The notes under the pieces are model-generated. The model did no database searches. It was given only the letters and a program-made list of their open reading frames with translations, and was not told the DNA's origin. Made by a program: the position numbers and the translations under genes. Positions 1 through 64,000 of a stretch of 64,000 nucleotides of DNA are shown here, piece by piece. Location: assembly GCA_963833985.1 (NCBI GenBank), contig CAWIAD010000002.1:3040001-3104000 (forward strand), read 5' to 3'. Each line of letters opens with the position of its first letter. The stretch's first letter is position 1. This stretch comes from an uncultured Planctomycetaceae bacterium. Lineage in GTDB: Bacteria > Planctomycetota > Planctomycetia > Isosphaerales > Isosphaeraceae.

Positions 1-73
1 GAAGATCGGAGAGCTGCTTGAGTGCTGATGGAGTGATCTCGATCTGATACCTGGGTTCCGGTCCTGTAGCCAC
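1..73 (-). CDS. RelE/ParE-family toxin, N-terminal part (runs off window edge)
   Basis: Manual translation from GTG at 73 gives VATGPEPRYQIEITPSALKQLSDL, a typical RelE N-terminus; starts 3 nt after the antitoxin stop. Confidence 0.7.
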   Translation of the reverse strand, partial: MATGPEPRYQIEITPSALKQLSDL

Positions 74-76
74 CTG

Positions 77-328
77 TCAGAGCCCTAGTTCGGCCTTGGC
101 CTGATCCCAAGGGATCGTTCCTCCGCGCTCGATTTCCTCCAAGGCTTGCCGGGCGGCCTTGAGGTCTCGACGGCGCTCGATTACCTCCAGGAGTGCCAGA
201 TCCTCAACAGAGACAATCGCGGCGATCCCCTTGTTGTGCCTGTGGATCAGGTATCGAGCGCCCTTCCGTGCGCGTCTTACCACGCCAGCGAAATCCTTCC
301 TTGCCTCGCTAGCAGTCACTTTGATCAT
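77..328 (-). CDS. Phd/YefM-family antitoxin
   Basis: MIKVTASEARKDFAGVVRRA...YLIHRHNKGIAAIVSVEDLALLE...IPWDQAKAELGL; GGAGG RBS upstream of ATG 328. Confidence 0.85.
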   Translation of the reverse strand: MIKVTASEARKDFAGVVRRARKGARYLIHRHNKGIAAIVSVEDLALLEVIERRRDLKAARQALEEIERGGTIPWDQAKAELGL

Positions 329-348
329 CAAGTGATGCCTCCCATATT

Positions 349-434
349 TTTGTACAAAGCTGCCAAGCACAGCTATCTCTATCATACGGTATTTTCAGCA
401 TTCTTGAACACGCCGCATAGACATTTTGTACAAA
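349..434. promoter_or_regulatory. Two TTTGTACAAA palindromes (349-358, 425-434), putative TA autoregulatory operators
   Basis: Identical perfect 10-bp palindromes directly upstream of the Phd-like antitoxin. Confidence 0.55.
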
Positions 435-554
435 GTATTCCAGACAAATGGGATAGGGAAACGCTGAGCAACCAGAGCACGCCACAGCCCCTCCTGCCCC
501 GCCGGTACCCCGCCAATTGGACGAAGCGGCTTCGCCGCGGGCTGGCATCCTTGA

Positions 555-1088
555 GACGAATCGCTACTGGCCACTTGCACTGACATCGACCTGAATCCAG
601 TGGCAGCGGGCCTGGCCAGCGCGCCAGAGACGAGCGCTCATACGTCAATCAAGGAGCGGGTGGAGCACGTCCAGGAGCAGGGCCGGACCGAGGACCTGGA
701 GGCCGCCAGGGCCGGCAGTGTGGCGGGGTCGCAGGCGGCTGCGGGGCTGGAGGAGGGGCTGTGGCTCTGCCCGATCGAGGACCGCCGCAGCCTCGGCTCA
801 CCGCGCGAAGGGATGCTCGAGGGATTCGCGCTGGGCAGCTACCTGCTGCTGGTGGATGACACGGGCCGGCTGTTCCGGGAGGGGAAGGCGGCCATCTCGG
901 TGGAGCTGGCCGGGATCCTGGAGCGGCTGGGAACGAGCGCCGAGAGCTGGCGGGCGCGGCTGCTGAAGCTGGCTGGCGGCCGGCTACTGGGGCGGTTCTT
1001 CGCGGCGACCCGAGGACGCTTGCGGGAGATTGCCGGGCGGCTGAACGTGCACCACCTGGCGAACCTGGGCGGCTGCGCCGCGGGGTGA
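555..1088 (+). pseudogene. 5'-truncated Y1/RAYT-like (IS200-superfamily) transposase remnant
   Basis: In-frame DESLLATCTDIDLNPVAAG resembles the YIDLNPVxAG motif, with Asp at the catalytic Tyr position; the C-terminal HTSIKER...YLLLVDxTGR region is present, the HUH-containing N-terminus is absent. Confidence 0.7.
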
Positions 1089-1535
1089 GCGCCCCGCGGA
1101 CTCGAAGGTTTCGGGAGACGCGAGGTGGACGCGCGATGGTCGCTGTCTCGGTCGAGGATCGGGTCGGCTCTTGAGCTCGTGTCCGCGAGAGCACGGACAG
1201 CACAGGCAAGACCAGGGTCTCGCCCCCACGGACCCGGAAGAATTTCGATCCTGTCGCGGATCGGTCCTCGCGGGACCGATCAGGGTGTGCACCGCAAGCA
1301 CACGGCCATTCATCACCCACGCCGATACTGGCCGGAGGTCCGATAAAGCCACCGCAAGATCCCGGGGCTTTGTGCCGTAGACTGATCATGACGGCGTCGT
1401 GCGCCGGCTCCTTGACAATGCGGTTGTTTGTGACGATCACGCGCGCCGCCAGGGTCCGGCGGCGCGCGGAGATCCATCCCGTTTTCCACACGGCCCCGGG
1501 CAACCCGCCCTGAAGTGTGCCAGGAAAAAACTCCA

Positions 1536-1638
1536 ATCGAAGCCAATCGAAGAACGGAAAAACGATGTCTAAGTCGTTGTAGCGGAGCGAATAGCGTCTG
1601 GTGGCTTCGCTCCTGGGAGCTCGAGAACGAAGCCATTC
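1536..1638 (+). repeat. ~100-bp dispersed element, copy A
   Basis: CGAAGCCA at 1538 and 1628, internal inverted TGGCTTCG at 1602; aligns with copies at 2179-2280 and 40893-40996. Confidence 0.6.
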
Positions 1639-1846
1639 TGGTCCGGCCAGGGCGAGCCGTGGAAGGGAGCGGCATTTCCAGGGGGGGGGTGGTCGAGCGC
1701 CGGGCTACCACGGCGAGCGAGGAATGCCGTGCACCGTGCCCGAGTTCTTGAAACAGGGTGCATTGCTCCACGCCGACCGACCCCGCCAGGCGGTGCAAGA
1801 GTCGCACCATGGAGGGGCTTTAGCGACTATACCGTTGAAATAGCGT

Positions 1847-1993
1847 TAGAGCGGTTTTCTGGCGCGTTGCAGGCAGTTTCTGAGTTTCTAAAGGGGGGGG
1901 CAGACATTCCTGTCTGCCTGGACAGGCCTGCTCCGGCAGGCAGGAATGCCTGCCCCCCGGTTCCAGTCTGCGATCCGAGTGAAAACCGCTCTA
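1847..1993. mobile_element. MITE-like element with TIRs TAGAGCGGTTTTC...GAAAACCGCTCTA and an internal REP-like doublet (copy 1)
   Basis: 13-bp perfect terminal inverted repeat; internal GGCAGACATTCCTGTCTGCC...GGCAGGCAGGAATGCCTGCC; related copies at 48755 and 55797. Confidence 0.75.
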
Positions 1994-2022
1994 ACGAAAA
2001 GGGGCAAGAGGATTGCGACAGA

Positions 2023-2150
2023 CTTGTTCCCACGCTCTGCGTGGGGACACCGGTCGGGACGCTCCGCGTTCCACGGATTTCCCAGCCTCGGCGCGGGCTC
2101 AATCGACGCGGTGCGTCGCAGACGGCATTCCCACGGAGCGTGGGAACGAG
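2023..2150. repeat. REP/BIME-like palindromic repeat
   Basis: CTTGTTCCCACGCTCTGCGTGGG...GGACGCTCCGCGT...GACGCGGTGCGTC...CCCACGGAGCGTGGGAACGAG, nested inverted repeats. Confidence 0.7.
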
Positions 2151-2178
2151 GGAAGCGTCGCACCATGTTGGGGCTGAG

Positions 2179-2280
2179 CGAAGCCAATGAAAAACCGAAA
2201 GACCGGATCTAAATGGATATCGATAAAGGATTAACGTCGAGAGAACTCGTTTCAGTCGGTCCGAAATCGAAGCCAATTTG
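2179..2280 (+). repeat. ~100-bp dispersed element, copy B
   Basis: CGAAGCCAAT at 2179 and 2268 with a central TAAAT-N15-ATTAA. Confidence 0.55.
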
Positions 2281-2367
2281 CCCGGGGCGGACTCGCGTGG
2301 TGAACCAGGACGGGTCCGCACCGGATGGCCGGGGCCGTAGCGCGGTCATCGGGCGGGGGCGGCTGGA

Positions 2368-3309
2368 TCAGCGTCTCAGCCAGTTCATTCCCAGGCCGGC
2401 GAAGAACGAGCTGATGGGCCCGCGGCGGGCAGGAGGCGGGGGCTGCGGGGCCGCCGGCGCCTGATCAGGGGCCGCATTGGTGCCGGCTGGAGCGGGATCA
2501 TTCTGGGTCACATCCGCCAGCGGAGCAGCGGAATGCGAAGCGGTGCCATCGGCCTCTTCCACGGCAGGCAGGGTGGCATCGGACATTGCCAGGATCGGTC
2601 CGGGGTCGCTCTGCCGGCGCTCGTTGCTGCGCTGCCGGTTCCACGAGGTGCGCGGCGGGGCGGCGGCGGGCCGGCCGGGTGCGGCAAGCTCCGGTCCACC
2701 TGGGGCGGAGCCGGCCGGAGCCGCGGGTCGAGCGGACCTCGAGGCCTGAGGCCGTCCGGCCGGGTTGGAGTCTGGAACGTCGAACGGGGAGGTTTCGGTC
2801 GCGGGGGCCGGCGTGTTCAGCCGTGGGACCTGGGTCCCGTTCCGCGGTGCTCCGGCTCCGGGCGTGGGACGAACAGCCGGAGGGTTCGCGGGGTTGTCCA
2901 TCTCGAAGGGCGACCGCTCATCCTCGGCCGGCGGATTCGGGATCGGAGGCTTCACGCCGGGCTCGATACCAGGGGCCTCCTGGTCGCCGCCCTCGATATC
3001 CGAGGGAGGTGGCTTGGGTGCCTCGATCGGCAGCTTGCGCAGCTCTTCCTGCGTGTTCGGGCCATACTCGCTGGGCAGGTTCCATCCCCTGGGGAACTGA
3101 CGCCACTGCGTGGGGAAATAGCCGTAGTACTGGTCGCGGTAGAGCTTGTAGATCGGCTCTTCCTGCGAGCACGGCGTTCGCTGCCGCTTGATCGGATGCA
3201 GAGGAAAAAGCCCGCTCTGTTGCGCCTGGGCCAGTCCCGAAAAGCTCATGACGGCCGCAGTGACGGCAAGAGCCAGACCCGGTTTCCGACGCCATCGTTT
3301 CGTCAGCAT
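2368..3309 (-). CDS. Secreted Pro/Ala-rich hypothetical protein
   Basis: Signal peptide (LALAVTAAVMSFSGLAQA), aromatic YYGYFPTQWRQFP segment, low-complexity tail. Confidence 0.75.
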   Translation of the reverse strand: MLTKRWRRKPGLALAVTAAVMSFSGLAQAQQSGLFPLHPIKRQRTPCSQEEPIYKLYRDQYYGYFPTQWRQFPRGWNLPSEYGPNTQEELRKLPIEAPKPPPSDIEGGDQEAPGIEPGVKPPIPNPPAEDERSPFEMDNPANPPAVRPTPGAGAPRNGTQVPRLNTPAPATETSPFDVPDSNPAGRPQASRSARPAAPAGSAPGGPELAAPGRPAAAPPRTSWNRQRSNERRQSDPGPILAMSDATLPAVEEADGTASHSAAPLADVTQNDPAPAGTNAAPDQAPAAPQPPPPARRGPISSFFAGLGMNWLRR

Positions 3310-3648
3310 TCCTTGCCTCGACCGGTCGCGGTGGCTTGGTTCGCCTCCTGAGTCCTGGGCGGAGGCTGACCCGGCATCTCACAGTCTTCCGAGGAACTTG
3401 GATCGGGTACGAAAGCGAGTTTACTCCAGAGGATCTGGGTAATTTCGGAAGATTCCGTACTTTACGCAAGAACCGATCGCGCGAGGTTTGCTCGTGGGCG
3501 GGACTCTACCTGTTCCATGCATTTGAGCGAGGAAAACGTTGATAGGGCGCCGGGGACCAGCCGATTTCCAAAGAGAGAACGACGCGGCGAGCGCCGGACT
3601 GTGGCGGCGCAGGAAGCCGCCGGCACGTGGTGGAAAGGAGTGTCCTCG

Positions 3649-4236
3649 ATGCGCGGATGCGGATGGAGATCCTGGTTTCGCGGTGCGGCCTGTGCCGGCC
3701 TGCTGGGCGTGGCATGGGTACCGGGACTGCACGCCCAGACGCAAGCCAGCGCCGCGGCGCTGCCGGGGATTGGCTTTTTGCCACAGACGGCACTCGGCGG
3801 TTCGACGACGGGCGGCGTCGGAGTCATGGCGTTTCCGATGCTTGCGGGCACGGGGGCAGGAACCGCGCAGGCGGGCTCATCGGGTGCCGTGAACCCGGCG
3901 CTGGATCCGCTTGGCCTGAGCTACATCTATGGGCCGGCGGCAATCCCGATGACGCAAGCACAAGCCGGACTGTTCATGCTCTCGGCGGAGCAGCGGATGC
4001 TCGGGCTGGGCAACGGCCAGATCAGCGGGACTCGCCCCGGGGGCCAGGGCACCGGCGTGCGTGGAGCCAGAGGCGCACAGCCGGTGCAGGCCTCGGCGGC
4101 ACACCCCAGGAAGGCGAATACTCCGGGGGGGCTGGCGGCCAGCTACTTTCACCGCGGCATGGCCGCGCCGGCACGCTCCGCGCCCCACTTCCAGCGTCCC
4201 CTGCGTTATTTCCCGTTGCCCCAAAGAGGGCAATAA
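3649..4236 (+). CDS. Secreted Gly/Ala-rich hypothetical protein
   Basis: AAGGAG RBS before ATG 3649; signal-peptide-like N-terminus. Confidence 0.55.
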   Translation: MRGCGWRSWFRGAACAGLLGVAWVPGLHAQTQASAAALPGIGFLPQTALGGSTTGGVGVMAFPMLAGTGAGTAQAGSSGAVNPALDPLGLSYIYGPAAIPMTQAQAGLFMLSAEQRMLGLGNGQISGTRPGGQGTGVRGARGAQPVQASAAHPRKANTPGGLAASYFHRGMAAPARSAPHFQRPLRYFPLPQRGQ

Positions 4237-4472
4237 CGCGAATCCAGGGGTTTTGGATTTGAGCGAGCGCGGGATTGTGCCGATTGTAAGTCGTGTCAAG
4301 ACCGATCCGGAAGAATCAGAACCGGTCGGCCCCTCGGTGAACAATGCAGGGATCGGGGGCAGGATGGCCTGCACGGCGGGCAGAACCGTCCGTGGAGGAT
4401 CACGGCGGTTGCGATGGTCCGAAACTTCGGGGCCTGCTCGGCCGGACTCGGAGTGCCGGGAGGGAGTGGTGC

Positions 4473-5402
4473 ATGGATCGCACAGGAACTATCCGCCGGG
4501 CGGGCTGGCTGCTGACGCTGGTCGTTTGCGCCGCAAGCGGATGCCAGACGGTCAGAACGCCCGAAGAGAAGATCGCCAGCAGCAGTATTCCCAGCGAGTT
4601 CAAGAAGGTCTCGATGCCAGACTATGTGCTCGAGCCTCCGGACCTTGTGCTCGTCGAGGTCCTGGAGGCCCTGCCGGGCAGGCCCATCTCCGGTGAACGG
4701 CTGGTGCGGCCCGACGGGAAGATCTCGCTAGGCTTTTACGGCGACGTGTATGTGACAGGCCTGACCATTCCTGAGGTGAAGGAAAAGATCGTCTTGCACC
4801 TGCGCAAGTTCCTCACCGATGAGGTGCTGGGCCTGGTGATGCTGGACCCCATGACCGGCGGCCCGGCACTCGACGAGAAGGGCAAGCCGAAGATCGTCGA
4901 GCCGAAGGACAGCGACCGCGTATTCGTGGACGTAACGGCTTATAACAGCAAGAATTATTACGTCCTGGGTGACGTCGGCGCGCCCGGCAAGCTGCCGATC
5001 ACCGGCAACGAAACGGTGCTCGACGCCATCCAGTACGCCGGCGGGTTGATCCCCACCGCGGCTCCCAACAACGTGCGGCTGGTGCGCCCTGCGCCGCCTG
5101 GGGCCTGCTGCGAGCAGGTCTTGCCGGTGAACCTGGCGGCGATCATGAGCGGCGGTGACTCCACCACCAACTACCAGCTCATGCCCGGCGACCGGGTCGT
5201 GGTCTATCGCGACCCGATCGTGCGGACGACCATCTTCATCGACCGGCTCGCCGCCCCGTTCCAGACGGTGCTGAACTCCATCTTGCAGTACTCCTTCACG
5301 GCCCGCTCGGTCGAGTTCTTGAGACTGGGCGCACGAGGAGTTGGAACCGCGGCATCGACTTCCACGACCCCCACCCTGGCGACCCAGCCGGGGGCCCGTT
5401 GA
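4473..5402 (+). CDS. Polysaccharide biosynthesis/export lipoprotein (Wza-like, SLBB domain)
   Basis: Lipobox-like ASGC; YVLEPPDLV, VRPDGKISLGFYGDVYVTGLT, YYVLGDVGAPG, NYQLMPGDRVVV motifs. Confidence 0.88.
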   Translation: MDRTGTIRRAGWLLTLVVCAASGCQTVRTPEEKIASSSIPSEFKKVSMPDYVLEPPDLVLVEVLEALPGRPISGERLVRPDGKISLGFYGDVYVTGLTIPEVKEKIVLHLRKFLTDEVLGLVMLDPMTGGPALDEKGKPKIVEPKDSDRVFVDVTAYNSKNYYVLGDVGAPGKLPITGNETVLDAIQYAGGLIPTAAPNNVRLVRPAPPGACCEQVLPVNLAAIMSGGDSTTNYQLMPGDRVVVYRDPIVRTTIFIDRLAAPFQTVLNSILQYSFTARSVEFLRLGARGVGTAASTSTTPTLATQPGAR

Positions 5403-5703
5403 CTCCGGATCTGCCCGGGGTCTGAAAATGTGAGCTGCTGAGAGTAGCGCGAAGGCATTCCGACAGCCGAGCCAGTCCTTTTCTCGGGGCTGGCTCGGCT
5501 GTGTGCATGAGGCCGCCTCCCTCCGGGGCACCCGCCGAATACGGCCCTGCCGCCGGCGATCAGGCTTGACCTCAGGCCTGGCCTCGGTAGATTTCTGAGG
5601 GTCGACGATTCCTTGATGCCTGGAGTGATTGTCCTTGGAAGCAGCCGTGCGCGGGGCAATTTCTGGCGTTCGCGATCAGCAGTCACCCAGGCCGCGCCGA
5701 TCC

Positions 5704-6378
5704 ATGCGCGCTCGGGTCGTCAGATTGGCCCTGGCGCTTGCCATGCTTGCGGCTGCCTTGCCCGTAGGCTTTCTGCTACGCCCGCTGGTCGATAGCAACC
5801 TGGCCGCCGTCGTCCCCGGCAAGCTCTTCCGGGCGGCCCAACCCACCTCGCGGCTCCTCCGGATCATCAAGGAAAACCAGCTCGCCGCGATCCTCAACCT
5901 GCGCGGCGGGTCGGCAAGGGACTGGTGGTACACCGCCGAGGTCCGCACGGCCGGGGCCAACGGCGTCGCGTTCTTCGACTTCCCCATGAGCGCGACGAAG
6001 CGGCCGTCGCGCCGGGAATTGCTCACGCTGATCGATTTCTTCGACCATTGCCCGTACCCCTTGCTCATCCATTGCAAGGCCGGCGCCGACCGGACCGGCC
6101 TGGCCACGGCAATGTACCTGATGATGAAGGAAGGCGAGCCGCCGCGCCAGGCGTTACGGGCGTTCACGCTCTATCATGGCCATGTCCCCATGTTTGGACC
6201 GCAGCATCTGCATGAACCTGTGGATGAGTATGCGGCCTGGCTCGATGCGGAACGGCTCGAGCACACTCCCGCACGGCTCCGCGCCTGGGTTAAAGACACC
6301 TATCACTCTGCCGATCCGAGTGTGAATCCCGCGCCACTTCCCAGGGGCCCGCGCAGAGCGTTACCGTACCTTGAATAG
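5704..6378 (+). CDS. Tyrosine/dual-specificity protein phosphatase, membrane-anchored
   Basis: HCKAGADRTG (CX5R) active site; LFRAAQP and ILNLRG motifs. Confidence 0.88.
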   Translation: MRARVVRLALALAMLAAALPVGFLLRPLVDSNLAAVVPGKLFRAAQPTSRLLRIIKENQLAAILNLRGGSARDWWYTAEVRTAGANGVAFFDFPMSATKRPSRRELLTLIDFFDHCPYPLLIHCKAGADRTGLATAMYLMMKEGEPPRQALRAFTLYHGHVPMFGPQHLHEPVDEYAAWLDAERLEHTPARLRAWVKDTYHSADPSVNPAPLPRGPRRALPYLE

Positions 6379-6760
6379 ATGGTCCGCGCCGGTCCGGACC
6401 AGACGGCTGCCCCCGCCTCCAAGCTTCAATCCCGCTCCGTCTCACTGCCGACGCATCGCTTGCCGCATTCGAATAGCAAGCTTAAAATGCCAACGACTCG
6501 CTAGACGACCAAAGCCTTTTTATGCCGAGCATGCCACGTTCAGCCCATTGCACCCCCCTGGCCACTCCAAGTGACCGTGGATGTCTGTCTGCGGGTACGC
6601 ATGTTTCCCTATGTCAACATGTAGACCCGTCATGGGGCTCGTAACGCATCCAGATCACGGAGCAGTTCGTTGAAAAGCTTTCATCTTGGTGCCAGGGCCG
6701 CACTTTGACGCTATACAACAAGGCTCCTCTCAGACCAGCGTCAGCCCACGGGGACGTACC

Positions 6761-7780
6761 ATGAGTATTGCGGACCGCCCAGAAAGCGCTTTGGTACACT
6801 CGCAATCAAGTTTCCCGCGCTCCAGTTCGCAGGCCAGGCCTTCTTTCGAACGCGACTTCGAGATCGTGCTCCATGTGGGTCATCCCAAGACCGCGACGAC
6901 ATGGCTGCAAGCAAACCTCTTCGAGAAACCTGAGTCGGGTTTCCTCATCCCCTGGCCCGATTCGCGCTCGCTGGCGATCGCTGCTTTTGTGACGGTGAAT
7001 CCTTATCTGCGCGATCCCGAATGGTCGCGGAGCCTGTTCCAGAGCGGACTGGATCGCGCGGGCGAGGACGAGGCCGGCCGGGTGCCCGTCCTTTCGGACG
7101 AGACCCTGTGCGGCGACCCCGTGCAGCGCCGCTACACCGGGCGCGACGTTGCCGACCGGATTCACGCGGCGTTTCCACGCGCCAGGGTGCTGATTGGCAT
7201 TCGCGAGCAGAAGGCCATGGCGCTCTCGGCATTCCGCGAGTATATCTTCATGGGAGGTACCTTGCCGCTGAGGGATTTCATCGGCACCGGATGCGAGCCG
7301 CTCAGCTTCACCCCCATTCTCCGCGAGGACTTTCTCAGTTACGACCTGATCGTCGGCTATTACCAGGAGCTTTATGGCTCCGAGAACGTGCTCGTGCTGC
7401 CCATCGAGCAGCTTCGCAAGGACCGCTCGCTTTACGTCCGCAACCTGCGTTCGTTCTGCGGCTGTCCGGGCGAGTTCGAGGTCGATGCCCAGCCGGCTCA
7501 CGTAGGCTGGTCCGCGCTCACGCTGGGGATACGCCGCAGGCTCAATCCGCTCCTCCCGACCAGTCCGTTATCACTGGGCCGTCGCCAGATGCAGAACCGC
7601 ATCGCCTACCGAATCTGCGACGCGATCGACCGCATGCCAAGGCGGTGGAGCCATGCCATCGAACGGCGCTGGAAGGAGCAGATCTCCCGGCGCTATGAGG
7701 GTGCCTTCGGCGAATCCAACCGCCGCCTGGCGCGATTGACCGGAATCGACCTTGGCGCGCTGGGCTATGACCTGGGCTGA
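6761..7780 (+). CDS. Sulfotransferase-like P-loop protein
   Basis: LHVGHPKTATTWLQ PAPS-binding-like loop; VLSDETL; ARVLIGIREQ. Confidence 0.75.
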   Translation: MSIADRPESALVHSQSSFPRSSSQARPSFERDFEIVLHVGHPKTATTWLQANLFEKPESGFLIPWPDSRSLAIAAFVTVNPYLRDPEWSRSLFQSGLDRAGEDEAGRVPVLSDETLCGDPVQRRYTGRDVADRIHAAFPRARVLIGIREQKAMALSAFREYIFMGGTLPLRDFIGTGCEPLSFTPILREDFLSYDLIVGYYQELYGSENVLVLPIEQLRKDRSLYVRNLRSFCGCPGEFEVDAQPAHVGWSALTLGIRRRLNPLLPTSPLSLGRRQMQNRIAYRICDAIDRMPRRWSHAIERRWKEQISRRYEGAFGESNRRLARLTGIDLGALGYDLG

Positions 7781-7863
7781 GCGGCTTGCGGGCGCTTCGC
7801 TCGCGTGATTTTTCCGTCATTCCTGCCCGGCCTTCTGGCAGCTTTCTCGAGAAGCAATCGACC

Positions 7864-8787
7864 ATGCCGATACGGTGTCTCCACGCACTGGTTCTGGGGC
7901 TGCCAGGCCTGGTGTGCAACGTCCCCGCGCAGGCCGCCGAGCCGCTCCGGGTGGTGGTCTTCGGAGCCCATCCCGACGATTGCGAGTATGACGCCGGAGG
8001 CACTGCCGCGCGTTCGGCGCAAGCCGGCTTCAGGGTCAAGTTCATCGCACTCACCAACGGCGACATTGGCCATCACAAGATCGGCGGCATGTTCCTGGCG
8101 CGCCGCCGCGCGGACGAGGCCCGGAAGGCCGCCGCCATACTCGGGGTCGAGACCGAGGTGCTGGACCATCACGACGGTGAGCTCATGCCAACGCTGGAAA
8201 ACCGCCGCGAGGTCGTCTGCAAGATCCGCCAGTGGCGGGCCGACGTGGTTGTGGCCAACCGACCCAACGACTACCATCCCGACCATCGCTACACGGGCGT
8301 TCTGGTCCAGGATGCGGCCTTCATGGTCACGGTGCCCGGTTTCTGCCCGGACGTCCCCGCGCTGCGGAAGAACCCCGTCTTCCTGTACACCGAGGACGAG
8401 TTCCAGCGACCCAACCCCTTCTCGGCGGACATCGTCGTGCCGATCGATACGGTGGCCGGGCTCAAGCTGGCGGCCTTCGACGCCATCGAGTCGCAGTTCT
8501 ACGAGTGGGACCCGTTCATGGGCGACGACCTCGACCAGGTGCCCGCCGACAAGATCGAGCGCAAGCGCTGGCTGGCGTCTCAAAACCTGCCGATCTTCGG
8601 CAGGGTCGCCGACCGCTTCCGCGATCGGCTGGTGCGCGAACTGGGCGAGCGCCGGGGCAGGGCGGTGAAGTACGCTGAGGCGTTCGAGGTCTGCGAGTAC
8701 GGCAGCCAGCCAACCGAGGAAGATCTGCGGCGGATCTTTCCGTTCCTCTGGGCCGCCCCAACCGCGAGTGATTCTCACAAGCCCTGA
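7864..8787 (+). CDS. PIG-L/LmbE family deacetylase
   Basis: GAHPDDCE and DYHPDH metal-binding motifs; RRADEA. Confidence 0.9.
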   Translation: MPIRCLHALVLGLPGLVCNVPAQAAEPLRVVVFGAHPDDCEYDAGGTAARSAQAGFRVKFIALTNGDIGHHKIGGMFLARRRADEARKAAAILGVETEVLDHHDGELMPTLENRREVVCKIRQWRADVVVANRPNDYHPDHRYTGVLVQDAAFMVTVPGFCPDVPALRKNPVFLYTEDEFQRPNPFSADIVVPIDTVAGLKLAAFDAIESQFYEWDPFMGDDLDQVPADKIERKRWLASQNLPIFGRVADRFRDRLVRELGERRGRAVKYAEAFEVCEYGSQPTEEDLRRIFPFLWAAPTASDSHKP

Positions 8788-8794
8788 CACGGCC

Positions 8795-9889
8795 TCACGG
8801 GCGATCGCGGGATTCTTTACGAGCCGCCGGCGGCCCGGCATTCGGCCCGGCCGGCGCGCCCTTGGGCCTGGTCCGGGGAATCGTCTTGAACCGCGAGGAC
8901 TCGAAGACCCGTGTTCCCTGCGGCGTGGATCGGATGTAAAGCGCCGCGGTGCCCGGCATCGATTCGATGAGCTTCATTCCCTGCTCGGGTCCCAGCAGGT
9001 AGACCGAGGTCTCCAGGGCGTCCGAGGTGCGGCCGTCGGGCGCCACGACCGTCACGCTGGCGCGATCTTCCACGCCGACCCCGGTCATCGGATTGATGAT
9101 GTGCGAGTAGCGGTGTCCGTCGATGATCACGAAGCGTTCGGCATCGCCTGAGGTCGAGATCGCGGCGTTGGCCAGCAGGACGTAGGTCTGAGGCTCGGAT
9201 TCTTGAGGGTTGAGGCCGGCGACCGCGATCGTCCAGCCGTCGGCGTCCGGCGGTGGGTCGGCGACGACAATGTCGCCGGCGGCCGCTGCGAGGGCACGTG
9301 TGATGCCCTGCGATTTTAGCACGTCGATGGCCGCCTGTGCCGCGTACCCCTTGGCAATGCCTCCGACGTCCAGCCGCATGCCGGTCCTGGTGAGCTGGAC
9401 CGTCCGCTTCCCCGGGTCGAGCAGCAGCTTGTCGCTGCCGACCAGGGCACGAGCCTCGGCGATCTTCTGAGGATCGGGCAGCTTGCGGTCGCGCCGCGCC
9501 CGCCGCCAGAGCCGGCCCACGGGGGCAATCGTCACGTCGAACACGCCGCCGGTGCGCGACCAGTACTCCTTCGACAGGGCCAGCACGTCGAACAGGTCGG
9601 CGCTCACGGCGACGGGCGGGCCGCCGGCCATTTGCCCGAGGCGCGACAGCTCGCTCTCCGGCTGGTAGTCGCTGAGGGTGGCGTCGAGTGCGGCGACGCG
9701 GTCGAAGGCCAGGCGGGAGGCGCGTCTAGCAGTCGCCGCGTCGCTGGAGTATAAGAGAATTTTGAAGGAACACCCCATGTGAGTTTCGACGAACTCGAAC
9801 CGCGCTGGATGTTCTGCCGAATCCGCATACGCGAAGGTGCCCGCGGTGACCGCAAGAACCAGCCAGGCGCCCGGCAACGATGCGAACAT
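8795..9889 (-). CDS. apbE: FAD:protein FMN transferase
   Basis: HMGCSF, FDVTIAP, LDVGGIAKGYA, AISTSGDAERF, YSHIINPMTG motifs in the C-terminal half of the 8795-11125 ORF. Confidence 0.9.
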   Translation of the reverse strand: MFASLPGAWLVLAVTAGTFAYADSAEHPARFEFVETHMGCSFKILLYSSDAATARRASRLAFDRVAALDATLSDYQPESELSRLGQMAGGPPVAVSADLFDVLALSKEYWSRTGGVFDVTIAPVGRLWRRARRDRKLPDPQKIAEARALVGSDKLLLDPGKRTVQLTRTGMRLDVGGIAKGYAAQAAIDVLKSQGITRALAAAAGDIVVADPPPDADGWTIAVAGLNPQESEPQTYVLLANAAISTSGDAERFVIIDGHRYSHIINPMTGVGVEDRASVTVVAPDGRTSDALETSVYLLGPEQGMKLIESMPGTAALYIRSTPQGTRVFESSRFKTIPRTRPKGAPAGPNAGPPAARKESRDRP

Positions 9890-9973
9890 GAGTCCCCCAT
9901 GAACAACTTCGTTTTGAAACTCAAGACCGACGGACGACCTGAAAGCCGATCCGACCTGTGGAGCATACCAAAC

Positions 9974-11026
<1,053 letters not shown>

Positions 11027-11127
11027 ACGGTGGCCCTGGCCGTTTCTTTTCGCCTTCCCCGGGCTCCACCTGGCCGCATCGTGCATCCGGGACGAACCCG
11101 TTTCTTGATCCCCTGGAGAACGCACCC

Positions 11128-12402
11128 ATGACCGAACCCTCCACCCCCAGTCGCCGCGATTTTCTCAAGGCGTCGACCGCTGCGACGGCCGGCCTGGCCT
11201 TCCTGCCCAACGCCCACGCCAAGGGCAACGACACCATCAAGGTCGGATTGATTGGCTGCGGAGGCCGCGGTACCGGGGCGGCCGATAACATCTGCGAGGC
11301 GGCCGGCACCACCTACAACATCAAGATTCACGCACTTGCCGACGTCTTCGAGGATCGCCTCCGCAACTGCCGCGACGCGATCAAGAATTCCAATCATGGC
11401 CGGGACAAGTTCGACATCTCCGACGACCGCTGCTTCGTCGGCTTCGACGCCTACCAGAAGGTGATCGAGTGCTGCGACCTGGTGATGCTGGCAACCCCGC
11501 CGGGCTTCCGTCCCCAGCACATCGAGGCGGTGGTGAAAGCCGGCAAGAACCTGTTCACGGAGAAGCCCGTGGGCGTGGACCCGACCGGCATCCGCAAGGT
11601 GCTCGCCGCACACGAGGTGGCCAGGGACAAGAAGCTCTGCGTCGTCGCGGGAACCCAGCGCCGCCATGAGGCCGGGTACATCGAGGGAATCAAGCGCATC
11701 CACGACGGTGCCATCGGCGATGTCACCTCGGGCCGGGTCTACTGGAACGGCGGGGCCATCTGGGCCAACAAGCGGCAGCCAGGCTGGAGCGATACGGAGT
11801 ACCAGATGCGCAACTGGTACCACTTCACCTGGCTGTGCGGCGACCATATCGTCGAGCAGCACGTGCACAACCTGGACGTCACCTGCTGGGTGCTGGGCCA
11901 TCCTCCGGTCCGCGCCGTGGGCATGGGCGGCCGCCAGGGGCCCAGCGAGCCCGAGAAGGGGCAGAGCTACGACCACTTCGCGGTCGACTTCGAGTTCCCC
12001 AATGATGTGCACATCATGAGCATGTGCCGCCAGATCGAAGGCTGCGAGAACAATGTCTCCGAATCGTTCACCGGCACCACCGGGCAGTTCCATAGCGGCG
12101 GCTTCCGGTTCACTGGCAAGTCGAACACGCGGGTCCGCGCCCGGGGCATCAACCCCTACGTGCAGGAGCACATCGACCTGCTCGAGAGCATCGTTTCCGG
12201 CAAGCCGATCAATGAGCTGAAGCAGGTGGCCGAGAGCACTCTCGTGGCCATCATGGGACGGTTGTCCGCCTACACGGGCAAAGCGCTCACCTGGGATCAG
12301 GTGCTCAACTCCAAGCTGGACACCTTCCCGCAGCACCTGGACATGAAGGGCTCCATGGAAGAAGGCCAGCTGGCAAGGCCGGGCGTCACCGAATTCATCT
12401 GA
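11128..12402 (+). CDS. Gfo/Idh/MocA family oxidoreductase, Tat-exported
   Basis: SRRDFLK Tat motif; GLIGCGGRG; ATPPGFRPQH; EKPVGVD. Confidence 0.92.
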   Translation: MTEPSTPSRRDFLKASTAATAGLAFLPNAHAKGNDTIKVGLIGCGGRGTGAADNICEAAGTTYNIKIHALADVFEDRLRNCRDAIKNSNHGRDKFDISDDRCFVGFDAYQKVIECCDLVMLATPPGFRPQHIEAVVKAGKNLFTEKPVGVDPTGIRKVLAAHEVARDKKLCVVAGTQRRHEAGYIEGIKRIHDGAIGDVTSGRVYWNGGAIWANKRQPGWSDTEYQMRNWYHFTWLCGDHIVEQHVHNLDVTCWVLGHPPVRAVGMGGRQGPSEPEKGQSYDHFAVDFEFPNDVHIMSMCRQIEGCENNVSESFTGTTGQFHSGGFRFTGKSNTRVRARGINPYVQEHIDLLESIVSGKPINELKQVAESTLVAIMGRLSAYTGKALTWDQVLNSKLDTFPQHLDMKGSMEEGQLARPGVTEFI

Positions 12403-12494
12403 CCCTTCGAGCGACCGCGCGGGCCAGGGGAGTGGAGCAAGCCAGCACCATTCCGCTGGCCCGTGCCGCGCCGGAACATTCGAGAGGCGGTCTC

Positions 12495-13364
12495 ATGCTC
12501 AAGACACTCTGTGCAAGCCTGCTCGCGCTCGTCCTCGGAACCACGCTGCACGCCGCGGATACCACCAAGGTCGTCCTGGTGGCCGGGCATCCCAGCCATG
12601 GACCCGGCGAGCATGAGTTCAATGCGGGCTGCAAGCTCCTCGGCAAGTGCCTGGCCCAGGTGCCGGGCATCGAGCCCGTTATTGTCACCGGCGGCTGGCC
12701 CAGGGATGAGTCGGTCTTCGAGGGTGCCAGGGCACTGGTGTTCTTCATGGACGGCGGGGGCGGCCACCCCATGATCCAGCGCGATCACCTGGCGAAACTT
12801 CAGAAGCTGATGGACAAGGGTGTCGGCGTGGCCTGCCTGCACTATGCCGTTGAGGTGCCCAGGGGAGAGCCCGGCAACAAGTTCCTCGACTGGCTGGGTG
12901 GGTACTACGAGACCGGATATTCCACCAACCCGCACTGGAAGGCCGAGATCGTGTCCCTGCCGCGGCATCCCATCACCTCCGGCGTGCAGCCGTTTGCCCT
13001 GCGCGACGAGTGGTACTTCAACATCCGCTTCCGCCCCGAGATGAAGGGCATCACGCCGATCCTTATGGCCAGGCCCGACGACCGTACACGGCAGGGGGTG
13101 TCCTCGGCCCCGCGCGGGCCGTACAGGCACATCGTGGAGGCCAAGGGCCGCGACGAGGTGCTTGCCTGGGCCGTGGAGCGGCCCGACGGCGGCCGCGGGT
13201 TTGGCTTCACCGGAGCACACTTCCACAGCAACTGGGGCGACCCGAACTTCCGCAAGCTGGTCCTGAACGCCATCCTCTGGACGGCCGGAGTGGACGTGCC
13301 CGCGGCCGGGGTGGAAAGCCGCCTGACTCCCGAGGAGCTGAAGGCGAACCTCGACCCGAAGTGA
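12495..13364 (+). CDS. ThuA (trehalose utilisation)-like domain protein
   Basis: SHGPGEHE, HPITSGV, DEWYFN, GRGFGFTGAHFHSNW, LNAILWTAG. Confidence 0.85.
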   Translation: MLKTLCASLLALVLGTTLHAADTTKVVLVAGHPSHGPGEHEFNAGCKLLGKCLAQVPGIEPVIVTGGWPRDESVFEGARALVFFMDGGGGHPMIQRDHLAKLQKLMDKGVGVACLHYAVEVPRGEPGNKFLDWLGGYYETGYSTNPHWKAEIVSLPRHPITSGVQPFALRDEWYFNIRFRPEMKGITPILMARPDDRTRQGVSSAPRGPYRHIVEAKGRDEVLAWAVERPDGGRGFGFTGAHFHSNWGDPNFRKLVLNAILWTAGVDVPAAGVESRLTPEELKANLDPK

Positions 13365-13402
13365 TGCGCACGGTCCCGAACGACATCTCGCAAATCGAAC
13401 CG

Positions 13403-13432
13403 GCTCGCCCTGGTCACGGGGCGGGCTTCTTC
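13403..13432 (+). terminator. Putative intrinsic terminator
   Basis: GCTCGCCC-loop-GGGCGGGC stem followed by TTCTTCT, after the ThuA-like gene. Confidence 0.4.
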
Positions 13433-13479
13433 TCTCTGTCCCTGCACCAGCCCCTCGAAAAACCTGGGGCTGTGCCCCG

Positions 13480-13507
13480 TTGACAACGGGCCGGATCCAG
13501 CTAGACT
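13480..13507 (+). promoter_or_regulatory. Putative sigma70 promoter
   Basis: TTGACA-16 nt-TAGACT upstream of the next three co-oriented genes. Confidence 0.4.
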
Positions 13508-13791
13508 CCTCAAGGTAATCGATTACCCTGCGCGATTTCTGGAAACGCCGGCGCAGCGAGGGTCGCCGATGTTCGATCGCACGTCGTGGATGCCTGATCC
13601 CGTCGGGAAGGTCGCCCGCGGCCCCGGCAGCAGCACCTCACGGCCGGACTCTCCGGTGACGTGCCCGATGCTCTGGCCGCGTCCTGAGCCGGCCTGGGTC
13701 CAGGCCGCGCCTTCGGAGGGTCTTGCTTGCCTGTTGCGCCGGGCGGTGTTCCCGTCCTCAGATCCCAACACACACGTCAATGGATTTGCTT

Positions 13792-15729
13792 ATGAACAGG
13801 TCGATGAAAGCTCTTGTCATCCTGCTGACGGCCGTCACAGGAGGCAGCCCGGCTCATGGCGAGGGGCATTACCGGAGCTTCACCGTGTCCACCTACGCCA
13901 TCCAGAGCACCGTCCAGGGCCTGATGCGCGGCAACCCTGATCCCGAGCGGTCGTGGGCCACCCTGACGCGCACGCTCAAGATCGACAAGATCTACCTCGA
14001 GGTCATGCGCAACCACACGCTCGTCGATGAAACGGGCCTGGAGAAACTGAAGAAGTTCTTCCAGGATCGGGGCGTGCAGGTTTGCGGTGGCCTGGCCTAC
14101 AGCAGCAGCGAAAGCAACGGCTATCAGGGCTTCGATTACGCGGACCCGGAGAACCGCCGGTTCGCTCGAGAGGCCGTGGAAATGGCCGCCCGCCATTTCG
14201 ATGAGATCCTCCTCGACGACTACTACTTCTTCGATCGCAAGACGGATTTCGACATCAAGGCCAAGGGCCGCAGGTCGTGGACGCAGTATCGTCTGGAATC
14301 CATGCGCGAGGTGACCGAGAACCTCATCATCAAGCCCGCCAGGGCCGTCAATCCGAAATGCAAGGTCATCATCAAGATGGCGAACTGGTATGACCAGTAT
14401 GCCGGCATGGGAAACGACACGGAACGAGTGCCGCTGATCGTCGACGGCATGTTCTGCGGCACCGAATCGCGTCTCTGGGCCGGGCAGGAACAGCACCTCC
14501 AGCCGTACCTCAGCTATGACATCATGCGCTTCATGGATAACCTCAAGCCGGGTGTCAACAAGGGCGGCTGGGTCGATCAGGGCGGGGCCAATCCCATTGA
14601 CCGCTACGCCGAGCAGCTTCTGGACACGGTCTTTTCGCGTGGCCCGGAAGTGTGCTGCTTTCACTATTCCGGCATACTGCGGCCGGTCCGGCCCAGCGCG
14701 ATCACCGAACGCGCCTGGGCCGAGCAGCCCACCAGCCTCAATTTCCAGGAGCTGAAGAAAAGCCTCCGTCCAGACGACGGGAATCCCACTTTCGCCGACG
14801 TTGCCGCCTATACCCTGGGCCAGGTCGACAAGGTCCTCGTCAAGCTGGGCAAACCCGTGGGCGTCAAGGCGTACACGCCCTATCACGCTACCGGCGAGGA
14901 ATTTCTCCACGACTACCTGGGCATGATCGGCGTGCCCATGGACATATTTCCCCAGTTCCCTGCCGACGCCGGCATGGTGCTTCTGACGGAGCAGGCCAGG
15001 CTCGACCCCGACATCATCAGCAAGATCCAGGGACAGCTCGAGGCCGGCAAGTCCGTCTGCGTCACCTCCGGATTCCTTCGTGCCATGAAGGGCAAGGGGA
15101 TCGAGGAGATCTGCGAGGTCGAAACCACCGGCGCCACCGTGCCGGTCCGCGGCTTTGCCTTCGCCGGCGGCCCCGGGGCGCCCTTCCCCAGGGACCGCGG
15201 CCCCACCGAAGCCGCGCGTGACATCCTCATCCCCGAGATCAAGTACTTCAACATCCTGACGCACGACGCCTGGGGCGATGCCCTGGGCATCTCTCCCGGC
15301 GGCACGACCTACCCGATCCTGCTCTCCTGCGACTACTCCAGGGGCAAGTTCTACGTGCTGACCATTCCCAACGACCCCGCCGACCTCTACGCCCTCCCTG
15401 CTCGCGTGCTCGCGGTCATCCGCGCCGCGCTGGGTGCCGCGGAGCCCATCCGCATCGAGACGGCTCCCGCGCAGGTCGCCCTCTTTCGTTACGACAACGG
15501 CACCTTCATCGTCCAGAACTACCTGTCCACGGCTGCGGATGTCACCGTCTCCGTCGCCGGCCAGGTCACACAGATTCATAACCTGCAAACCGGCGAGGGC
15601 CTGGCGCCCGCCACGGCGGCCGGGCGCGGTTTCGGCGGTTTCCCCGGCCGCAGACCAGCGGCTCCGCCGCGTACCTCCTTCACGTTCACCGTCTTGCCTC
15701 ATTCGTACATGGCCTTCGAAGCGAAATAA
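13792..15729 (+). CDS. Exported hypothetical protein, probable glycoside-hydrolase-like TIM barrel
   Basis: Signal peptide; FDEILLDDYYF; long ORF with strong GC3 bias; next to GH43. Confidence 0.7.
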   Translation: MNRSMKALVILLTAVTGGSPAHGEGHYRSFTVSTYAIQSTVQGLMRGNPDPERSWATLTRTLKIDKIYLEVMRNHTLVDETGLEKLKKFFQDRGVQVCGGLAYSSSESNGYQGFDYADPENRRFAREAVEMAARHFDEILLDDYYFFDRKTDFDIKAKGRRSWTQYRLESMREVTENLIIKPARAVNPKCKVIIKMANWYDQYAGMGNDTERVPLIVDGMFCGTESRLWAGQEQHLQPYLSYDIMRFMDNLKPGVNKGGWVDQGGANPIDRYAEQLLDTVFSRGPEVCCFHYSGILRPVRPSAITERAWAEQPTSLNFQELKKSLRPDDGNPTFADVAAYTLGQVDKVLVKLGKPVGVKAYTPYHATGEEFLHDYLGMIGVPMDIFPQFPADAGMVLLTEQARLDPDIISKIQGQLEAGKSVCVTSGFLRAMKGKGIEEICEVETTGATVPVRGFAFAGGPGAPFPRDRGPTEAARDILIPEIKYFNILTHDAWGDALGISPGGTTYPILLSCDYSRGKFYVLTIPNDPADLYALPARVLAVIRAALGAAEPIRIETAPAQVALFRYDNGTFIVQNYLSTAADVTVSVAGQVTQIHNLQTGEGLAPATAAGRGFGGFPGRRPAAPPRTSFTFTVLPHSYMAFEAK

Positions 15730-15805
15730 GCCTTCAGGGCCGGTGTTTCACGGCCAGTGAATGCGTGTTCCGCCGACAGATAAGGACCACCTGACGGAGG
15801 ACATC

Positions 15806-16879
15806 TTGAAGCGACTGAAACTCGCCATCGGCGTCTTGATTCTCTTGACGGCATGTGTCACCTGCCTTGCCCAGGACTCATCGAAGGCAGCGGTGCCCCG
15901 CGATGGCTCCTCGAGCACGCCCGTCAGCACCGCACCTGCGCCCTGCGCGTCGTACCCCAGGGACTTCACTCTCGAGGGGAATCCCTTCTTCAAGGACGAT
16001 TTCACCGCGGACCCCGCGCCGCTGGTCCACAAGGGCAACCTCTATCTCTATACGGGGCACGACGAGGCCAAGGGGAAGCAGCAGTATACTATGAACAACT
16101 GGTTCTGCTTCTCCACCACCGACATGAAACACTGGACCGCCCACGGCGTGCTGCTCTCGGCCAGGGATTTCAAGTGGGCCAAGGGAGACGCCTGGGCCTC
16201 GCAGGTCATCGAGCGGGGCGGCAAGTTTTACTGGTACGTCGCGGTTCAGCACGACAGCACTCATAACGGGAAGGCCATCGGCGTGGCGGTGGCGGACGGC
16301 CCGACCGGACCCTTCAAGGACGCGCGCGGCTCGGCGCTGGTCACCGAGGAATTGACCAGGGGACGCCCCTGGGACGACATCGACCCCACGGTCCTCATTG
16401 ATACCGACGGAACTCCCTGGCTCTTCTGGGGCAATGGCACCTGCTATTTCGCCAGGCTCAAGCCCAGCATGATCGAGTTCGACGGTGAGATCCAGCGCAC
16501 CAACCGCCTGGAGCGCTACGTTGAAGGCCCGTGGGTCCACAAACGGGGCAACATGTATTATCTGACTTATGCCTCGATGGGGAAGGGCCGGGAGACAATC
16601 CATTACGCCACGTCCGACAAGATCACCGGCCCATGGACGAACCGCGGCATGATCGTGGACAGCGCCGAGAACAGCTTCACCACCCACCCGGGAGTCGTCG
16701 AATTCCAGGGTCAGTGGTACATGTTCTACCACAATGGTGCCATCAAACGACCCGTCGACGGTGGCGGCTCCTTCCGCCGAAGCGTGTGCATCGACTACCT
16801 CGATTACAACGAGGACGGCACGATCAAGCCGGTGGTCCAGACCCGTCAAGGCATCACAGTCCCGCCATTGAGACCATGA
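15806..16879 (+). CDS. Glycoside hydrolase family 43
   Basis: FTADPAPLV, DAWASQV, DIDPTV, YVEGPW, RSVCIDYL. Confidence 0.92.
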   Translation: MKRLKLAIGVLILLTACVTCLAQDSSKAAVPRDGSSSTPVSTAPAPCASYPRDFTLEGNPFFKDDFTADPAPLVHKGNLYLYTGHDEAKGKQQYTMNNWFCFSTTDMKHWTAHGVLLSARDFKWAKGDAWASQVIERGGKFYWYVAVQHDSTHNGKAIGVAVADGPTGPFKDARGSALVTEELTRGRPWDDIDPTVLIDTDGTPWLFWGNGTCYFARLKPSMIEFDGEIQRTNRLERYVEGPWVHKRGNMYYLTYASMGKGRETIHYATSDKITGPWTNRGMIVDSAENSFTTHPGVVEFQGQWYMFYHNGAIKRPVDGGGSFRRSVCIDYLDYNEDGTIKPVVQTRQGITVPPLRP

Positions 16880-16919
16880 ACAGGGCCGGCCGTACACCGG
16901 CCACTCAGGGAGCGTCCGC

Positions 16920-17972
16920 ATGAGCATCAAGTCAGTCCTCGCACTGGTCCCGGTCGTCTTGCTGGGCTTTGGCACCGCCTCGGTGCGCGCGCAGACGGGT
17001 CCGACATCGCCCAACGGAGCGGTGCCCGGACAGGTGCCGCAGCGTGGCACCCCGGGAGTTGGCCGCGGCGCCGGGGGCCGGCGCCCGTTCGTTCCTCCGG
17101 GACCTCCGGCTCCCGTACCACCGGCCGTCGCCATCACGCGGCCCACCCCCGCGGAACTCGCCACGATCAACGCCCGCCTCAAGCAGTTCATCGAGAGCGA
17201 CAACTCCCCCGATCAGGAGCTGCTCAAGAGGTTCGAGCCGCTCATCCTGGTGCGGATGCCGCGCGACAATCCCTGTATCCGCCCCGCGCCTGGCATCCGC
17301 GGCATGCGGCATGATGCTTTCGTGCAAACCGCCAGGACGGGAGATTATGACATCCTCTTCATTGGAGACTCGATCACCGACCTGTGGAACGTGGAGCGCG
17401 ATCCGTTCGGGAACCCGGGTGGCAAGCGCGTCTTCAACAGGTACTTCGGCGACATGAAGGTTGCCAATTTCGGCGTCTCGGGAGACACCACCCAGGGCGT
17501 CCTGTGGGGCCTGCAAAATGGCGAGGGCCAGGGTCACAAACCCAGGGCCGTCATGCTCATGATCGGCACGAATAACACCGGCAACGCCAGCGGCCCTGAG
17601 ATCGCCGAGGGCATCGGCGCCGATGTTCTGGAACTTCGGAAAGATTTCCCCGACGCCAGGATCATGCTGCTCGCCATCTTCCCCCGAGGCAGCAGGCCCA
17701 CCGATCCCAACCGCGTCAAGATCGAGGAGGCGAACAAGATCATCGCCAGGCTCGACGATCAAAAGCACGTCTTCTTCGTCAACATCAATTCCAAATTCCT
17801 GGATGAGAAGGGGGGCCTGATCGGCTTCCGACCCAGCGACAACCTGCACCCGACCGAACAGGGGTACGAAATCTGGGCGGCTTCCGTGGCGCCGATGCTG
17901 AAGAGCTGGCTCCAGATGCCCACTGCCGCTTCCGAACCCGCGGACACCGCCACGCACCGCCTGAAACGCTGA
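16920..17972 (+). CDS. SGNH/GDSL hydrolase (PAF-acetylhydrolase-like esterase)
   Basis: FIGDSIT, NFGVSGD, MIGTNN, DNLHP. Confidence 0.9.
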   Translation: MSIKSVLALVPVVLLGFGTASVRAQTGPTSPNGAVPGQVPQRGTPGVGRGAGGRRPFVPPGPPAPVPPAVAITRPTPAELATINARLKQFIESDNSPDQELLKRFEPLILVRMPRDNPCIRPAPGIRGMRHDAFVQTARTGDYDILFIGDSITDLWNVERDPFGNPGGKRVFNRYFGDMKVANFGVSGDTTQGVLWGLQNGEGQGHKPRAVMLMIGTNNTGNASGPEIAEGIGADVLELRKDFPDARIMLLAIFPRGSRPTDPNRVKIEEANKIIARLDDQKHVFFVNINSKFLDEKGGLIGFRPSDNLHPTEQGYEIWAASVAPMLKSWLQMPTAASEPADTATHRLKR

Positions 17973-18038
17973 CCGCAACGCCCGCAACGTCTCCCAGCGA
18001 GCGCGACGGTCCCTCGTACCGCGTTAATCTCCACGTGG

Positions 18039-20213
18039 TCACGGCCCGAGCACTGCGCGAGGGGCGGCGCCAGCGGCCTCATCCACCCTGAGCACCTTCA
18101 CCAGGAACGCGAGCTCGTCGGCGGCCTCCTCGATCTGCTTCGCCGTCGGCTTGCCTGCGCCGTGGCCGGCTTTTGTTTCAATCCGGATGAGCGTGGGGTT
18201 ATCACAGGACTGGGCGGCCTGGAGCGCGGCCGCGAACTTGAAGCTGTGCGCGGGGACAACCCGGTCGTCGTGGTCTGCCGTCGTGATCAGCGTCGGCGGA
18301 TAGCATGTTCCCGGCTTGATGTTGTGCAGCGGGCTGTAGGAACGCAGCACCGGGAACTGCCGAGGGTCGTCGGACGAGCCGTAATCATCCACCCAGGCCC
18401 AGCCGATCGTGAACCTGTGGAATCGGAGCATGTCCATCACCCCCACGCCGGGCAGGCACGCGCCGTAGAGATCCGGACGCTGGGTCATGCAGGCGCCGAC
18501 GAGCAGTCCGCCGTTGGATCGGCCCTGGATGGCCAGCTTGCCGCGGTTCGTGTACTTTTCAGCAATCAGCCACTCGGCGGCGGCGATGAAGTCATCGAAG
18601 ACGTTTTGCTTGCTGGAATGGGTTCCCGCCTGGTGCCAGGCCTCGCCGTATTCGCCGCCCCCGCGCAGGTTGGCCACGGCGTAGACTCCGCCCATTTCCA
18701 TCCAGGCCAGAGCCACGGGCCTGAAGCTGGGCGTGACGGGGATGTTGAACCCGCCATAGCCCCAGAGCAGGGTGGGGTTCGTTCCATCGCGCTTCAGTCC
18801 CTTCTTGTGGCTCAGGAACATGGGAATCCTCGTGCCGTCCTTGCTCGGGAAGAAGACCTGCGAGGTTTCATAGTCCTCCGGGCTGAACTTGAGTCGCGGC
18901 CTGCGCCAGAGCGTGCTCGTGCCGCTGGCGACGTCGTAACGGTAGACGGTTTCCGGGGCCTCGAACGAGTTGAACGCGTAGAAGGTCTCGCGGTCCTGAC
19001 GCTTCCCCTGGAAGCCGGCGACCGCCCCAAGGCCCGGCAGAGCGACGTCGCGCACGTGCCGGCCGCGCTCGTCGAGGACGCGAACCGCCGAGTGCGCGTC
19101 TTGCAGGTAAACGGCCACAAACTGCCCGCCCACCAGGTGCACGTTCTGGAGAGTCTCGGCGGCTTCGGGAATGAGCACGCGCCAGTGCTCCGGCTGCGGC
19201 TGACGGGTGTCGATCGCGACGACCTTGCCGCGCGGCGCGTCCTTGTTCGTCTTGAAGTAGAAGACCGGTCCGTCGCTGTCGATGAACGAGTACTCGGCCT
19301 CGAACGCGCCGACGAGGTGCACCGGCGTCTGCTCCGGACGCTCGAGCGGGCGGTAGAGTACCCGGTGCTTGGCGTCGGTTCCCTTGCCTAGAGTGAGGAT
19401 AAGATACTTTCCGTCGTCACTGACTTTCGGGTCGGCCCGCCAGTCCTTGTGTTCGTGATCTTCCCAGACGAGGACATCATCGGCCTGAGACGTGCCGATG
19501 CGATGCAAGTAAAGCTTCTGAAAGTAATTCGCCGCTCTCAGATCAGCACCTGGGGCGGGCTCGGGAAAGCGGCCGTAGTAGAAACCCTTGCCGCCGGGTT
19601 CCCACTCGGCGCCGGAGAACTTGATCCACTTCAGATGGTCGTCCAGGTCGCGTCCCGTCGCGACGTCCCGGACCTTCCATTCGTTCCAGTCCGAGCCGGC
19701 GGCAGCGGTCCCGTACGCCAGCAGCTTGCCGTCGCGGCTGGGCTCAACGCCGGCCAGCGCCACGGTACCGTCGCGGGAGAGGGCGTTCGGATCCAGCAGT
19801 ATCCTGGGCTGGGCGTCGGCCGCGTCGGCCACGAAGAGCACGGCCTGGTTCTGCAACCCGGTGTTGAAGGTGAAGAAAAGGCGATTCCCTTCGATAAGCG
19901 GTGGACTGAACTTCTCGTAGTCCCAGAGCGCCTCCAGCCGGGCGCGGATGGCGGGCCGGCGGGCAATTCCCTCCAAAAACCCGAACGTGATCTTGTTCTC
20001 CGCCTCGACCCAGGCGCGGGTCGCTACTGCGTCGGGGTCTTCGAGCGGGCGATACGGGTCGGCAACCTTGACGCCATGATAATCCTCGACCGTGTCGCTC
20101 CGCGGCGCCTCGGGATAGCGCGGACGCCCGGGAACATCGTCCCCTTGAACCTGGCCAGTAGCCATTCCTCCCACAAGGATCAACACCGCAATCACGTCTC
20201 TTCTGGGGCGCAT
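18039..20213 (-). CDS. Prolyl oligopeptidase (S9A)
   Basis: VADPYRPLED, GRSNGGLL (nucleophile), DHDDRVVPAHS, AGHGAGK. Confidence 0.95.
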   Translation of the reverse strand: MRPRRDVIAVLILVGGMATGQVQGDDVPGRPRYPEAPRSDTVEDYHGVKVADPYRPLEDPDAVATRAWVEAENKITFGFLEGIARRPAIRARLEALWDYEKFSPPLIEGNRLFFTFNTGLQNQAVLFVADAADAQPRILLDPNALSRDGTVALAGVEPSRDGKLLAYGTAAAGSDWNEWKVRDVATGRDLDDHLKWIKFSGAEWEPGGKGFYYGRFPEPAPGADLRAANYFQKLYLHRIGTSQADDVLVWEDHEHKDWRADPKVSDDGKYLILTLGKGTDAKHRVLYRPLERPEQTPVHLVGAFEAEYSFIDSDGPVFYFKTNKDAPRGKVVAIDTRQPQPEHWRVLIPEAAETLQNVHLVGGQFVAVYLQDAHSAVRVLDERGRHVRDVALPGLGAVAGFQGKRQDRETFYAFNSFEAPETVYRYDVASGTSTLWRRPRLKFSPEDYETSQVFFPSKDGTRIPMFLSHKKGLKRDGTNPTLLWGYGGFNIPVTPSFRPVALAWMEMGGVYAVANLRGGGEYGEAWHQAGTHSSKQNVFDDFIAAAEWLIAEKYTNRGKLAIQGRSNGGLLVGACMTQRPDLYGACLPGVGVMDMLRFHRFTIGWAWVDDYGSSDDPRQFPVLRSYSPLHNIKPGTCYPPTLITTADHDDRVVPAHSFKFAAALQAAQSCDNPTLIRIETKAGHGAGKPTAKQIEEAADELAFLVKVLRVDEAAGAAPRAVLGP

Positions 20214-20447
20214 GCCCTTGTCCTTTCAGGCCGCGTGGGAGGCTCCTGGCTCATCGCATCTCCCTTGGCCGGCAAGACCAAGTCTAGAAGGACGGAGCGG
20301 CTCCGCCAAGCGCCCACGTCCCGGCTCCGCCGGGCATTCTTTTTTGTCTAAAGAAAATCAAGCTTGACTTGAAGAAAATGGAACTCAATAATCTTCATGT
20401 CGGGTTAAATATTCTTGAGGTTGGCACAGGTCGGAGGCACCCAAAGA

Positions 20448-20759
20448 ATGGACGACAACGGAGTGGATCGGCCGGCGTGGATGGCCGCACTCGACCCCGA
20501 GGATTGCCAGTTTCTCCGTCGCTTCCTGCTCGCCTCCGGCTCGCTCAAGGAGCTGGCGGAGGAGTACGACGTGTCGTATCCCACGATCAGGTCCCGGCTC
20601 GACCGGCTGATCGCGAAGGTGAGCGCGGCCGAGGATCCGAAGGCAACCGATCCGTTCGTGCGCAAGGTCCAGGTTCTCGTGGCCGACGGCGCGTTGCCGC
20701 AGGCCGTGGCGAGGGAATTACTTGAGACGTATCGAAAATCGAAACGAGGGAGATCCTGA
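20448..20759 (+). CDS. DUF2089-family HTH protein
   Basis: FLRRFLLASGSLKELAEEYDVSYPTIRSRLDRLI. Confidence 0.85.
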   Translation: MDDNGVDRPAWMAALDPEDCQFLRRFLLASGSLKELAEEYDVSYPTIRSRLDRLIAKVSAAEDPKATDPFVRKVQVLVADGALPQAVARELLETYRKSKRGRS

Positions 20760-20761
20760 CG

Positions 20762-21100
20762 ATGAATGAGCTCTGGTTCGATCCCAATCACTATGCGTGG
20801 ATTCCGGGAACGCTGCTCGGCGTCCTGGGCGGGCTCTGGGGATCGCTGGCGGGTCTGCTGGCGCCTCGAGGAAAGGCGAAATCGCTCATGCTCGGCAGCC
20901 TCGGACTGATGCTGACCGCCTGCGCTGTCTGCTTGATGCTGGGTGTCATCGCACTCCTGAGGCATCAACCTTACGGCGTATGGTACGCCCTGCTGTTTCC
21001 CGGAGTCCTTGGCCTGTTCCTGTTCCCGGTCCTGACCCCCGTGGTCCTCTTGCGTTATCGCGAGGCCGAGAATCGGAAGATCCAGGCACGCGACCTGTAA
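20762..21100 (+). CDS. Small membrane protein (3 TM)
   Basis: Hydrophobic helices; QPYGVWY; RYREAENRKIQARDL; coupled to the DUF2089 gene. Confidence 0.8.
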   Translation: MNELWFDPNHYAWIPGTLLGVLGGLWGSLAGLLAPRGKAKSLMLGSLGLMLTACAVCLMLGVIALLRHQPYGVWYALLFPGVLGLFLFPVLTPVVLLRYREAENRKIQARDL

Positions 21101-21105
21101 ACTCT

Positions 21106-22907
21106 TCAGGCGAACCGCTTCAGGGCGGCATCGGCGGCGGCCAGGGTGGCGGCGTCGTCATTGCGGCTGATGGACCCCAGGGCTTCATCGCACTGGCGAA
21201 ACGCCATGTGCAGGTAAAGCTCGGCGGCCTCGCGGTCGCCCGGACCGTCAGACCTTCTGGCAAGCTGCTCATCCAGCCGGGCCAGCGTGCACGAGGCCGT
21301 CACCAGGGCGATGGCTCCATGGGCGATCCGCTCCAGGACGAGCTGCTTGTGTAGCACGGCCTCACGATGAGCCACCAGCACACGCTCAACGGCCCGCGCA
21401 AAGCGCACCACCCTGCGCCCAGCGCGGCGGCCAGTGGACGTAGCTCGCCGGATCGGATGGGCACTTCGGGTGCGTGCACAATCCGCCCCATGTGCTCGCG
21501 GGAAAACGACCAGAGCGTGGGCAGGAACGAGCGCACGCTTTTCATGCCCTCGAGCGCCGACTTCAGACCCAGGCCGACGTCGCGCATGCCCACAGCGGCG
21601 ATGAACGCGAGCAGGACCTCGTTGGCCCCTTCGCCGATGGTGTTGATGCGCGCGTCGCGCATCATCCGCTCGTAGGGCTCGTCGGTGAAGTAGCCCTGGC
21701 CGCCGAAGACCTGGAGCGTCTCGTAAACGCCCTGCCAGAGGGCGTCGGTGGAGAAGACCTTGAGGATGGCCGTCTCGAGCATGTAATCCTCGCTGCCGCG
21801 GTCGATCAGGGCCGCCGTCTCGTAGGTCGTGGCCTCCATCGCGTACGTCGTGGCGGCCAGGAAGGCGAGCTTCTTCTTCACGAGTTCCAGCTCGGCCAGC
21901 GGCCGGCCGAACTGCCTGCGCTCGAGCGCGTGCCGAGTGGCCGCGGCCAGGCAAGCCTTGGCCATGCCCGTGCAGCTTGCCCCGAATGTGGTGCGACCGA
22001 AATCGAGCACGGTGAGCGCCACCTTGAGGCCCTTGCCCACCGGTCCCAGAACATTCGCCGCCGGCACCCGCATCTCATGAAACGCCAGCTTGGCCGTGGC
22101 CGTTCCGCGGATTCCGCACTTCTCCATGCGCGGGTTGACCACCTCGAAACCCGGCATATCGGGCGTGACCAGAAAGGCGGTGATCTTCGACTCGCCCCCG
22201 GACGGGTTCGGCGTCCGCGCCATCACCGTCAGCACGTCGGCGATCGCCCCGTTGGTGATGTACCGCTTGGTGCCGTTGAGCACGTAGGTTTGATCGTCGC
22301 CGCTGGGCGTTGCGGTGGTCTGGACGTTCGAGGCGTCCGAGCCGGCCTGCTCCTCGGTGAGCGCGAAGGCCGCCAGTTTCTCTCCCCGCGTCAGGGGCGG
22401 CAGCCAGCGCGATTTCTGCTCGGGCGTGCCAAAAAGTAAAAGGGCGCGGATGCCGATGGAATGATGCGCGTTCACGAAGACGGCCGTGGACGGGCAGCGC
22501 CCGCCGATGACCTCCATGATCCGGCAATACGCCTGCTGCGAGAAACCCTTGCCGCCGACGCTGACCGGCGCCGTCATTCCCAGCACGCCCAGCTCTCCCA
22601 GCCCGTCGATCACCGAGCGGGGAATATCGGCCTGGCGATCGATGGCGGCCGGATCGATGTGGGCCAGCGCGAAGGCCCGCACCGCAGCGACGGCGTTCTC
22701 GACCTTCTCTGTCTGATCGTCCGGCAGCCGGGGATACGGGAACAGGATGTCCGCGCGGAACTCGCCCCGGAAGAGGGCCTTCGCAAAACCTTCGCGCGGC
22801 GGTTCGGAGAACAGCAGCTCCTCGGCCTGCTGCAGCTGCTGGGCGGTCAAGGCTTCGTCGTCGAGCTGGTCCGGGGGCGGCGCCTGATCGTGGCTGATGG
22901 TGGACAT
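21106..22907 (-). CDS. Acyl-CoA dehydrogenase (ACAD9/VLCAD-like), apparent frameshift near 21418
   Basis: AFALTEEQAGSD, NGTKRYITNG, RRQFGRPL, RINTIGEGANE; the C-terminus continues in another frame (RRVVRFARAVERVL...AALKRFA). Confidence 0.88.
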
Positions 22908-22952
22908 CCTGCGGCCTCCTTCCGGGAAAGTGAGGTGAGAGCGTGTCGGCGA

Positions 22953-23405
22953 TCAGACCGGGGGCGGAACTTGCTGGCGCTCGGTCGCAGCCGCGGAGCG
23001 GGCCCGTCGCGGCAGCATGCGGAATCCCGAGTCCTTCCCCATCCAGTATGCAAAAAAGGCACCGGCGGCGATCATCAGCAAGGTGACGCCGTTCAGCGAT
23101 GTGACGTTCTTCAAGAAGAAGCCAGGGCCTTGCGGCTGCCCCTGATCATCCACGAACGGGAAAAAGCTCCATTCCGTGAACAGCCCCAGCGCCAGGCCGG
23201 CCAATCCGCACATAACGCCGCGCACCTGGGAGGAATGCTGGGCTAGCAAGCCGCAGCCAAGGCCCACCAGCGCGCCGGGGATCATCATCCCGTAAAAACC
23301 GTGGTGGTAGATCCACTGGAACGTGTAATATCCCAGGACTCCGCCGCCCACCGCGCCCAGGAGACCCAGGAAATTGCTGACCACCTGCTGCTTCGTGACC
23401 GCCAT
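22953..23405 (-). CDS. Membrane protein, hypothetical
   Basis: Four hydrophobic Gly-rich segments. Confidence 0.75.
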   Translation of the reverse strand: MAVTKQQVVSNFLGLLGAVGGGVLGYYTFQWIYHHGFYGMMIPGALVGLGCGLLAQHSSQVRGVMCGLAGLALGLFTEWSFFPFVDDQGQPQGPGFFLKNVTSLNGVTLLMIAAGAFFAYWMGKDSGFRMLPRRARSAAATERQQVPPPV

Positions 23406-23468
23406 GGGCTTGCCCCCTTGGCAACTTCCGAGGACGTTATCCTCCCGTGATCATAACCCTCTCACGAG

Positions 23469-24398
23469 GTGAAGACCATGAGCGACGGACAGAGCCAGCC
23501 TGCCTGGCGATCGGAAATCAGCCCCGCCGGAGTGCTCACACTCTGGTTCGATGTGCCCGGCCGGTCGCAGAACGTCCTTGACCACGCAGCCTTCGACGAC
23601 CTGAACCAGCGTCTGGCCGAGATCGAAGGGAACGCCTCAGTTCAGGGGGTCCTGGTCCGCAGCGCGAAGCCGGCGGGCTTCTGCGCGGGGGCCGATCTCA
23701 AGACCATCCAGCGAGCCGCGTCGGCAAGCGAGCTTGCCGCTTACTTCCGTCACGGCATGAACGTACTCGACCGGCTCACAGCGCTCAAGGTGCCCACCGC
23801 GGCCATTGTCCACGGTGTCTGCCTGGGAGGGGGCCTGGAGCTCGCCCTGGCGTGTCGCTGCCGCGCGGCACTGGCATCGAGCGTTCCCCTGCAAATGGGC
23901 TCTCCCGAGGTGCAGCTCGGCATTCTTCCGGCCTGGGGGGCCATCGTCAAGCTCTGCCGGCTGCTGGCTCCCCGGGACGCCCTGAACCTGCTCTTGACCG
24001 GCAACCCCGTCGGCTTTCTACACGCTAAGTCGCAGGGGCTCGTCGACCGCCTGGTCGCGCACGACGAGCAGAGCCGGATCGCCGAGACGCTGCAACAGGA
24101 ACCACGACCCGTTCGCTCCCTGGACCGAGCCACCTGGGAGGAAGAGCTGCAATTTGCCGAGGCCAAGGCCGAGGAGCAGCCGGCCGAGTTTCCCGAAGCC
24201 CAGCGCGAGATCATGAAGCTCATCGAGATCGATCTCGACCAGGGACCTGAGGCAGCCGGTGCGGCCGCCATCGAGCGCTGCGCCGCACTGGGCGTTCTTC
24301 CCGTCACCCAGCATGCCATCGCCGTCTTTTTTCAGCGGCGGAAGGCGCGATCCGAGACGGCTGCGCGATCGCAAGAGTTCAATCCGCCAGGTCAATGA
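23469..24398 (+). CDS. Enoyl-CoA hydratase/isomerase (FadJ N-terminal-like)
   Basis: FCAGADL, CLGGGLELALAC, PEVQLGILP. Confidence 0.9.
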   Translation: MKTMSDGQSQPAWRSEISPAGVLTLWFDVPGRSQNVLDHAAFDDLNQRLAEIEGNASVQGVLVRSAKPAGFCAGADLKTIQRAASASELAAYFRHGMNVLDRLTALKVPTAAIVHGVCLGGGLELALACRCRAALASSVPLQMGSPEVQLGILPAWGAIVKLCRLLAPRDALNLLLTGNPVGFLHAKSQGLVDRLVAHDEQSRIAETLQQEPRPVRSLDRATWEEELQFAEAKAEEQPAEFPEAQREIMKLIEIDLDQGPEAAGAAAIERCAALGVLPVTQHAIAVFFQRRKARSETAARSQEFNPPGQ

Positions 24399-25098
24399 CT
24401 CTGGCAGTCGGGCAGCACGATTCGACCACGTCCCGGGCCAGGTTGAACCAGCACTCGCAGTGATCGAGGATGGCGCTGTCCGCCGTGGCGATGATCTCCC
24501 GCGACTTCTTGAGCACCGGGTCCGGGCTATCAACCAGCTCCACCGTCCAGGGCCAGCCTGAGGCCTTGGCGGTCTCGCGTACGATCGCGCCGATGCGCCC
24601 GCTGTTGGAGACGGGCCGATCGAAATACCAGTGCGCCTGGCTCACTTCCAGTGCGACGAGCTTCGAGCCGATCAAGGTCAGGGCGGGAAGCGTTTCGGCG
24701 ACATTGCGGTAGGTCCCGTGCACACCGGCGATATCGCGATAAGTGCCGTCGCGGCAGGCCAGAACAACACCTCCGCCCAGAGCTGCCTCGACGGTGGTCA
24801 CGACGTTGAACCCGTCGATGAGCAAGCTCCGGCCTCGTATGCCGGCCGCGGCCTCCTGCTTTTGCCGCCGTCGCAGACGCGCCGTTTCCGGGCAAGCCGC
24901 CCTGCGCACTGCCAGGCGCTGGCGCTCGGTGAGCGACCAGCGATCGCCCACCAGCTTCACGGCCGAGACGATTGCGTATCCGCGTTCCAGCAACCACGAG
25001 AGGTCGGCCACCGCCCCCCGCAAGACCGGCAGTGCGGCCGGCCCGAAGGCATCGCCGTCACGCGGGTCGGCACCGCGATGGGTTCTGGAATCGGGCAC
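24379..25098 (-). CDS. DUF434 domain protein
   Basis: DLSWLLERGY, LVGDRWSL, IDGFNV, DRPVSNSGR, IATADSAILD. Confidence 0.8.
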   Translation of the reverse strand: MPDSRTHRGADPRDGDAFGPAALPVLRGAVADLSWLLERGYAIVSAVKLVGDRWSLTERQRLAVRRAACPETARLRRRQKQEAAAGIRGRSLLIDGFNVVTTVEAALGGGVVLACRDGTYRDIAGVHGTYRNVAETLPALTLIGSKLVALEVSQAHWYFDRPVSNSGRIGAIVRETAKASGWPWTVELVDSPDPVLKKSREIIATADSAILDHCECWFNLARDVVESCCPTARVIDLAD

Positions 25099-25114
25099 GA
25101 GACGCCTTTCCGGC

Positions 25115-25591
25115 TCATTTCCTCTCGTAGGTCCCCACCAGCTCGGCCTCGGCCAGGACATGCCCCCGCATTGCGGCAAGCAGCGCGGGCTTGTCGACCC
25201 CGGCGGCAAGGTTCAAGGTCGCGTTCAATGCATAGAGCCTGAAATGGTAAAGATGCACGCCATGCCCCCTGGGCGGTGCCGGTCCCCGATAACCGATCGT
25301 CCCCCAGGAATTCTTGCCTTGCACCGCCCCTGCGGGGAAGCTGGGGGCGGGCCTGGGGTGTACGCCCTCGGCCATCGCGGAAGTGCTCGTTGGGATCTTG
25401 TAGATCACCCAGTGAACCCACGGCTGCGGGCTGGGCGCATCGGGGTCGTGCAAAATGAGGGCAAGCTCGCGAGTTTCCGGCGGCAGGTCCGACCACTCCA
25501 GGGGCGGCGACAGATCCTCGCCATCCCCCGCATGCCGCCTGGGTATATTTGTGCCAGGCGCGAAAGCCGCGCTCTTCAAGGCCAGCGTCAT
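25115..25591 (-). CDS. YbhB/YbcL Raf kinase inhibitor-like (PEBP) protein
   Basis: SPPLEWS, DPDAP, WVHWV, YRGPAPP, HLYHFRLYAL. Confidence 0.92.
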   Translation of the reverse strand: MTLALKSAAFAPGTNIPRRHAGDGEDLSPPLEWSDLPPETRELALILHDPDAPSPQPWVHWVIYKIPTSTSAMAEGVHPRPAPSFPAGAVQGKNSWGTIGYRGPAPPRGHGVHLYHFRLYALNATLNLAAGVDKPALLAAMRGHVLAEAELVGTYERK

Positions 25592-26230
25592 CGGCGTGCT
25601 CCAGGCTGGGGCTGTTCCATGCTCTCGCTCGCGTTCCAGACCCTTGCTGGTCAAGGGCCGTGCGAATCACCGCATCGTAAACCATCCCACTTGACGCCGC
25701 GAAGATAGGACCGTGACCCGACCGCGATGGTGAGCCGGCCGGACAGATACAGAGCTGCCGTCTGCACGAGATCGCGGCTACCCCTGGAGATTGTTGACAG
25801 CAGCCCCCCGGATGGCGAGAGTCGAAGATGGACCAGGACACGCGCGGGGCCAACCGGCTCGATGAACGGCCTCTTGTACGGGATCCAGGCGGTTGCCAAC
25901 GCCTGGCTTCCGCGGCGATAACCATTCAGGGCGGCCATCTTCGCATTCCGCTCCCGAGCCGTTAAGGCTGGCCTCCTGGTTTCAAACGCGGGATGCAATC
26001 AGGCATGGTCCGTGGTACGCTATGAAATGTTGGCTGGAGGCACATATAAACGTTTAGCCATCGCTCAGACGAGCACCCAGACGTACCCAAAGGTGTCAAG
26101 GGTGATTATGCCCCACGGATCATCGGGTTTTGTTTGATCGAATGACAACTTCCGTCGAATGGCGAGTGTGAAGGGCGAACGGGAATTCAAGGTTTCCACG
26201 TTGACGATCGGCCATGTCGAGGTCTCGGCC

Positions 26231-27139
26231 ATGCACCTTCCTTACTGCCGATTCACAGTACGAAGGACGATGGCAACCATTGTGGTGTTCGCCGCTTGCC
26301 TGGCGGCGATCCAGGGGAACTACCAGGCACGCCTCTATAGCGATACCTCGGTGGTCAAAATCCTATCCTTAGCCGACCGCACCCCGGAGCGCATGGCGGC
26401 CCATGCCCGGCGGTTGGTCTCGCCCGAAACCCTCAGCCACGCTTCGCTCGACCCCCGACTCTCGGGCTTGCACCAGCCACTCCGCGCGGGCGATCGCGAG
26501 GACATGATCGGTTCCTCGCCAGGTCCACAGGTATACGCCTATGTAGACTCCGTCGAGGACGGGACGCTCTGGGTTGACTCCATAGCTGAGGGGTCGGCGG
26601 TCGAGGCGACCTCCATCGCTCTGGCGGTCACAGCCGCTTACATCGCGGACCAGGGGCCAAATCGGGTTGTCCCTTGGACCGCAGGGATCCCCATGCGCTG
26701 TGAATTTCAGCCGAAGCCCCTCGCTGAGCCCCGGGAGTTGGCGGCGGCGCTGGCGCTGGCGGTCCTCGCCTCAGCCCTGGTGCTCGTCGTCCCGACCAAG
26801 CTGCTCTCGTTCCGGCGGTGGATGGCCGTGGCGGGGGTAGTGCCGATCGTGTTAGTGCTTACCTTGGAACTTTGGCAACCCTTCCCTCCAGGAAGCGGTG
26901 CGATCGACGTCGTGGTCGGCGCTGTGGTGTCCGGGGCGTTCGCCGTGGGGGCGGTGCGGCGCCCCTGGGTCTTTCTTGCTATCGCTCTCTTGGTCTGGGA
27001 GGGCTCCCCCGTGATGCACGACGGCTTCAACGCGGTCACCATGTCCGCTCAGGGCTGTGTCCTGGCCTGGATGGTCGGTGCACCGGCCGGATGGATCTCT
27101 CGAAGCATGACTAAGGGGAGGAAAGCTTCGCCCGGATGA
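26231..27139 (+). CDS. Hypothetical membrane protein
   Basis: RFTVRRTMATIVVFAACLA N-terminus typical of planctomycete hypotheticals; several C-terminal TM helices. Confidence 0.6.
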   Translation: MHLPYCRFTVRRTMATIVVFAACLAAIQGNYQARLYSDTSVVKILSLADRTPERMAAHARRLVSPETLSHASLDPRLSGLHQPLRAGDREDMIGSSPGPQVYAYVDSVEDGTLWVDSIAEGSAVEATSIALAVTAAYIADQGPNRVVPWTAGIPMRCEFQPKPLAEPRELAAALALAVLASALVLVVPTKLLSFRRWMAVAGVVPIVLVLTLELWQPFPPGSGAIDVVVGAVVSGAFAVGAVRRPWVFLAIALLVWEGSPVMHDGFNAVTMSAQGCVLAWMVGAPAGWISRSMTKGRKASPG

Positions 27140-27231
27140 GTCCCCTGGGCTGGGTCGAGTGAAGCCGATTTGTGGAACGGGTGAACCAGGAGTCGAAAAG
27201 GGGGACGGTCTTAATATCGACATTTGTACGA

Positions 27232-27291
27232 ATCTGACCAGCCGTTGCAGCGGACCGGCCCTCGGCGGGCCGCTGAACTTGATCGTTAGGC
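27232..27291 (+). other. Integron attC recombination site (60 bp)
   Basis: R''-like ATCTGAC, inner palindrome CAGCGG...CCGCTG, R' GTTAGGC. Confidence 0.7.
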
Positions 27292-27303
27292 GGTGGAGGA
27301 GCG

Positions 27304-27789
27304 ATGTTCCAAACTGACCGTTACACCTGCCCTCATTGTGGACTCGTGATTCGGTGCAAGACGGACGATATCTTTCGCCACGACGACGTCCGCACCTGTC
27401 CCGGCTGCCGCACGCGTGTCCGGATCAACCTGCCGCGACCGCCTGTCCCCCTCGATACCGTCCCCTACGGCCCCTCGTTGGCCGAGCGGGTCGCCGATTA
27501 CCTCGAGGCCGGTGGGGAGATCCCCGACCGCCATCCCTACTTCGATGGCGTCTGTCTCGCCCGGTGCGACGGGGCCTTCCTGTACGGCTACGCGAACGAC
27601 GGAGGCGCCCCGGCCTTCGACTTCCGCGACTCCTCCGCCGTCATCCGCCGGTTCGGGGACCGGGCCGGCTTCGTCGCGTGGTTGGCCGCTCAGAGCGACG
27701 ACAGCCTGAACCGGGGGCCGGATACCGGGCTTCGGCCCGGGGATATGGGGATCACCCGCCGGATACTCGAGGAGGCCCTCGGGCGCTGA
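27304..27789 (+). CDS. Cassette-borne hypothetical protein with N-terminal zinc ribbon
   Basis: CPHC...CPGC; GGAGG RBS right after GTTAGGC; GCCTAAC 4 nt after the stop. Confidence 0.75.
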   Translation: MFQTDRYTCPHCGLVIRCKTDDIFRHDDVRTCPGCRTRVRINLPRPPVPLDTVPYGPSLAERVADYLEAGGEIPDRHPYFDGVCLARCDGAFLYGYANDGGAPAFDFRDSSAVIRRFGDRAGFVAWLAAQSDDSLNRGPDTGLRPGDMGITRRILEEALGR

Positions 27790-27793
27790 CCCT

Positions 27794-27825
27794 GCCTAAC
27801 CTCGCGCTGCAGCCGACCTGGCCCT
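27794..27825 (+). other. Truncated attC (left half)
   Basis: GCCTAAC-CTCGCGCTGCAGCCGAC; exact complement of the upstream GTTAGGC; no right half found. Confidence 0.6.
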
Positions 27826-28069
27826 ACTCGCACGAATTCCTTCGTGCGCAAACGATGAACCATTGTTGAGACTTTCCAATCGGGCCTCTGCCCGGCTGAA
27901 AAGCGCAACGGGTGATCTAGCAACCACGTATTACATTAAGTGTAGGGTTCGCTATGCGGACCGTGATGAGGCGAGAGCAGAAGAGGCCCACACCAACGAC
28001 CCTACATGGCTGAGGGATTCAGCCAAGCGAGCAATTCCGGGTAACCCACGGCGATAAGGAGCCAGGGCG

Positions 28070-28285
28070 ATGAAGGTTGCCACGTATGAGGCCACAGTCG
28101 AGAACGGCCAGATCAGGCTCTCCGAGCGGGTACAGCTGCCGGAACGTGCGAAGGTCTATGTGGTCGTCCCAGGCGTCGAGGAGGGGCCGCAGTTTCACAT
28201 CGCCAGCCCCCGCCTCGCCCGGCCGGAACTCGCCGCGGACTTCGTGAAGGAGGTATCCGAGGAACCGCGCAATGCCCCCCTATGA
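28070..28285 (+). CDS. Small antitoxin-like protein (DUF104/AF2212-like)
   Basis: MKVATYEATVENGQIRL...LPERAKVYVVV; overlaps the next gene. Confidence 0.6.
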   Translation: MKVATYEATVENGQIRLSERVQLPERAKVYVVVPGVEEGPQFHIASPRLARPELAADFVKEVSEEPRNAPL

Positions 28286-28655
28286 CGACTGCCTCTTCGT
28301 CCCGCCCGCCCCGCTCGCGCGGGTTGTCGTCCGCCATCCGGAGCGCGAGCAGAGCATCGAGGACGTGCCGATGTTGATCGATTCGGGTGCCGACGCGACG
28401 TTGCTGCCCAGATCGGCGGCCACGTCACTCGGGCTGGAGGGGACCGGGGAGCGGTATCAGCCTGTGGGGTTCGACGGCACGGTGAGCGAGTCGGAAGCCG
28501 TGCTCGCCAGCCTGACATTCCTGCGGAGGAATTTCCGGGGAAGATATCTCCTGACCGAAGCGGAGGTCGGTGTCATCGGCCGCGACATCCTCAACCAACT
28601 GGAGATCAGGATTTCGATCACCACGGATGTATGTCCACCAGGCTCAGGCGTTTGA
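28272..28655 (+). CDS. Retropepsin-like (clan AA) aspartyl protease
   Basis: LIDSGADATLLP and IGRDILN motifs. Confidence 0.8.
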   Translation: MPPYDDCLFVPPAPLARVVVRHPEREQSIEDVPMLIDSGADATLLPRSAATSLGLEGTGERYQPVGFDGTVSESEAVLASLTFLRRNFRGRYLLTEAEVGVIGRDILNQLEIRISITTDVCPPGSGV

Positions 28656-28737
28656 CGGCCATAGTGTGATGCCTGGACACGCCTCTGGTACAATCGAGGA
28701 GGGTGGCTGTGAGCGTGGTTGCGCCCGGAGATTGTGT

Positions 28738-29022
28738 GTGAACATCCGGTATTACCTGGATCCCGAAACCGGTTTACCCCATATCTACGACCATGGAGTC
28801 ACTGAGGCCGAGGTTGAATGGATCCTGGCTCGTGCCGGCGAGGACGGGCCTTCTTCGGGTGGGGCAAGACAGTCCATCGGGCAGACTCCGGCGGGTCGCT
28901 GCCTGCGGGTTGTCTATGTTCCAGACGGAGATGGAGACGGCGTTTTCGTAGTAACGGCCTATCCGCTGAGCGGGAAACCACTGAAGGCATACCGTCGGCG
29001 CACGAAGAGGCGAAAACGATGA
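28738..29022 (+). CDS. BrnT/DUF4258-like toxin
   Basis: HIYDHGVTEAEVEWIL...IGQTPAGRCLRVVYV...VFVVTAYPL. Confidence 0.75.
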   Translation: MNIRYYLDPETGLPHIYDHGVTEAEVEWILARAGEDGPSSGGARQSIGQTPAGRCLRVVYVPDGDGDGVFVVTAYPLSGKPLKAYRRRTKRRKR

Positions 29023-29228
29023 GTGAACAAAGATTTCCAGGCGGTTGGGATGAACAGCGGGTTCGGGAGCTTCTGGCCGAACTCGACAGCCGGACCGAGG
29101 AGGAATGGGTCGCCGCTGACGAAGCCTCCGCATCGGAACAGGAAGATCAAACCGTCGTCACGGTTCCCGTCGGCTTGCTGCCCGAGATCCGCAGGCTCCT
29201 GGCCACATACAAGCCCAGGTCAGCTTGA
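29019..29228 (+). CDS. Cognate antitoxin-like protein
   Basis: ATGA overlap with the toxin; FPGGWDEQRVRELL...VPVGLLPEIRRLLA. Confidence 0.7.
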   Translation: MSEQRFPGGWDEQRVRELLAELDSRTEEEWVAADEASASEQEDQTVVTVPVGLLPEIRRLLATYKPRSA

Positions 29229-29359
29229 TGTCTTGTCGCCGCGAGGTCTGGAAACGCTGTGCTATTGTTGAGATTTTACGCTGGCCGCCCCCTCTCCTCC
29301 TTGTTTAATCACCACCCCCTGGAGGTTGGCGAATTCATCCCCCTGCTGGAGCGGGATTC

Positions 29360-30466
29360 GTGAACAGCACGCCTGAAGACGCATCACATCAGCCCGCGGA
29401 CCCGGGTGCACAAACGGCCGCGTCATCGCCCGTCGCAGCTCAGCAACGCATCCTCAGCCATCATGATCCAGCCTTCGTGCGGATTCTGGCCGAGCTGAAT
29501 GTTTCACTCCTCATCTCCACCTACCAGGCGGGCAAGGTGGCCGTGGTGCAGGTTCGCGAGGGGGAGCTCTTCATCACCTATCACAACTTCCAGAGGGCCA
29601 TGGGGGTGGCTGTCTCCGCCGAACAGATCGCGGTGGGCACCACGAACCAGGTCTGGTTCCTGCTCCATTCGCGTCAGGTTCCCAGGGTGGCCGGGCCGGC
29701 GTTCGACGCCATTTACCTGGCCCGCGTTGCGCAGTTCACCGGCGCGATTCATGTCCACGAGATGGAGTGGTCGGGCCGCGAGCTCTGGGTCGTGAATACG
29801 CTCTTCTCCTGCCTTTGCACGCTCTCCGGCTCCTATAGCTTCGTTCCCCGGTGGAAGCCGCGGTTCGTTTCTCAGCTCGCCGCGGAGGACCGCTGCCACC
29901 TCAATGGGCTGGCGCTCGAGAACGGCCGGCCGCGGTTCGTGACCGCACTCGGAGAGACCGACTCGGCACGGGGCTGGAAGAGCAACCAGGCGGCCGGGGG
30001 CTGCCTCATCGATGTGGCCTCCAGCCAGTTCGTGCTCCGGGGACGATGCTTGCCCCATTCGCCGCGGATTCATGAAGGGCAGATCTGGTTCCTGGAGTCC
30101 GGCCTCGGCCGCCTGCAACGGATCGATCCCGTGTCCGGCGTACACACCGTGGCCGAGCTGCCGGGCTACGCGCGCGGGCTAGCAATCGTCGGGCCCTATG
30201 CGTTTGTCGGACTCTCGAAGATCCGCCCCAGCTCCGGTTTCCAGGACCTTCCCATCGCAGCCTCCGCCCCATCGCTGAGCTGCGGTGTGGCCGCCGTGGA
30301 GCTGGCAAGCGGACGGATCCTGGGCCTCCTCGAATTCGCCGAGGGCATCGAGGAGATCTTTGACGTCCGCGCCAATCACTTCTCACGCTCGCCCGTCTTC
30401 TCCGGCCCCGACGTGCGCGACGACGGAACACCGCCGTTCTGGATGATCCCGCCCACGGCCATCTAA
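29360..30466 (+). CDS. TIGR03032/DUF4915 family protein
   Basis: STYQAGK, IHVHEM, VNTLFSCL, EDRCHLNGLA, PHSPR, PGYARGL. Confidence 0.88.
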   Translation: MNSTPEDASHQPADPGAQTAASSPVAAQQRILSHHDPAFVRILAELNVSLLISTYQAGKVAVVQVREGELFITYHNFQRAMGVAVSAEQIAVGTTNQVWFLLHSRQVPRVAGPAFDAIYLARVAQFTGAIHVHEMEWSGRELWVVNTLFSCLCTLSGSYSFVPRWKPRFVSQLAAEDRCHLNGLALENGRPRFVTALGETDSARGWKSNQAAGGCLIDVASSQFVLRGRCLPHSPRIHEGQIWFLESGLGRLQRIDPVSGVHTVAELPGYARGLAIVGPYAFVGLSKIRPSSGFQDLPIAASAPSLSCGVAAVELASGRILGLLEFAEGIEEIFDVRANHFSRSPVFSGPDVRDDGTPPFWMIPPTAI

Positions 30467-30623
30467 CTTCCTCAGTGAGCGAGGTATTGCTGTCCCCGGA
30501 CGGCGACTCGGCTTGTGGAAATTGGCAAGGGATGGCATCCTCCCGGCACTCGTGCGGGGAGATGGTCACCGCGGGTCGCCTGCGGGCCAACGGAACGGTC
30601 TCGCACCGAAGGAGCAAGCACGG

Positions 30624-31535
30624 ATGCTGCCGATCCTCGTCGACCTACCGGGCTGGGGCATCAGGATCCACTCCTACGGTGTGGTGATCTTGCTCGCCTG
30701 TACGGCCGCGCTGTGCATCACCGCGTGGCGGGCCGGACGCGAAGGCCTCCGTGTGAACAGCGTGTACGAGCTGGCGGGCTGGCTCTTCCTGGGCGGGGCG
30801 CTCGGTGCCCGCGCCCTCTTCGTGGTGCAGTACCCGGAAACGGTCCACTCCGTGCTCGACCTGGTCTCGGGGTGGCAAGGGGGGAACGTCTTCTACGGCT
30901 GCATCCTGGGAGGTCTTGCCGGCTCACTGCTGTACTGCAAAAGGCGGCCCTTCCCGTTCTGGCCCATGGCCGACGCCGTCGCCCCTGCGCTGGCGATCGG
31001 GGTCACGATCGGCCGCATAGGCTGCCACCTCAACGGCTGCTGTTTCGGATCGGTCTGCGAACTTCCCTGGGCGGTGCGGTTCCCGCGCGGGTCACATGCC
31101 TGGCTGTCGCAAGTGGACCAGGGAATCCTGGCACCGGTTGCGAACTTCTCGCTGCCCGTTCATCCGACCCAGCTCTACGAGGCGTTCGCGGGAACAATGA
31201 TCCTGGCGCTGCTGGCGCTTTACTATCCGCGCCGCAGGCGTGACGGCGAGGTGATGGCACTGGTCATGATTCTCTACGCGACGGCGCGATGGCTGATCGA
31301 GAGCGTTCGTGGCGATGAGCCTGCGATCCTTGCGGGGATGACGCTCTCCCAGGTGATCAGCGTCGGCCTGTTTCTGCTGGGCGTCTACTTCTGGTTCCGC
31401 CCGCGCTCCGGCGTGGCGGGTCGTCACGCCGATGCCGCTCTTCCGGCCAGCAGGCTCGACGGTTCGTCCAAAGGTGAAGCGAGCCCGGCCCTTGTGTTGC
31501 CGCGGACGGCGGGTGCGGCGCAGGGCGGGTCGTGA
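30624..31535 (+). CDS. lgt: Prolipoprotein diacylglyceryl transferase
   Basis: IHSYG, GARALFV, GRIGCHLNGCCFG, VHPTQLYE, IESVRGD. Confidence 0.85.
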   Translation: MLPILVDLPGWGIRIHSYGVVILLACTAALCITAWRAGREGLRVNSVYELAGWLFLGGALGARALFVVQYPETVHSVLDLVSGWQGGNVFYGCILGGLAGSLLYCKRRPFPFWPMADAVAPALAIGVTIGRIGCHLNGCCFGSVCELPWAVRFPRGSHAWLSQVDQGILAPVANFSLPVHPTQLYEAFAGTMILALLALYYPRRRRDGEVMALVMILYATARWLIESVRGDEPAILAGMTLSQVISVGLFLLGVYFWFRPRSGVAGRHADAALPASRLDGSSKGEASPALVLPRTAGAAQGGS

Positions 31536-31568
31536 GCGCTTTGCTGCGTGGAACGGAGCGTTCCGGCC

Positions 31569-31994
31569 TCAATCGTCGGACGATCCCAGCGAACGCCGGT
31601 GCGCCTTGGTCTCACTTTGCTGCCGCTTGGACTCGAGCCGGCGCTTCCGCGACGCGTGGGTTGGCCGGGTCTGCCGGCGTGGCGTGGGACGCTCACAGGC
31701 CTTCCGGATCAGCTCCACCAGGCGGTCGATCGCATCGCGCCGGTTCGCTTCCTGAGTCCGCCGGGCGCGGGCGTGGATGGTCAGGCAGCCGTCGCTGCCG
31801 ATCCTCTTGCCTGCCAGGTGCACCAGCCGCTGGCGCACCTCCTCCGGCAGGGAGGGAGAGTTTGCGACGTGAAAGCTGAGTCGCACCGCCGTGGAGACCT
31901 TGTTGACGTTCTGGCCCCCGGGCCCCGATGCCCGGATGAACTCGAATTCAAGCTCCGATTCCTCCAGGGCGACGCGGTCGGTGATCGGGATCAT
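31569..31994 (-). CDS. arfB: Alternative ribosome rescue factor B
   Basis: ASGPGGQNVNKVSTAV (GGQ motif) and basic C-terminal tail. Confidence 0.92.
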   Translation of the reverse strand: MIPITDRVALEESELEFEFIRASGPGGQNVNKVSTAVRLSFHVANSPSLPEEVRQRLVHLAGKRIGSDGCLTIHARARRTQEANRRDAIDRLVELIRKACERPTPRRQTRPTHASRKRRLESKRQQSETKAHRRSLGSSDD

Positions 31995-32466
31995 GGCAGC
32001 ATTTCCATCTCGGACACGGCCAGAGCGGCGCGGGGGCCATTCGAGCCGGCGGGACGTCCTTGCAAGGGCATCCTCGCGACCCGCGGCCGGGCGTTCCGCC
32101 AGCCGTTCTCGATTCCTGCCCCGCCTGGCTCGCCGCCCGATCATCGGCTGCATGCGTCCTGCATTCAACCCCGGAATCCCTTCATCCATTCTTCATGTCG
32201 CGTTGTTAGAATTGGATCTTCTTGTCGGGCAGCGGCTCGGACCCGGGCGAGTCGGCGACTGGTGACCGATTTCGGACCGTGGCGGGATTCCGTAAACTAG
32301 GGCTCAGGATGAGCTTTCCCGCACGGCGAGGCCGTGCCGCAAGCCCTATGCGAGACCGGTGATGGAGCCTGCGAGGTTCGTTGAGCAGACGGCATCGAGC
32401 GCTCTTGCCGGTCCAGCATCTTGCGCTGGACAGACAAACTCTCCTGCAAACGAGAAAGAGATCCCG

Positions 32467-33513
32467 ATGTTGTCGATGCCCGGAAAACTGGCGTGCGCCG
32501 GTCTGGTACTGGCGGGTCTTGCGCTTGGCGGCTGCGGAGCAACCAGTGAGACGGACACGGCCGGCGGTCCCAAGGGAAGCAAGGCAGCCGCGGCTGTGGT
32601 GGTGGACGGTTCCAGCACCGTCTACCGGATCAGCAAGGCCGCCCAGGAAGCGTTCGAGGCGATTAACCCGGAAATCACCGTGGTGGTCGATAATCATTCC
32701 ACCGGCGGCGGGTTCAGCCGTTACCTTCAGGGCGAGGTCGATATCGTGGACGCCTCGCGCACGGCCAAGCCGGACGAGGAGTCCAAGGCCAAGGCCCAGG
32801 GGATCGAGTGGACGAGATTCCTGGTCGGGTATGACGGCATCACCGTGGCGGTGAACCCCAAGAACACATTCGTCGAGTCGCTCTCGGTCGATCAGCTCAA
32901 GAAGCTCTGGCAGCCCGGTTCGTCTGTCAAGACATGGAAAGACCTGGATCCCTCGTGGCCCGACCGCAAGGTCATCCTCTACTCGCCCGACAATGACTCG
33001 GGAACGTTCGAGTTCTTCACGGAGGCGATCGTCGGCAAGGCGAAGTCCCAGCGCGACGGCGTGCAGCAGAGCGCTGACGACAACACGCTGGTGAACGGCG
33101 TGGCCAATGATGACGACGGCATCGGGTACTTCGGCTACGCTTACTACGCGGCCAACAAGGAGCGGCTGAAGGCGGTCGCGGTGCAGAACGGTGCCGATGC
33201 CAGGCCCTTGCTGCCCAGCCCGGAGACGATTGCCAACAAGAGCTACGCACCGCTCTCGCGCCCGCTCTTCATTTATGTCAAGAACTCGGCCGCGCGGCGC
33301 CCGGAGGTCAAGCAGTTCCTCAGCTACTATCTCGACAACATCGAGAAGCTCGCGGTCAAGGGCGGCTATGATCCGCCGACTCCGGAAGAGGCGAAGGCCA
33401 ACGGCGAGATTCTCTCGAAGCTTTACGGCGGAGCCGGGCCCGCGGCTGCGGCGCCCGCTGGCACAGCGCATGCCGAGAGCCCGGCAACCGGCGCGCCGGC
33501 GGCTGGTAAGTGA
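32467..33513 (+). CDS. pstS: Phosphate ABC transporter substrate-binding lipoprotein
   Basis: Lipobox LGGC; VDGSSTV, STGGG, DSGTFEFF, YAPLSRPLFIY. Confidence 0.93.
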   Translation: MLSMPGKLACAGLVLAGLALGGCGATSETDTAGGPKGSKAAAAVVVDGSSTVYRISKAAQEAFEAINPEITVVVDNHSTGGGFSRYLQGEVDIVDASRTAKPDEESKAKAQGIEWTRFLVGYDGITVAVNPKNTFVESLSVDQLKKLWQPGSSVKTWKDLDPSWPDRKVILYSPDNDSGTFEFFTEAIVGKAKSQRDGVQQSADDNTLVNGVANDDDGIGYFGYAYYAANKERLKAVAVQNGADARPLLPSPETIANKSYAPLSRPLFIYVKNSAARRPEVKQFLSYYLDNIEKLAVKGGYDPPTPEEAKANGEILSKLYGGAGPAAAAPAGTAHAESPATGAPAAGK

Positions 33514-33601
33514 GCCTGCCGCATGACCACTCTCGCACACGCTGGTTCGCCGCCGCCTCGATGGGCCAGGCGGTGAGCCGATCCTCCCCGGAGAACCGCG
33601 A

Positions 33602-34594
33602 GTGACCACGCCCGATCCATCGTCCGCCCCGTCGTCCGGGGCAGTGCTCAAGCCTGATGCGCGGGCCCAGCATGACCTCTGGTCGGGACATTCGCGGTTC
33701 TCGAACTTCTCGGAGCTCGCCATCGCTCTGGGGCTGGCTTTCTGTGCCCTGGTCACGGTCTTGACCACACTGGGCATCGTCATGGTTCTCAGTGCGCAGA
33801 CCCTCGAATTCTTCGTTCAGTCTCATGTCGGCATCTTTGAATTCCTGCTGGGAACCGAGCTCAAGCCAGAGGCCGAGCCGCCCAGGTTTGGTATTCTGCC
33901 GCTGGCCTGGGGAACCTTCGCAATCGCCTTCGGCTCATCGTGCCTGGCCTTGCCGATAGGGCTCCTGAGTGCAATCTATCTCAGCGAATACGCTCCGCGC
34001 AAGCTGCGCGCGGTTCTGAAACCGGCGCTGGAGCTGCTCGCGGGCATACCGACCATTGTTTACGGCTACCTGGCCCTGCTGCTGATCACCCCGGCACTCA
34101 AGGCGATCTTCGGGCCGATGGGCATCCGGGTGCCGCAATTCAACGCGCTGTCCGCCTGTATCGTCGTCGGCGTCATGATCATTCCGCTCGTCTCGTCGCT
34201 CAGCGAGGACGTCCTTTCCGCGGTCCCCCAGGGATTGCGCGAGGCCGCCTACGGGCTGGGAGCCACCAAGTTCGAGGTCTCAACCCGGATCGTGCTTCCC
34301 GCGGGGCTCTCCGGGGTGGTTGCCTCGTTCATCCTGGCGATCAGCCGGGCCGTCGGCGAGACCATGGCCGTGGTGCTGGCCGCAGGCATGCTGCCGCAGA
34401 TCACGCTCAACCCGCTCGACTCGCTCGAGACCATGACCACGTACATCGTCCAGGTGATCAGCGGCGAAGCTTCCTACGGCACTCCCAAGTATCTTTCGCT
34501 CTTTGCCGTGGGTCTGTCGCTCTTCGTCATCACCCTGGGCCTGAACATCATCTCGGGGCTGGTGCTGCGCCGCTATCGCGAGGTCTATCAATGA
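33602..34594 (+). CDS. pstC: Phosphate ABC transporter permease
   Basis: ELLAGIPTIVYG, EAAYGLGAT, SRAVGETM. Confidence 0.93.
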   Translation: MTTPDPSSAPSSGAVLKPDARAQHDLWSGHSRFSNFSELAIALGLAFCALVTVLTTLGIVMVLSAQTLEFFVQSHVGIFEFLLGTELKPEAEPPRFGILPLAWGTFAIAFGSSCLALPIGLLSAIYLSEYAPRKLRAVLKPALELLAGIPTIVYGYLALLLITPALKAIFGPMGIRVPQFNALSACIVVGVMIIPLVSSLSEDVLSAVPQGLREAAYGLGATKFEVSTRIVLPAGLSGVVASFILAISRAVGETMAVVLAAGMLPQITLNPLDSLETMTTYIVQVISGEASYGTPKYLSLFAVGLSLFVITLGLNIISGLVLRRYREVYQ

Positions 34595-35538
34595 GCGTGA
34601 CCGCTGCACCGCTGTTCCGGCCGCACCGCATGGTTCGCAGCCTGCTGGGTCCCGTTTTCGGCGTCGCCTGCTTGCTGGCCACGCTCACCGGAGTGGTGGT
34701 GCTGCTGGTGCTCATGGGCTCCATCCTCTTCGCCGCGCTTTCGGGGAAACCAGAAAACCCCTGGTACGCGATCACGGCGAACCTGCGTGAGCTCTGGGGT
34801 CTCCTGAGCGCCGTCGCGGTGCGACCCCCGGCGACAGATCCCCAGAACGCCGGGTTCCGGGGAGGCATCATCGGCAGTCTCTGGCTGCTTGGACTGGTGA
34901 CTGCCATGGCAATTCCCGTGGGCGTCGGGGCAGGCGTCTACCTCGAGGAATACGCGCCCCCGGGACGGCTCAGGCGCATCATCCAGACGAACATCGCGAA
35001 CCTGGCCGGAGTTCCTTCGATCGTCTATGGCATCCTCGGACTGGCCCTCTTCGTGCGCGCATTCGGCGTGAAGTCCCTGGCGCTGGGATCTTCCCTGCTG
35101 GCCGGCGCCCTGACGCTCAGCCTGCTCATCCTGCCGATCATCGTGATCACCACCCAGGAGGCGCTGCGGACGGTTCCCTCGTCGCTCCGCCAGGCGGCCC
35201 TTGCGCTGGGGGCAACCCGCTGGCAGATGATCGTCGGGCATGTGCTGCCCTCGGCACTTCCCGGCATCATGACTGGCACGATCCTCGGCTTGTCCCGTGC
35301 CATCGGCGAGACCGCACCGCTGCTCATGGTGGGCGCGGCCGGAAGTCTCTTCAAGCTGCCGAAGGGCCCCATGGATCGCTACACCGCGCTGCCGGTGGAG
35401 ATTTATAACTACGCCAAGGAGCCCGCCAGAGCGTTCCAGGTTGTCTCCGCCGGCGGCATCATCATCCTGCTCATCCTGCTGCTTTCAATGAACGCGGCCG
35501 CCATCCTCATTCGCAACCGTTTCCGGCGCTACCAGTAA
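34591..35538 (+). CDS. pstA: Phosphate ABC transporter permease
   Basis: [31 protein letters not shown] overlap with pstC. Confidence 0.93.
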
Positions 35539-35554
35539 TTCCGGCCGCATTCCC

Positions 35555-36433
35555 ATGAGCGAAAGCGACCCTTTATTTATGAATGCCACTGAGCCTCTCA
35601 TCCAGTCCACCCCCGCGCCTTCCGGGGCCGCGGCTCCGGCCGGCGATGTCCCGTCCATGGTCCTCACCACCCGGAGCCTCTCGGTCTGGTATGGCCAGGC
35701 GCTGGCTCTGCGCGAGATCTCCATCGACATCCCGCGGAACAAGATCACCGCGCTCATCGGCCCTTCCGGCTGCGGCAAGAGTACGCTGCTGCGCTGCTTC
35801 AACCGCATGAACGACCTGATCCCCGGCACTCACATGGAAGGTGACATCCGCTTTGACGGCGACCTCATCTCCACGCCCGGCACCGACGCGGTCTCTCTGC
35901 GACGGCGCATCGGCATGGTCTTCCAGAAGCCGAACCCTTTCCCCAAGAGCATCTACAACAATATTGCCTGGGGCGCGCGGATCAACGGCTACCAGGGCGA
36001 CATGGACGAACTGGTGGAGCGATCGCTCCGCCGCGCTGCCCTCTGGGACGAGGTGAAGAACAAGCTCCATCGCTCGGGACTGGAGCTCTCCGGCGGCCAG
36101 CAGCAACGGCTCTGCATCGCTCGCACCCTGGCCGTCGAGCCCGAGGTCATCCTCATGGACGAGCCCTGTTCGGCGCTCGACCCGGTCTCCACGGCGCGCG
36201 TCGAGGACCTCATGGACGACCTCAAGGCCGACTACACCATCCTCGTGGTCACACACAACATGCAGCAGGCGCACCGCGTCAGCGACTTGACCGCCTGCCT
36301 GATGCTCGACGAGACGGTCTCCGCCGACGTTCATCGCACCGGCATCCTCGCCGAGTTCAGCCCCACCGACATCCTCTTCACCAACCCCAAGGACAAGCGC
36401 ACGGAAGCCTACATCACCGGCCGTATCGGCTGA
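35555..36433 (+). CDS. pstB: Phosphate ABC transporter ATPase
   Basis: [37 protein letters not shown]. Confidence 0.95.
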
Positions 36434-36443
36434 GGCAATCACC

Positions 36444-38183
36444 ATGACATGGCTCCTGCGACGAAGCCGGGCTGCTTTGCGATTTTTTGCCTCTCTGACC
36501 ATCGTCCTGAACGCCGGCGGAGTCTCTTCCCGGGCGGCCGAGCCCCCTGGTCTACCTTTTCCCGAGCGCTGGGTCTATTGCAGCACCAACCTGCTGGTCG
36601 ATCAGCAGGTCGAGCGCTTGCTCGAACTGATCGAACGCGCTCGCAAGAGCGGCTACACCGCGATCATGCTGGCCGACTACAAGTTCCAGATCCTCGACCG
36701 CATGGAGGAGCGTTACTTCCGCAATGCCGAGCGGGTCAAGGCGGCCGCAGCCCGAGCGAAGATCGAGATCATCCCGGCCGTCTGTAGCATTGGCTACAGC
36801 AACGGCATCCTGGCGCACGACCCGAACCTGGCCGAAGGGATCGTGGCGCACGACATCCCGCACAGGGTCAGCCACGGCGCCGGGGTGCTCGAGGAGCTTC
36901 CCGAGGCACACATCCAGAACGGCGGCTTCGAGCAGGCCAGCGCGCACAGGTTCGCGGGCTTCGGATTTCAGGACGACCCGGGCAAGTCCACCAGCGCCGA
37001 CGCAGAAGTGGTGCACGGCGGGCGGTTCTCGTGCCGGGTCGAGCCGGGCAAGAACACACAGGGAGGAGGCAACGCGCGCCGTGACCCAGACCGTGAAGGT
37101 GCGGCCGCACGCCTGCTACCGGATCTCGTGCTGGGTGAAGTCGCGGCGCTCAGCTCGCCCGGCTCGTTCCACTTGCTGGCCCTGGGGGCCAGCGGACGCT
37201 CCCTTACCTTCCAGGAAGGCGGACTCGAGCCGACGACCGGATGGAAGAAAGTCTCCGTCGTGTTCAATACGCTCGATCAGAGCGCCGTGAACATCTATGC
37301 GGGATACTGGGGCGACGGCACGGGCACGCTCTGGCTCGACGACCTCAAGCTCGAGGAGCTGTCGCTGCTCAACGTCCTGAGGCGCAAGGGCTGTCCCTTC
37401 GAGGTCAAGTCTTCCGACGGCAAGATGATCTATCACGAGGGGCGAGACTACCTGCCCGTTGCCGATCCCAGGCTGGGGCAGGTTCCCTTCGCCGGCGAGT
37501 TCGACAACGACCACGAGAGCCCGCGCCTCGAGATGGCCCCCCGGTCGCGCATCCGGGAAGGCCAGCGCCTGCTGATGAGCTGGTACCACCCGTTCCTCAC
37601 GCTCGACTCGCAGGTGATGTGCTGCCTGAGCGACCCGCAGGTCATGGAGATCGTGCGTGACCAGGCAAGCCGGGTGAATGCCCTCTTTCACCCCCGAACC
37701 TTCTTCATGTCGCATGACGAGATCCGCTTCGCCAACTGGTGCCGCGACTGCCAGGACCGCAAGCAGACACCCGGGCAGATGCTGGCACAGAACGTTCAGG
37801 ACTGCGCGGCGATCCTCAGGAAGATCAACCCGCAAGCCCGGATCGTGGTCTGGTCAGACATGTTCGACCCGCACCACAACGCCATCGACCACTACTATCT
37901 CGTCAACGGCACGCTCAAGGGCTCGTGGGCGGGCCTGCCGCGCGACGCGATCATCGCCAACTGGAATAGCGGCAAGGCCCGCGAGAGCCTGAACTGGTTC
38001 GCCAGCCAGGGTCATCGCCAGGTCATCGCCGGCTATTACGACTCGGACGACCTGGCCGGCCTGGAAGCCTGGAAGTCCGCCGCCCGCGGCGTGGACGGCG
38101 TCTTCGGCTTCATGTACACCACCTGGGCGTCGCGTTACGGCATGCTGGAACGCTACGGCGAGGAGCTCGGGAAGAGCCGCTGA
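36444..38183 (+). CDS. Exported GH20-like/TIM-barrel protein with a CBM-like insert
   Basis: IQNGGFE...LWLDDL CBM4/9-like segment; SHDEIR and VWSDMF; probable pair of compensating frameshifts at ~37078-37145. Confidence 0.7.
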   Translation: MTWLLRRSRAALRFFASLTIVLNAGGVSSRAAEPPGLPFPERWVYCSTNLLVDQQVERLLELIERARKSGYTAIMLADYKFQILDRMEERYFRNAERVKAAAARAKIEIIPAVCSIGYSNGILAHDPNLAEGIVAHDIPHRVSHGAGVLEELPEAHIQNGGFEQASAHRFAGFGFQDDPGKSTSADAEVVHGGRFSCRVEPGKNTQGGGNARRDPDREGAAARLLPDLVLGEVAALSSPGSFHLLALGASGRSLTFQEGGLEPTTGWKKVSVVFNTLDQSAVNIYAGYWGDGTGTLWLDDLKLEELSLLNVLRRKGCPFEVKSSDGKMIYHEGRDYLPVADPRLGQVPFAGEFDNDHESPRLEMAPRSRIREGQRLLMSWYHPFLTLDSQVMCCLSDPQVMEIVRDQASRVNALFHPRTFFMSHDEIRFANWCRDCQDRKQTPGQMLAQNVQDCAAILRKINPQARIVVWSDMFDPHHNAIDHYYLVNGTLKGSWAGLPRDAIIANWNSGKARESLNWFASQGHRQVIAGYYDSDDLAGLEAWKSAARGVDGVFGFMYTTWASRYGMLERYGEELGKSR

Positions 38184-38198
38184 CCGGTCTACCGGGCT

Positions 38199-39321
38199 TC
38201 AGTGCTCCCCCGCATTCCCGGTACGCGTCATCCGCCGTTCTCCATCGCCCACCCGGAAGATGGCCCCGGTCACCCGCCCTTCTCGGTCCTTCTCGAATGT
38301 GAGCTGACCGTCGGTGCGAGGCATGAAAAAGAGCGTGTCGGAGACCGGATCAACCCGCACTGGGATCTCCCGGAACGGCAGCTTGATGAGCAGGTGTCCG
38401 CCCTCCGGCCGGATCGAGAACTGCAAGTCGCCCGGCTTCGCTCCGGCCGAATACTGCCCGGCATAGGCGGCCAGTGCGTCGGAAGAGAGGGTGACGATGT
38501 CCGGGCGCTTCAGGTCCTCGGCCGAGGGTGCGGGCCGCTCGGGCAGGTCGCGCACCCAGATGTTCCGGAACCGCACGCGATGGCCATGGTCCTGAAGCTC
38601 GATGGGTCCACGCTCCACCCTGGGATCGTAATCGTTCGGCTCCAGCCACGACGTCTGCCCCCAGGGCTCCTCGTTGTTCTGGACCAGGATGCCGTTCAGG
38701 AACACCGTGATTCGCGCGGGCTCGTGCAGCTTGCCGCCGGCATCGAACCGCGGCCGGCGGAACGCGATGTCGTAAGTCTGCCACCGGCCCGGCGGCCGCG
38801 CCGCGTTCGCCAGCGGCGGGTACTGACCGTAAATGGACCCCACGTACCCGTCGGCGTACGTGTCGGCATGATAGGAATCGATCACCTGGATCTCGAACTG
38901 GCCCATCAGGAAGATGCCGCTGTTGCCACGGTCCTGCCCCTTGCCGACGGGAGGATCCGGCGCGGCCCACTCGACGTGCAACTGCATATCGCCGAACTTT
39001 GTCCTGGTCTGGATGCCCCCCGCGCCGGGAACGACCTCGAAGTAGCCCTGCTTCACGGCCCAGCGCCGGCCTGCCGTCGCTGCCCTGCCAGGCGTTCAGA
39101 TTCGAGCCGTCGAAGAGCACCGTGGCATCGCCGGGTGCGGTGCCGGCGCGCGCATCCTCGCTTGCCGGTTCAACAACGGGTGGCCTGGGGCGCCGGATGT
39201 CGTGCTGCCGCCAGTGCGGGGGCGCCGGCTCGTCCGCTGCGAAGGCCGCCGTCGCGGCGATCGGCAGACTGATGCTGAAAACGAGCCAGTGAGCTACGCT
39301 TCGAGTCGGTCGCGCAGGCAT
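38199..39321 (-). CDS. DUF1080 (3-keto-disaccharide hydrolase-like) protein with C-terminal DUF3471-like domain, frameshift near 39062
   Basis: APGDATVLFDG, FGDMQLHVEW, GNSGIFL, WQTYDIAF, LQDHG, FRNIWVR split across two frames. Confidence 0.85.
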
Positions 39322-39404
39322 GACATCGGTCCTCAAAGGGGTAAACGCGCGGTACCGCACGCGGGATGGGCAGACCTAAAAGCTTAGCGTCTTTCCCGGC
39401 CGAC

Positions 39405-40703
39405 TCAACGGCCTGCTCCGCCCGCCGGCTCGTCGGAGAGTGGACCGAGGTATGCCCGGCCGCGCAGCGCCTCCGGCAAGCAGGACATCTGCTCGCGGGC
39501 CTGCGGGTCATCATGAACATAGCGATATCCCTGCCCGTAGCCGACCCGTTTCATGAGCGGCGTGACGGCGTTCCGCAGGTGATGAGGAACCGGTTCGCGG
39601 CTGGTCCTGGCGGCGTCGGCCGCGGCCGCGGTATACGCCCGCAGCACGGCGTTCGACTTGGGGGCTCCGGCCAGGTAGATGGTCGCCTGCGCCAGCGGGA
39701 AGAGCCCCTCCGGCATGCCGATGAGGTGGACAATCTGGGCCGCGGCCGCGGCCTGAACCATCGCCTGCGGGTCGGCCAGGCCAATGTCCTCGGACGCCAG
39801 GATGCATAGCCGCCGGGCGATGAACAAGGGGTCAGCACCGCCCTCGATCAACCGCGCCAGCCAGTACAGCGCAGCGTTCCCGTCCGAGTTTCGCAGGCTC
39901 TTGATGAGCGCAGAGATCAGGTTGTAGTGGTCCTCGCCCTGGCGATCGTACGCATACCGCGCGTGGCCCAGCGCCTCGACCAGCGCGGACTCGGTGACCT
40001 GCCTCGTTCCGTCGGCTCCAGCAGGAGCCGCCAGCACGGCGTCCTCGAGGGTTGTCAAGGCCACGCGGGCGTCGCCCTCGGCCCAGCCGGCGAGCTGCGC
40101 CAGCAGCTCGGGGGCGATCGCCGGCCGCAGACCTGCCAGCCCGCGCGGGGCGTCGGCCAGGGCGCGGTTCAGGATGAGCACGACCTCCTCGGCGGCCAGC
40201 GGCTCCAGCACGGCGACCCGGCAGCGCGACAGGAGCGCCGCGTTGACCTCGAACGACGGGTTCTCGGTGGTGGCCCCGATGAGGTGGACCGTGCCCTGCT
40301 CGACGGCGTGCAACAGGGCGTCCTGCTGGGCCTTGTTGAAGCGGTGGATCTCGTCGATGAAGAGGATGACGCGTTTTCCCCGGCGTCGCATCGAGCCCGC
40401 CTCGTCGATCGCCGCGCGGACCTCCTTGACGCCGGCAAGCACCGCCGAAAGCGCGATCAACCGGGCGCCGCTGGCCCGCGCTACCAGCCGCGCCAGCGTG
40501 GTCTTTCCCGTCCCTGGCGGCCCCCAAAGAATCAGCGACGGCAGCTTGCCGCCGGGGCCGAGGGCACGTGCCAGCACCGAATCGCCGCCCACGAGCGCGC
40601 TCTGCCCCACGAACTCCTCGAGCGAGCGGGGCCGCATCCGCTCCGCCAGCGGCGCGTCCGCCGCGATCACCGGCTCCTCGTCAGGAAGATCGAACAGGGT
40701 CAT
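39405..40703 (-). CDS. rarA: Replication-associated recombination protein A
   Basis: [54 protein letters not shown]. Confidence 0.95.
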
Positions 40704-40892
40704 CGGCTCATTCCTGGCCACGGAGCCATCCTCGGAAGGTGCAGGAAATGGAGGCCGGATCTTTACTGAGTTTGCGTACACATTATAGCGGATTGACTGC
40801 CAACGAGCCATCGTCGACAGGCGTGTCCGTCTGGCTGCCGTTTCACGGCCGCTCTTGCTTGCGCCACGGTGGTGTCGATCCATGCCCCTCGG

Positions 40893-40996
40893 AAATGGGT
40901 TCGTTCTCGCCGTGCTGCCATCGAAGCCATCGGACGTAACCCCTTTTGCAGATTGGTTTTCAACACGGTTTTTCGCGTTTTTGCCTGGGTTCGTTC
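40893..40996 (-). repeat. ~100-bp dispersed element, copy C
   Basis: On the minus strand CGAACCCA occurs twice, 90 bp apart, with inverted TGGCTTCG 26 bp before the second, the same geometry as copy A. Confidence 0.6.
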
Positions 40997-41857
40997 ATCG
41001 TTATTCCGCATGCCGATCCCTCGCCAGACCCTGTCAAGCCGACCTGATACCAGGCGGACCGCCGCCCGCCGGCGCGGCGCCGGACTTCCCCCCTGGCGGC
41101 GCGCCGGTCCGTGCAAACTACCGAAATGCCAAGGAGCCGGCGCGGTACGCCGTCACTATTGAGTCTACGGTGCAAACGCCGGGAATCCTGGGAACCAGCA
41201 CACGGTTTCTCTCCCTGTGCCGGCGCGGTTGGGTCCTTCCATCTCAGGTGACGCATGCGTCGGCTCGAATCGCTTGCGGCCCCGGGGTTGAATTGCGGCG
41301 CGTTCACGATGGGAATCATGGCCCCCGAACGAAAGTCCGCGCTCGTTGAGTTCAGGGCTGCGGGCTAACGACGGTGCGTCGTCGCTCGGATCGACTCACC
41401 CGACGGTTTCAGCTTCCGGGCCTGGCCGATCCCGTGATCCCCGCCCGACCCCCCTCGATCGCATCGTCGCCGCGGCCCCCGACCCGAAATACGTCACGTT
41501 CATCCACCCCGCAGCCGTCCAGGGCCGTCACGGACTTCGCGCGGCTCGCCGCCAGCTTGAACCAGCGCCGCCTCGAAATCCCCTGCTGTTGCTGAAGAGC
41601 CGTGGAATCTCTGACAATTGTAGAGGGGATGGTTGCCTCGCGGAGAGATTCGCAGTGTTTCGGACGTGTCTCCGCGACGCAACCATCTTCTCCCTCGGGT
41701 TTTCGGGCAAGTTTCCTGCCCTCCGGTACACCTATATCTTAAAGAATTAATGGTCTTTCGTAAGTACCTACGGACATGCAACTTGCGGCGTCAACCATAT
41801 CAGGGCGTGTCGAGCGCAGCGACGACGCACCGATTTTGCGTTCCTGGGATCCTCCCT

Positions 41858-42127
41858 GGTCGGGCTCACGCCCGAGGTTGGAGGCTGCGCCCGTGAAAAC
41901 CACGTGCTAACGCACGTGGCCATGTGCCGCGGAGTCCATGGCGCTGACGCACGTGGCCATGTGCCGCGGACGCCAGGGCGCTCGCGCACGTGGGCATGCG
42001 CTACGAAAGCCGGGACCGGCGGACCGGCGCCGGGGCCTTGCGTGCGATGCGGCGACGTGCAGGTCGGGCTTACGCCCGAGGTTGGAGGCTGCACCCGTGA
42101 AAACCACGCGCTGACGCACGTGGTCAT
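41858..42127. repeat. REP-like hairpin cluster with two ~66-bp direct repeats
   Basis: GGTCGGGCT(C/T)ACGCCCGAGGTTGGAGGCTGC(G/A)CCCGTGAAAACCACG... at 41858 and 42062; four CCA...GCACGTGG hairpin-like units. Confidence 0.7.
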
Positions 42128-42417
42128 CCGGCCTGGACTCCGTGGTGCTGGCGTCCGAGGTCATCCGACTTGAAAGAAAGAGAGGGCGACCGTCCGGGTA
42201 GGTATCTGTCCCTGTAGGATGAGTATGCTGTACCCGGAACCCGACGCGCAAGAGGTGAGCCGAGGGGCAACTCGCCGCTATACTCGATGGTGAGCGAGGG
42301 GCCCGAGGATGACAGGGAATGAAACGATCACGATGAGCCGGCCGGGTGAGATGAGGAACGCCCAGCGCGCGGCCGCCTGGCCTCCGCGTTGAAAAGACGG
42401 TTCTCAAGGAGCCAGTT

Positions 42418-43824
42418 ATGAGAGGTGCCCGGATTCACCGCCGCGGATTCCTCGGGGCAACCGCCGGGGTAGGCGGACTCCTGGTGAGGGTTCACGCAGG
42501 GGGAGAGACCGGCCCAGAATTGAGGGTTGGACCCATCCAACGCGTGGGAGCCTACGGAGCGAAATACTTCGAGCCGTGGATCGCTGCCAACCCGCGCGAC
42601 GCCACAAACCTGGTAGTTGTTGCTTCGCGCGATTTGAGCGCGGCGTCTCCAGCACGCTTCCACATGGAACCGGCGTCCTGGTTCAGCCTTGACGGAGGCT
42701 CCTCGTGGAACCAGGGGAAGCTCGACGGCACTGAAAACCTGGCTCGGGATCGGGCGTTTTTCGTCGATGCCTGCGCCACCTTCGCGCCCGACGGGACGGC
42801 GTTCTGTGTTTTCATGAGCAGGACCAAGGGCAGCGACAGCGATTTGTGGATCTACCGCTCCGAGGATGGCGGCCGGCGCTGGCAGGGCCCGGCGACCGTG
42901 CCCGGCTTTCTCGACTATCCTCGGCTCGCTGCTGGGCTGGACGGCGGCAAGCCCCGCCTCTTCGTCCTAGCCAACGGTTCGGGGGACGGGCCGTTCTTTG
43001 GCAAGTCAAAAAGATCGGGATACGGCTGTGTGGTGCTGAGATCGGACGATGGCGGCCGGACCTTTTCGGCCGTGAACCTGATCGCTCCAACGACGCTTCT
43101 GCACACGCCGATCGAGTCGCCTTTGATCCTCCCGGACGGCAGACTGCTGGTCGGGTTCGCGGACTTCCCGGACATGCCTGCGGAGAAGAGACCTCGGGCC
43201 CACATTGCCCACGGCCGCTACTACGCCACATCATCGCGGGACGGCGGAGCGACGTTCTCATTGCCCGCTCCGATCCGAGACTCCTCACTTCACGAAGGCT
43301 ACGGGGACGGCTTCGTGGCGATCACAGTCGATCAGTCGGAGGGCCCTCGCAAAGGGCTTGTTTACGCGCTTGCTTACAATCGGAGCGACGATCCCCCTGG
43401 GCTTCAGCTCCAGTTGAGCCAGGACGCCGTCGACTGGACGCCGCCTGTGACAGTACCCGGCCTTCGCGCAGGGCCCACCCCCTATGCGGCCATCGCCGTG
43501 TCGTCGCGGGGAGTGCTGGGCTTGTCCTGGATCCAGGGAATCCACGGGGACCTGGTGCGCTACAATGACAAGGCGTGGACTTCTCGGGAACATGTCTGGG
43601 ACCTGTACTTCACCGCCTCGGCGGACGGCGGGAAGAGCTTTGCCGCTCCGGTCCGGGTGCTCCAGACTCCGTACCGCACCGACGCGAGGTTTCCCAACTG
43701 GCCCTATCGCGCTGACTACCTCTCCATCGCCGCCTCAGCAGATGGTGCTTTCCACCCGCTGTGGGTCGACACTCGCGAGAGCAAGGGAGAGATCCAGACG
43801 ACGCGAATCGAGGTTCAGCCATAG
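42418..43824 (+). CDS. Tat-exported sialidase-like BNR/Asp-box beta-propeller protein
   Basis: HRRGFLG Tat motif; repeated SxDGGxxW/F Asp boxes. Confidence 0.85.
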   Translation: MRGARIHRRGFLGATAGVGGLLVRVHAGGETGPELRVGPIQRVGAYGAKYFEPWIAANPRDATNLVVVASRDLSAASPARFHMEPASWFSLDGGSSWNQGKLDGTENLARDRAFFVDACATFAPDGTAFCVFMSRTKGSDSDLWIYRSEDGGRRWQGPATVPGFLDYPRLAAGLDGGKPRLFVLANGSGDGPFFGKSKRSGYGCVVLRSDDGGRTFSAVNLIAPTTLLHTPIESPLILPDGRLLVGFADFPDMPAEKRPRAHIAHGRYYATSSRDGGATFSLPAPIRDSSLHEGYGDGFVAITVDQSEGPRKGLVYALAYNRSDDPPGLQLQLSQDAVDWTPPVTVPGLRAGPTPYAAIAVSSRGVLGLSWIQGIHGDLVRYNDKAWTSREHVWDLYFTASADGGKSFAAPVRVLQTPYRTDARFPNWPYRADYLSIAASADGAFHPLWVDTRESKGEIQTTRIEVQP

Positions 43825-44300
43825 GGATGAGCAAAGATCTCGAGGCGTGGGCAGGAGAGAGGAATCCGACGGAAGAAGGAACGCAACCGGTGAAAGTACA
43901 TCCTTCCACAGTCATTCCGTCGCGCACAAGGCTGGTTGTGACCAGGCAGGAAGCCTTCCGAGAGGATGCGTCACTCAGAAGTGTCCTCATAACCCCCGGC
44001 TGCCAGTTTCTTCCAGAGTATCCCACCCTGGTCAACGAATTCACCGGACACATGAAGCGATCCAAACTCTTGCCGAGGCGCGGTGACTTGCTCGCTCAAT
44101 TCCTCGACTTGAAGCTCAAGCCGGCGTTCTTCGCTTTCGACGACTCGTGGAGTTTCTGCTCATGCGCGAGGCGTTCCTTCACGAGGCCTTCAGCGAAACT
44201 TCCTGAACTTCAAGTTTGGCCCGTCCGCGGCCGATGAATGATGAAGCCGTCACCCCATGGCCCGTGGTGGCGCGGATCCCCCTCCTGGCAAGGAATGCCC

Positions 44301-45335
44301 ATGATCTCGCGCCCCCTTCGTGCCGTCCGCGTCGATGCCCTGGAGCTCGAGGGGCGTCTGCTCCTGGCGGCCCCGGCGGTGCCAAGCACCGTTGCGTCAG
44401 CTCAGAAACCCGTCCTCGTGCAAACCCACCTATCCCTGGGATTCGCCGGCACACCGACTCCGGGCACGTCGCAGGTGACCCAGGTCGTTTACCAGCAAGA
44501 CGGCACGGCGACCGTGACGCTGTCGGAGAGCGGTTACGTGCCGATGCAGGTGGAGGTCAAGACCGACCCGTCGTCGCCGGCCGTGGGTGTGAACGTGGGG
44601 CCGGTCGACCAGATGGTCACGTTCGCAAACCAGACGAAAGCCACCCTGAGCGTGCCGATTCTCGCCGGCGCACAGAACCCGGGCGAGGTGGATGTCGCCT
44701 TGACGGTCACACCTGTCAATCCGCCGGCACCCATCACCGTTACGGGCCCCCTCGTGCTCCGCATCCTGGCGTCGAGTGCGCCGGCACCGCCAACCATCAC
44801 CGCCGAACAGGGAACCCCTCAGGGCATCGTGCTCACGTTCAGCAAGCCGATGGACCCGGCCAGAGCCTCCGACGTGAATAACTATGCGGTGCATTCGTCG
44901 TACGCTGACTCCTATCTGCTCGGCGGCTTCCTCGGTCAGCTCCTCGGCTCTCGGCTGCACACAGTCTCTTTCTTGCATTCGGTGCCGCTCCGGGCCGCCG
45001 TGTACGATCCCGCGACGAACTCGGTGACGCTCATCCCCAGGCGTAGGCTGACCTACAAGGCCCAGATCACCGTGACCCAGGGGTCCGGGTTGAACAACTC
45101 GTCACGGCCAGGACACCCGTCGGACGCCCCCCTCGGTCTCGGCGACCTGGCAGGCAATTCGATCAATGGGGACTCGACCCCAGGAAAATTCTCGGTTGTC
45201 GTCACGACCGGGAATCCGCAGCCTGTTACGACCGGGAATCCGCAGCCTGTTTCGACCGGGGATCCGCAGCCTAATACGACCGGGAATCCGCGGCCGGCCA
45301 CGACCGGGAATCCGCGGCCGTATCGGCGACTGTGA
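44301..45335 (+). CDS. Planctomycete extracellular protein (LEPR-XLL-like N-terminus, Ig-like domains)
   Basis: LELEGRLLLA; GIVLTFSKPMDP...YDPATNSVTL domain; C-terminal TTGNPQPV repeats. Confidence 0.75.
   Translation: MISRPLRAVRVDALELEGRLLLAAPAVPSTVASAQKPVLVQTHLSLGFAGTPTPGTSQVTQVVYQQDGTATVTLSESGYVPMQVEVKTDPSSPAVGVNVGPVDQMVTFANQTKATLSVPILAGAQNPGEVDVALTVTPVNPPAPITVTGPLVLRILASSAPAPPTITAEQGTPQGIVLTFSKPMDPARASDVNNYAVHSSYADSYLLGGFLGQLLGSRLHTVSFLHSVPLRAAVYDPATNSVTLIPRRRLTYKAQITVTQGSGLNNSSRPGHPSDAPLGLGDLAGNSINGDSTPGKFSVVVTTGNPQPVTTGNPQPVSTGDPQPNTTGNPRPATTGNPRPYRRL
45204..45320 (+). repeat. 24-bp tandem repeat x5 (coding)
   Basis: ACGACCGGGAATCCGCAGCCTGTT and variants. Confidence 0.85.
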
Positions 45336-45667
45336 GTGTCCCTATGCATGCCTCGGGGGCACAGCAGAAACTGAACCGGCAGTCATTGAGAGCGGGCAAG
45401 ACCAGCGACACAAGTCCGATCAACACAACCGCCGCTTGACCCCGGGCCGAGCAAGGGACGGGTATCACCGGAATTGCATAGGCTGCTCAAGGAACACTCC
45501 GGGCTGACCCTGGGAACGCCCCGGGGTCGAAGCCTTCGCCTGCCAGGATGTTGCGGCAGAATGCTCGGATCCATTCAAAGTCCAATGTCCGGATCCAGGC
45601 CCGTTCGGTCCCTGGTGTAGGGAGGACTGCACGGCGGTGCTTCCGCACAGCATGCCACAGCCGCGAC

Positions 45668-45700
45668 GACCAGGGACCAGGGACCAGGAAACCAGGACCC
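45668..45700. repeat. Heptamer tandem repeat (GACCAGG)n
   Basis: Three perfect copies plus degenerate ones, intergenic. Confidence 0.6.
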
Positions 45701-45985
45701 GTGCTGGCGAACCCGTCTTGACTGTTGCACCGACATGGCGCGGAAGGCCTGGGGATCACCACGCATCATGATCAACACTCTTAATAAATGAAAACTCAAT
45801 GTCTTGGTATAGTTTATTCACCGTTTGGATTTGACCTTCCGATACAGTAACGCGAGATGTGGGCATGAGCACATTCAGCGGGCCCTCCGCGGTAATCCCC
45901 AGCCGGCTCACGTCAGCCGATCCCGGTCTTAAAAAACCTGCGCCACGACGGTCGCGGGCGCTCAACTCCATGCCCGGAGCAAAAC

Positions 45986-48501
45986 ATGAAGTTTTCACCC
46001 GGTACTCACGGTGCTTCCACGGTGACGCGACCGACCCGGCCCGCCGGGCGCCCCTCCAGGGCCCGCCGCCCCAGCCTGGACGTCGAGCGCTGCGAGCAGC
46101 GAATTCTGCTTTCGGTCGCGCTGGTGAGCGTCAACTCCGCGGGCACCGGCAGCGCCAATAGTGGTTCGGATTTTCAATATGCCAATATCAACTCCGCAGC
46201 CAATTCTCCGGTCCCGTCGGCCCAGACCAACCTGAGCAGCGACGGGTCACGGCTTGTGTTCGACAGCGAGGCGAGCAATCTGGTTCCATCCTTGAAAGAT
46301 ACCAACCTGGCAAGCGACGTGTTCCTGCGTGACGTGAAGGCGGGCACCACCTCACTCATCAGCGCGACTCCTGGCGGCCAACCCGGCAATGGCGCCTCGT
46401 TTGACCCGACGATCAGCCCCAACGGCCGGTACGTCGCGTTCGTCAGTCAGGCCACCAACCTCACCAGCATCCCCGTCCCGTCGATAGACACCACAGGTGG
46501 CCAGGCGACCGGCTACCTCTACGTCCGCGACCTTCAGACGAATACGACGACTCTCCTTGAACAAACCCCGGCAGGACAGGCAGCGGACGGCTTGAGCACC
46601 GGTCAATTCGTCTTCAGTCCCGACAGCATGAAGCTCGCCTTCACCGACACTTCCGACAACCTGACCACGGTGGCCGTCGATCCCGGCGCGAACTCGAGCC
46701 CGGGCGGCCAGCCCGACCCCTGGAACGGCTCGTTGACCTACGTTTACGTACGGAACCTGGCGGCACGGACCACGTCGCTCGTGAGCGTCTCGACAAGCGG
46801 CCTGGCGGCCGGCGACTATCCCGGGGCCGTGCCCGGCGGAGAGCCGGGCCCGGTGTGGAGTCCGGATAGCCAGTCTCTCGCCTTCAGCAGCAGCGCGGCC
46901 GATCTGACAGCCAATGCTGCTGACAGCGTCTCTAATCCCGACCAGATCTCCGCAGGTATTCCCGGCAGCGAAAACCTCTACCTCCGCAACACCTCGGCGG
47001 GAACCACGACGCTGCTCAGCGTTACCACCAAGGGACTGATCTCGGCCGGCGAGAGTCTTGGTGCGGTCTTCAGTCCCGATGGCAAGTCGGTTGCGTTTGT
47101 CAGCAGCGCCGCCAACCTGACGGCCAGCGCCGTCGATACCACACCGCCGATCGCGGGACTTGCTGATGCAAAAACATATGAGAATGTTTATGTGAAAAGT
47201 CTGGCCTCTGGCACGACTACCCTGGTCAGCGCCACGCCCGGAGGTCTGCAGTCCAACGGAATCGCCTCCCAGCCCGTTTTCAGTCCCGATAGCCGCTCCC
47301 TGGCGTACATCACCAACGCCAACGACCTCGCCAACAAGTCGCTGGACTCCACTCCACCGCCTGGCGCCTCGTTTTTTGGGATGCCCAGCCTGCCTGCTGA
47401 CAACCTCTTCCTGACCAATCTGGCGACTGGTACCACCACGCTCGTCAGCGCGACTCCCACAGGTATCTTGTCGAGCGGCATGGTGGGTCAAATCCTCTTC
47501 AGTCCCGATGGCAAACTGCTGGCTTTCACGAGCAACGCCGGCGACTTGACGAATAACCCGGTGGAAAGCTCGCCTCCCGCGGCCCCCGGATCTTTCGCTG
47601 GCAGTCCGAGCGGCAGCCTGTTTCCTATTAGCAACGTCTTCGTCCGCGACCTGACCGCCCAAACAACGACACTTGCGTCGGTGACCGCGAGCGGCCAGCT
47701 CTCGAACAGCGTCGCCGGCGGCTTGATTTTCAGCCCTGACAGCAAGTTGCTGTTCTTCAGCAGCACTGCCGGCAACTTGACGGGCAACCTGCCGGACGCG
47801 GCTACCTCGGCAGGCCCGACCACGAATCTGTTTGTGCGCGATTTGCCGGCGGCTGCGACATCTCTGATCTCGGCCACGACGAGTGGACGGCTCTCGGACA
47901 ATTCCACCTCCGCCAGCGCGTTCCTCTCACCGGACGGGAAGACACTTTACTTTGAGAGCGGCGCCAGTTTGCTGACGGCCGGAGACTCGAATGGCTCCGT
48001 CGACATCTTCGCGGCATCGGCACCATTCACGGCTCCGAACGTCTCCCCCCCTCCCCGTGCCAGCCCACCTCCCCGGCCGCAGCCGCGCCGCAGCCTGGCC
48101 CGGCTGTCGTCGGTTTGACACCCCTGGACAGTCGGCACGGCATCACCAGCGTGGTTGTCACGTTCAATCAGGCGCTCGACCCCGCGTCAGCCCAGAACCT
48201 GGCCAACTATCAGATCACTTTGCCTGGCCGCACCGTGCATACACACCCCGGCCACCTGACCACCACCCATCCAGGCCGCTCCGTGGTCATCAAGAACGCG
48301 GGCTACAATGCAGCGACGCACCAGGTCACCTTGACTCTGCGCACGCCACTCCGGCGCGGCGCGGCGTATCAATTCCGGGTGAATGGCGCCGCAGCGAGCG
48401 GCGTGGAAAGCACGAGCGGCGCTTCGCTCAACAGCCCGGGCAAGCTGAAGCCAGGGAAGGACTATCAGGCCGTACTGGACCTGGCAACGCCGCGGTCGTG
48501 A
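45986..48501 (+). CDS. Extracellular TolB/PD40-repeat beta-propeller protein, frameshift in the C-run at ~48045-48057
   Basis: VERCEQRILLS N-terminal motif; repeated FSPDG/S...LAF and VFVRDL...TTTLVS; the 48115-48501 ORF continues in-frame from QPTSPAAAAPQPGPAVVG. Confidence 0.8.
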
Positions 48502-48754
48502 GGTTCGGAGCTCAAGCTCGCGCCACGCGCAAGTTCCAGAGAGCTCATGCTGGTCTCCGTCATAAACCTTCGGACACATGGTGCTGATGCCACCAGGTCG
48601 TGTCCGGAGGCTCGAAGAGCAAGCTCTCACTGCGCGGAAGGCCCTGAGAACGCGCTCGCGTGGTCGGTCTCGGTGTACGCGGTGGCTCCCTGGGTGCTGC
48701 GGCGATCAGTTGGCGTGAGGAGCCCATTGTCCCGAGGGCAAGGCAGGGAGCCAC

Positions 48755-48902
48755 TGGGGCGGTTTTCTGTCGGGTTGAAAGAAGCTTCTGAGATCTTGGA
48801 AAGGCGGGCAGACATTCCTGTCTGCCAGGCCAGGCCTGCTCCGGCAGGCAGGAATGCCAGTCCCCCCGGTCTCAGTCCGCGATCCGAGTGAAAACCGCTC
48901 TC
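48755..48902. mobile_element. MITE-like element, copy 2
   Basis: GCGGTTTTC...GAAAACCGCTC ends with the same internal REP doublet as copy 1. Confidence 0.75.
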
Positions 48903-48995
48903 GATTTTCCTTGCCGGAGCTACAGTGGCGATGGACTCAGGACTTCACCTGCTTGACTAGGATACTGGTCGACGGCTATGATCTTTTTGGAGTGT

Positions 48996-49337
48996 ATGTC
49001 GACGGAGACGTATGCCATGACCGGGCCGAGCTATCTCATCCGCGGGCTATGCATCGCAACGGTACTGGCAATGCTGGCGACGATGGTGTTGCCCTTGCGG
49101 CTCAACCTCGCCGCCACAATCGAGCATGCTGATCGTCGATCCGCTCATCCGGTCCGCGCGCAACCCCACCATGTCAAAGCCGTCCTGATGGAAGAGAAGG
49201 TGCCGAGACCGGCCAGGCGCGTGTTCAGGTTCCGGTTCGCCCCGTACGAACGGCGGTTCCTCACATCCCTTGTTTTTCCCGATCGCGATCCGGCCACGCC
49301 CCGTCTGAGGTCGGCGCTTCCGCCGCTCCGCTGTTAG
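48996..49337 (+). CDS. Small hypothetical protein upstream of the RND operon
   Basis: GGAG RBS; hydrophobic N-terminus; ends PPLRC. Confidence 0.45.
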   Translation: MSTETYAMTGPSYLIRGLCIATVLAMLATMVLPLRLNLAATIEHADRRSAHPVRAQPHHVKAVLMEEKVPRPARRVFRFRFAPYERRFLTSLVFPDRDPATPRLRSALPPLRC

Positions 49338-49816
49338 GTCGGCACCAGACGCCGGCGCGTAGTGGGTATGCCTGCCGATTCTGACGATACCCTGACGTCT
49401 TTCACCATAGGCGGTCTTGCGTGGCCCACACTCCCGAGGGACAAATGCTTTCGGGATGAGTGACTCGCCGATCCGCCGGGGACAAAACAGTTTTCGCCAT
49501 TCCGGTGGGCGATCCTGGTTTTCGGCTTTTGCAGCCGAAGAGTCATGATGGTCCAACCGAGCGATCCCATCGACTCCACGTTTGTCCAAAGTTCCGGACG
49601 CTTGCCGGCAGTTCAACGCATCGAACTGGTGGGGCGTGGTAGCGATTGAGGTCGATTGATCAAACAAGGTGAATCCCAAGGGGGGGCGAAGATGTCCCCC
49701 GAAACTCCAACGACAGAAGTGAACGCGCCGACCAGGTTTCCACGGACTTGTCCGTGATCGATCCGCCGAGAGCGCGGAACGACGGCCCCGCCAGGTCACG
49801 CGCGGGAGACCACTCC

Positions 49817-51088
49817 ATGAATCCCATCGGTTTCCTCAGACGGCGACCCGTCATTTCTCTCATGCTGTTCGTCGCGCTTCTCAGCGGCGGGGTCTTGTTA
49901 TTGTCGGGGATTCAGCCCGACATCTACCCGCTCAATACGCCAGGAATTCGCGCATACATGGCTCACATCGACACGCGTACCAACAATGTGAAAACGTACG
50001 TTGTCGACCAGTATGAGTCATATTCTCACACGCTCGACGAAGAACCCGGCGCGGAGAGCCAGACGATCGTCGTCAGCACGGCTCTGGTCAAGGACGTCAC
50101 CATCACCCAGCAGTATGTCTGCCAGATTCACTCGCGGCAACACATCGATGTGCGGGCCCTGGAGGACGGTTATCTCGAGCAGATCAAGGTCAAGGAGGGC
50201 CAGGCGGTGAAACAGGACGATGTGATGTTCACGATCGTGCCAACTCTTTACGAGGCAAGGCTGGACGCCGAGGTGGCCGCGAGAGACATCGCGCAACTGG
50301 AGTTGAATAACACCAAGAGGTTAGCCACCAGGAATGCTGTCTCTCCGAATGAGGTGAAGCTGTTCGAGGCCAAGCTGGCACAGACCCAGGCGAAGGCGAA
50401 CCAGCAGAAGGCGGAACTGTATTTCACCATCGTCCGGGCACCTTTCGACGGTATCATGAACCGTTTACGTGAGCAGAAAGGAAGCCTGGTCCAGAAGGGT
50501 GACGTTCTCACGACTCTGTCCGACAACAGCGTGATGTGGGTCTATTTCAACGTCCCGGAGGCTCGCTACCTCCAGTACAAGGCCCTCCAAGGTAAGCCCG
50601 ATCTGGACCATCCGGAACGACTCAAACTCGTGGATTCGCGAATCGTGCTCGTGCTCGCGGACGGAAGCACGTTCAAACAGACCGCCGGTGATGTCCTTAC
50701 CGTCGAGGGCAGTTTCGACAACCAGACCGGAAACATTTCCTTCCGCGCGGATTTTCCGAACCCGGATGGCCTGCTGCGCCATGGTCAGACCGGCGACGTG
50801 TTGATCCACCGCGCGTTGCATAATGCCATCGTCATCCCGCTCCGGGCCACGTTCGAGGTTCTCGACAAGCGCTACGTTTACGTGGTCGGCGAGGATCATG
50901 TGGTGCATCAGCGCCTGATCACCGTCGAGCACGAACTGGAGGACATCTTCGTGATCAAGAAGGGGCTTGAGGCGGAGGACAGGATCGTGCTCGAGGGGGT
51001 CCGGCAGGTCCAGGACGGCCGGAAGGTGGAATACGAGTTTCGTGCCCCGGAACTCGTGCTGGCAAACCAGAAGAATCATGCGGAATAG
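49817..51088 (+). CDS. RND efflux periplasmic adaptor (MFP)
   Basis: VKEGQAVK, VRAPFDG, VYFNVPE, QTGNISFRADFPNP. Confidence 0.92.
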   Translation: MNPIGFLRRRPVISLMLFVALLSGGVLLLSGIQPDIYPLNTPGIRAYMAHIDTRTNNVKTYVVDQYESYSHTLDEEPGAESQTIVVSTALVKDVTITQQYVCQIHSRQHIDVRALEDGYLEQIKVKEGQAVKQDDVMFTIVPTLYEARLDAEVAARDIAQLELNNTKRLATRNAVSPNEVKLFEAKLAQTQAKANQQKAELYFTIVRAPFDGIMNRLREQKGSLVQKGDVLTTLSDNSVMWVYFNVPEARYLQYKALQGKPDLDHPERLKLVDSRIVLVLADGSTFKQTAGDVLTVEGSFDNQTGNISFRADFPNPDGLLRHGQTGDVLIHRALHNAIVIPLRATFEVLDKRYVYVVGEDHVVHQRLITVEHELEDIFVIKKGLEAEDRIVLEGVRQVQDGRKVEYEFRAPELVLANQKNHAE

Positions 51089-51137
51089 CAATCACTTCGC
51101 GTCACGAAGCGGAACTTAACCTGATCGTCTCAGAACC

Positions 51138-54100
51138 ATGTTCACGAACATCCTCTATCGGCCGGCACTGGCGATCGTCATCTCGATCATCATCCTGTTC
51201 CTGGGAGGACTGGGGATCGCAACGCTGCCGACATCCCAGTTTCCCGATGTCGCACCGCCGACCGTTCAGGTTGCCATTGCTTATCCCGGTGCCAGTGCCA
51301 ATGTTCTGGTCGATTCGGTCCTGATTCCGTTGGAGCAATCCATCAACGGCGTTCAGAACATGCGTTACATGGTCTCCGACGCGACAAGTGCCGGGGAAGC
51401 AACGATCCGGATCTTCTTCGAGCCAGGCACGAACCCAGACATCAATGTGGTGAACGTGCAAAACCGGGTCAACATCATGATGAACCGTCTCCCGCCACTG
51501 GTGCAGCGCGAGGGCATCCTCGTCAGCCAGGTCGTGCCGAGCATGCTGATGTATGTGAACATCTACAGTACAGATCCAAACGCCGACCAGAAGACGCTTT
51601 ACAATTTCGCCAACGTCAACGTCATGCCCGTGCTCAAACGGATCCAGGGCATGGGTATTCCCAGGAACCTTGGCAACCGCTCCTTCGCGATGCGGATCTG
51701 GCTGAACCCCGACCGCATGCGCGCCTACTCGATATCCACCGAGGATATCATGAAGGCCGTGGCGGAACAAAGCGTGATCGGTTCACCTGGACGGCTCGGG
51801 CAGGCCACGGGCAGGACGTCGCAATCACGCGAATACGTCTTGACCTATATCGGGCGCTATAACAAGCCGGAACAGTACGCGAGCATCGTTTTGAGAGCAA
51901 ACCCCGACGGTGAGATCTTGCACCTCAAGGACGTCGCCGAGGTCGAACTGGGCTCCGAGTTCTTTGACATTTACTCGGATATCAATGGACATCCCGCGGC
52001 ATCCATCATTCTCAAGCAAAGCCCCGGCTCCAACGCAGCCGCGGTCATCGAGGAAATCAAGCGCGAACTGGAGCAGATCAAGAAGGAGTCCTTCCCCCCC
52101 GGTATGGACTACGAACTCGCCTACGACGTTTCCCGGTTTCTGGACGCCTCCATCGAAAAGGTGCTGCATACCCTGCTCGAGGCGTTCATCTTGGTGTCTC
52201 TGGTGGTTTATCTGTTCCTAGGCAATTTACGATCCACGCTCATTCCGACCCTCGCGGTCCCGGTGTCGCTGGTCGGGACCTTCTTTGTCTTGAAGTTGAT
52301 GGGTCTATCAATCAACCTGATCACGCTTTTCGCAATGGTCCTCGCGATCGGTGTCGTGGTGGACGACGCAATCGTGGTGGTCGAGGCGGTGCACGCCAAG
52401 ATGGCCGCGAAGGACCTTTCGCCCTATCGGGCGGCCATGGAAGTTCTTCGCGAGATCAGTGGCGCGATCATTGCCATCACTCTGGTGATGACGGCCGTCT
52501 TCATTCCGGTGACCTTCATTCCGGGTCCGGTGGGCCAGTTCTACCGCCAGTTCGGTATCACGATGGCCACGTCCATCGTTCTCTCCGGCCTGGTGGCCCT
52601 GACGCTGACACCCGTGCTCTGTGCGATGATTCTCAAGCCCCACACTCACACTCATAAGGGCCATGCGAAAAAGCAGTTCAAGCCAAAGGTCGTTCTACTG
52701 TATGTTCTCGGCGGGTTGCCGATCCTGGGGCTGATCACTTATCTGGCGTATTATTTGTGGGGGCCGGTCGGCTTCCTCTTCCCGCTCCTTCCCTTTGTCC
52801 AGAAAACGATTGACCGGCTCGTCGAGAAGGTCACGGGGGGTTACGCCAGGATCTTGCGGCGGATCGTCACACGCCGCACGCTGACCATGGCCGTCGTGGC
52901 GATTTTTGCCCTCGGTATCGTTTACGTCAACACGCGGCTACCGTCGGGCTTCATCCCGGGTGAGGACCAGGGCATCATCTACGCAGTCCTCCAGACGCCT
53001 CCGGGCTCGACGCTCGAGTACACCAACGCCAAGTCCGAGGAACTCAAGGAGATCGCCAAGAAGATCAACGAAGTCACCTCGGTCACCTCGTTGGCCGGTT
53101 ACGAGGTCCTGACTGAAGGCCGCGGCTCGAACGCGGGAACGTGTATCATCAACCTGAAGAACTGGTCCAACCGCCAGCGAACCGCGCGCCAGATCATTGC
53201 CGAGCTCGAGAAAAAATGCAGTCGGATGACCAACGTCAAGCTCGAGTTCTATGAGCCCCCCGCAGTCCCTGGCTTTGGCGCGGCCGGGGGCTTCTCCATG
53301 CGGCTCCTCGACAAGACGAACACGTCCGATTACCAGCGGCTCGGAGAAGTCACCGACAAGTTCATGGCTGCGTTGTCCAAGCGCAAGGAATTGAAGAACC
53401 TGTTCACATTTTATACAGCCGACTACCCGCAGTACGAGCTGATCATCAACAACGACCGGGCCATGCAGAAAGGCGTATCCATCGGCAGGGCGCTGGACAA
53501 TCTGAACATCCTCATCGGAAGTACTTACGAACAGGGCTTCATTCGCTTCAACCAGTTCTTCAAAGTTTACGTCCAGGCGTTGCCGGAGTTCCGGCGCAAC
53601 CCGGAGGACCTGGGCAACATGTTTGTCAAGAACGAGGCCGGGAACATGGTCCCCTACTCCTCGTTCATGAAGATCGAAAAGAAGCAGGGCTTGAACGAAA
53701 TCACGCGATATAACCTGTATCCGTCCGCCGCTATTCAGGGTGCTCCTGCTCCCGGATTCAGCAGCGGTCAGGCCATCAAGGCGATCAATGAGGTCGCCGC
53801 CAGGACCCTACCACACGGTTACGGCGTCGGCTGGGAAGGCCTCTCTTACGACGAGGCGAGAAAGGGCAACGAGGCCATTTATGTCTTCCTGATCGTCGTT
53901 GCGTTCGTCTATCTGGTACTGGTGGCGCAATACGAGAGCTTCCTCCTGCCGCTGGCCGTGGTCCTGTCACTGCCGGTCGGCATCTTCGGGTCCTTCCTGT
54001 TACTGCGGCTCATGGGGTTGGCCAATGACGTCTACGCCCAGATTGGTCTGGTCATGCTGATCGGTCTGCTCGGCAAGAACGCGATCTTGATCGTCGAATT

Positions 54101-54389
54101 CGCGGTCCAGCGGCGTCTGGAAGGCGCGTCTCTGATGGAGGCGGCCGTCGAAGGAGGAAAGCTGCGATTTCGGCCGATTCAAATGACCTCCTTCGCCTTC
54201 ATCGCTGGTCTCATTCCGTTGGTCTTTGCCACCGGCGCCGGGGCGATCGGCAACCGCACCATTGGCAGCACGGGGGCCGGCGGGATGCTCCTGGGCACCG
54301 TGATCGGAGTCCTCGTCATTCCCGGCCTTTATTACGTCTTCGGCCGGATGGCCGACGGGCGCGAACTTCCTCGGGGACGAGGTGGCTGA
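51138..54389 (+). CDS. RND efflux permease (AcrB/HAE1-like); last codons possibly frameshifted
   Basis: QFPDVAPP, GVVVDDAIVVVE, GKNAILIVEFA, RFRPIQMTS; an alternative frame from ~54370 reads DEVAEPLSE. Confidence 0.95.
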   Translation: MFTNILYRPALAIVISIIILFLGGLGIATLPTSQFPDVAPPTVQVAIAYPGASANVLVDSVLIPLEQSINGVQNMRYMVSDATSAGEATIRIFFEPGTNPDINVVNVQNRVNIMMNRLPPLVQREGILVSQVVPSMLMYVNIYSTDPNADQKTLYNFANVNVMPVLKRIQGMGIPRNLGNRSFAMRIWLNPDRMRAYSISTEDIMKAVAEQSVIGSPGRLGQATGRTSQSREYVLTYIGRYNKPEQYASIVLRANPDGEILHLKDVAEVELGSEFFDIYSDINGHPAASIILKQSPGSNAAAVIEEIKRELEQIKKESFPPGMDYELAYDVSRFLDASIEKVLHTLLEAFILVSLVVYLFLGNLRSTLIPTLAVPVSLVGTFFVLKLMGLSINLITLFAMVLAIGVVVDDAIVVVEAVHAKMAAKDLSPYRAAMEVLREISGAIIAITLVMTAVFIPVTFIPGPVGQFYRQFGITMATSIVLSGLVALTLTPVLCAMILKPHTHTHKGHAKKQFKPKVVLLYVLGGLPILGLITYLAYYLWGPVGFLFPLLPFVQKTIDRLVEKVTGGYARILRRIVTRRTLTMAVVAIFALGIVYVNTRLPSGFIPGEDQGIIYAVLQTPPGSTLEYTNAKSEELKEIAKKINEVTSVTSLAGYEVLTEGRGSNAGTCIINLKNWSNRQRTARQIIAELEKKCSRMTNVKLEFYEPPAVPGFGAAGGFSMRLLDKTNTSDYQRLGEVTDKFMAALSKRKELKNLFTFYTADYPQYELIINNDRAMQKGVSIGRALDNLNILIGSTYEQGFIRFNQFFKVYVQALPEFRRNPEDLGNMFVKNEAGNMVPYSSFMKIEKKQGLNEITRYNLYPSAAIQGAPAPGFSSGQAIKAINEVAARTLPHGYGVGWEGLSYDEARKGNEAIYVFLIVVAFVYLVLVAQYESFLLPLAVVLSLPVGIFGSFLLLRLMGLANDVYAQIGLVMLIGLLGKNAILIVEFAVQRRLEGASLMEAAVEGGKLRFRPIQMTSFAFIAGLIPLVFATGAGAIGNRTIGSTGAGGMLLGTVIGVLVIPGLYYVFGRMADGRELPRGRGG

Positions 54390-54838
54390 GCCTCTCAGCG
54401 AGATTCATCGCGTGAGTCGCGAGACAACAGAAGGCCGGTCCAAGGGTAATGTGGCCGATCGTGGTCGGAGAGAGCGCACCCCGTCCGGCAGGGCATCCCG
54501 CCGCGGCCCAACCAGGCCCACGCGCTCCCCCGTCCGCACGGGTCGCGTATGATGCAAGGGAGCGGGCATCCGCTGGCTGACGATGACGGTTCGCGGTCGG
54601 GCCCACGAATGAAGCCAAGCGGGATTGGCGGACCGTCCGCCGTGGTCCGGTAAGTTGGTCCCGCCAGGCCATCCAACGGTTACATGTAACAATACAATTA
54701 CAAACATCGTACCAGAGTCACCGTGAAGCGCTTCAGGGCCGCGTCCGTCCCGGCAGCGACGGTCACACCGAGATGGGCATGCTGTCCCCGGAACCCGTGC
54801 AGTCAGGCCCGCGCAGCAAAGCGGCCGCAAACATCGGC

Positions 54839-55243
54839 TCAGCCTGGTAGGAACGCCGAGGGCCGCACGCCGAAGTACCGGGCCAACACGATCACCTGCT
54901 CCTTCGTCAGTGAGCGAGTGCCGTTCATGATGGCCGAGATCGTCGACTGCGTGATTCCGACCCTGGCTTCGAGCATCTTCTGGGTCAGTCCGTTTGCCCG
55001 CATCAGTTCTTTCAGCACGTCGCCTTCGAAAACCTCGCGGGCCGGCTCGTGGACCGCCTCGTAACGCTCTACCAGGTCGGTCAGGGCGTCGAGATACAGC
55101 TCGGTCCCCTTATCCGAAGGGACCCGGAGCAGCTCATCCAGGATCGCCTGGGCTCGCTTCAAGTGCGCATCGTCTCGAATGCTGGCCAGGGGGAAACGTT
55201 CCACGAGCTTGAAGTAACTTGCCGGAGCCGTCTTTACCGCCAT
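54839..55243 (-). CDS. higA: HigA-family antitoxin (XRE HTH)
   Basis: LDALTDLVERYE and LKELMRANGLTQ...QSTISAIMNGTRSLT. Confidence 0.85.
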   Translation of the reverse strand: MAVKTAPASYFKLVERFPLASIRDDAHLKRAQAILDELLRVPSDKGTELYLDALTDLVERYEAVHEPAREVFEGDVLKELMRANGLTQKMLEARVGITQSTISAIMNGTRSLTKEQVIVLARYFGVRPSAFLPG

Positions 55244-55246
55244 GGA

Positions 55247-55591
55247 TTACTTGCCTTTCTTCCGCTTCGGCGGCGGCTCGTGACACCCGCAATCGTCGAT
55301 CCAGCGCCCTTTGTCGTATTGGGCATGGTCCATCACCTTGAGCACGTACACGATGCCCCTGGCATAGTTCACGCGCCCGATCAAACGGTACCGATTGTTG
55401 CCGACATCGAACACCACGCAGTTGCCCACCGTGCCTGCCGATTGGAATGCTTGCCTGAGCACTCCGAAGTTCGGCCAATCTGCGTTTTCGGTCACCTTGC
55501 GCCAGGTCGATATGTCACGCTCCGCAATCAGCGAATCAGCGCCGCGCGACTCCCAGAACTCGCGCAACCGGCGATTGGAAATAACCCTCAC
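55247..55591 (-). CDS. higB: HigB-family toxin
   Basis: VISNRRLREFW...VFDVGNNRYRLI...VMDHAQYDK; toxin precedes antitoxin. Confidence 0.88.
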   Translation of the reverse strand: MRVISNRRLREFWESRGADSLIAERDISTWRKVTENADWPNFGVLRQAFQSAGTVGNCVVFDVGNNRYRLIGRVNYARGIVYVLKVMDHAQYDKGRWIDDCGCHEPPPKRKKGK

Positions 55592-55644
55592 TTCCGTGAT
55601 CTCCTTCCGCACGCCTGGCCGGGCGCGGTAGGTCCTCCGTCGAC

Positions 55645-55696
55645 ATTATCGCTGAGTGCGATATTCCAGTCAACCCGAGTATCGCACTGTGCGATC
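55645..55696 (-). promoter_or_regulatory. higBA promoter with two operator palindromes
   Basis: Minus-strand TTGACT-17-GATAAT (55673-55645), overlapped or flanked by TATCGC-N5-GCGAT at 55647 and 55680. Confidence 0.65.
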
Positions 55697-55796
55697 GTCA
55701 TCCGCACGGAGAAATTTGAGAGACATTGGTGTCGGAGAAATTCGTGTCAGAGAGGAATGGCACTCGGATAGTGCAAACCGATCACCCCAACAACAC

Positions 55797-55878
55797 TCGG
55801 GCGGTTTTCTGACGGGTTGCAGGGAGTTTCTGAGTTTGGAAAGGGGGGCAGTCTGCGATCCGAGTGAAAACCGCTCCA
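55797..55878. mobile_element. MITE-like element, copy 3 (short, lacks the internal REP doublet)
   Basis: GGGCGGTTTTC...GTCTGCGATCCGAGTGAAAACCGCTCCA. Confidence 0.7.
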
Positions 55879-56017
55879 GGGGTTACGTTATCCGAGTGCC
55901 AGTCTGAACCGACACCGAATTCCGGACATGAACTAGAGTTTCGGTATGGGCGGTCCACCCCGATGCTGCATTGCGAAGGTGCGATGGACGGTGGCTCGTC
56001 CTTGGAGGAACTGCCCC

Positions 56018-57247
56018 ATGCCTCAGACGGATTTGCCATCTGGGCTAACGCGCCTTGGTTGCTTCTCATGGTGGGCTCGGGTCCTCGTGTTCTCCACCTC
56101 AGCCCTCATCTCGTCGGCAGCGGAGGGCAAGTCGTCTGAAACGACGTTCGCCGAGGTCATCGGCCAGCACTTCCAGGCCTGGGACCTGAATGGAGACGGT
56201 CGGCTCGAGGTCCACGAGATCGACCGCTTGACGTCCGAACCTTCGATCCGAGGCGACGCTGCCGCGGCGCTTGCAGCCATCAAGATTCACGAGCGAAAGA
56301 TTGGCGGGGCGGAGCACCGTAGGTTCGCCCCCGGACTTGACGAGCTCCAGGGCCGTATTGTGAGCGGGCCCCGTCCGATGGTCCCAGCAGGGCCGTTGAT
56401 CACCGGGCCGACCGTGCCATATTCCTATGAGCATGCGTTTCGCCGGCTAAGCGCCGAACTCGGCGCGGTGCCCTCCTTCCTCTTCGCTCACGACGTCCCT
56501 GACTTCGGTGTCCTGCGTCAGGGCTCGATCAAAGACTGCTTCTTCTTCAGCGTGATCGGAAGCATCGCGGCGCTTCGACCACGACGAATCGTCTCGATGA
56601 TCGAGCCCATGGCCGGCGGCGGTTTTGTCGTGCGATTCCCAGATGGGCCCCTGGTCCGTGTGCCACCCGTGACGCAGGCCGAGGCCCTCGTGAACAATAC
56701 GCTCTCCACGCTAGCAGATGGGCTCTGGCCCGTCGTCCTGGAGAAGGCCGTCGGTGAGATCGACCGCGAACATACCACACGCGACCGCCGGACCGCCGAG
56801 CCGACAGACTCTATCGCGCACGGCGGTTCGACCAAGAGGACGATGTGGCTCTTCACCGGTCACGCCTCATACGAGTTCATCCTGCGCCGTCCGCAATACG
56901 AAGCCCGAGACCTGGCCGAGATCCGCCGAATCCTACCGCAGACATTGGAAGCCGGCCGGCTGGCCACCGCATCGATGGGGCGGTACCCGGCCGGCCCGAA
57001 GAAGGTTCCGAAGCTGGGCTACAAGCACGGCTACGGCGTGATCGGCTTCGACCGTCGAACCGACGAGCTTGTCCTATGGAATCCGTGGGGTAACACATTC
57101 ACCCCGAACGGCCCTGAAGGCCTCGAACACGGCTTTATTACCAAACACGGCGTCTTCCGGGTCTCCCTGAAGACGTTCTACGAAAACTTCTCGACTCTCC
57201 ACGTCGAGTCAGCCGAGCTGCTGCCTTCCCGCTACAGAAAGATATGA
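56018..57247 (+). CDS. Calpain-family (C2) cysteine protease with N-terminal EF-hand
   Basis: QGSIKDCFF (Cys), HGYGV (His), WNPWG (Asn), WPVVLEKA; DLNGDGRLEVHE EF-hand; GGAGG RBS. Confidence 0.85.
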   Translation: MPQTDLPSGLTRLGCFSWWARVLVFSTSALISSAAEGKSSETTFAEVIGQHFQAWDLNGDGRLEVHEIDRLTSEPSIRGDAAAALAAIKIHERKIGGAEHRRFAPGLDELQGRIVSGPRPMVPAGPLITGPTVPYSYEHAFRRLSAELGAVPSFLFAHDVPDFGVLRQGSIKDCFFFSVIGSIAALRPRRIVSMIEPMAGGGFVVRFPDGPLVRVPPVTQAEALVNNTLSTLADGLWPVVLEKAVGEIDREHTTRDRRTAEPTDSIAHGGSTKRTMWLFTGHASYEFILRRPQYEARDLAEIRRILPQTLEAGRLATASMGRYPAGPKKVPKLGYKHGYGVIGFDRRTDELVLWNPWGNTFTPNGPEGLEHGFITKHGVFRVSLKTFYENFSTLHVESAELLPSRYRKI

Positions 57248-57295
57248 TGAAGGCTGCGCAAGAGCATAACGGCTGCATGGGGTCAGGGAAGGGAC

Positions 57296-57343
57296 AAGGG
57301 GACTGGAGTCGATTTCCCAGTCGAAATGACTCGATTCCCCTTT
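57296..57343. repeat. Short inverted repeat (empty TIR-like element)
   Basis: AAGGGGACTGGAGTCGATTTC...GAAATGACTCGATTCCCCTT. Confidence 0.5.
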
Positions 57344-57426
57344 GAGTTCTCCGAAGTCTGGTGCGGATTCTGGAGACGGCTGTCTGTGGCTTTTCCAGGA
57401 GGACTCATGCCCTCAAGTCCTCACGG

Positions 57427-57774
57427 TCAAGAGTAGGGGAGATACTCGACCCGGTTTTGCAGATCGTCCGGGTCGAGGGTTCTGGCAATCAACTCCAGGT
57501 CGCGAACGGCCTGGCCAATGGAAATACCGAACTGGTGCGCGTACACGACGCCAGAGAAAGCCGTCCCTGTTTGCAGACGCCCGTGCGCGATGACCAGCAG
57601 ATCTTGGTCCTGACTGAAAAGCACGCGGCCAGGTGACGTGGCTCGGTCCAGGAGAGGGTCGTCGTCAAGCCTTGCTGACCCATCCTCTTGAGCGGTAAGT
57701 ACGTCCACTCCCCGGTTCCGCAATCCCGCAGTGATCGCCGCAGGCACGTGATGATCCATGTACAGCGATACCAT
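57427..57774 (-). CDS. DUF5615 PIN-like toxin
   Basis: LYMDHHV...LRNRGVDVLT...DDPLL...RVLFSQDQD. Confidence 0.85.
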   Translation of the reverse strand: MVSLYMDHHVPAAITAGLRNRGVDVLTAQEDGSARLDDDPLLDRATSPGRVLFSQDQDLLVIAHGRLQTGTAFSGVVYAHQFGISIGQAVRDLELIARTLDPDDLQNRVEYLPYS

Positions 57775-58089
57775 CAGGAGGCAAGACCTTCGAGCCTTGA
57801 TCTTGGCTCGCAGAACGGATTCACTTTGATGTCCCCGGAGATGCTCGACCGCACGCAACTGTTCATCGATGGCTCGATCCATTTCCTCCTGATGGTCGTG
57901 ATAATAGGCCAGGCAACTGTGAATTTGTCCCAGCGTGAGGTGCGGGTGTTGGCGCTGAATCTCATCGGCATCCCAGTGGTGTGCCAGACGATCCAGGGCG
58001 ACCTCAAGAACTTTCGTTTGTGTCCCAATCAGCCAAACTTGACCGTCGGCGCGATTCTCGACGTGAGGGTAGTTGGTCGGAGTCGACAT
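57775..58089 (-). CDS. DUF433 antitoxin (reads in frame into the toxin in this sequence)
   Basis: IGTQTKVLEV...DEIQRQHPHLTLGQIHSCLAYYHDHQEEMD. Confidence 0.85.
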
Positions 58090-58441
58090 GGTTTTCAGCT
58101 CCTGTGGAGGACTCGCACGAGTCCCATGGATATCATACACAGGACGCAACGCCGGGGCATGGCTCGAATCGCAAAGGCCCCGTCTGTCGGCACAGGAGCG
58201 ACAGCGAGATCGGAGCGGCTCGGAACGGGATGCCGCCAGCAGGATTGACCGACCAAGAGTTGCGGGGACGGACACCAAACGCAATTCTTGACGGCATGCA
58301 ACTGGTCTCGGTCCATTTTTCGACGGGACGAGTTACGATCAACGCTGATCGCGCTGATCCAGGAACCCTTCCGTGATGATCCCGTCCGATCGCCATTGTA
58401 AGTGGACGGCCCCGAGTTGCCAGGTGCGCAGCAGGAGAGAG

Positions 58442-58917
58442 GAGAAATCAGTGTCGAGAAATCAGTGTCAGTTCATTTTTCTGAGAAATCAGTAAAAGAG
58501 AAATCAGCAGAGAGAGAAATCAGTGTCAGTTCATTTTTCTTGACGGAGCAGCAGAGAAATCAGCGTCGAGAAATCAGTGTCAGAGAGAAATCAGGAGAGA
58601 AATCAGAGAGAAATCAGTGTCAGTTCATTTTTCTTGACGGAGCAGCAGAGAAATCAGCGTCGAGAAATCAGTGTCAGAGAGAAATCAGAGAGAAATCAGG
58701 AGAGAAATCAGTGTCAGTTCATTTTTCTTGACAGAGAAATCAGTGTCAGTTCATTTTTTTTGACGGAGAAATCAGGGAGAAATCAGTGTCAGTTCATTTT
58801 TCTTGACGGAGAGAAATCAGTGTCAGTTCATTTTTCTTGACAGAGAAATCAGTGTCAGTTCATTTTTTTTGACGGAGAAATCAGGGAGAAATCAGTGTCA
58901 GTTCATTTTTCTTGACG
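58442..58917 (+). repeat. Left nested-truncation array (~22 units starting GAGAAATCAG; full unit GAGAAATCAGTGTCAGTTCATTTTTCTTGAC)
   Basis: Counted by hand: 22 units, 9 of which include the GTTCATTTTT core. Confidence 0.9.
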
Positions 58918-58941
58918 TAAGCCCGCATCTCGCCGTAACAT
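58912..58941 (+). promoter_or_regulatory. Putative RAYT promoter with the -35 supplied by the last repeat
   Basis: TTGACG-18-TAACAT; predicted +1 at about ATG 58949; no SD sequence. Confidence 0.45.
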
Positions 58942-58948
58942 GGGCATC

Positions 58949-59671
58949 ATGGGACGTCTTCCTCGCGCCACCGACGACGGTCTGGTTTACCACGCGATGA
59001 ACCGCGGGAACAACCGCGCCGACGTCTTCGTCGGCGATGGCGATCATGAGGCCTTCCTCGAGTCGCTCCGGGCTGCGAAGGACCGTTATCCCTTCGCACT
59101 ATTCGGTTATTGCCTGATGAGCAACCACTTCCACCTCCTGCTCAAGCCGAGCTCAGGGCAGTCGATCAGCCGGATCCTCCAGTCGCTCAGCGTGGCCCAC
59201 ACGTGGCGATACCACAAACGGCACCGCACCTCGGGGCACGTGTGGCAGGGCCGCTTCAAGAGCCCGGTGATCCAGGACGATGACCACCTGCTGGTCGTGC
59301 TACAGTACATCGAGGCCAACCCTGTCCGCGCCGGTATGGTCGCCGACCCGAGGGCCTACCGGTGGTCGAGCTATGGCCAGCACGGACTGGGACTGGTTGA
59401 CAAGCTTTTGGACGGTTTCCCCGAGTGGGAGCATCTCGGCCCGTCCGAGGTGGAGCGTAGGCGGCGGTGGCGGGCAAAGCTGCTGTCGGCGCAGAGGCAG
59501 GACGAACTGACAGCGGTACGCGACTCGTTGCGAACCGGACGCCCGCTGGGCTCTCCCGCCTGGGTCGAGGGAGTCGCGACTCGATTGGGCATTAACCTGA
59601 CCCCGCGCCCGCGGGGCCGGCCTCGAAAGGAGGAATCGGCATCGGCCGGAAGTGCCCGAAAAATGAACTGA
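58949..59671 (+). CDS. REP-associated tyrosine transposase (RAYT/TnpA Y1 HUH endonuclease), intact
   Basis: YHAMNRGNNR, YCLMSNHFHLL (HUH), GHVWQGRFKS, YIEANPVRAG (catalytic Tyr), YRWSSY, RPRGRPRK tail; the stop lies in the first right-hand repeat. Confidence 0.93.
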   Translation: MGRLPRATDDGLVYHAMNRGNNRADVFVGDGDHEAFLESLRAAKDRYPFALFGYCLMSNHFHLLLKPSSGQSISRILQSLSVAHTWRYHKRHRTSGHVWQGRFKSPVIQDDDHLLVVLQYIEANPVRAGMVADPRAYRWSSYGQHGLGLVDKLLDGFPEWEHLGPSEVERRRRWRAKLLSAQRQDELTAVRDSLRTGRPLGSPAWVEGVATRLGINLTPRPRGRPRKEESASAGSARKMN

Positions 59672-60092
59672 CACCGATTATCACGAAAAATGAACTGACA
59701 CCGATTATCTCCCGAAAAATGAACTGACACGCGATTATCAGCCCGAGCAGGACGAATGAAGCGTAGGACTCAACCGGACTCCGCTGGCTCTCCTGGCACT
59801 CGATTGCATCTCTTGACCCCGCGCGCGGGGCCGGCCTCGAAAGGAGCAATCGGCATCGGCCAATGAACTGACACCGATTATCACGAAAATGAACTGACAC
59901 CGATTATCTCCCGAAAAATGAACTGACACCGATTATCTCCTGACACCGATTATCTTCGCGAAAGGAGCAATGGCATCGGCCAGAAGTGCCCGAAAAATGA
60001 ACTGACACCGATTATCCCCCGAAAAATGAACTGACACCACGATTATCCCCGAAAAATGAACTGACACCGATTATCTCGACACCGATTATCTC
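59655..60092 (-). repeat. Right nested-truncation array (~11 units ending GATTATC), inverted relative to the left array
   Basis: GAAAAATGAACTGACACCGATTATC and 5'-truncated versions; two units extend into copies of the RAYT 3' end. Confidence 0.9.
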
Positions 60093-60196
60093 GCGGAGGA
60101 CGAGTCAGGCGGTGGAACCCTCTAGCAGCCGTGTCTGGCGGGGTTCTCAAGACGATTGATTGCGTGCAATCGGGACTTTGGTCCCAAACGTTCAGC

Positions 60197-60955
60197 TTAC
60201 GAGGCGATCTTGAACCGCTCTGCGAGCAAGTCGAACTCGTTCTCTCCCTGGATTGCCCTCCTCTTGGGAAACCGGATCGGCAGGCTTTCGAGATTCCATA
60301 TCTGGGTCACAATCTCATCCCATGGCAGCGACCCACGCGGCATGGTCGATCGCTGGTCGTTGGGGTCAACGGGTTTGACCCTTAGCACCTGGATGATCAG
60401 AGTGCCGAAGCCGATCGTCATCGCGTACGCGCGGTCGCCTGCCCCTTCTCCCCTCATCTCCAACAGCCTGGCGACGACAAAAGGTCCAGGCGATCCTTCC
60501 CATCGACATACCCACACATGCGTTTGGATAGGAATTGGACGATTCTCATACGAATAGAAGACCGTCCGCTCCTGATCGGTGAACCGCCAGACACCTGGGG
60601 GATTTCTCGTCTCGGAACACATCGCGGTCATCACAGCCCAAGAGGTCAGCAGCTTGCATTCGCAAGCATCGAAAGAGACAGACGAATTCGATAGAAGGGA
60701 CTTGATGAGCGGCTTCGCGCCTTCCTGCAAGCGGCTCATCCATCCAACATTGCAATATTGACAGACGGATCTTACGGTCAGCCTCAGATCAGTGACCCTC
60801 GTGCATAAAACGGGCGAGTTCATGTCTCCCTGGTATTCGAGCGTCCCGTGCCCCTTGAACTCCTTTCGCAGCCAATTAGGGAACACGTGTTCCTCCGAGC
60901 CAGCCTCTTTGCCACAGAAGATGCACTTCTCGGTCGTCGAGTATTTCTTGCTCAT
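60197..60955 (-). CDS. HNH-like endonuclease domain protein
   Basis: CIFCG...SEEHVFPNWL...VCQYCNVGWMS zinc-binding HNH pattern; visibly more AT-rich than the flanks. Confidence 0.75.
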   Translation of the reverse strand: MSKKYSTTEKCIFCGKEAGSEEHVFPNWLRKEFKGHGTLEYQGDMNSPVLCTRVTDLRLTVRSVCQYCNVGWMSRLQEGAKPLIKSLLSNSSVSFDACECKLLTSWAVMTAMCSETRNPPGVWRFTDQERTVFYSYENRPIPIQTHVWVCRWEGSPGPFVVARLLEMRGEGAGDRAYAMTIGFGTLIIQVLRVKPVDPNDQRSTMPRGSLPWDEIVTQIWNLESLPIRFPKRRAIQGENEFDLLAERFKIAS

Positions 60956-61407
60956 CACGTGACCTTGCGAACAAGCTGATCCGTCGATTGAGATTGATTG
61001 TGTGCTGGAACGTGCCGCGAGTGGAATACTTCACCCGCATCTTGAAGCAGCCGAGGTCGTGGCGCGGGAGGGGGATGCGGTCGACTGGAATACAGGGCAG
61101 GCGGCTCCGCTCGATACGCAAGTCCTAACAACTTACGGGAGCGGCATCAAGCGAGGAGGCAGAACTGCCCAACAGGTGAAGTCCGAATCGCGAAACGACG
61201 CTCGTAGGCGGGAAGCGTGGCAAGTCAGCTAAGGAATGCGATCGCGTGATGTTCGTCGCTGACAGAATTTTCATTTATTTTGAAATGTCTGAATCGCCAG
61301 AATCTTCTTGAATCCATCCACGCAGATAGTTGGAATGAATGAACGCTGGTCCAGAGCTAAGTTTGCAGCTCGTAGACTAACTGTAGGACAGTAAGAGGGG
61401 CTTCTGG

Positions 61408-61614
61408 ATGTACCGGCATTACATGCAGAGATCCATAGTTGAATTGGAGGCGATCTATCGAGGATCGTTATCTGACGAGGGAACCCTACGCCAGTTGCTT
61501 TTAGAGCTTAATCACCGCAATACCAGACGAGCAATGGTTTTACTGGATTTGGTCACCAGCAGGCTGAGTGAGATCGCGTCTGATAAGATGCTCGCCAGGA
61601 ACCCATGTCCGTGA
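61408..61614 (+). CDS. Small hypothetical protein or gene fragment
   Basis: RHYMQRSIVELE...LLLELNHRNTRRA; AT-rich; possibly truncated before the third array. Confidence 0.4.
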   Translation: MYRHYMQRSIVELEAIYRGSLSDEGTLRQLLLELNHRNTRRAMVLLDLVTSRLSEIASDKMLARNPCP

Positions 61615-61768
61615 ACAGGTCGATTGTGGGAAGATTGCCTGACGCGAGAGTAATCGAGTGCTCTCTTCCGAGGAAATCGCAGTCAGGCAGGACTTTACGT
61701 TCGACCTCGAAAAGCGCTTCAAGAGAGCTTTCCCTGCCGACGTGCGTAGCCTTGCCAGCCCCAGCCCA

Positions 61769-61880
61769 GGAATGCTTCGGTGTCAGTTCATTTTTCTGGC
61801 GCAGGAATGCTTCGGTGTCGGAATGCTTCGGTGTCAGTTCATTTTTCTGGCGGAATGCTTCGGTGTCAGATCATTTTTCC
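61769..61880 (+). repeat. Third nested-truncation array (4 units starting GGAATGCTTCGGTGTC)
   Basis: Same GGTGTCAGTTCATTTTTC core; the last unit overlaps the comEC stop. Confidence 0.85.
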
Positions 61881-64000
61881 CGAGGCAGGAGTTGTGGTCC
61901 AGTTTGATGCGGGTGATCCAGGAACCCCTCCGTGATGATCTGATCCGAACGCCACTTGAAGTGCACGGCCCCGCGCTGCCAGGTCCGCAGGAGTGGAATC
62001 CCGCTTCGCTCAAGGGGCATGAGGGCGTCGCTCGTCCCGGGGGCGGGCATCCTCTGGCTAACCACAACGGCTCGGGGTTTGGCCCAGGAGTAGAGCCAGG
62101 GAGGATTGGCGGACCGTCCGCCATGGTGGGGGGAGAGCATCAGGTCGATGGGCTCGGGCTGAGCCTGGGCGACCAGCTCGACGAGGCCGAGCTGGTCCAG
62201 GTCGCCGGTGAGCAGGAGGTGGTGGCCAAGGTGCTCGACGTCGAGGACCAGGCTGCGGGCGTTGTCGGGCGTTTCCGGGTGCCAGCCCCGAGGCGGATGG
62301 AGCACCGTGAAATGAACGGTGGCCTGGGTCCACTGCCGCGGCGCGGCAATGGTGCGGATCGGAATGCGCCGGGCCCGGAACTGATCCAGCAGCAAGGTCA
62401 CGCCTGGGTTTTCCTCGGTCTCGGTCACGAAGCCAGCCGGGAGGACCAGCTCGCCGACCTGGAAGCGGTCCAGCAGGTCGGGAATCCCGTTGTAGTGGTC
62501 CTGGTCGGCGTGGCTGAGGTAGATGGCGTCGATCCGAGCGATCCCGCGTGACCAGAGCGCCGGGGCGATGATCCGCCGCCCCACGCGCGGGTCGCCCATG
62601 CGCCCGCAGTCATAGAGCAGGGTCCGGCCGTCGGGCAGATGCAGCACGACCGCCAGACCGTGACCGATGGCCAGCAGATCGCCTTCGAGCGTTCCGCCCG
62701 TTCGAGCCGGTGAACCGAGCAGCCAACCGGGAAACGTGCAGGCCGGCACGGCCAGCCAGAGGAGGAACCGCCAGAATCGCCAGCGCGGAATGAGGCCCTC
62801 CAGTGCGCACGCGGCGCTGGCGACCGTCGCCAGCAGGAGCAGCAGGTAGAAGACCGCGACGGTGACCCAGGTCGGGCCGGGCACGAAGACGTATCCCCAC
62901 GGCTGGGAGGCACCCCAGCGGACGATCTGCTCCGAGAGCCGCAGCAGCAGATCGGCGGCATGCACCGGCACGCTGGCCAGCGGGCTCCAGATCGCGCCCA
63001 CGACCATGCCCCCGGCCCCCAGCAGCAGGGCCAGCGAGGTGAACGGGATGAGCGGGATGTTCAGCAGGACGCCGATCGGTGAGACGAGATGGAACCGCAG
63101 CGCGACCAGCGGCAACGCGGCCAGCCAGACGACCGCGGAGGTGAGAAGGCCCCTGCCCAGCCAGGACAGGGCCCAGTCCAGACGCCTTCGCCAGCGCGGC
63201 TGATACGTACGCTTGAGCGCTTCGATGGCGTCAGACGGACGTTTGAGCATGGTCTTGACCGTGGAGACGATCTCCCCGAGCAATCCCCGGGCCATGGGGA
63301 CCAGCCAGAAGAGCGCGGCGATGGCCAGGAAGGAAAGCTGGCAGCCAACGTCGAACAGGAAGAACGGGTCCCATGCCAGGGTGAGCAGGGCGGCCAGTGC
63401 CAGGGTGTTGGCCGGCGCGAGGACCGTTCGACAATCGCGGCCAGGCAGAAGGTGAAAGTCATGACGGCGGAACGCACCACCGAGGGAGCCAGGCCAACCA
63501 GGAGGGCGTAGCCCACGGTGCCGGCAGCCACGCCGCCGTAAACCAGCCGGCGCGGCAGGCCCAGCAGGCGCAAAAGCAGGCCGAGTGCGACGGCCAGGAT
63601 CTGGATTTGAAGGCCCGAAATCGCCAGCAGGTGGGTGGTGCCGGTGCGGGCGAAGGCGTCGTTGGTCTCCGGATCGATGTCCTCGCGCTGGCCGAGGATC
63701 AGGGCTGAGGCCAGAGGCGCGGTACGTTCGTCGAGCGGAGCGACGAGACGGTCGCGGCAGGCGGCCCGCAGGTCACCCAGCCAGCGGTGCAGGGGCCACG
63801 CCTGGCCGTCGGGATTGACCGCAATTCCCGAGCCCTGGTCGACCGTGATGCGCAGGCGAATCCCCCGCGCCCGCAGGTACGCGCGGTAATCAAACTCGCC
63901 GGGGTTGAGCGGTCCGGCGACCCTGGAGAGCTGACCGGCCAGCTCGACGGGCTGGCCCGCGTGCAGGTCGCTCCGGTCGGCCGCGACGGTCACAAGAACG
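61871..64000 (-). CDS. comEC: ComEC/Rec2 competence protein (5' part outside window; frameshift near 63418)
   Basis: LNPGEFDY, GTTHLLAISGLQ, PSVVRSAVM, QLSFLA; MBL domain SHADQDHYNG, LLTGD, PHHGG. Confidence 0.9.

Follow-up and report, generated by a model that had tools for sequence, protein, structure and literature searches.

The question raised by this locus is what makes short repeats that all begin at the same base and end at different ones. In the analysed stretch of planctomycete DNA (64,000 nt, hereafter the window), one transposase gene lies between two arrays of such repeats. An original prediction, made from the letters alone, proposed that an intact RAYT/HUH transposase had produced them, each unit recording one abortive event of nicking, extension and rejoining.

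We found that the left array contains 22 starts of GAGAAATCAG, all with the same 10 letters, between 58442 and 58886 on the plus strand. Unit parsing gave 21 partial left-end copies of 11-40 nt (58442-58885), and unit 22 is the full left end (58886-58941), with an outer segment of 9 nt (58886-58894) and a core at 58895-58911. Of the 27 occurrences of GAGAAATCAG in the 10.2-Mb genome, 22 fall in this array, so it did not arise by chance. On the minus strand, the right array has 11 starts of GATAATC, with the same 7 letters, from 60090 to 59682. Ten partial right-end copies of 15-143 nt (59683-60090) precede the full right terminal inverted repeat, or TIR (59658-59682). Every unit repeats the beginning of the innermost full end, and many units close with a few letters that do not match it. 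The core GTGTCAGTTCATTTTTC is present on both sides and oriented into the gene, and the fixed start lies 9 nt outside it on the left and 8 nt outside it on the right. The two 22-nt inverted arms of the element are 95% complementary. In addition, the left array contains exact block repeats of 84 nt and 109 nt. The predicted left array (22 units, a common start, ends at 11-40 nt) and the shared inward-pointing core agreed with our parsing. For the right array, the 11 units, the fixed outer end and the variable inner ends were all recovered, whereas units R4 and R8 proved longer than the prediction had implied.

Those two units deserve closer description. R4 (59955-60016, minus strand) is a 62-nt copy with two alleles absent from the present gene end. 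R8 (59740-59882, minus strand, 143 nt) corresponds to about 190 nt at the 3' end of the gene, copied with many deletions. It aligns in 19 blocks; most of the long units listed elsewhere are gap-free. At ten informative sites, R8 matches the present gene eight times and the paralogue once. The two alleles of R4 and one allele of R8 agree with the other two right ends of the genome and not with the present gene; thus, these units are older copies of the local end. Several inner units of the right array (R3, R4, R7, R8 and R9) carry indels, and these letters could be consensus errors. R8 itself may reflect consensus error or rare error-prone copying; that its deletions alone are artefactual is a substantial possibility, with the odds leaning somewhat against it.

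The transposase gene (58940-59671, plus strand) is an uninterrupted open reading frame of 243 codons. We assigned it to the TIRYT-type Y1 HUH transposases from its Pfam match (PF01797, E = 6e-16), its NCBIfam match (NF047646, at the cut-off with 80.9 versus 80 bits), an alignment of homologues and a predicted model. The conserved start is probably M4, at 58949. The HUH histidines H63 and H65 and the catalytic Y123 are invariant among 17 aligned homologues, and the distance from H65 to Y123 is 58 aa (58-60 aa among the homologues). The claim of an intact RAYT/HUH enzyme was therefore borne out. The predicted model (mean pLDDT 86.6) has four helices at residues 161-216 in a C-terminal extension, and its best fold match is TnpA-REP (PDB 4ER8, E = 5e-8, 18% identity). 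A single-sequence search of PDB with the protein gave no match; a profile search led to the same structure. The protein ends in an AT-hook-like tail, RPRGRPRK (residues 223-230), with an invariant G-R-P. In the C-terminal extension, no Pfam HTH domain was matched in any of the 17 members, and AT_hook was matched only at E = 1.2, in two of them. Judging from its sequence, the tail might bind the T-tract of the TIR.

The core of the right TIR includes the stop codon (59669-59671), and the left core lies directly before a predicted -35 box (TTGACG, 58912-58917) and a predicted -10 box (TAACAT, 58936-58941), both on the plus strand within the full left end. The same pattern occurred in 17 of 50 homologous left ends and in none of 50 right ends. 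We infer that the pair is a promoter.

Homology between copies of the element spans approximately 58885 to 59682 and fades 9-10 nt outside the core, which gives an element of about 800 bp. This genome has a second copy, 94% identical, plus fragments; genome G009 has several copies in different surroundings. A match was found at 211 loci, many of them truncated, cut by contig ends or distant, and paired TIRs were present at 52 of 192 de-duplicated loci. No empty target site was found for 50 paired elements among the genomes examined, so the true ends and the mobility of the element as a unit are deduced from the limits of homology. The right flank gave only weak family matches, in two of 120 genomes. 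Five end segments folded no better than shuffled sequences (z from -1.47 to 1.15) and the core matched 53 times genome-wide in only 10 clusters; therefore, the ends are not REPs. Neither a GTAG tag at the cores nor an Rfam match across 57000-62500 was found. The prediction had set the units apart from REPs and from CRISPR, and the lack of hairpin and GTAG and the nested prefixes support it on both counts. A CRISPR array can be dismissed because the units repeat the beginning of the element end to varying lengths, in a region with no Rfam match.

We surveyed whether related elements carry similar arrays, as the prediction expected, and they do. Among 50 paired elements, 22 had at least two copies at one end and 15 had at least three, and the other 28 had no second copy at either end. 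Comparatively, a control 8-mer recurred in 26 of 1620 trials. Among the 35 ends with at least three copies, the start lay 7-11 nt outside the core in 33, 7-10 nt in 30 (the predicted range) and 8-10 nt in 26, while the outer 7-mers were of 27 different kinds. Seven of these 35 ends come from this genome. Five ends were left out by eye as false anchors, and two of them had three copies (the left ends of L164 and L197). As the first anchor forces a distance of at least 6 nt, start distances were recounted with a core-only anchor: of 125 copies, 98 started at 7-11 nt, nine at 5 nt or less and 18 at 12 nt or more. Each array carries the outer sequence of its own end, and in this genome the outer sequences of the paralogue (94% identical) and of another, third fragment are different. 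Thus, the arrays form in place.

The arrays are not confined to this assembly, as had been anticipated. Two of four named isolate plasmids have them (NZ_CP086112.1 and NZ_CP116719.1) and the other two do not; they also occur in genomes G004 and G054. In Singulisphaera acidiphila DSM 18658, four ends were seen and all were single, with no stutter, which speaks against the arrays being general. A de novo scan of this genome found 47 irregular arrays. For 17 of them a Y1-like gene is no more than 1 kb away, whereas 2000 null draws gave a mean of 0.39 and a maximum of 4; of the 26 Y1-like loci of this genome, 15 have an array. Among the 30 arrays not within 1 kb of a Y1 match are two very long and regular ones, as well as solitary TIRs and other repeats. 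Arrays with different cores were seen beside other Y1 families of this genome (G000), for example at C2:98554, C2:2584844, C2:5033165, C2:6223793 and C1:2927204.

Several individual arrays were more complicated. A left-end-only fragment (G000:C2:4723685-4724400) has nine copies of up to 189 nt; codons 1-26 lie within them, and so does the joint with foreign DNA. In the right array of the paralogue (G000:C2:2427958-2428423), one unit bears a fold-back tail of scrambled gene-end pieces, and this unit was itself copied again in shortened form. At the right end of L088, two fixed starts in one unit are separated by a stretch of about 70 nt with no relation to the element. At unrelated loci (L269, L271, L272, L276, L283, L284 and L079), a few identical outer sequences recur directly outside the TIR cores; these are possibly the ends of group II introns homing at the cores.

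We then compared the junctions between units. Excluding the right end of L155, there were 172 unique junctions at 34 ends: 50 blunt, 88 with 1-6 extra letters and 34 with longer tails, so that 122 of 172 have a non-matching tail. Some of the longer tails are mutated units or indel-bearing copies. Purines make up 74% of the letters in tails of 1-6 nt, compared with 53% for templated continuation, and the purine lean lies on the strand that would carry a free 3'-OH. Part of this bias may come from a wobbling start inside purine-rich outer DNA. Microhomology of at least 1 nt was found at 24 of the 50 blunt junctions (about 12 expected) and was lacking at 26. The inner ends fall at 45 different positions, reaching 179 nt into the element, and cluster near core positions 0-2, 5-7 and 15-23.

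HUH chemistry yields a 5'-phosphotyrosine and a free 3'-OH, according to the accessible text of PMC8266576. By analogy with it, we consider that the end arrays arose from an HUH nick about 8-9 nt outside the core, a short extension by host polymerase and resealing, with a probability of roughly 0.6. The enzyme would nick the inward-reading strand, the host polymerase would add a short stretch of the element end to the free 3' end, and the enzyme would then join the 5' end that it holds to this newly made 3' end. Every such event would add a single partial copy immediately beyond the end that was nicked. A copy that keeps the core could be nicked again, which would give block repeats, and solitary TIRs would be processed in trans. 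The cut position would be set by the distance from the core and not by the letters at the cut site. AAV Rep, which nicks beside its binding site, would then work in a like way. The fixed start and the variable, tailed far end favour the joining of a held 5' end to an extended 3' end. The microhomology excess and the possible wobble of the start somewhat weaken this reading. Slippage equally predicts microhomology at blunt junctions, so that feature counts against nicking and resealing. Another point against it is that ends without folding leave the supply of single-stranded substrate outside its account. The 28 paired elements with no second copy, the single ends of S. acidiphila, the two named plasmids with no arrays and the 30 arrays away from Y1 matches count against it as well. 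The proposed record of nick, extension and rejoining is consistent with the recurrence of the arrays, their fixed start, the purine-leaning tails, the link to Y1 genes and the intact catalytic residues, while the nick, its strand and the reseal themselves are proposed by analogy. The telomere likeness suggested for the arrays is only a loose one, with no sign of an end-protecting role or an RNA template. We take the arrays for traces left by aborted initiation of the rolling-circle type and do not regard them as a product of selection.

An alternative that leaves less to the enzyme is that the transposase only nicks; a replication fork would convert the nick into a one-ended break, the 3' end of the flank would copy a little of the sister DNA, and host enzymes would join it to the fixed end. 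The product would have the same fixed start and variable, tailed end, and such repair would account for jumbled tails such as the fold-back unit of the paralogue and the foreign insert of L088. Ku and a LigD polymerase domain are encoded in this genome. However, of 121 family genomes just 13 gave a Ku match, and six that bear arrays (G004, G013, G028, G118, G031 and G054, each at least 98% complete) gave none; in G028, G118 and G054 no LigD polymerase domain was found either. The arrays could be older than the loss of Ku, or the joining could be independent of Ku; on balance, we regard this explanation as unlikely. It might also be that nothing is nicked: bound protein or the T-tract would stall replication, the nascent strand would slip back, and unequal exchange would expand the array. 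The mild microhomology excess at blunt junctions and the clustering of inner ends at few positions point in this direction, and exact block repeats of 84 and 109 nt are typical of slippage in an array that already exists. Slipping back requires microhomology at the restart, which 26 of 50 blunt junctions lack entirely; in addition, it gives no distance-fixed start across 27 outer sequences, and extra letters occur at 122 of 172 junctions. Slippage may expand existing arrays, but we find it distinctly improbable as their origin.

Nor do the arrays look like products of assembly, although R8 and its neighbours are indel-rich and both comEC and ligD are split by frameshifts in this assembly. A 105-nt unitig from sequencing run X1 is identical to 58703-58807 in the left array; this run is a low-share DNA run of depth about 2 that covers six of 30 bins and is possibly the source sample. 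The stutters on the two named isolate plasmids and in contigs L104 and L155, whose names suggest short-read assemblers, argue in the same way, as do the paralogue-type alleles of R4. An artefact is accordingly the least credible origin of the arrays as a whole. It would be nearly as surprising if the arrays were retained for a function, for instance to titrate the transposase or to tune the promoter with which the left TIR overlaps. The left TIR does abut the conserved -35/-10 pair, and the long left units carry a repeat of the -35 box. Nevertheless, copy number and content vary by locus, most ends have no array, and right ends and solitary ends stutter alike.

If nicking and resealing is the true course, an enzyme of the Y1 type acts on inverted ends that lack hairpins, and its activity stays written in the sequence. 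The arrays would then predict which strand is cut, where (here 8-9 nt outside the core) and by what ruler-like rule.

The surroundings of the element raise a separate problem. Around it lies a stack of cassettes with comEC 3' ends (54430-62130 of the window), and comparable stacks with varied cargo were found at G010:C3:24500-63000 and G002:C29:213800-225600. Several comEC fragments were present in eight of 13 genus genomes, with up to 12 in one genome. Fragment A (58305-58435, minus strand) is cut at the left end of the element, carries a degenerate TIR-like core (58305-58321) at its own end, and is the only comEC fragment that directly abuts a TIR start; a 6-nt purine spacer (58436-58441, plus strand) separates it from the first unit and forms the outer left junction. 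Genome G002 has the same left cassette with the comEC fragment uncut, and homology stops at 58435. The comEC piece missing at the left junction is not on the right flank, and six purines precede unit 1. The stop of homology and the missing part imply that the left junction is a deletion or a one-ended joint, not a clean insertion. In G009, two close copies of the element have their left ends facing comEC fragments.

The full comEC ends at 61871, within a solitary TIR (61852-61879) that has its own stutter. This array C (61769-61879, plus strand) lies over the comEC stop codon, with three partial copies starting 11 nt outside the core and no transposase beside it. Neither the stuttering of solitary TIRs nor the cassette stack around the element had featured in the prediction. 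The partial copies of array C differ from its present inner sequence, which suggests, from the letters of the copies, that the comEC end has been exchanged since the copies arose. Between the element and array C, outside the element, a neighbouring gene of 253 aa (60197-60958, minus strand) is weakly HNH-like: it gave no Pfam, NCBIfam or PADLOC match, and its ESM Atlas neighbour, named HNH endonuclease, was matched with a low recognition score. Frameshifts split comEC (window 61871-63999) and ligD (G000:C2:1167143-1167902), and they are either real or sequencing errors. A cassette with DUF433 and DUF5615 (window 57352-58435) is 90% identical in G002 and G006 and 86-90% identical in three other genera; such identity across genera means that it moves between lineages. 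At 55790-55880 of the window there is a palindrome-like repeat with dozens of copies genome-wide, flanked by a HigB-type toxin-antitoxin pair on one side and a calpain-like gene on the other.

Tandem att-flanked islands stack at the 3' end of a gene. The comEC stack is like them in that comEC 3' ends were replaced repeatedly, in most cases at a single, sharply defined site preceded by a conserved arm. Most fragments begin at this att-like site, at the HHGG codons, which is distinct from the TIR; fragment A0 (54430-54694, left limit approximate, minus strand) is an example. A second start site, at SHADQDH codons, was seen at three loci. The DNA upstream was replaced at 21 of 33 HHGG sites, and 16 of these 21 have in common an arm motif of 9 nt, located 32-42 nt upstream. 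Comparable matches to the arm-plus-HHGG pattern, of comEC type, were present in only four genus genomes, and other matches look like chance. No tyrosine or serine integrase was found among 87 ATG-started ORFs of at least 170 aa at 10 of 20 fetched loci, where one IS110 and several DDE transposases were found; a search from the arm flanks traced none either. Unlike the islands, 19 of 41 comEC ends finish in a TIR core (at least 12 of 17 letters; null 7 of 3000). Several comEC ends (L061-L078) have a second conserved stretch about 60 nt further out, with a GGGGACA-type core. Circles made by the TIRYT were rejected as the source of most comEC duplicates, since these start at HHGG behind a non-TIR arm. 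It is possible that the transposase helps to build the stack. A broader proposal is that TIRYTs are rolling-circle-like initiators on inverted double-stranded ends, which would cut a set distance from the core and write partial copies of the end into the chromosome; in this genus, a core fixed at the comEC stop would let the enzyme join cargo behind comEC and so help to build the cassette array with no local integrase. We hold this to be improbable as a whole. The stack remains a separate lead, namely a repeated 3'-end replacement in a DNA-uptake gene with no integrase in the 87 ORFs.

By the published text descriptions, the element fits TIRtron/TIRYT, that is, a RAYT-like tyrosine transposase gene between terminal inverted repeats with no REPs (Di Nocera, De Gregorio and Rocco 2013, PMC3733652, main text). 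As this type is already named, calling the locus an undescribed system was too strong; what our literature search did not find is the end-stutter itself. That search, which covered listings and openly accessible text, found no published account of fixed-start, variably truncated end arrays. Like a TIRtron, the present element has a Y1 transposase with HUH and a catalytic tyrosine, flanked by inverted repeats that are not REPs, and its core sits where the relatives have GGGGWSA in the text available. Against GGGGWSAS, the motif of most TIRtron TIRs, the present TIRs agree at seven of eight letters on the right and six of eight on the left; relatives show GGGGTCAG or GGGGACAT there. The present core has T at the third position. 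The main text of PMC3733652 also places TIR copies away from the gene and mentions TIR dimers and clusters, and that text has no mention of fixed-start truncated stacks, a cut site or a mechanism.

The transposase probably belongs to TnpA-Y1 subclass 2.1, which the accessible part of Quentin et al. (2018, PMC6006769) equates with TIRYT and ranks as the second largest TnpA-Y1 subclass, in 14.9% of strains. It shares with that subclass, as outlined there, the HUH-Tyr spacing (58-67 aa; 58-60 aa here), the C-terminal extension and the lack of REP-like hairpins. The Pfam HTH matches reported in the same account were not found in our 17 family members, and arrays are not mentioned in the parts available. 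Subclass 2.3, described there with a spacing of about 110 aa and insertion domains, was ruled out by our 58-60 aa. No biochemistry for subclass 2.1 was reported in the portions covered of PMC3733652, PMC6006769, PMC5581495 and PMC8266576. RAYT group 1, in the text consulted of Bertels et al. (2017, PMC5581495), is the RAYT group most like insertion sequences, with duplicates within genomes, some of them on plasmids, and is flanked by modestly repeated 16-mers; it resembles our element by description only, and end arrays are not described in that text. The name STIR-RAYT was dropped, as it was found neither in that text nor in the literature search.

A REPtron has the same Y1 fold and presumably the same cleavage and strand-transfer chemistry (Corneloup et al. 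2021, PMC8266576, in part; PDB 4ER8). It has GTAG-tagged hairpins in hundreds of copies by that account, whereas here there is no hairpin, the genome has 10 core clusters, and the gene too has been duplicated. The single immobile gene of REPtrons (RAYT groups 2 and 3) is at odds with two full gene copies plus fragments here and several copies in G009, and GTAG-tagged REP hairpins beside the gene were not seen. IS200/IS605, with a short TnpA, subterminal hairpins and dissimilar ends, was ruled out by the 243 aa, the inverted ends and the lack of a hairpin. If our main reading holds, the element works like rolling-circle HUH elements, namely IS91/ISCR, Helitrons and Replitrons, which share a set nick, 3'-OH extension, a variable far end and no target-site duplication (PMC10288648, accessible text). 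The junction pattern fits nick-primed strand displacement from a fixed origin, as in IS91/ISCR. In that text, these elements use enzymes of the Rep family, and their ends are either direct repeats or a distinct origin and terminator; in contrast, the present enzyme is a Y1_Tnp, its ends are inverted, and both of them stutter.
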